Source of the DNA: an uncultured bacterium
GTDB lineage: Bacteria; Vulcanimicrobiota; Vulcanimicrobiia; Vulcanimicrobiales; Vulcanimicrobiaceae
Direction of reading: 5' to 3'
DNA length: 23,062 bases
Assembly: GCA_964602255.1 (NCBI GenBank)
Contig: CAZRQS010000021.1
Location: forward strand, 1 to 23,062
The notes beneath the pieces are model-generated. The model ran no database searches and was not told where the DNA came from. It saw only the letters and a list, made by a program, of their open reading frames with translations. Position numbers and translations under genes: made by a program. This document shows, piece by piece, positions 1 through 23,062 of the stretch; position 1 is the first letter of the stretch; each line of letters opens with the position of its first letter.

Positions 1-120
1 CTCTACGCCCGGAAACTCACAACTCCCGTAGGACCGGATACGGCCTTACGCGTCATAGCATGACATCATGGAAGCAGGTCATTTTCACTATGACGAAGTT
101 GCGGCGTTGCTTGATGTCTG

Positions 121-1017
121 TTGCAACTTGGCGTGCAAGAGCGGAACGGATGGTTTCGCGAGCCTTCAGGAAATCGTCGACCGAGCAGTACAGCGTTGAC
201 TCGCGCGGACTGCGCGCTAGTACTTAAGCCGCGCGATGGCGCATTTGTACATCTTGCTGGCTCGCTTGCCGTTTCGGATTCCCCGAGCACGCAGTTGCAG
301 CGGTTGGAGGGCTTTGCTAGCACGGTCTCTCGCTCCCACGACGTCGAACTGGGGTTGGACGGCTCGGCAATAGGTGCCTCGATAGTCGAACAGGATCGAT
401 GCGTCGCAGTGCTTCTCGCGTTCAGATCCTCAGGAAATGCATTTAGCGCAAGAGATTTGCAAGTTCTCACACTTTTATCCAAGGTCACCGGCGCGGCGCT
501 ACACAGGATTCGTGAGGGTGAGCGACACTACCGCGAGAGTCGCCTTGATCCTCTGACCCAGGTTTCGAACCGGCGCGCATTTGATGAGGTTGTTCGCGAA
601 GAGCTCGCTCGCTTTCAGACGGACCGCGATCCATTTTCGATCGCTCTTCTTGATCTCGATCGTTTTAAGGCAGTCAACGATACGCACGGTCACCTTGCCG
701 GCGACACGCTGTTGGCGCACATTGCAGCCATCATTGCAGGGCAGATGCGTGTGAGCGACGCGTGTTTTCGTATCGGGGGAGACGAATTTGCCGTCATTCT
801 TCCGCACACATCTGCGGCTGAGGCGTTGCACGCTCTGGTTCGTATAGCAAAAGCGGTTCACCGGAGTCACGAGGTTGCTACAAACGGCATCGGCCTATCA
901 TACGGGCTTGCCCAAGTTCAGCACAACGATGATGTGCACACCTTAATTTCTCGAGCGGATGCCGCTCTCTATCGCGAGAAACGCAAGCGTACGTGCGGAA
1001 AGCTTGGCGTAGCATAA
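121..1017 (+). CDS. GAF-like / GGDEF diguanylate cyclase (N-terminal start uncertain; ORF opens at TTG 121, in-frame stop at 112-114)
   Basis: Translation contains the canonical GGDEF domain with an intact active site (RIGGDEF) and an RxxD I-site (RVSD) five residues upstream. The preceding ~130 aa resemble the C-terminal two-thirds of a GAF sensory domain. No in-frame ATG occurs before the GGDEF domain, so an alternative start codon is implied. Confidence 0.8.
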   Translation: MQLGVQERNGWFREPSGNRRPSSTALTRADCALVLKPRDGAFVHLAGSLAVSDSPSTQLQRLEGFASTVSRSHDVELGLDGSAIGASIVEQDRCVAVLLAFRSSGNAFSARDLQVLTLLSKVTGAALHRIREGERHYRESRLDPLTQVSNRRAFDEVVREELARFQTDRDPFSIALLDLDRFKAVNDTHGHLAGDTLLAHIAAIIAGQMRVSDACFRIGGDEFAVILPHTSAAEALHALVRIAKAVHRSHEVATNGIGLSYGLAQVQHNDDVHTLISRADAALYREKRKRTCGKLGVA

Positions 1018-1155
1018 AGTGATCCCGCTTACAGCCCATACTCATTAATCCGCGCTACACTAGCATAGGGCATAGGTAGTGTCCAGCGGGGCGGCCTCTC
1101 CCAACCCGCGCGTCGTAGGCGCCGTTGCCATGCCCCTGACCCAACGCATTAGACT

Positions 1156-1830
1156 TTAAGAGGCGCCAATCGTTCCTAAGATATTGACTGCCGCTTCGCG
1201 CAAATCGGCAGCTACGATGTCGGGCGCCGGTACGTCGGGATCCAAAATCTGACCCTGGCGCGCGATGAACGCCGCCTTGCATCCCGCGCGCATTGCCCCT
1301 TCGATATCCCAAGCGTGTGCCGCAATCAGCCGTAGATCACCGGTGGTGCAGCGCATTTCCGTTGCAACCATCTGGTAGGGTTCCGGAGCGGGCTTATATC
1401 GCTTTACAGCGTCGGCGGAAAAAAGTCGCGTGAACAGTCGCCCCAGGCCTGACCTCTCGATCTGCGCTTGAACTGTTGTTAAGGGCGATTGGGTCAGTGC
1501 AGTGAGTACAAACCCCGCGTCGCGCAACATCGCGAGCGCATCAGCTACTTCCGGATGAGGCGGTAACGATTTAATGTGTTCCAAGACTTCGGTGATTTGT
1601 GCATCATTCAGCGCGCCTTGGCGTTTGGCTGCGACCATTTTCAGAGCGGAGCGGCCAAGTGCGGGAAAATCTCGATATGCGCCGGTCAATGTCGCGGTGA
1701 ACGCAAGCTGCAATATTAATTGGAACCACTCATAGCGCGCACGCGCATCGCGGAAAATGTCCTCGAAGTTTTTATCGAGGGCGCCGATGTCGAGAAGCGT
1801 CTCGTTGACGTCGAACACGAGTATATCCAT
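1156..1830 (-). CDS. HAD-superfamily hydrolase (haloacid dehalogenase-like)
   Basis: N-terminal motif I 'FDVNETLLD' (nucleophile Asp), a Rossmannoid HAD core, and a C-terminal 'AWDIEGAMRAGCKAAFIAR' motif III/IV region. An ATG start has GGAG about 6 nt upstream on the - strand. Confidence 0.8.
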   Translation of the reverse strand: MDILVFDVNETLLDIGALDKNFEDIFRDARARYEWFQLILQLAFTATLTGAYRDFPALGRSALKMVAAKRQGALNDAQITEVLEHIKSLPPHPEVADALAMLRDAGFVLTALTQSPLTTVQAQIERSGLGRLFTRLFSADAVKRYKPAPEPYQMVATEMRCTTGDLRLIAAHAWDIEGAMRAGCKAAFIARQGQILDPDVPAPDIVAADLREAAVNILGTIGAS

Positions 1831-1933
1831 AATGCTCCATTAATGAGGGCGCGCCGTCGAGTTCCGGCAACTCGAAGTTGGGGAACGCTTCGCCTATCTG
1901 CGGCCGCACCATCTTTACCCTCAATTGAGCGTT

Positions 1934-1984
1934 GCAGATGGAGGCAAGCTGCATTACTTTGTAGCTTCCCTCCATCTGCTTTTT
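1934..1984 (+). terminator. Strong hairpin (11-bp perfect stem gcagatggagg/cctccatctgc, extendable to ~17 bp) followed by a TTTTT run; intrinsic-terminator-like in the + orientation only
   Basis: Seen directly: 1934-1944 is the reverse complement of 1969-1979, and T5 lies at 1980-1984. It sits between two - strand genes (Met-rich protein stop 1994; HAD start 1830). No convincing + strand gene lies upstream. Confidence 0.4.
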
Positions 1985-1993
1985 GGGAACCCG

Positions 1994-2899
1994 TTACTTC
2001 AGATTGACATCAATGATCACGGGCGCAGCGCCTGCGGTCGGCATGTGATCGTTCTTGGCAAGCTGCACGATAATCTTCGCAGGCCCGGAATGCCATGAGG
2101 ACAGGTCCATCGGAAGCGTTTTTGCGCACGGCATGCTCACCATCGCCGGCATACCCATCGTCATCATCGAGTTGAGCTGATCCATGCTCATCCCGGTCTG
2201 CTTCATCATTCTTTGGCCCATCTTCATGCCTTGCGGCGTCTTCATCATCGCGACCAGCGGCGCACTTGGAGACGCCGTCGTTTCTCCCGCTTGCTGCACG
2301 AACACGTGCACGTGTCCCCAGCCGTCAACGTCTTTCTTGCCTTCGAGATCGCAGGAAAGATCGAAATTGTTCACCGCCAGGACAAGATTGAATTTTCTAT
2401 CCACGGAGGCGCCGCTGCGGGGCGAGAGAATGCGCACTGCCGGCTTGCCCGTCATTGCATTTGGCAGAGAGCTCGAACCGCTCGGCTCGTAGTTGAACGG
2501 GATGCTGGCGGGCATGCTGCTCATCACGTGCGCGTCAGTGGCAAGCACTACGGTAAGCATGTGTTTGCCGGGCGCCAATCCTTGGCCTGAGAACGAAAAG
2601 CTCTTAGAACAGCCCGGACCCACCACTAGGTGCTCCATGTCCATACCGTCCACCATGGCGTGAAGATGTCCCTCACCCATAGGCGCGTTCGTTTTGCCGA
2701 CGTTCGTGCACTCAAAATTGAAATTGTTTACCGCGACTTTTACGGGGATGCTGCTTCCATGAACCGTTGCGCCCGATGCAGGCGACGTAATGGTAATGGA
2801 GGGCGGTGCCATCATGGCGGCGATCGCCGGAGCGGACAGCAGAGCAGCGGCAGCCGCGATAGCGCTCACCGCGATTCCCCGCATTCGGAAATACTTCAT
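1994..2899 (-). CDS. Secreted tandem-domain protein with a Met-rich, His-containing C-terminal region; putative periplasmic Cu(I)/Ag(I)-binding protein
   Basis: A Sec-type signal peptide (MKYFRMRGIAVSAIAAAAALLSAPAIAA) starts at ATG 2899, with GGAG ~11 nt upstream. Two internally repeated ~100-aa domains are present (ITITSPASGATV...NNFNFEC...GEGHLHAMVDG and VRILSPRSGASV...NNFDLSC...DGWGHVHVFV). These are followed by a methionine-rich tail (MMKTPQGMKMGQRMMKQTGMSMDQLNSMMTMGMPAMVSMP) of the MxxM type seen in CopA/PcoA/CusF-like Cu(I) binders. Confidence 0.7.
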   Translation of the reverse strand: MKYFRMRGIAVSAIAAAAALLSAPAIAAMMAPPSITITSPASGATVHGSSIPVKVAVNNFNFECTNVGKTNAPMGEGHLHAMVDGMDMEHLVVGPGCSKSFSFSGQGLAPGKHMLTVVLATDAHVMSSMPASIPFNYEPSGSSSLPNAMTGKPAVRILSPRSGASVDRKFNLVLAVNNFDLSCDLEGKKDVDGWGHVHVFVQQAGETTASPSAPLVAMMKTPQGMKMGQRMMKQTGMSMDQLNSMMTMGMPAMVSMPCAKTLPMDLSSWHSGPAKIIVQLAKNDHMPTAGAAPVIIDVNLK

Positions 2900-2920
2900 G
2901 AAATTGGAACTCCAGACAAA

Positions 2921-2950
2921 GTAGTGCGTTCTTTTCGAACCGTTCACTAC
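2921..2950 (-). promoter_or_regulatory. Imperfect inverted repeat GTAGTG-N18-CACTAC with internal GTTC-N5-GAAC arms, 22-51 bp upstream of the Met-rich gene start; candidate operator
   Basis: Seen directly in the 135-bp intergenic region between the crp/fnr stop (3035) and the Met-rich gene start (2899). Confidence 0.25.
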
Positions 2951-3034
2951 CGTAACGCGCTATGCGGCAAGACGCTGTAATATGGCTCACAACCGCGTTC
3001 CTCACGCAGCGTGGCGCACTTTCCTGCGCGACAG

Positions 3035-3754
3035 TCAATTGCCGACTACGGCATGAAGGAGCCGGTCGAGCGGGCCCAATTGCAGGCGATCCGGTTTCCG
3101 TACAATGATATGGTGCTCTTCGTCAAGTTCGATGATGCCTGCATGCTGCAAGCGTCGCAGTTCTACGGTGCATGTTTCTCGAGACGCGCCAACGAGATGT
3201 GCGATCTCGTGGTGCGGCAGCCGCAAGTTGATGCGTACGGCGCCGCCCTCAACGACCTCACCATGTTGCTGCGCAAGGTACCGGAGCGCGCCGGCCACGC
3301 GCCCTCGAACGGTGCCGTACGCGAGCCATGCAATATGCGTCTCTGCTTCATCGCGTCTACGCGCTATTTCGCGCGCGATCATCATTGTAAGCTGCGGCTT
3401 ATTCGCCATCAAGCGCATGAATTCGTCGACGGAGGCCTTACACAAATGGGTGTTATCCATCGATTCCGCGAATGTGGTTCGTTGGCCGCGCTCGAAGAGG
3501 GCAAGCTCACCGAAAACGTCACCGGGGCCGAGGATTGCAATAGTGATTTCCTTACCGTCCTCAGTGAGCCGGTACAGACGCACATGACCAGTTTTTAATA
3601 CGTAGATAGCATCGCCGGCGTCGCCTTCCGCAAATACGATTTCCTTTGGTTTGCAATCAAACTCGTGAAAAAGGTGCGCGTATTTTTGAATTTCCTTGAG
3701 CGGGATGCCCTGGAATAGCCGGCTATGGCCGAGATACCAGACCTTGTTAGGCAT
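3035..3754 (-). CDS. Crp/Fnr-family transcriptional regulator
   Basis: An N-terminal cNMP-binding beta-roll (GDAGDAIYVLKTGHVRLYRL...GPGDVFGELALF) and a C-terminal HTH (SRETCTVELRRLQHAGII). Confidence 0.9.
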   Translation of the reverse strand: MPNKVWYLGHSRLFQGIPLKEIQKYAHLFHEFDCKPKEIVFAEGDAGDAIYVLKTGHVRLYRLTEDGKEITIAILGPGDVFGELALFERGQRTTFAESMDNTHLCKASVDEFMRLMANKPQLTMMIAREIARRRDEAETHIAWLAYGTVRGRVAGALRYLAQQHGEVVEGGAVRINLRLPHHEIAHLVGASRETCTVELRRLQHAGIIELDEEHHIIVRKPDRLQLGPLDRLLHAVVGN

Positions 3755-3836
3755 GGGTGTTAACCGCCGTTATCGGTGCCCGATTTTGTTCTGTAGTATA
3801 CCCGAGGCACGATTGCCTGCCTAGCTTCCAAGTCGA

Positions 3837-4562
3837 CTATGCGCTCGCTAGCCTTATTGGAACGAGGCTCCGCTCATCGAACGGCGTGGCGTACGAGAGG
3901 TTCAGGCGTTGGTACACCTTCGCGGGAATACCCAAGTCCGCTAAAAAGAGTGCGCCGGCGCGTGGCGACACCAGACCCGTCTTCGGTAATGCGAGCGTTA
4001 CCGTCTCATCCGCGTTGATAGTCTGTTCGCTCGCGTCCGTCGTCGCATCAATCCCTGATGGCACATCGAGGGCGATGATCGGGCGAGTCGAGGCGTTTGC
4101 CGCGTCGATCAGTTCAGCCGCAACGCCTCGCGGCGAACCCTGTAAGCCATAGCCGATGAGCGCGTCCACAACGAATGCGTAATCACTCCACTCGACACGC
4201 CGCGCGTCGACGAACTCGCCCGATGTAGATTGAAAGATTTGCAGTTGCCAGGCCGGCACTTCTCCAAGCCGATTCGGTTCGGACAAACAGAGCCGTGTGC
4301 GGACCCCGTGGTTCGATAGGTGTCGCGCGGCGCAAATGCCCCCGCCGCCGTTTCCGCCACGCCCCGCCAAAACCAGAACGATTGAGGTTGTTCGATTGCA
4401 CGCGAGGCGCGTGAGGACGCGTGACGCCAGGGCGCGTCCCGCATTCTCCATCATTTGATAGAGATTTGGTCCCAGCTCATGCATTGCGATCCGATCGATC
4501 TCGCGCATTTGCTCCGACGTCACGGCTGGAACACGCGTGCCCGTGTCGGTCAGAAAAAGCAC
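3837..4562 (-). CDS. nnrE: NAD(P)H-hydrate epimerase (YjeF N-terminal domain protein)
   Basis: The 'SEQMREIDRIAMHELG...MENAGRALA' and glycine-rich 'VLAGRGGNGGGG' motifs are typical of YjeF_N/Nnr epimerases. The start is a GTG at 4562, with GAGG 7 nt upstream on the - strand. An alternative ATG lies at 4508. Confidence 0.8.
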   Translation of the reverse strand: MLFLTDTGTRVPAVTSEQMREIDRIAMHELGPNLYQMMENAGRALASRVLTRLACNRTTSIVLVLAGRGGNGGGGICAARHLSNHGVRTRLCLSEPNRLGEVPAWQLQIFQSTSGEFVDARRVEWSDYAFVVDALIGYGLQGSPRGVAAELIDAANASTRPIIALDVPSGIDATTDASEQTINADETVTLALPKTGLVSPRAGALFLADLGIPAKVYQRLNLSYATPFDERSLVPIRLASA

Positions 4563-4746
4563 TCACGCCTCACTGCACGATGATACGAGAGATTGCGCCA
4601 CTGGGGTGTTAGAACGCTCACAGACCACCGGCGTTAGCGCAGGCTACGATGGCGCGGTGATTTCCACCGTAAAGCCACCTGAACGCCAGGCACACCTCGG
4701 TCAAACGAAGCTTCCGACGTACTGCTTGCCGGACACGGAACTCGGT

Positions 4747-7155
4747 ATGGGAGCGAGCTTCGGCAACAGCGGCATATGGGTCAATACCAAAAACACGGGT
4801 GCAATTGAGCGCGTCTTCTGTCTCGATCATGGAGAGAGCGCGATTGGCGCAATCATCACGCGTTACGCTATTAGCGGCATATCTCTTGCAGCGCACCATT
4901 TTGACGACCCTACGCTGGATTACATCAGTCTGCGACCCGATGGGCCGCTGCGGCAATTTGAGCTGCATCCAGCGTACCAGCGATGCACCTTCACGATCGC
5001 GAGTTCGGTCGACGTCAGTGAAACGACTTTCGTTCCACTGCAATCCGATATTGCGCTGAACGATTCTCCGGTAGCGTATCAAATCATCGAGCTGCATAAT
5101 CGCCATGACAAAGAGCGCAATATCCGCATGCTGGCATTTGCGCGTCTGCGAGGGTCGCTTGGCGAAGACGTCGCCGTGGAGTTTGTTCCGCGTTTGCACT
5201 CCCTCGCTGCCCACAATCGGGGCAACACGAAGACAGCGCGGTTTTTCGGTGCGGACCGGGCGCCCACTGCCTACGGTACGACGTTTGAGTTCGACATTGC
5301 CTACGATCCGACGCGGGCACCGACGCTAGGCGGCGATATCTCTGCGCAGGGGGACGTTCTGGGTGTTCTTCAGATCGACATCCGCTTACGCCCGGGTGAG
5401 TCGGAGCGTTTCACACTCATTGCGGGCGCGTATGCCGATGATCTCACGGTCGCAATTGATCGCCATCGCGAGGTTTGGGAGAGCGGGCGCGCACTTGAAG
5501 AAACGTGCCGGCATTTACAATCGGTACTCGCAAACGGACAACTACTTTCTCCGGATGCAGTGCTCAACGACGGCGCGCTGTGGAGCAAAGTCAACATGCG
5601 GCGCGTCATGGGACGCTACCCTCAAGGCGCCGCGTTCACTAATGATCCCGGTGTTGCATCGAATGTCGTCATTCGCGACACGGCCTGGTTCGTCTACGGT
5701 AACGACCATTTCATGCCGCAATTTTCTCGTGCCATTCTTGAAAAAATCGCCGAATTGCAATATCAGAGCGGTAAACTTCCGGAATACTTCAATGCCATAA
5801 GCGGATTCGTCGAAGATGATGGACTGAACATCAACGATGATACGCCACTCTTTATCCTCGCGGCGAACCATCATTACCGCTGCAGCGGCGATGAGGAATG
5901 GCTTAGAAAGCTGTATCCGTCGGTTTCGAAGGCGGCGCGATACATCATCTCGCAGGTGGACAGCCGTGGACTGGTGTTTTGCAATGCGCGCGATCCTCGG
6001 GGAAACGTTTGGGCAATTGCGAGCTGGCGCAACATTATTCCAGGATATAGCATCAACGGCGCGGTGACCGAAGTCAACGCCGAAAGTGTGGCAGCGCTGC
6101 GCGCAGCGGGACATTGGGCTGAAGACGTGGGCAACCACGATGACGCTCAATTGTTCTTTGCACAGTCAGCCTTACTGCGCGAAGCAATGGACAGGCATCT
6201 CATCAATCCGGATACAGGCCTGTATTATCTTAATATCGACGTCGATGGCAATAAGCATAGCGATGTTACCGGAGATCTGGTGTTTCCCGTCATGTTTAAC
6301 GCCTGCGATGAAGACACCGGATTTAGAATCGTCAGCCGTTTGAACTCGCCGGACTTCTATACACCTGCGGGCTTGCGCACCGCATCGCGAAACGATCCAC
6401 GATATGATCCTGCGGCATATGCCGGTCTCGTCGGCGGTGTGTGGCCGGGTCTAACGTGGTGGTACTCATTTGCCGCTGCGGCATATCATCCTGACGCGAT
6501 GGTTAAGTCGCTGCGCTCATCATTCGAGCACTATGCGGCAAATCCGCGCAAGAATAACACGGTGCCTGGACAGTTCAGCGAGTGGTTTGACGGTGAGGGC
6601 TTGACCAACAAAGGGATGCGCCTAAGCCCGTGGGAGCCTCCGCGGTTTCTCTGGGCCGCGGTCGAGGGTGTATGCGGCGTAACGCTGACTACCGGCAAAC
6701 CGCGCGTGAATCCGTTAATACCGAAGAAGTGGCGGTGGGTCGGACTGCGTAATCTGCCCTATCATGGCCGCTCTATGTCCTATTTCGTTACGCGCCAAGA
6801 AGATGTGCTGCATATCTACACCACACTTGACGTTGACACGAATTGTGTCAAAGAACTTTTTGATGAGGACGTCTCGCACCAGATCGCCGCATTTTCCGAG
6901 GTTGCACCATTAATGGTCCTTCGCCGCGGGTCGGAGCTGATGATATTCGTTGGAAACGTCGGTGCTCAAACCGCCAGCATTCCTTTGGATTTATGCGAGC
7001 TGATAGGCAAGCGGGGTGCCTATTCAATTCGGTTTTACAATAGCGAGCGCGACGCGTGGGAAGAACGCGGCTCGCGGAGCGGCTTTGATTTGCAGTCGCT
7101 GGCCGTTTCAGTGGAGGCGCAAGGCTTCCGGCTTATCCATCTGCGAGAACAGTGA
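4747..7155 (+). CDS. Six-hairpin (alpha/alpha)6-barrel glycoside hydrolase, amylo-alpha-1,6-glucosidase (GDE_C)/GH63-like; start uncertain (ORF open from 4537 but that overlaps the divergent nnrE start)
   Basis: Central region matches GDE_C/GH63-type signatures (DTPLFILAANHHYRCSGDEEWL, NVWAIASWRNIIPGYSINGAVTEVNAE, GLVGGVWPGLTWWYSFAAAAY). The first in-frame ATG clear of the divergent gene is 4747. An in-frame GTG at 4657 is an alternative. Confidence 0.7.
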   Translation: MGASFGNSGIWVNTKNTGAIERVFCLDHGESAIGAIITRYAISGISLAAHHFDDPTLDYISLRPDGPLRQFELHPAYQRCTFTIASSVDVSETTFVPLQSDIALNDSPVAYQIIELHNRHDKERNIRMLAFARLRGSLGEDVAVEFVPRLHSLAAHNRGNTKTARFFGADRAPTAYGTTFEFDIAYDPTRAPTLGGDISAQGDVLGVLQIDIRLRPGESERFTLIAGAYADDLTVAIDRHREVWESGRALEETCRHLQSVLANGQLLSPDAVLNDGALWSKVNMRRVMGRYPQGAAFTNDPGVASNVVIRDTAWFVYGNDHFMPQFSRAILEKIAELQYQSGKLPEYFNAISGFVEDDGLNINDDTPLFILAANHHYRCSGDEEWLRKLYPSVSKAARYIISQVDSRGLVFCNARDPRGNVWAIASWRNIIPGYSINGAVTEVNAESVAALRAAGHWAEDVGNHDDAQLFFAQSALLREAMDRHLINPDTGLYYLNIDVDGNKHSDVTGDLVFPVMFNACDEDTGFRIVSRLNSPDFYTPAGLRTASRNDPRYDPAAYAGLVGGVWPGLTWWYSFAAAAYHPDAMVKSLRSSFEHYAANPRKNNTVPGQFSEWFDGEGLTNKGMRLSPWEPPRFLWAAVEGVCGVTLTTGKPRVNPLIPKKWRWVGLRNLPYHGRSMSYFVTRQEDVLHIYTTLDVDTNCVKELFDEDVSHQIAAFSEVAPLMVLRRGSELMIFVGNVGAQTASIPLDLCELIGKRGAYSIRFYNSERDAWEERGSRSGFDLQSLAVSVEAQGFRLIHLREQ

Positions 7156-7165
7156 GGTACATGGT

Positions 7166-7933
7166 ATGCCGCTGCAGGGAAAGGCTGCGATTATCACCGG
7201 CGCCGCCACGGGGATCGGCAAAGCTATCGCAGAGTCTCTCGCAAGCGAGGGCGTAAGCATCGTCGCCGATTACGTAGGCAGTCCCGATGTCGTCGACGCG
7301 GTTTGCAAAAATATCCAATCAAAGGGCGGCAGGGCGATTTCCGTTGCAGCGGATATATCGAAGCCGGAGGACGTCCAGCATCTTGTCGATACGACGTGCG
7401 AGCGTTTCGGTGCCATTGATATTGTGGTGAACAATGCGGGGATCGAGCAGAAGCATCCGTTTCTTGAAACTCCGATCGAAGTGTACGACAAAGTCATGGC
7501 GGTGAATCTGCGCGGAACGTGGTTGTGCACGCAAATCGCCGCACGGCGCATGGTCGAGCAGAAGCGGGGCGGCAGAATCATCAACATCTCCTCGATTCAC
7601 GAGGAAATCACGATGCCGACCAATTCCCCATACTGCGCCACAAAAGCCGGCGCGCGCATGTTAATGCGTACCATCGCCATCGAACTGGCCCCACACGGGA
7701 TTACAGTAAACAACGTCGCCCCGGGCGCGATCGACACGCCGATGGACGAGGCGCTGAAAAAAGATCCCGCACAGTACGCTGCGCTGCTCGCCCAAATCCC
7801 CATGGCTCGAATGGGTACGCCGCAAGAAGTCGCGGCGGTTTGCGTGTTTCTGGCAAGTGATTCTGCCTCGTACGTGACCGGCGCGACATACTTTGTAGAC
7901 GGCGGTATGAGCAAACAAGCCGGCAGCCTGTGA
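7166..7933 (+). CDS. Short-chain dehydrogenase/reductase, glucose 1-dehydrogenase-like
   Basis: TGAATGIG cofactor motif, NNAG, and a catalytic S...YxxxK (SSIHEEITMPTNSPYCATKAG) resembling Bacillus glucose-1-DH. GAGG lies 9 nt upstream of ATG 7166. The start is 11 nt after the upstream stop. Confidence 0.9.
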   Translation: MPLQGKAAIITGAATGIGKAIAESLASEGVSIVADYVGSPDVVDAVCKNIQSKGGRAISVAADISKPEDVQHLVDTTCERFGAIDIVVNNAGIEQKHPFLETPIEVYDKVMAVNLRGTWLCTQIAARRMVEQKRGGRIINISSIHEEITMPTNSPYCATKAGARMLMRTIAIELAPHGITVNNVAPGAIDTPMDEALKKDPAQYAALLAQIPMARMGTPQEVAAVCVFLASDSASYVTGATYFVDGGMSKQAGSL

Positions 7934-7937
7934 TGTT

Positions 7938-8810
7938 ATGAACGAATATAGCTTTGGACTGAGCGAGTACACAACGTGGCCCTGGTCATTCGAGCAAGAC
8001 GTTAGACTGTGCGCGGAGCTGCGTATTCCGTACATCGAAGTCACAGAATTCAAACTGGATCGCGAAAACTATGGCGAACAGCTGAAACTGCTGGAGCGCA
8101 ACTCGCTGAAGGTCAGTTCAGTGCAGATGACCATCCATTCGCTATTCCGCGATAGCCTGATTGGGGAGCCGCCGGACCCGGAAGACCGTCTGCGGCTAAT
8201 GAAGGCATCAATCGAACGGCTCGCACCGCATCTTCCGGATGGCACGCCGTTCGTCGTCATCACCGGAATCGCTCCGGATGGAAATGCCGCAGCAGCGTAC
8301 GAACGAGCGCGGGAATCATTCGAAGATCTCGCGCAATTCGCGCGAAGCCGCCGCATGCGCGTCGCTTTTGAGCCGCTAAACCCCGTTTTAATGCACACCG
8401 ACACGTCGATATGGTCACTTCAAGAAGCAACACAGCTCGTGAGCGATGTCGGCGACGAAGATTTTGGGTTATGCGTGGACTTTTGGAACATTTGGCAGAG
8501 CGCCAACGCCGAACAGCTGATCGCCGAAGCCAGCGATCGAATCTTCGCCGTGCAAATCAGTGATTGGCGCCGGCCGCGGGCCAATGCGGACCGCCGTAAC
8601 ATTGGTGAAGGCGAAATTCCTCTTGCGCGCCTCATCGGCGCGGTTCGCAGGTCGGGCTTTACGGGGCCTTATGTATTGGAGATATTCTCCACGCAATCTC
8701 TTCCTGATTCCATTTGGCGTTCAAACTTTCGCGCGACCGTGCAACGGGGTATGCGTGTTTTCGACGAACTTTGGAAGCAGAGCACCGCGGCGATGAGCGC
8801 GCATGCTTGA
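7938..8810 (+). CDS. Sugar phosphate isomerase/epimerase, xylose-isomerase-like TIM barrel
   Basis: Typical AP-endonuclease-2/xylose-isomerase-like TIM-barrel pattern (RMRVAFEPLNP...FGLCVDFWNIW...FAVQISDW...YVLEIFS). Starts 5 nt after the SDR stop. Confidence 0.8.
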   Translation: MNEYSFGLSEYTTWPWSFEQDVRLCAELRIPYIEVTEFKLDRENYGEQLKLLERNSLKVSSVQMTIHSLFRDSLIGEPPDPEDRLRLMKASIERLAPHLPDGTPFVVITGIAPDGNAAAAYERARESFEDLAQFARSRRMRVAFEPLNPVLMHTDTSIWSLQEATQLVSDVGDEDFGLCVDFWNIWQSANAEQLIAEASDRIFAVQISDWRRPRANADRRNIGEGEIPLARLIGAVRRSGFTGPYVLEIFSTQSLPDSIWRSNFRATVQRGMRVFDELWKQSTAAMSAHA

Positions 8811-9843
8811 TGGGCTGCTGCGCAGGGTTGGCCGACTTGAGCAAATTGCCGGCGTAACGCCGGTAGTGCTGCAGGACGGTTGGTCAAACGGCGTTCGCGC
8901 GCTTGAGGTTCGCAACATCTCTGGTCTGCGCGCGATGTTCATCGCCGATCGCGCGATGGACATGCTGTCGCTCGAATGGCGCGGTGTTCGGCTCGCGTGG
9001 CAGTCACAGAACGGCGTAGCGGCTCCTCAGTATTATGACCCGGAAGGTGACAACTTCTTGCGCACCTTTTTCGGTGGCATGCTCACGACGTGCGGACTCG
9101 CAAACTTCGGTCCCGCCTCCGAGGACCCGTTCGGGCGCGTTGGCCTGCACGGTTCAATCAATCACACGCCGGCGCAGAGCGTATCGTACGGTCTGAACGA
9201 AAGCGCTGCGGTGCCGTGTTTGCAAATACATGGCACCGTCAGGCAAAGCCGCGTTTTTGGCGAAAACCTGCGCCTGGAGCGAACGTGGGTAATGCCACTG
9301 CAGGGCAATACCGTTTCACTGCACGATCGCGTCACAAATGATGCCGACGGGCCGTGGCCACATATGCTGCTCTATCATTGTAACGCAGGACATCCGTTGC
9401 TCTCAGAAGATCTGCGCATTCATTTGTCGCACGCGCAAATGCGCGCACGTGATGCTGCTGCGCAAACGGGTCTTGAAGTGTGGAACCGGGGAGATGTCCC
9501 CAAGCAAGGCTTCACCGAACAAGTATTCATTCACACCATGCGAAATATGAACGACTCTTGGAGCATGGGGCTTTTTGCCAATGACCGTCTGGGAATCGGA
9601 TTGGCTGTTAGATTCCGGTGCGATCAACTTCCATTTGCGTTCACGTGGCGGATGCTCGGAGAAAAGACCTACGTGATGGCGATCGAACCCGCCAACTGCC
9701 CAGCGATAGAAGGACGTGCTGCGGCAATTGAGAGTGGCACGCTGCCTATGCTGCAACCCGGCGAATCACGCGAATATGATTTGCATTTCGAGATCATTGA
9801 CGACCTGAAGAAGGTGGACGAGTACCGGCAAGCGCTAAAATGA
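8803..9843 (+). CDS. Aldose-1-epimerase-like (DUF4432-type) mutarotase-fold protein
   Basis: Beta-sandwich mutarotase-like signatures (GLHGSINHTPAQ, LLYHCNAGHP). The start overlaps the preceding stop by 8 nt (ATGCTTGA), indicating translational coupling. Confidence 0.55.
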   Translation: MLDGLLRRVGRLEQIAGVTPVVLQDGWSNGVRALEVRNISGLRAMFIADRAMDMLSLEWRGVRLAWQSQNGVAAPQYYDPEGDNFLRTFFGGMLTTCGLANFGPASEDPFGRVGLHGSINHTPAQSVSYGLNESAAVPCLQIHGTVRQSRVFGENLRLERTWVMPLQGNTVSLHDRVTNDADGPWPHMLLYHCNAGHPLLSEDLRIHLSHAQMRARDAAAQTGLEVWNRGDVPKQGFTEQVFIHTMRNMNDSWSMGLFANDRLGIGLAVRFRCDQLPFAFTWRMLGEKTYVMAIEPANCPAIEGRAAAIESGTLPMLQPGESREYDLHFEIIDDLKKVDEYRQALK

Positions 9844-9845
9844 AG

Positions 9846-10262
9846 TTAGTCGCGTGATATTTCGGCCAGCATCTCGCCCGCCATTTCCTTTGGTAGAGCT
9901 TTGGCCAAATCGGCTTGACTGACCATGCCGACAAGGCGATGCCCGTCGATAACGGGGAGGCGACGCACTTTGTGGTCCGCCATTGTCTGCATCGCTTCCT
10001 CAATCGAATCATCCGCACCGATGGTTACGGGCTTTCCGGTTTGTAGCTCTCCGGTAGTAACCACGGCGGGATCTTTGCCCTGCGCCAACACTTTCGTCAC
10101 GATGTCGCGGTCTGTTACCATGCCGCGAATGGCGTCACCGTCGCAAATCGGCATAGCGCCTACGTTTAGCTCTGCCATACGTTTTGCCGCCTCCAAAACC
10201 GTTTGAGTCGGCTTGAGAACTTCGATCTCGCCCGTCATTATGTCCCGTGCTCGTGCTTGCAT
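9846..10262 (-). CDS. CBS-pair domain protein
   Basis: Two CBS motifs (DIMTGEIEVLKPTQTVLEAAKRM...; RRLPVIDGHRLVGMVSQADL). ATG 10262 has AGAGAGGAAAC upstream. The longer annotated ORF (to 10538) would overlap the GMC gene's C-terminus and is rejected. Confidence 0.85.
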   Translation of the reverse strand: MQARARDIMTGEIEVLKPTQTVLEAAKRMAELNVGAMPICDGDAIRGMVTDRDIVTKVLAQGKDPAVVTTGELQTGKPVTIGADDSIEEAMQTMADHKVRRLPVIDGHRLVGMVSQADLAKALPKEMAGEMLAEISRD

Positions 10263-10273
10263 GTGTTTCCTCT

Positions 10274-11830
10274 CTAAGATAAGCGTTGCATGAGGTGGTC
10301 CCCAACGCGCAGCGCGTTTGCAATGATAGTTAAAGCGGGATTGACGGCACCACTCGAAACGAAGAAGCTGCCGTCCACGACGTAGAGGTTGTCCAAATCG
10401 TGCGCCTTGCAATTCGTATCGAGCGCGGATGTTTTGGGATCCGTTCCAAAACGGATCGTGCCGCACTGGTGCGCTGTTCCGCCGATTGGAACGCGTTTTC
10501 CGAGGTAAAGCGAACGCGGGAGCAGCTGCTCGCGGCATCCGGACATGCGAAGAATTTTCTTGATCTTGTCGTGCAAGCGCCGATGACCTTCGAGATTATT
10601 CTCGCGAAGATGCAGCACGATTTCGCCGTTGGACCCCAGGGCCACGCGATTTTCGGGATCCGGAAGATCTTCGGACGTCAGCCAAAAATCGAGCGCGTGG
10701 CGAGCCATGATCTCCAGCGGTATTTCCGGCCGCCATATCGCCCAGTCCGGCGCCTCTCCCTTGAGCATCTCGGCGTCGGACTTGCCGAGCATCTGAATGT
10801 GTCCGAGCGGGTAATCAAAATCGTCCGCGCCAAAGTAATAATCGTTGAGTGCCAGCGTTTTTTGAAAGACCGTGGGATTCTGCTCCTTTGAGATCGCCAT
10901 TAATGCGGAGTTATTGTGCCGCATGTAATGCCGGCCCACCACGCCCGAAGTGTTCGCAAGGCCGGTGGGATGGCGGTCGCTCGCCGATCGCAACAGTAGA
11001 GCGGCGGAATTAATCGCCCCGCATGAAACAACCACGATGTCGCCTGTATATTGCGCGTTTTGCCCGTCGCATTCCACTTCCACAGAGGTGACTTCGCGTC
11101 CGGACGACGACGTATTCAGGCGTTTTGCGTACGCGCGTGTGAGCAGCGTGACATTTGAATGCTCAAGAGCCGGCTCCACGCAAATAATCTGTGAATCCGC
11201 TTTGCCGTTAACCAAGCATGGAAAACCGTCAAACGTGCTGCATCTGATGCATCGGCTATTATGCGTCGGTTTCGTACCGGTCTCTTCCAAGAGGACGCCG
11301 ACAGGTAGATGGAACGGATGTAATCCCTGTTTCTGCATATCGTCTGCAAGAGCCTGAATGCGTGGCTCGTGCGTGACCGGCGGATACAGGTAATCTTCGC
11401 TGGCGGGCGGATCGGTGGGATCTACGCCGTGTTTACCGTGAACGTGGTATAGGTGCTCTGCTTGGGTGTAATACGGCTCAAAGTCGTTGTACGACAGCGG
11501 CCAGGCGGGTGAAACGCCGTCGTGATGACGCAGCTCTTGAAAATCGTGTTCGCGTAACCGAAAGAGTGCAGCACCGTAAACTTTTGTATTGCCACCGACG
11601 TAGTAATGGATTCCCGGATGAAATGTGCGTCCGGCCGAATCGTACCAAGTCTCTTTCGCATGGTAGCGCGACTCCATGAAGACTGCGCGCGAGTCCCAAT
11701 TCTGCTGCTCCCGCGGCAGCCAATCGCCTCGCTCAAGCAATAGGATTGTCTTTCCGGTGGGTGCGAGACGATGCGCGAGCGTACCGCCCCCCGCCCCCGT
11801 GCCGATGATGATCACATCGTAGTGGTTCAT
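10274..11830 (-). CDS. GMC-family FAD-dependent oxidoreductase
   Basis: N-terminal 'YDVIIIGTGAGGGTLAHRLA' FAD-binding fold, and GMC C-terminal signatures (NLYVVDGSFFVSSGAVNPALTIIANALR). ATG 11830 has GAGGAG upstream. Confidence 0.9.
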   Translation of the reverse strand: MNHYDVIIIGTGAGGGTLAHRLAPTGKTILLLERGDWLPREQQNWDSRAVFMESRYHAKETWYDSAGRTFHPGIHYYVGGNTKVYGAALFRLREHDFQELRHHDGVSPAWPLSYNDFEPYYTQAEHLYHVHGKHGVDPTDPPASEDYLYPPVTHEPRIQALADDMQKQGLHPFHLPVGVLLEETGTKPTHNSRCIRCSTFDGFPCLVNGKADSQIICVEPALEHSNVTLLTRAYAKRLNTSSSGREVTSVEVECDGQNAQYTGDIVVVSCGAINSAALLLRSASDRHPTGLANTSGVVGRHYMRHNNSALMAISKEQNPTVFQKTLALNDYYFGADDFDYPLGHIQMLGKSDAEMLKGEAPDWAIWRPEIPLEIMARHALDFWLTSEDLPDPENRVALGSNGEIVLHLRENNLEGHRRLHDKIKKILRMSGCREQLLPRSLYLGKRVPIGGTAHQCGTIRFGTDPKTSALDTNCKAHDLDNLYVVDGSFFVSSGAVNPALTIIANALRVGDHLMQRLS

Positions 11831-12579
11831 TGCGGCACTCCTCGATGGTGGTCGCATCGAAAAATGCATCTTTTCGAATTATCGTGGCGCAGCTTCGCGG
11901 AGCGCACGCGTCGACCTAAGAGTCGAACATAGATTTCAGCTGCGAGAAACATACCCATCGGCGGAGCGGTAAGGTAAACCCAAAGGTCTGTCGCGTTTCG
12001 CGCCGGCACCGCAGAGCCGACGGTTCGCGCAGGATTCATGCTCATCCCGGAAAGTGGCGCCTCCACGGTGATAAAGAGAGCGACAAGGACGCCGACGACA
12101 ACACCCGTGAATCGCGCGACGCCAGAGGTATTCGTCATAATGAGCACCGCCATCATGAGAATGAACGAGATTACTACTTCCGCGATGAGCGCAATCAGCG
12201 GTCCATCAGCCCCTGGTACTGTGACGATGTACTGTACCTCCGGAGTCGCGATTCGATCCCTTAAGACCAGGGCGGCAAGCAAAACTCCTGCGATGGCACC
12301 GGCAAATTGCGCAATGATGTAAAAAGCGGCATCGTGTGGCGCGACTTTCCCGAGGCGGAAAAACGTCAGCGTTACAGCCGGATTGAAATGCGCGCCCGAT
12401 TGACGTCCCCAGGGCGAGTAAACGATGCCAATTGCGGTAGCACCCATCGCAAGACCAATCAGTGCGCGTCGCGCCGTTTCATCAACGACCAAGTGACGCA
12501 CAGGTGAGCCGCGATACTCGATCAGTGCGGTAGCCAGCGTCGCCACCACCATAAATGCACCCAGCTCCGCGGCCTCCAT
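11827..12579 (-). CDS. Aquaporin (MIP family, AqpZ-like)
   Basis: Two NPA boxes (HFNPAVT; SMNPARTVGSA) and six TM segments. Its stop overlaps the GMC start by 4 nt. Confidence 0.9.
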   Translation of the reverse strand: MEAAELGAFMVVATLATALIEYRGSPVRHLVVDETARRALIGLAMGATAIGIVYSPWGRQSGAHFNPAVTLTFFRLGKVAPHDAAFYIIAQFAGAIAGVLLAALVLRDRIATPEVQYIVTVPGADGPLIALIAEVVISFILMMAVLIMTNTSGVARFTGVVVGVLVALFITVEAPLSGMSMNPARTVGSAVPARNATDLWVYLTAPPMGMFLAAEIYVRLLGRRVRSAKLRHDNSKRCIFRCDHHRGVPQ

Positions 12580-12611
12580 GGCATATTCGGGCCAGTGTCG
12601 TGCCGTATATC

Positions 12612-13520
12612 TCACGTTATGGCGCGAATCGTCGCGCAGAACATATCCTTATCTGCTATGGAATAATAAAGATGGATCCCGTCGTCGAGTTCGACGGACG
12701 AAGCCGCGAAGGCAATGTCCGTGTCGCCCTGGTCGCGACGGCGTGGCGGCGTAATCATCGGTTCCTCGCAGCGTGCTAGCACGCGGGTGTAGTTTTCGTC
12801 GAAGACGATCCACCCGATGCGCCACTCTACTTGACGTGTTGCGCCGTTGTAAAACATGACCGGACGTTGTGGATCAGTGCACAACACTGGGCCGGTGCTC
12901 AGATGCCACGAATCCCAGCGATCCGGCCGCGTGTCGAACAGGGGCTCAAGCACCGTCCAAGGGCCGCTCACATTCGGCGCGCGCGCGATGCCGATCTTCG
13001 ATGCGCCGCCGATCGCGAATTCGAAAAACAGTCGCCATGTGCCATCGCGCGCTTGGACGATTGTTGCTTCTTTCGGATTCTCGCAGCCCGGCGTAGACGC
13101 TAAGGAGATGCCCCGTTTCTGCAGGCGATTCGGATCTGGGCCGGTTCCGAGAAGAAGCTGACCGCGCCTGGCATTTTCGTTCCAGCCCGTGTAGTACACG
13201 TAGTACGTGCCGTCCACCGTTGCCACGGTAGGATCTTCGCAACCGTCTTTATCGTCTTCGCCAGGCCCCGGCGCGATGACCGGCTCATCACCCATCTTGA
13301 AGCGAATGCCGTCACTCGATTCGCCATAGTAAATCCGTGCAATTTTTTCTGCCGGTATGTCGGAGCGCGGAACCGCACGCACAAGCAACTTGTACGTTCC
13401 ATCTTCGCGCCACACAAAAGGACTTAACGTATACATCTCGGCGAGCGGGCTCTTGCGTTCGAGCTGAACCGGTGTAATCTGCGCGACCGCAAAGCCTTTC
13501 AGATCGTTCACCTGCATCAT
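12612..13520 (-). CDS. GH130-family (DUF377) beta-propeller glycosidase/glycoside phosphorylase-like protein
   Basis: 'CEDPTVATVDGTYYVYYTGW' and repeated blade motifs typical of GH130 five-bladed propellers. A GH43/32-like fold cannot be excluded without alignment. Confidence 0.7.
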   Translation of the reverse strand: MMQVNDLKGFAVAQITPVQLERKSPLAEMYTLSPFVWREDGTYKLLVRAVPRSDIPAEKIARIYYGESSDGIRFKMGDEPVIAPGPGEDDKDGCEDPTVATVDGTYYVYYTGWNENARRGQLLLGTGPDPNRLQKRGISLASTPGCENPKEATIVQARDGTWRLFFEFAIGGASKIGIARAPNVSGPWTVLEPLFDTRPDRWDSWHLSTGPVLCTDPQRPVMFYNGATRQVEWRIGWIVFDENYTRVLARCEEPMITPPRRRDQGDTDIAFAASSVELDDGIHLYYSIADKDMFCATIRAIT

Positions 13521-13627
13521 TGACTTAGGGTAAGCCTCAGTGCGTAGCAGGGCTGTGATATGCGTTACAATCTTATAGCCACGCGATCGCCACTGGCGAC
13601 CGTGAGCGTGCGATCGCGCGGCAGCTT

Positions 13628-14962
13628 TTAGAGCATGTACACTGCGTCGGAGCCGTAGGTTGGATAACCGAACACCGTATCGCGTAGCTGTGATACCGGC
13701 AAGCGGTAGCGAATTGCAAGCGTGAAGACATTAATGAGTTCCTCAGCACCGGGGCCTAGGATGTGTGCGCCCAGCACGCGGTCTTCCGTCTTGTGTACGA
13801 TCACTTTGTATTCCGCGTACGTTTCACCGACGCGCCGGTACGAATACCAATCCGTCATATCGCCCGCATTGACGGTGACGGTCGCCGGATCTACCTCATT
13901 TTCGCGAGCGCCCACCGCAGCAAGTGTCGGATTTGTGAAGACAAGGGACGGTATTGCCTCAAGCCGCGCCTCGCGGCGGTTACCGTTCAAAATGTTTTCC
14001 GCCACGATGTCGCCGGTTAGGCCTGCGACGGGGGTGAGTGGAAATTGCACTGATTCGGCGGCATCGCCCGCAGCATACACTTTGGGGTTTGATGTACTTT
14101 GCAAATACTCGTTGACACTTACGCCCTTTTTAGAATACGTAACGTGTCCGGTTTGCAGATCGAGCTCTTCGATTTCCGGCAAGCGGCCCGCACCGTGCAC
14201 AACCAGATCGGCGTTATAGCTCTTCCCGTCGGCATGTACGCGAAAAGAATCGCCGTGGCGCTCAACGCTCTGGACGCTCGTTTCAACGTGTACGTCAACG
14301 CCCGCCGCCTGCGACGCCTCGACAAGCCGGGCTACGAGATCCGCGTCAAATCGTTCTAGCGGTCGGGCGCCGCGATGCAGAATCGTCGCCTTTGCTCCGG
14401 ATCGCGCTGCGACGTGCGCAAATTCAAACGAGATATAACCACCGCCGATGAAGACAATGCTTTGCGGAAGGGTCTGAAGGTTTAGAAACTCCTCACTGGT
14501 CCGCACGTGTTCCTCACCGGCAATCCCAAGCTTAGCGGGATGCGCGCCCGCAGCGATAACAATTGCACTGGCTCGCAGTATCTCGCCGTTTATCGCAATT
14601 GTGGTCGGATCGCTAAATCGTGCGACGCCATGAAATGTGCTGATACCGGCGTCGCGAAAAGAGGATTCGCGGTTCGCCGGCACGGGGTCGGTGAACGTAT
14701 GTTTGAAACGCATGAGTGCCGGCCAATCGATGGAGATCGCTCCGTTCAGTGAATGCGTGTTCCTGATCGCGCCCCATCGGTGCACGATCTCCTCGGCTCC
14801 AACCAGTACCTTTTTCGGATCGCAGCCGCGAAGCGCACACGTGCCGCCAAACGGTCTTTTGTCAATGATGGCAACCTTGCGTCCGGCTTCTGAACAAGCG
14901 AAAGCAACGCTGGAACCCGCCGCCCCGGTGCCGATAACGATTACGTCAAAATCATGCGTCAT
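13628..14962 (-). CDS. Class-I pyridine nucleotide-disulfide oxidoreductase (MerA/RclA/Lpd-like), non-canonical active-site context
   Basis: FAD fold 'DFDVIVIGTGAAGSSVAFA', a redox-active C-x4-C 'GGTCALRGCDPKK', an NAD(P) fold 'IVFIGGGYISFEFA', and a C-terminal interface 'VFGYPTYGSDAVYML'. It has neither the His-Pro base of GR/Lpd nor the C-terminal Cys-Cys of MerA. Confidence 0.9.
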   Translation of the reverse strand: MTHDFDVIVIGTGAAGSSVAFACSEAGRKVAIIDKRPFGGTCALRGCDPKKVLVGAEEIVHRWGAIRNTHSLNGAISIDWPALMRFKHTFTDPVPANRESSFRDAGISTFHGVARFSDPTTIAINGEILRASAIVIAAGAHPAKLGIAGEEHVRTSEEFLNLQTLPQSIVFIGGGYISFEFAHVAARSGAKATILHRGARPLERFDADLVARLVEASQAAGVDVHVETSVQSVERHGDSFRVHADGKSYNADLVVHGAGRLPEIEELDLQTGHVTYSKKGVSVNEYLQSTSNPKVYAAGDAAESVQFPLTPVAGLTGDIVAENILNGNRREARLEAIPSLVFTNPTLAAVGARENEVDPATVTVNAGDMTDWYSYRRVGETYAEYKVIVHKTEDRVLGAHILGPGAEELINVFTLAIRYRLPVSQLRDTVFGYPTYGSDAVYML

Positions 14963-15093
14963 AACAAACGCGTAGTTTACGCCGCGTGGCGCGCGAATTC
15001 TGTGATATTTCTTACAGAACGGCGCGCATTGTTTGTGCGAACGGCCGCTGCTGTAAGTTATCCCGCTCACAGCCGCGCAACTTTCAGTCGGGT

Positions 15094-15693
15094 ATGCTAC
15101 TGCCCATGAATGAAGAACGTTACGGGTCTACGCTTCCCAAGCAAGGCCTCGAATCACCGGATCAGCGAACACGCGATCTCCTAGCCCATGCAAAGCAGCG
15201 CGCCGGCATGCTTCCTAACATGTACGCGTTCATGGCAAATGCGCCGGAATTGCTGGAGACCTACCTCTACGGCTACGAACGATTCCGCAAGGACTCAGGC
15301 CTAACGCCGGCCGAGCAGGAGGTCGTTTTCCTAACTCTCAGCTACGAAAACGGATGCGATTATTGCATGGCTGCGCACAGCGCTATCGCTGACACGCAAT
15401 CAAAGGTTCCTCACGAAGTAACCGAGGCGATCCGTGCCGGCGCACCGATCCCTGATGCAAAACTCGCCGCCCTAGCGGCTTTCACCCGCGCGATGCTCAC
15501 GAGGCGCGGACGTCCATCGCAACAGGATGTGGCGTCATTCGTAGAGGCGGGATATACCGAAAAACAGGTGCTTGACATCATTTTGGCGTTAGCCATCAAG
15601 ACGTTGAGCAACTACGCGAATCACATTTTCGCGACGCCGCTGGATACCTGGTTTAAAGTGCGTGAGTGGAAACCGCTGACGACGGTGAGCTAA
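15094..15693 (+). CDS. Carboxymuconolactone decarboxylase-family (AhpD-like) protein with CxxC
   Basis: The signature 'LSYENGCDYCMAAH' is the AhpD/CMD peroxidase-related core. The start is ambiguous: ATG 15094 or 15106, with no strong SD. Confidence 0.8.
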   Translation: MLLPMNEERYGSTLPKQGLESPDQRTRDLLAHAKQRAGMLPNMYAFMANAPELLETYLYGYERFRKDSGLTPAEQEVVFLTLSYENGCDYCMAAHSAIADTQSKVPHEVTEAIRAGAPIPDAKLAALAAFTRAMLTRRGRPSQQDVASFVEAGYTEKQVLDIILALAIKTLSNYANHIFATPLDTWFKVREWKPLTTVS

Positions 15694-16892
15694 GCTTTAC
15701 GAGTCGCGACCACCAGCAAGGCGACCGCTACGATCGCGACGGCGTTGCCCACCAACGTAAGACGATCGTTTAGTGCCATCGAACCGACAGAGATGCCGCC
15801 GAACGCATTGCCAATCGTCGCCCCCATTATGCCTCCCGCCACGATCGCACCAAAGGCAAAGAGGCCGACGAACGTCCACGTTATGCGGGGCGGAAACGAT
15901 TTGCGGTAGATCGCGACGAGCGGTGGGACAAGCAGATCCCCGTAAATGAATGTTGTGTTTGCCCCGAGCGGAATCCCCGCGTTTGCCAAAAACCGCGCGA
16001 CAGGCACATTCCCCATGGAACAGACGAACGTGGCCACTGCAATAAGCAAGCCTAGAATTAGCAATAAGAGATAGCCGACGTGCGGAACTGAACCGACGTT
16101 GTGCAGTGCGTGCGACAGCCACTGTGGCGGAACGAGCGCGGCTGCAAACCCTGCAATCAGATACCCGGTGATAAGTTCTGTTCGGAGCATGCGCACGTCG
16201 TTCATCGCCGTCTCGGCGACGTTTTTCCAGGTGTTGAGATCGCGCAGGGACTCACGTTCTTTGGGCCCTCGCGCCCTCTCACGGACACAATTTTCCAGCT
16301 GGGCGGCTAGATCGTTATAATGCTTCCTCCCGCAGGCGAGGTATGTTTGCCCACGGTACTCAACCGCTAGATCGCGTTGGCCTTCCATGCCGCAGATCGG
16401 ACACTCCGTTAGCACTGCTCGTTTATGAACGAAGGGTGACGGATGCTCCCTTGCAAGCTGCTCGAGTTCTCGCGCTTTAAATAGCAGCGAGAAACCTGCT
16501 GTAACGATGGCGATGATGATAATGCCGCCAAAGAATTCGGCAAAGGCGAATTTCCAGCCGAGCAGGGACCAAAATAGAATCAGGATCGCAACGTTCATGT
16601 TCGTCGACGAGACAAGAAACGAAAAGATCGAACGGATATCCGCGCCGCGCTGGTAGAAGCCGCGCGCAGCCGCTGCTGACCCATATGAGCACGAGGAGGA
16701 TATGATTCCGAATCCGGCGCCATACAAAATGCCACGGAGATTGGCACCAAGATAACGGTGCATATCGGCCGGCGTAAGTGCTACCTGGACGATAGCCGAA
16801 ATTAGAAAACCGAATACGAGCCCGTAAAGGCTGTCCCACAGAAAGCCAACCGACTGCAGTAAACCGGCGGCGACTGCATGCAGAATGGTCAT
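15690..16892 (-). CDS. DUF318/ArsP-like two-repeat permease with an inserted cytoplasmic YHS metal-binding domain
   Basis: Two homologous membrane halves each carry a conserved Cys-Ser motif (IISSSCSYGS; TFVCSMGNVP), as in ArsP/YraQ permeases. The central loop 'ECPICGMEGQRDLAVEYRGQTYLACGRKHYNDL' matches the YHS domain pattern (CGM...EY.G.TY..C...H). Confidence 0.75.
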   Translation of the reverse strand: MTILHAVAAGLLQSVGFLWDSLYGLVFGFLISAIVQVALTPADMHRYLGANLRGILYGAGFGIISSSCSYGSAAAARGFYQRGADIRSIFSFLVSSTNMNVAILILFWSLLGWKFAFAEFFGGIIIIAIVTAGFSLLFKARELEQLAREHPSPFVHKRAVLTECPICGMEGQRDLAVEYRGQTYLACGRKHYNDLAAQLENCVRERARGPKERESLRDLNTWKNVAETAMNDVRMLRTELITGYLIAGFAAALVPPQWLSHALHNVGSVPHVGYLLLLILGLLIAVATFVCSMGNVPVARFLANAGIPLGANTTFIYGDLLVPPLVAIYRKSFPPRITWTFVGLFAFGAIVAGGIMGATIGNAFGGISVGSMALNDRLTLVGNAVAIVAVALLVVATRKA

Positions 16893-16973
16893 TTTCTGAG
16901 GAATTACCTGCTGAACCGAGGGCCTGCGTTTTGGCTCATCGCCCGAGCATACCCATCCGCTGCGCTTTTAAGA

Positions 16974-22700: not shown

Positions 22701-23062
22701 GGCAGATTAGTCGAACTACCGGCAACGCCTAGCTGCCGGTGCCGAATACCGGATCGACTTCGAGCCTTTTATGCGGAAATTCCACGGAATGGCTACGCGC
22801 CGTGGCATGGCGGCAAAAGCGGGCAACAAAGTAATCATCCGCAGCTGAACGCGCGAAACGGAAAGTGATGCATTAACAGCCGGCTGATCTGCACCGGCGC
22901 GCTGGCTAAACGGCAACGCATGCGAGCGTCTCGGTCACGGTCCCCAAGAATACGCCCGCACTAATCCCGAGCTGCTCCCAGATCGATCGGACGCGCGAGT
23001 TCCATTTACTTCTGGAATTCCCGCCAGCTTTTGTGCAGTTCCGTTTTCTTATGGAACCTACA

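What the first reader, a model, noticed from the sequence alone, without database searches (positions are those of the whole stretch)
15690..16892. ArsP/DUF318-type permease with an embedded YHS metal-binding domain, co-transcribed downstream of merA
Two-repeat DUF318 permeases with conserved Cys-Ser pairs include the organoarsenical efflux permease ArsP. Here the central cytoplasmic loop carries a complete YHS motif (CPICGM...EYRGQTYLAC..H), a domain otherwise found on Cu-ATPases and metal-trafficking proteins. The 81-bp gap after merA is consistent with a single transcript. This is a candidate second Hg(II)/organomercurial or thiophilic-metal transporter, distinct from MerT/MerF/MerC/MerE/MerH.
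Basis: partly seen in the sequence, partly recalled or inferred. Interest (0 to 1): 0.6.

Follow-up and report, generated by a model that had tools for sequence, protein, structure and literature searches.

The report
Soft-metal permease parked behind merA
The gene encodes a membrane transporter for sulfur-loving metals with a small metal-binding domain in its central loop; it belongs to a common, uncharacterised family whose closest relatives are controlled by a copper sensor, and it sits next to the mercury reductase gene only in this one population.

Summary
The ORF (15690-16892, minus strand, 400 aa) is real. It is a clear ArsP_1/DUF318 permease (PF03773, E 1e-56), and it lies 81 bp after a genuine merA (TIGR02053, 537 bits, C-terminal CC).

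The loop motif on its own fails the Pfam YHS model (13 bits against a cutoff of 30). A profile of orthologous loops, however, retrieves bona fide YHS domains in Cu-ATPases, a CusB-like protein and other ArsP_1 permeases. The loop is therefore a divergent YHS/TRASH domain with Cys3His ligands.

The mercury link is not conserved:
- About 48 YHS-bearing relatives were examined, and none has merA next to it.
- Six of the relatives, mostly the closest, carry a CsoR-type copper repressor gene or a CsoR operator.
- The closest MerA orthologues sit in the same arsR-merT-X/merA cassette but have no permease.

The locus already has a MerT importer.

Best reading: this is a Cu(I)-type soft-metal efflux permease that has been placed secondarily behind merA. 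It is probably co-transcribed with merA and so Hg-induced. The transport direction and any Hg activity are untested. This is an ordinary member of a known kind.

Side finding: gene X, next to merT, is an unannotated thioredoxin-like lipoprotein. It has an in-frame UGA (U-G-M-C) and a hairpin found only in the Sec forms, which makes it a likely selenoprotein.

The parts
15690..16892 (-). ArsP_1/DUF318-family permease, 400 aa
   Evidence: PF03773 E 1.2e-56. Weak hits to the SO_0444 Cu/Zn efflux model (68.6 bits) and SaoE (50.4 bits), both far below their cutoffs. AF2 model with mean pLDDT 88.2, pTM 0.86.
16278..16424 (-). Central-loop YHS/TRASH-like domain (about residues 157-205); ligands C164, C167, C187, H191
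   Evidence: The motif C-x2-C-G-M-E-G...Y-x-x-C-G-x-K/R-H is present in 96 of the top 120 homologues. 21 of 30 orthologous loops hit PF04945. The loop profile retrieves bona fide YHS proteins. The model shows a beta-hairpin at 172-186 followed by helices, with pLDDT 81-92.
16680..16697 (-). SSCSYG motif (C68-S69), between predicted helices 52-65 and 69-81
   Evidence: S66, C68, S69, Y70 and G71 are invariant in 102 sequences.
16008..16025 (-). VCSMGN motif (C291-S292), between predicted helices 273-288 and 295-304
   Evidence: C291 to P297 are invariant. This motif aligns with the C68 motif in hhalign, but not significantly (E 0.13).
16893..16973 (-). 81-nt merA-permease spacer
   Evidence: No promoter-like or terminator-like site. 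No CsoR-box palindrome, only a weak half-site resemblance (E 0.13).
16974..18362 (-). merA, core type without the NmerA domain; the real start is probably the ATG at 18350
   Evidence: TIGR02053 536.6 bits against a cutoff of 454. C-terminal CC pair. Homologues of 456-461 aa cover 98% of it.
18351..18386 (.). Overlapping divergent sigma-70-like promoters for arsR (+) and merA (-); both transcripts are probably leaderless
   Evidence: TTGACA-16-TATAAT (12/12, TG-extended) on the + strand and TTGACT-17-TATGAT on the - strand. The -10 boxes end 7-8 nt before the ATGs at 18386 and 18350. The leaderless reading is an inference.
18377..18745 (+). ArsR/SmtB-family regulator, CmtR-like (C-x3-C in the recognition helix plus a C-terminal Cys)
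   Evidence: PF01022 E 3.7e-17. The best NCBIfam equivalog is CmtR at 73 bits, below its cutoff of 150. Sequence.
18755..19129 (+). MerT-like Hg(II) importer (ACCVGP in TM1; CVRRPSC cytoplasmic pair)
   Evidence: PF02411 34.7 bits against a cutoff of 32.9, E 2e-8. Weak NCBIfam MerT models also hit.
19134..19706 (+). Gene X: thioredoxin-like lipoprotein with in-frame TGA at 19308-19310 (SPT-U-G-M-C-LRG); a candidate selenoprotein and part of the mer cassette, not of the permease
15094..15693 (+). Convergent AhpD/CMD-family gene whose stop overlaps the permease stop; this marks the end of the merA-permease unit
   Evidence: PF02627 E 1.8e-10. The same gene follows the permease in relative L007 and in L091/L092.
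13628..14962 (-). Glutathione-reductase-like flavoprotein disulfide reductase without a C-terminal CC, so not MerA
   Evidence: Orthologues (48-54% identity) lie next to the permease in L006, L007 and L013.

Best explanation
The ORF encodes a secondary transporter of the ArsP/DUF318 family from an Eremiobacterota (Baltobacteraceae) genome. Two invariant membrane-embedded cysteines (C68, C291) sit at the tips of two predicted helical hairpins. A Cys3His YHS/TRASH domain sits in the large, positively charged central loop, which is presumably cytoplasmic.

Most likely it is an efflux permease for soft, thiophilic metal ions. The ancestral substrate is Cu(I); Hg(II), Ag(I), Cd(II) or Zn(II) are possible. 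In this model the loop domain captures or senses the cytoplasmic metal and passes it to the bis-cysteine site, or gates that site.

In its closest relatives the gene is the second gene of a csoR-permease operon, behind a CsoR operator that overlaps the promoter. In this population a four-gene mer cassette (merA divergent from arsR-merT-X) lies immediately upstream in place of csoR. The permease is therefore probably read through from the ArsR-controlled merA promoter and expressed on Hg(II) exposure. It is a secondary juxtaposition, not a conserved mer component.

Shown here: family membership, the domain, residue conservation, genomic contexts and promoter motifs. Inferred: substrate, direction of transport, loop topology and co-transcription.
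For: Family and motifs:
- PF03773 hit.
- C68 and C291 are invariant.
- The AF2 model places both cysteines between short helix pairs.
- The fold weakly resembles elevator-type carriers, which bind substrate at hairpin tips (TRAP SiaQM, NaCT, YdaH; TMq 0.44-0.48).

Loop domain is YHS:
-. The hits include a Cu P-type ATPase (P0139) and a CusB-like protein (P0187).
- Close homologues that lack the domain carry a His/Cys-rich loop instead (STCHEHA, GHHHMHG), so the loop is always metal-binding.

Copper link in relatives:
- A csoR-family gene is translationally coupled upstream in L001 (74% identity), L002 (69%), L010 (73%), L086 (80%, the closest relative) and L107.
- The CsoR proteins have the C-H-C fingerprint (AYC...RHHFLNC). 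Palindromes of the form ACATACCCCTCCCnGGGnGGGGTAT overlap TTGACA/TATAAT promoters.
- L088 (77% identity) has the box without an adjacent csoR.
- The best NCBIfam match of the CsoR proteins is the Cu sensor RicR.

Literature on the family:
- SO_0444 is needed under Cu/Zn stress (PMC3219624).
- A DUF318 gene in Shewanella loihica is highlighted as a heavy-metal efflux gene in a zinc-stress fitness figure (bioRxiv 072470).
- ArsP exports MAs(III) (PMC6205960).

Juxtaposition to merA is secondary:
- 0 of about 48 YHS-bearing contexts elsewhere have merA.
- The closest MerA cassettes lack the permease.

Co-transcription is plausible: the 81-nt gap has no promoter or terminator motif.
Against: - No experiment exists on any member of this clade.
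- The direction of transport is inferred only from characterised distant relatives and from CsoR logic.
- CsoR linkage is seen in only 6 of about 48 contexts. Many relatives have no metal gene nearby; some, for example, have dnaG-rpoD downstream.
- An Hg(II) exporter in the same regulon as the MerT importer would partly oppose it.
- The window's own YHS sequence is among the most divergent of the clade: its C-terminal half has lost the F-x-ADP-x-RY signature.
- Promoter and terminator scans are consensus-based and may miss Eremiobacterota signals.
Confidence: 0.6

Rival explanations
1. One reading: the permease is a dedicated second Hg(II) or organomercurial uptake system. It delivers mercury to the NmerA-less MerA, with the YHS loop acting as the cytoplasmic hand-off site.
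For: - It lies directly behind merA with no visible terminator, and the junction is reproducible.
- This MerA lacks the N-terminal metallochaperone domain.
- TRASH-domain proteins are associated with mer genes in Sulfolobus (PMC3466566).
- A bis-thiolate site would suit Hg(II).
Against: - A MerT importer with both Cys pairs is already in the cassette.
- The closest MerA orthologues, also NmerA-less, have no permease.
- No other YHS-permease neighbours merA.
- Characterised family members are exporters.
- The closest relatives are controlled by CsoR.
Confidence: 0.15
2. There is no functional connection to mercury. The permease is a housekeeping Cu, Zn or other metal homeostasis transporter, expressed from its own unrecognised promoter in the 81-nt gap, and merA merely landed next to it.
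For: - The family is near-universal in Eremiobacterota and its contexts are very variable.
- The insert-less sister form is an operon partner of a VIT1 gene in 36 of 61 loci.
- The window spacer keeps a weak resemblance to the right half of the CsoR box/-10 region (E 0.13).
Against: - No sigma-70-like promoter and no terminator were found in the gap, whereas perfect promoters are detectable 1.4 kb upstream.
- The window has no csoR gene and no intact operator.
Confidence: 0.2
3. It is an ArsP-type organoarsenical (MAs(III)/roxarsone) efflux permease.
For: It shares the Pfam family (ArsP_1) and has two conserved cysteines. The ArsP function is described in PMC6205960.
Against: - The window has no ars genes. 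The ArsR-family regulator is CmtR-like and belongs to the mer cassette.
- The metal-ion-binding YHS or His-rich loops and the CsoR control point to metal cations.
Confidence: 0.05

Closest known systems
SO_0444-family Cu/Zn efflux transporter (NCBIfam NF033936; Shewanella oneidensis SO_0444)
   Same: It has the same Pfam family and is the best NCBIfam hit. SO_0444 is co-operonic with a metal-sensing regulator (ZntR there, CsoR in this clade's relatives) and is required under Cu/Zn stress.
   Different: The score of 68.6 bits is far below the cutoff of 300, so the window protein is not a member. SO_0444 and SaoE share a C-S-C motif, whereas here the motif is C-S-Y, with a second Cys in the other half (C-S-M). 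No YHS loop is described for SO_0444.
ArsP organoarsenical efflux permease (Campylobacter jejuni; TCDB 2.A.119)
   Same: The family fold is the same, and conserved cysteines are implicated in transporting a thiophilic substrate.
   Different: There is no ars context. The metal-binding loop and the Cu-sensor regulation in relatives also differ. Whether the cysteines are at equivalent positions was not tested, because no CjArsP sequence was available.
YHS/TRASH domains of Cu P-type ATPases and other metal-trafficking proteins (PF04945; Ettema et al. 2003; M. phlei adenylyl cyclase YHS as a Cu sensor, PMC4626032)
   Same: The sequence signature is shared (C-x2-C-G-M ... G-x-T-Y-x-x-C ... F-x-x-D-P-x-x-Y), and the loop profile cross-hits these domains. 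A 'permease' with YHS/TRASH is already listed in PMC4626032, Fig. 1B.
   Different: The fourth ligand is His rather than Cys (C-G-x-K-H in place of C-S-x-x-C). The domain is inserted in a transporter's central loop rather than at a terminus. The window copy is below Pfam's threshold.
Streptomyces-type mer locus (ArsR-family repressor, merT and others, divergent from merA)
   Same: The window has an ArsR-family regulator and merT divergent from merA, with overlapping promoters. ArsR control of mer in S. lividans is cited in PMC3466566.
   Different: Neither merP nor merB is present. Instead there is a thioredoxin-like (seleno)lipoprotein after merT, and in this population only, the YHS permease after merA.

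Membership tests
Pfam PF03773 ArsP_1 / DUF318 (TCDB ArsP family) | HMM score above the gathering threshold over most of the model | tested here: met
   192.5 bits against a cutoff of 32.3; model positions 12-292 of 294.
SO_0444 Cu/Zn efflux transporter (NF033936) | NCBIfam equivalog score of at least 300 | tested here: not met
   68.6 bits.
SO_0444 Cu/Zn efflux transporter (NF033936) | Conserved C-S-C tripeptide (per bioRxiv 2022.07.06.499078) | tested here: not met
   The corresponding motif is S-S-C-S-Y-G, and Y70 is invariant.
ArsP organoarsenical efflux permease | Location in an ars operon | tested here: not met
   No ArsC, Acr3, ArsB, ArsM or ArsH was found among the window ORFs scanned.
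ArsP organoarsenical efflux permease | MAs(III)/Rox(III) transport dependent on conserved cysteines | not testable with these tools
   Needs a transport assay. Two invariant cysteines are present.
YHS domain (PF04945) | Pfam gathering score of 30.3 bits | tested here: not met
   12.5-13.5 bits, E 0.08-0.15 for the window's own loop.
YHS domain (PF04945) | Homology shown through a family profile | tested here: met
   21 of 30 orthologous loops hit YHS (best 1.3e-6). The loop profile finds 1638 proteins, and 9 of 10 tested carry YHS at E 1e-17 to 1e-68.
YHS domain (PF04945) | Four metal-ligand positions, (C/D)-x2-C ... C-x3-C | tested here: inconclusive
   C164, C167 and C187 are present, but the fourth position is H191. 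This Cys3His pattern is conserved across the clade. Metal binding was not tested.
mer-operon transporters (MerT/P/C/F/E/H) | Homology to a known mer transporter | tested here: not met
   Only ArsP_1 is hit. MerT is a separate gene at 18755..19129.
mer-operon accessory gene (any type) | Conserved synteny with merA across lineages | tested here: not met
   No other YHS-bearing locus has a MerA orthologue nearby (13 genome loci, 30 metagenome loci, and the contigs). The closest MerA cassettes lack the permease.
CsoR-regulated copper efflux operon | Adjacent csoR gene or CsoR operator upstream | tested here: not met
   The window has neither. The feature is met in relatives L001, L002, L010, L086, L088 and L107.

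The most novel reading that the evidence does not exclude
In this Baltobacteraceae population a copper-type YHS permease has been captured by a mer operon. It now works as a new kind of mercury transporter. Its Cys3His loop would exchange Hg(II) directly with the C-terminal cysteine pair of an NmerA-less MerA, as importer hand-off or as overflow export. That would be a transporter class not on the MerT/P/C/F/E/H list.
Probability: 0.15. Interest if true: 0.6.

Novelty: new member of a known kind. Interest (0 to 1): 0.3.

Why it matters
ArsP/DUF318 permeases are widespread, yet only a few are characterised. This work shows three things about the Eremiobacterota clade:
- It carries a Cys3His YHS loop that Pfam misses.
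- Its closest members are under CsoR control, which gives a concrete, testable substrate prediction: Cu(I) efflux.
- The merA adjacency is a one-off juxtaposition. This guards against over-annotating such permeases as mercury transporters.

The more valuable by-product is the conserved four-gene mer cassette (merA divergent from arsR-merT-X). Its gene X belongs to an unannotated thioredoxin-like family that occurs in both Cys and Sec forms.

Tried and rejected
- **Pfam on the window loop alone.** YHS was not significant, so the question was settled with orthologue profiles instead.
- **Loop profile against PDB sequences.** It gave only AK9/CFAP276 YHS-like repeats (E 1e-3) and chance zinc-ribbon hits.
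- **Foldseek of the whole model against PDB.** No solved relative was found, only weak similarity to elevator-type carriers.
- **hhalign of the N-half against the C-half.** The internal repeat is not significant (E 0.13).
- **CsoR gene or box in the window.** None was found. A 20-nt resemblance to the L088 box has E 0.13 and was rejected as evidence.
- **Second MerA hypothesis.** The GR-like neighbour lacks the C-terminal CC and scores below the MerA cutoff, so this was rejected.
- **Base composition.** There is no anomaly around the mer genes, so it gives no evidence for recent transfer.
- **Rfam and tRNA scans of the window.** Both were empty.
- **Literature.** The search for the ArsP cysteine positions found nothing, and the original ArsP paper is not held. 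The search for merT + selenocysteine + thioredoxin returned only noise.
Full report
**Observation.** The ORF 15690..16892 on the minus strand encodes 400 aa. It matches Pfam PF03773 (ArsP_1, formerly DUF318) at E 1.2e-56 over nearly the whole model. NCBIfam gives only weak, sub-threshold hits to the SO_0444 Cu/Zn efflux family (68.6 bits, cutoff 300) and to SaoE (50.4 bits, cutoff 325). The gene upstream on the same strand (16974..18362) is a genuine core-type MerA. It scores 536.6 bits on TIGR02053 against a cutoff of 454, has the active site GGTCVNIGCVPSK, ends in ...SCCAT, and lacks the NmerA domain. The spacer is 81 nt. A consensus scan finds no promoter-like or terminator-like site in it, although it finds perfect promoters 1.4 kb upstream. 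The same merA-permease junction is present in six contigs from at least two independent sequencing runs. The adjacency is therefore real.

**The loop domain.** Scanned alone, the window's loop scores only 12.5-13.5 bits against Pfam YHS, whose gathering score is 30.3. The motif C-x2-C-G-M-E-G-...-(T)Y-x-x-C-G-x-K/R-H is nevertheless present in 96 of the 120 best homologues (58-80% identity).
- In an alignment of 30 such loops (A2), C164, C167, C187 and H191 are invariant.
- Of the 30 members, 21 hit Pfam YHS at E<=1, the best at 1.3e-6.
- A profile of A2 searched against 1.84 billion representative proteins finds 1638 proteins at E<=1e-3.
- Nine of ten top hits tested carry Pfam YHS at E 1e-17 to 1e-68. 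They include an HMA+YHS copper P-type ATPase, a CusB-like protein and two other ArsP_1 permeases with two or three YHS copies in the same loop.

The loop is therefore a divergent YHS/TRASH domain with a Cys3His ligand set. The window's copy is among the most degenerate, having lost the C-terminal F-x-ADP-x-RY signature. Close homologues without the domain (355-374 aa) have a short His/Cys-rich loop instead (STCHEHA, GHHHMHG). A metal-binding central loop is thus a constant of the clade.

**Structure.** An AlphaFold2 model built on 102 sequences is confident (pLDDT 88.2, pTM 0.86).
- The invariant C68 (SSCSYG) and C291 (VCSMGN) each lie in the short turn between two helices: 52-65/69-81 and 273-288/295-304.
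- Foldseek finds no solved relative. The only matches (TMq 0.44-0.48) are elevator-type carriers that bind substrate at hairpin tips, namely TRAP SiaQM, NaCT, YdaH and VcINDY.
- hhalign of the two halves puts C68 opposite C291, but not significantly (E 0.13).
- The central loop is rich in Lys and Arg. YHS domains are described as cytosolic modules (PMC4626032). A cytoplasmic location of the loop is inferred, not shown.

**Genomic context in the window.** Divergent from merA are three genes:
- an ArsR/SmtB regulator (18377..18745; PF01022), whose best equivalog is CmtR and which has C-x3-C in the recognition helix plus a C-terminal Cys;
- a MerT-like protein (18755..19129; PF02411 above its cutoff), with ACCVGP in TM1 and a CVRRPSC pair;
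- gene X (see 'Noticed in passing' below).

The two promoters overlap. TTGACA-16-TATAAT lies on the + strand and TTGACT-17-TATGAT on the - strand, both within 18351-18386. Their -10 boxes end 7-8 nt before the ATGs at 18386 and 18350, which suggests leaderless mRNAs (inference). Downstream of the permease is a convergent AhpD/CMD gene, followed by a glutathione-reductase-like flavoprotein that lacks the MerA C-terminal cysteines.

**Comparative context.** All close homologues come from Eremiobacterota (Baltobacteraceae, Vulcanimicrobiaceae, Cybelea and others).
- Among 80 species-representative genome loci, none besides the window has a MerA orthologue near the permease. The oxidoreductases adjacent in L006, L007 and L013 are orthologues of the GR-like gene (48-54% identity), not of MerA (27-29%).
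- Among 80 further metagenome loci, 30 carry the YHS insert and none has MerA nearby.
- The nearest relatives instead show a copper signature. A PF02583 (CsoR/RcnR) gene overlaps the permease start in L086 (80% identity, the closest relative), L001 (74%), L010 (73%), L002 (69%) and L107.
- These repressors have the Cu(I)-type C-H-C fingerprint, and their best match is the copper sensor RicR.
- Palindromes of the form ACATACCCCTCCCnGGGnGGGGTAT overlap TTGACA/TATAAT promoters upstream.
- L088 (77% identity) has the same box 35 nt upstream of the permease with no adjacent csoR.
- The window has neither csoR nor an intact box.
- Many other relatives have no metal gene nearby.
- The insert-less sister form follows a VIT1-family gene at -4 to 55 nt in 36 of 61 loci.
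- Seen from the merA side, the two closest MerA orthologues (70% identity) lie in the same cassette, X-merT-arsR divergent from merA, but are followed by unrelated genes.

**Interpretation.** The conserved unit is the four-gene mer cassette, and the permease is a resident gene of a different regulon. Characterised members of the family are exporters of thiophilic substrates: ArsP for MAs(III) (PMC6205960) and SO_0444 for Cu/Zn (PMC3219624). Combining this with CsoR control in the nearest relatives, I conclude that the protein is most likely a Cu(I)-type soft-metal efflux permease. In this population it has come to lie behind merA and is probably expressed with it. Whether it moves Hg(II), and in which direction, cannot be decided computationally. 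The importer reading is weakened by the presence of MerT and by the absence of the permease from sister cassettes.

**Novelty.** ArsP_1 permeases with YHS loops are already in the databases. A YHS/TRASH 'permease' was listed in PMC4626032, and TRASH proteins near merA are known from Sulfolobus (PMC3466566). The present case is a new, uncharacterised member with a Cys3His variant and a one-off mer juxtaposition. Interest is modest.

**Noticed in passing.** The two small ORFs after merT (19134..19310 and 19314..19706) are one reading frame interrupted by TGA. Read-through gives a 190-residue lipoprotein with the sequence ...LLLVSPT-U-G-M-C-LRG....
- Of 116 homologues, none has a Pfam or NCBIfam model.
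- Fifty are full-length and have SPT-C-G-x-C. Sixty-six are truncated gene calls, many of which start exactly at the Met of G-M-C.
- Three further loci (L093, L095, L100) have TGA at the same column. All four Sec forms share the hairpin CUUCGG(G)-GGUCU/GGCC-(C)CCGAAG starting 12 nt after the UGA. The two TGC (Cys) forms (L097, L099) lack this hairpin.
- The gene lies next to merT, with either an ArsR or a MerR regulator, in every locus examined.
- One homologue is fused to a MerP-like HMA domain.
- The AF2 model of a Cys form (pLDDT 91.4) matches ResA, TlpA, DsbE and Sco1.

Gene X looks like an unrecognised, MerT-associated, extracytoplasmic thioredoxin-fold (seleno)protein. It may be a functional analogue of MerP.

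Noticed in passing
window 19134..19706 (+), TGA at 19308-19310: Two ORFs called separately (58 aa and 130 aa) are one frame interrupted by TGA. Read-through gives a lipoprotein with SPT-U-G-M-C-LRG at the position of a thioredoxin-fold CxxC. Half of its 116 homologues are full-length with Cys at that position, and half are truncated gene calls. Four Sec forms share a hairpin (loop GGUCU) 12 nt after the UGA that the two Cys forms lack. The family has no Pfam or NCBIfam model and is found next to merT in every locus examined. One homologue is fused to a MerP-like HMA domain. The AF2 model resembles ResA, TlpA and Sco1. It is a likely new mer-associated selenoprotein family.
   Followed up: yes
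window 18351..18386: Perfect overlapping divergent sigma-70-type promoters sit between arsR and merA. Their -10 boxes end 7-8 nt before the ATGs at 18386 and 18350, implying leaderless transcripts and start codons later than the longest ORFs suggest.
   Followed up: partly
window 18377..18745 (+); L001 3930..4274: The mer regulator is ArsR/SmtB-type with a CmtR-like C-x3-C in the recognition helix plus a C-terminal Cys (best equivalog CmtR, below cutoff). A 55%-identical regulator in L001 precedes a GR-like reductase, then csoR and the permease.
   Followed up: partly
window 13628..14962 (-); L006, L007, L013: A glutathione-reductase-like flavoprotein disulfide reductase (GGTCALRGCDPKK, no C-terminal CC) recurs next to the YHS permease in three relatives and lies two genes away in the window. 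Its function is unknown, and it may belong to the same thiol/metal stress island.
   Followed up: partly
L016-L083 (36 of 61 insert-less loci), e.g. L017 5168..5989: The permease form that has a His/Cys-rich loop instead of YHS is preceded by a VIT1-family (Fe/Mn transporter) gene at -4 to 55 nt. This suggests a different metal specificity for that sister form.
   Followed up: partly
L100 6009..6806 (+), downstream of the closest merA orthologue: Another pair of ORFs is split by a single in-frame stop (...YTASVT*PMT...); the codon itself was not read. With Cys substituted at the stop, the product hits the iodothyronine-deiodinase-like and AhpC/TSA families. It may be a second candidate selenoprotein; if so, these lineages decode Sec.
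   Followed up: partly
window 16974..18515 (-) and L091 2642..3919: The merA start is inconsistent between sources. The longest ORF adds 51 spurious residues. The automatic gene call in the public contigs (425 aa) removes the FAD-binding GxGxxG. Homologues support about 458-462 aa.
   Followed up: yes
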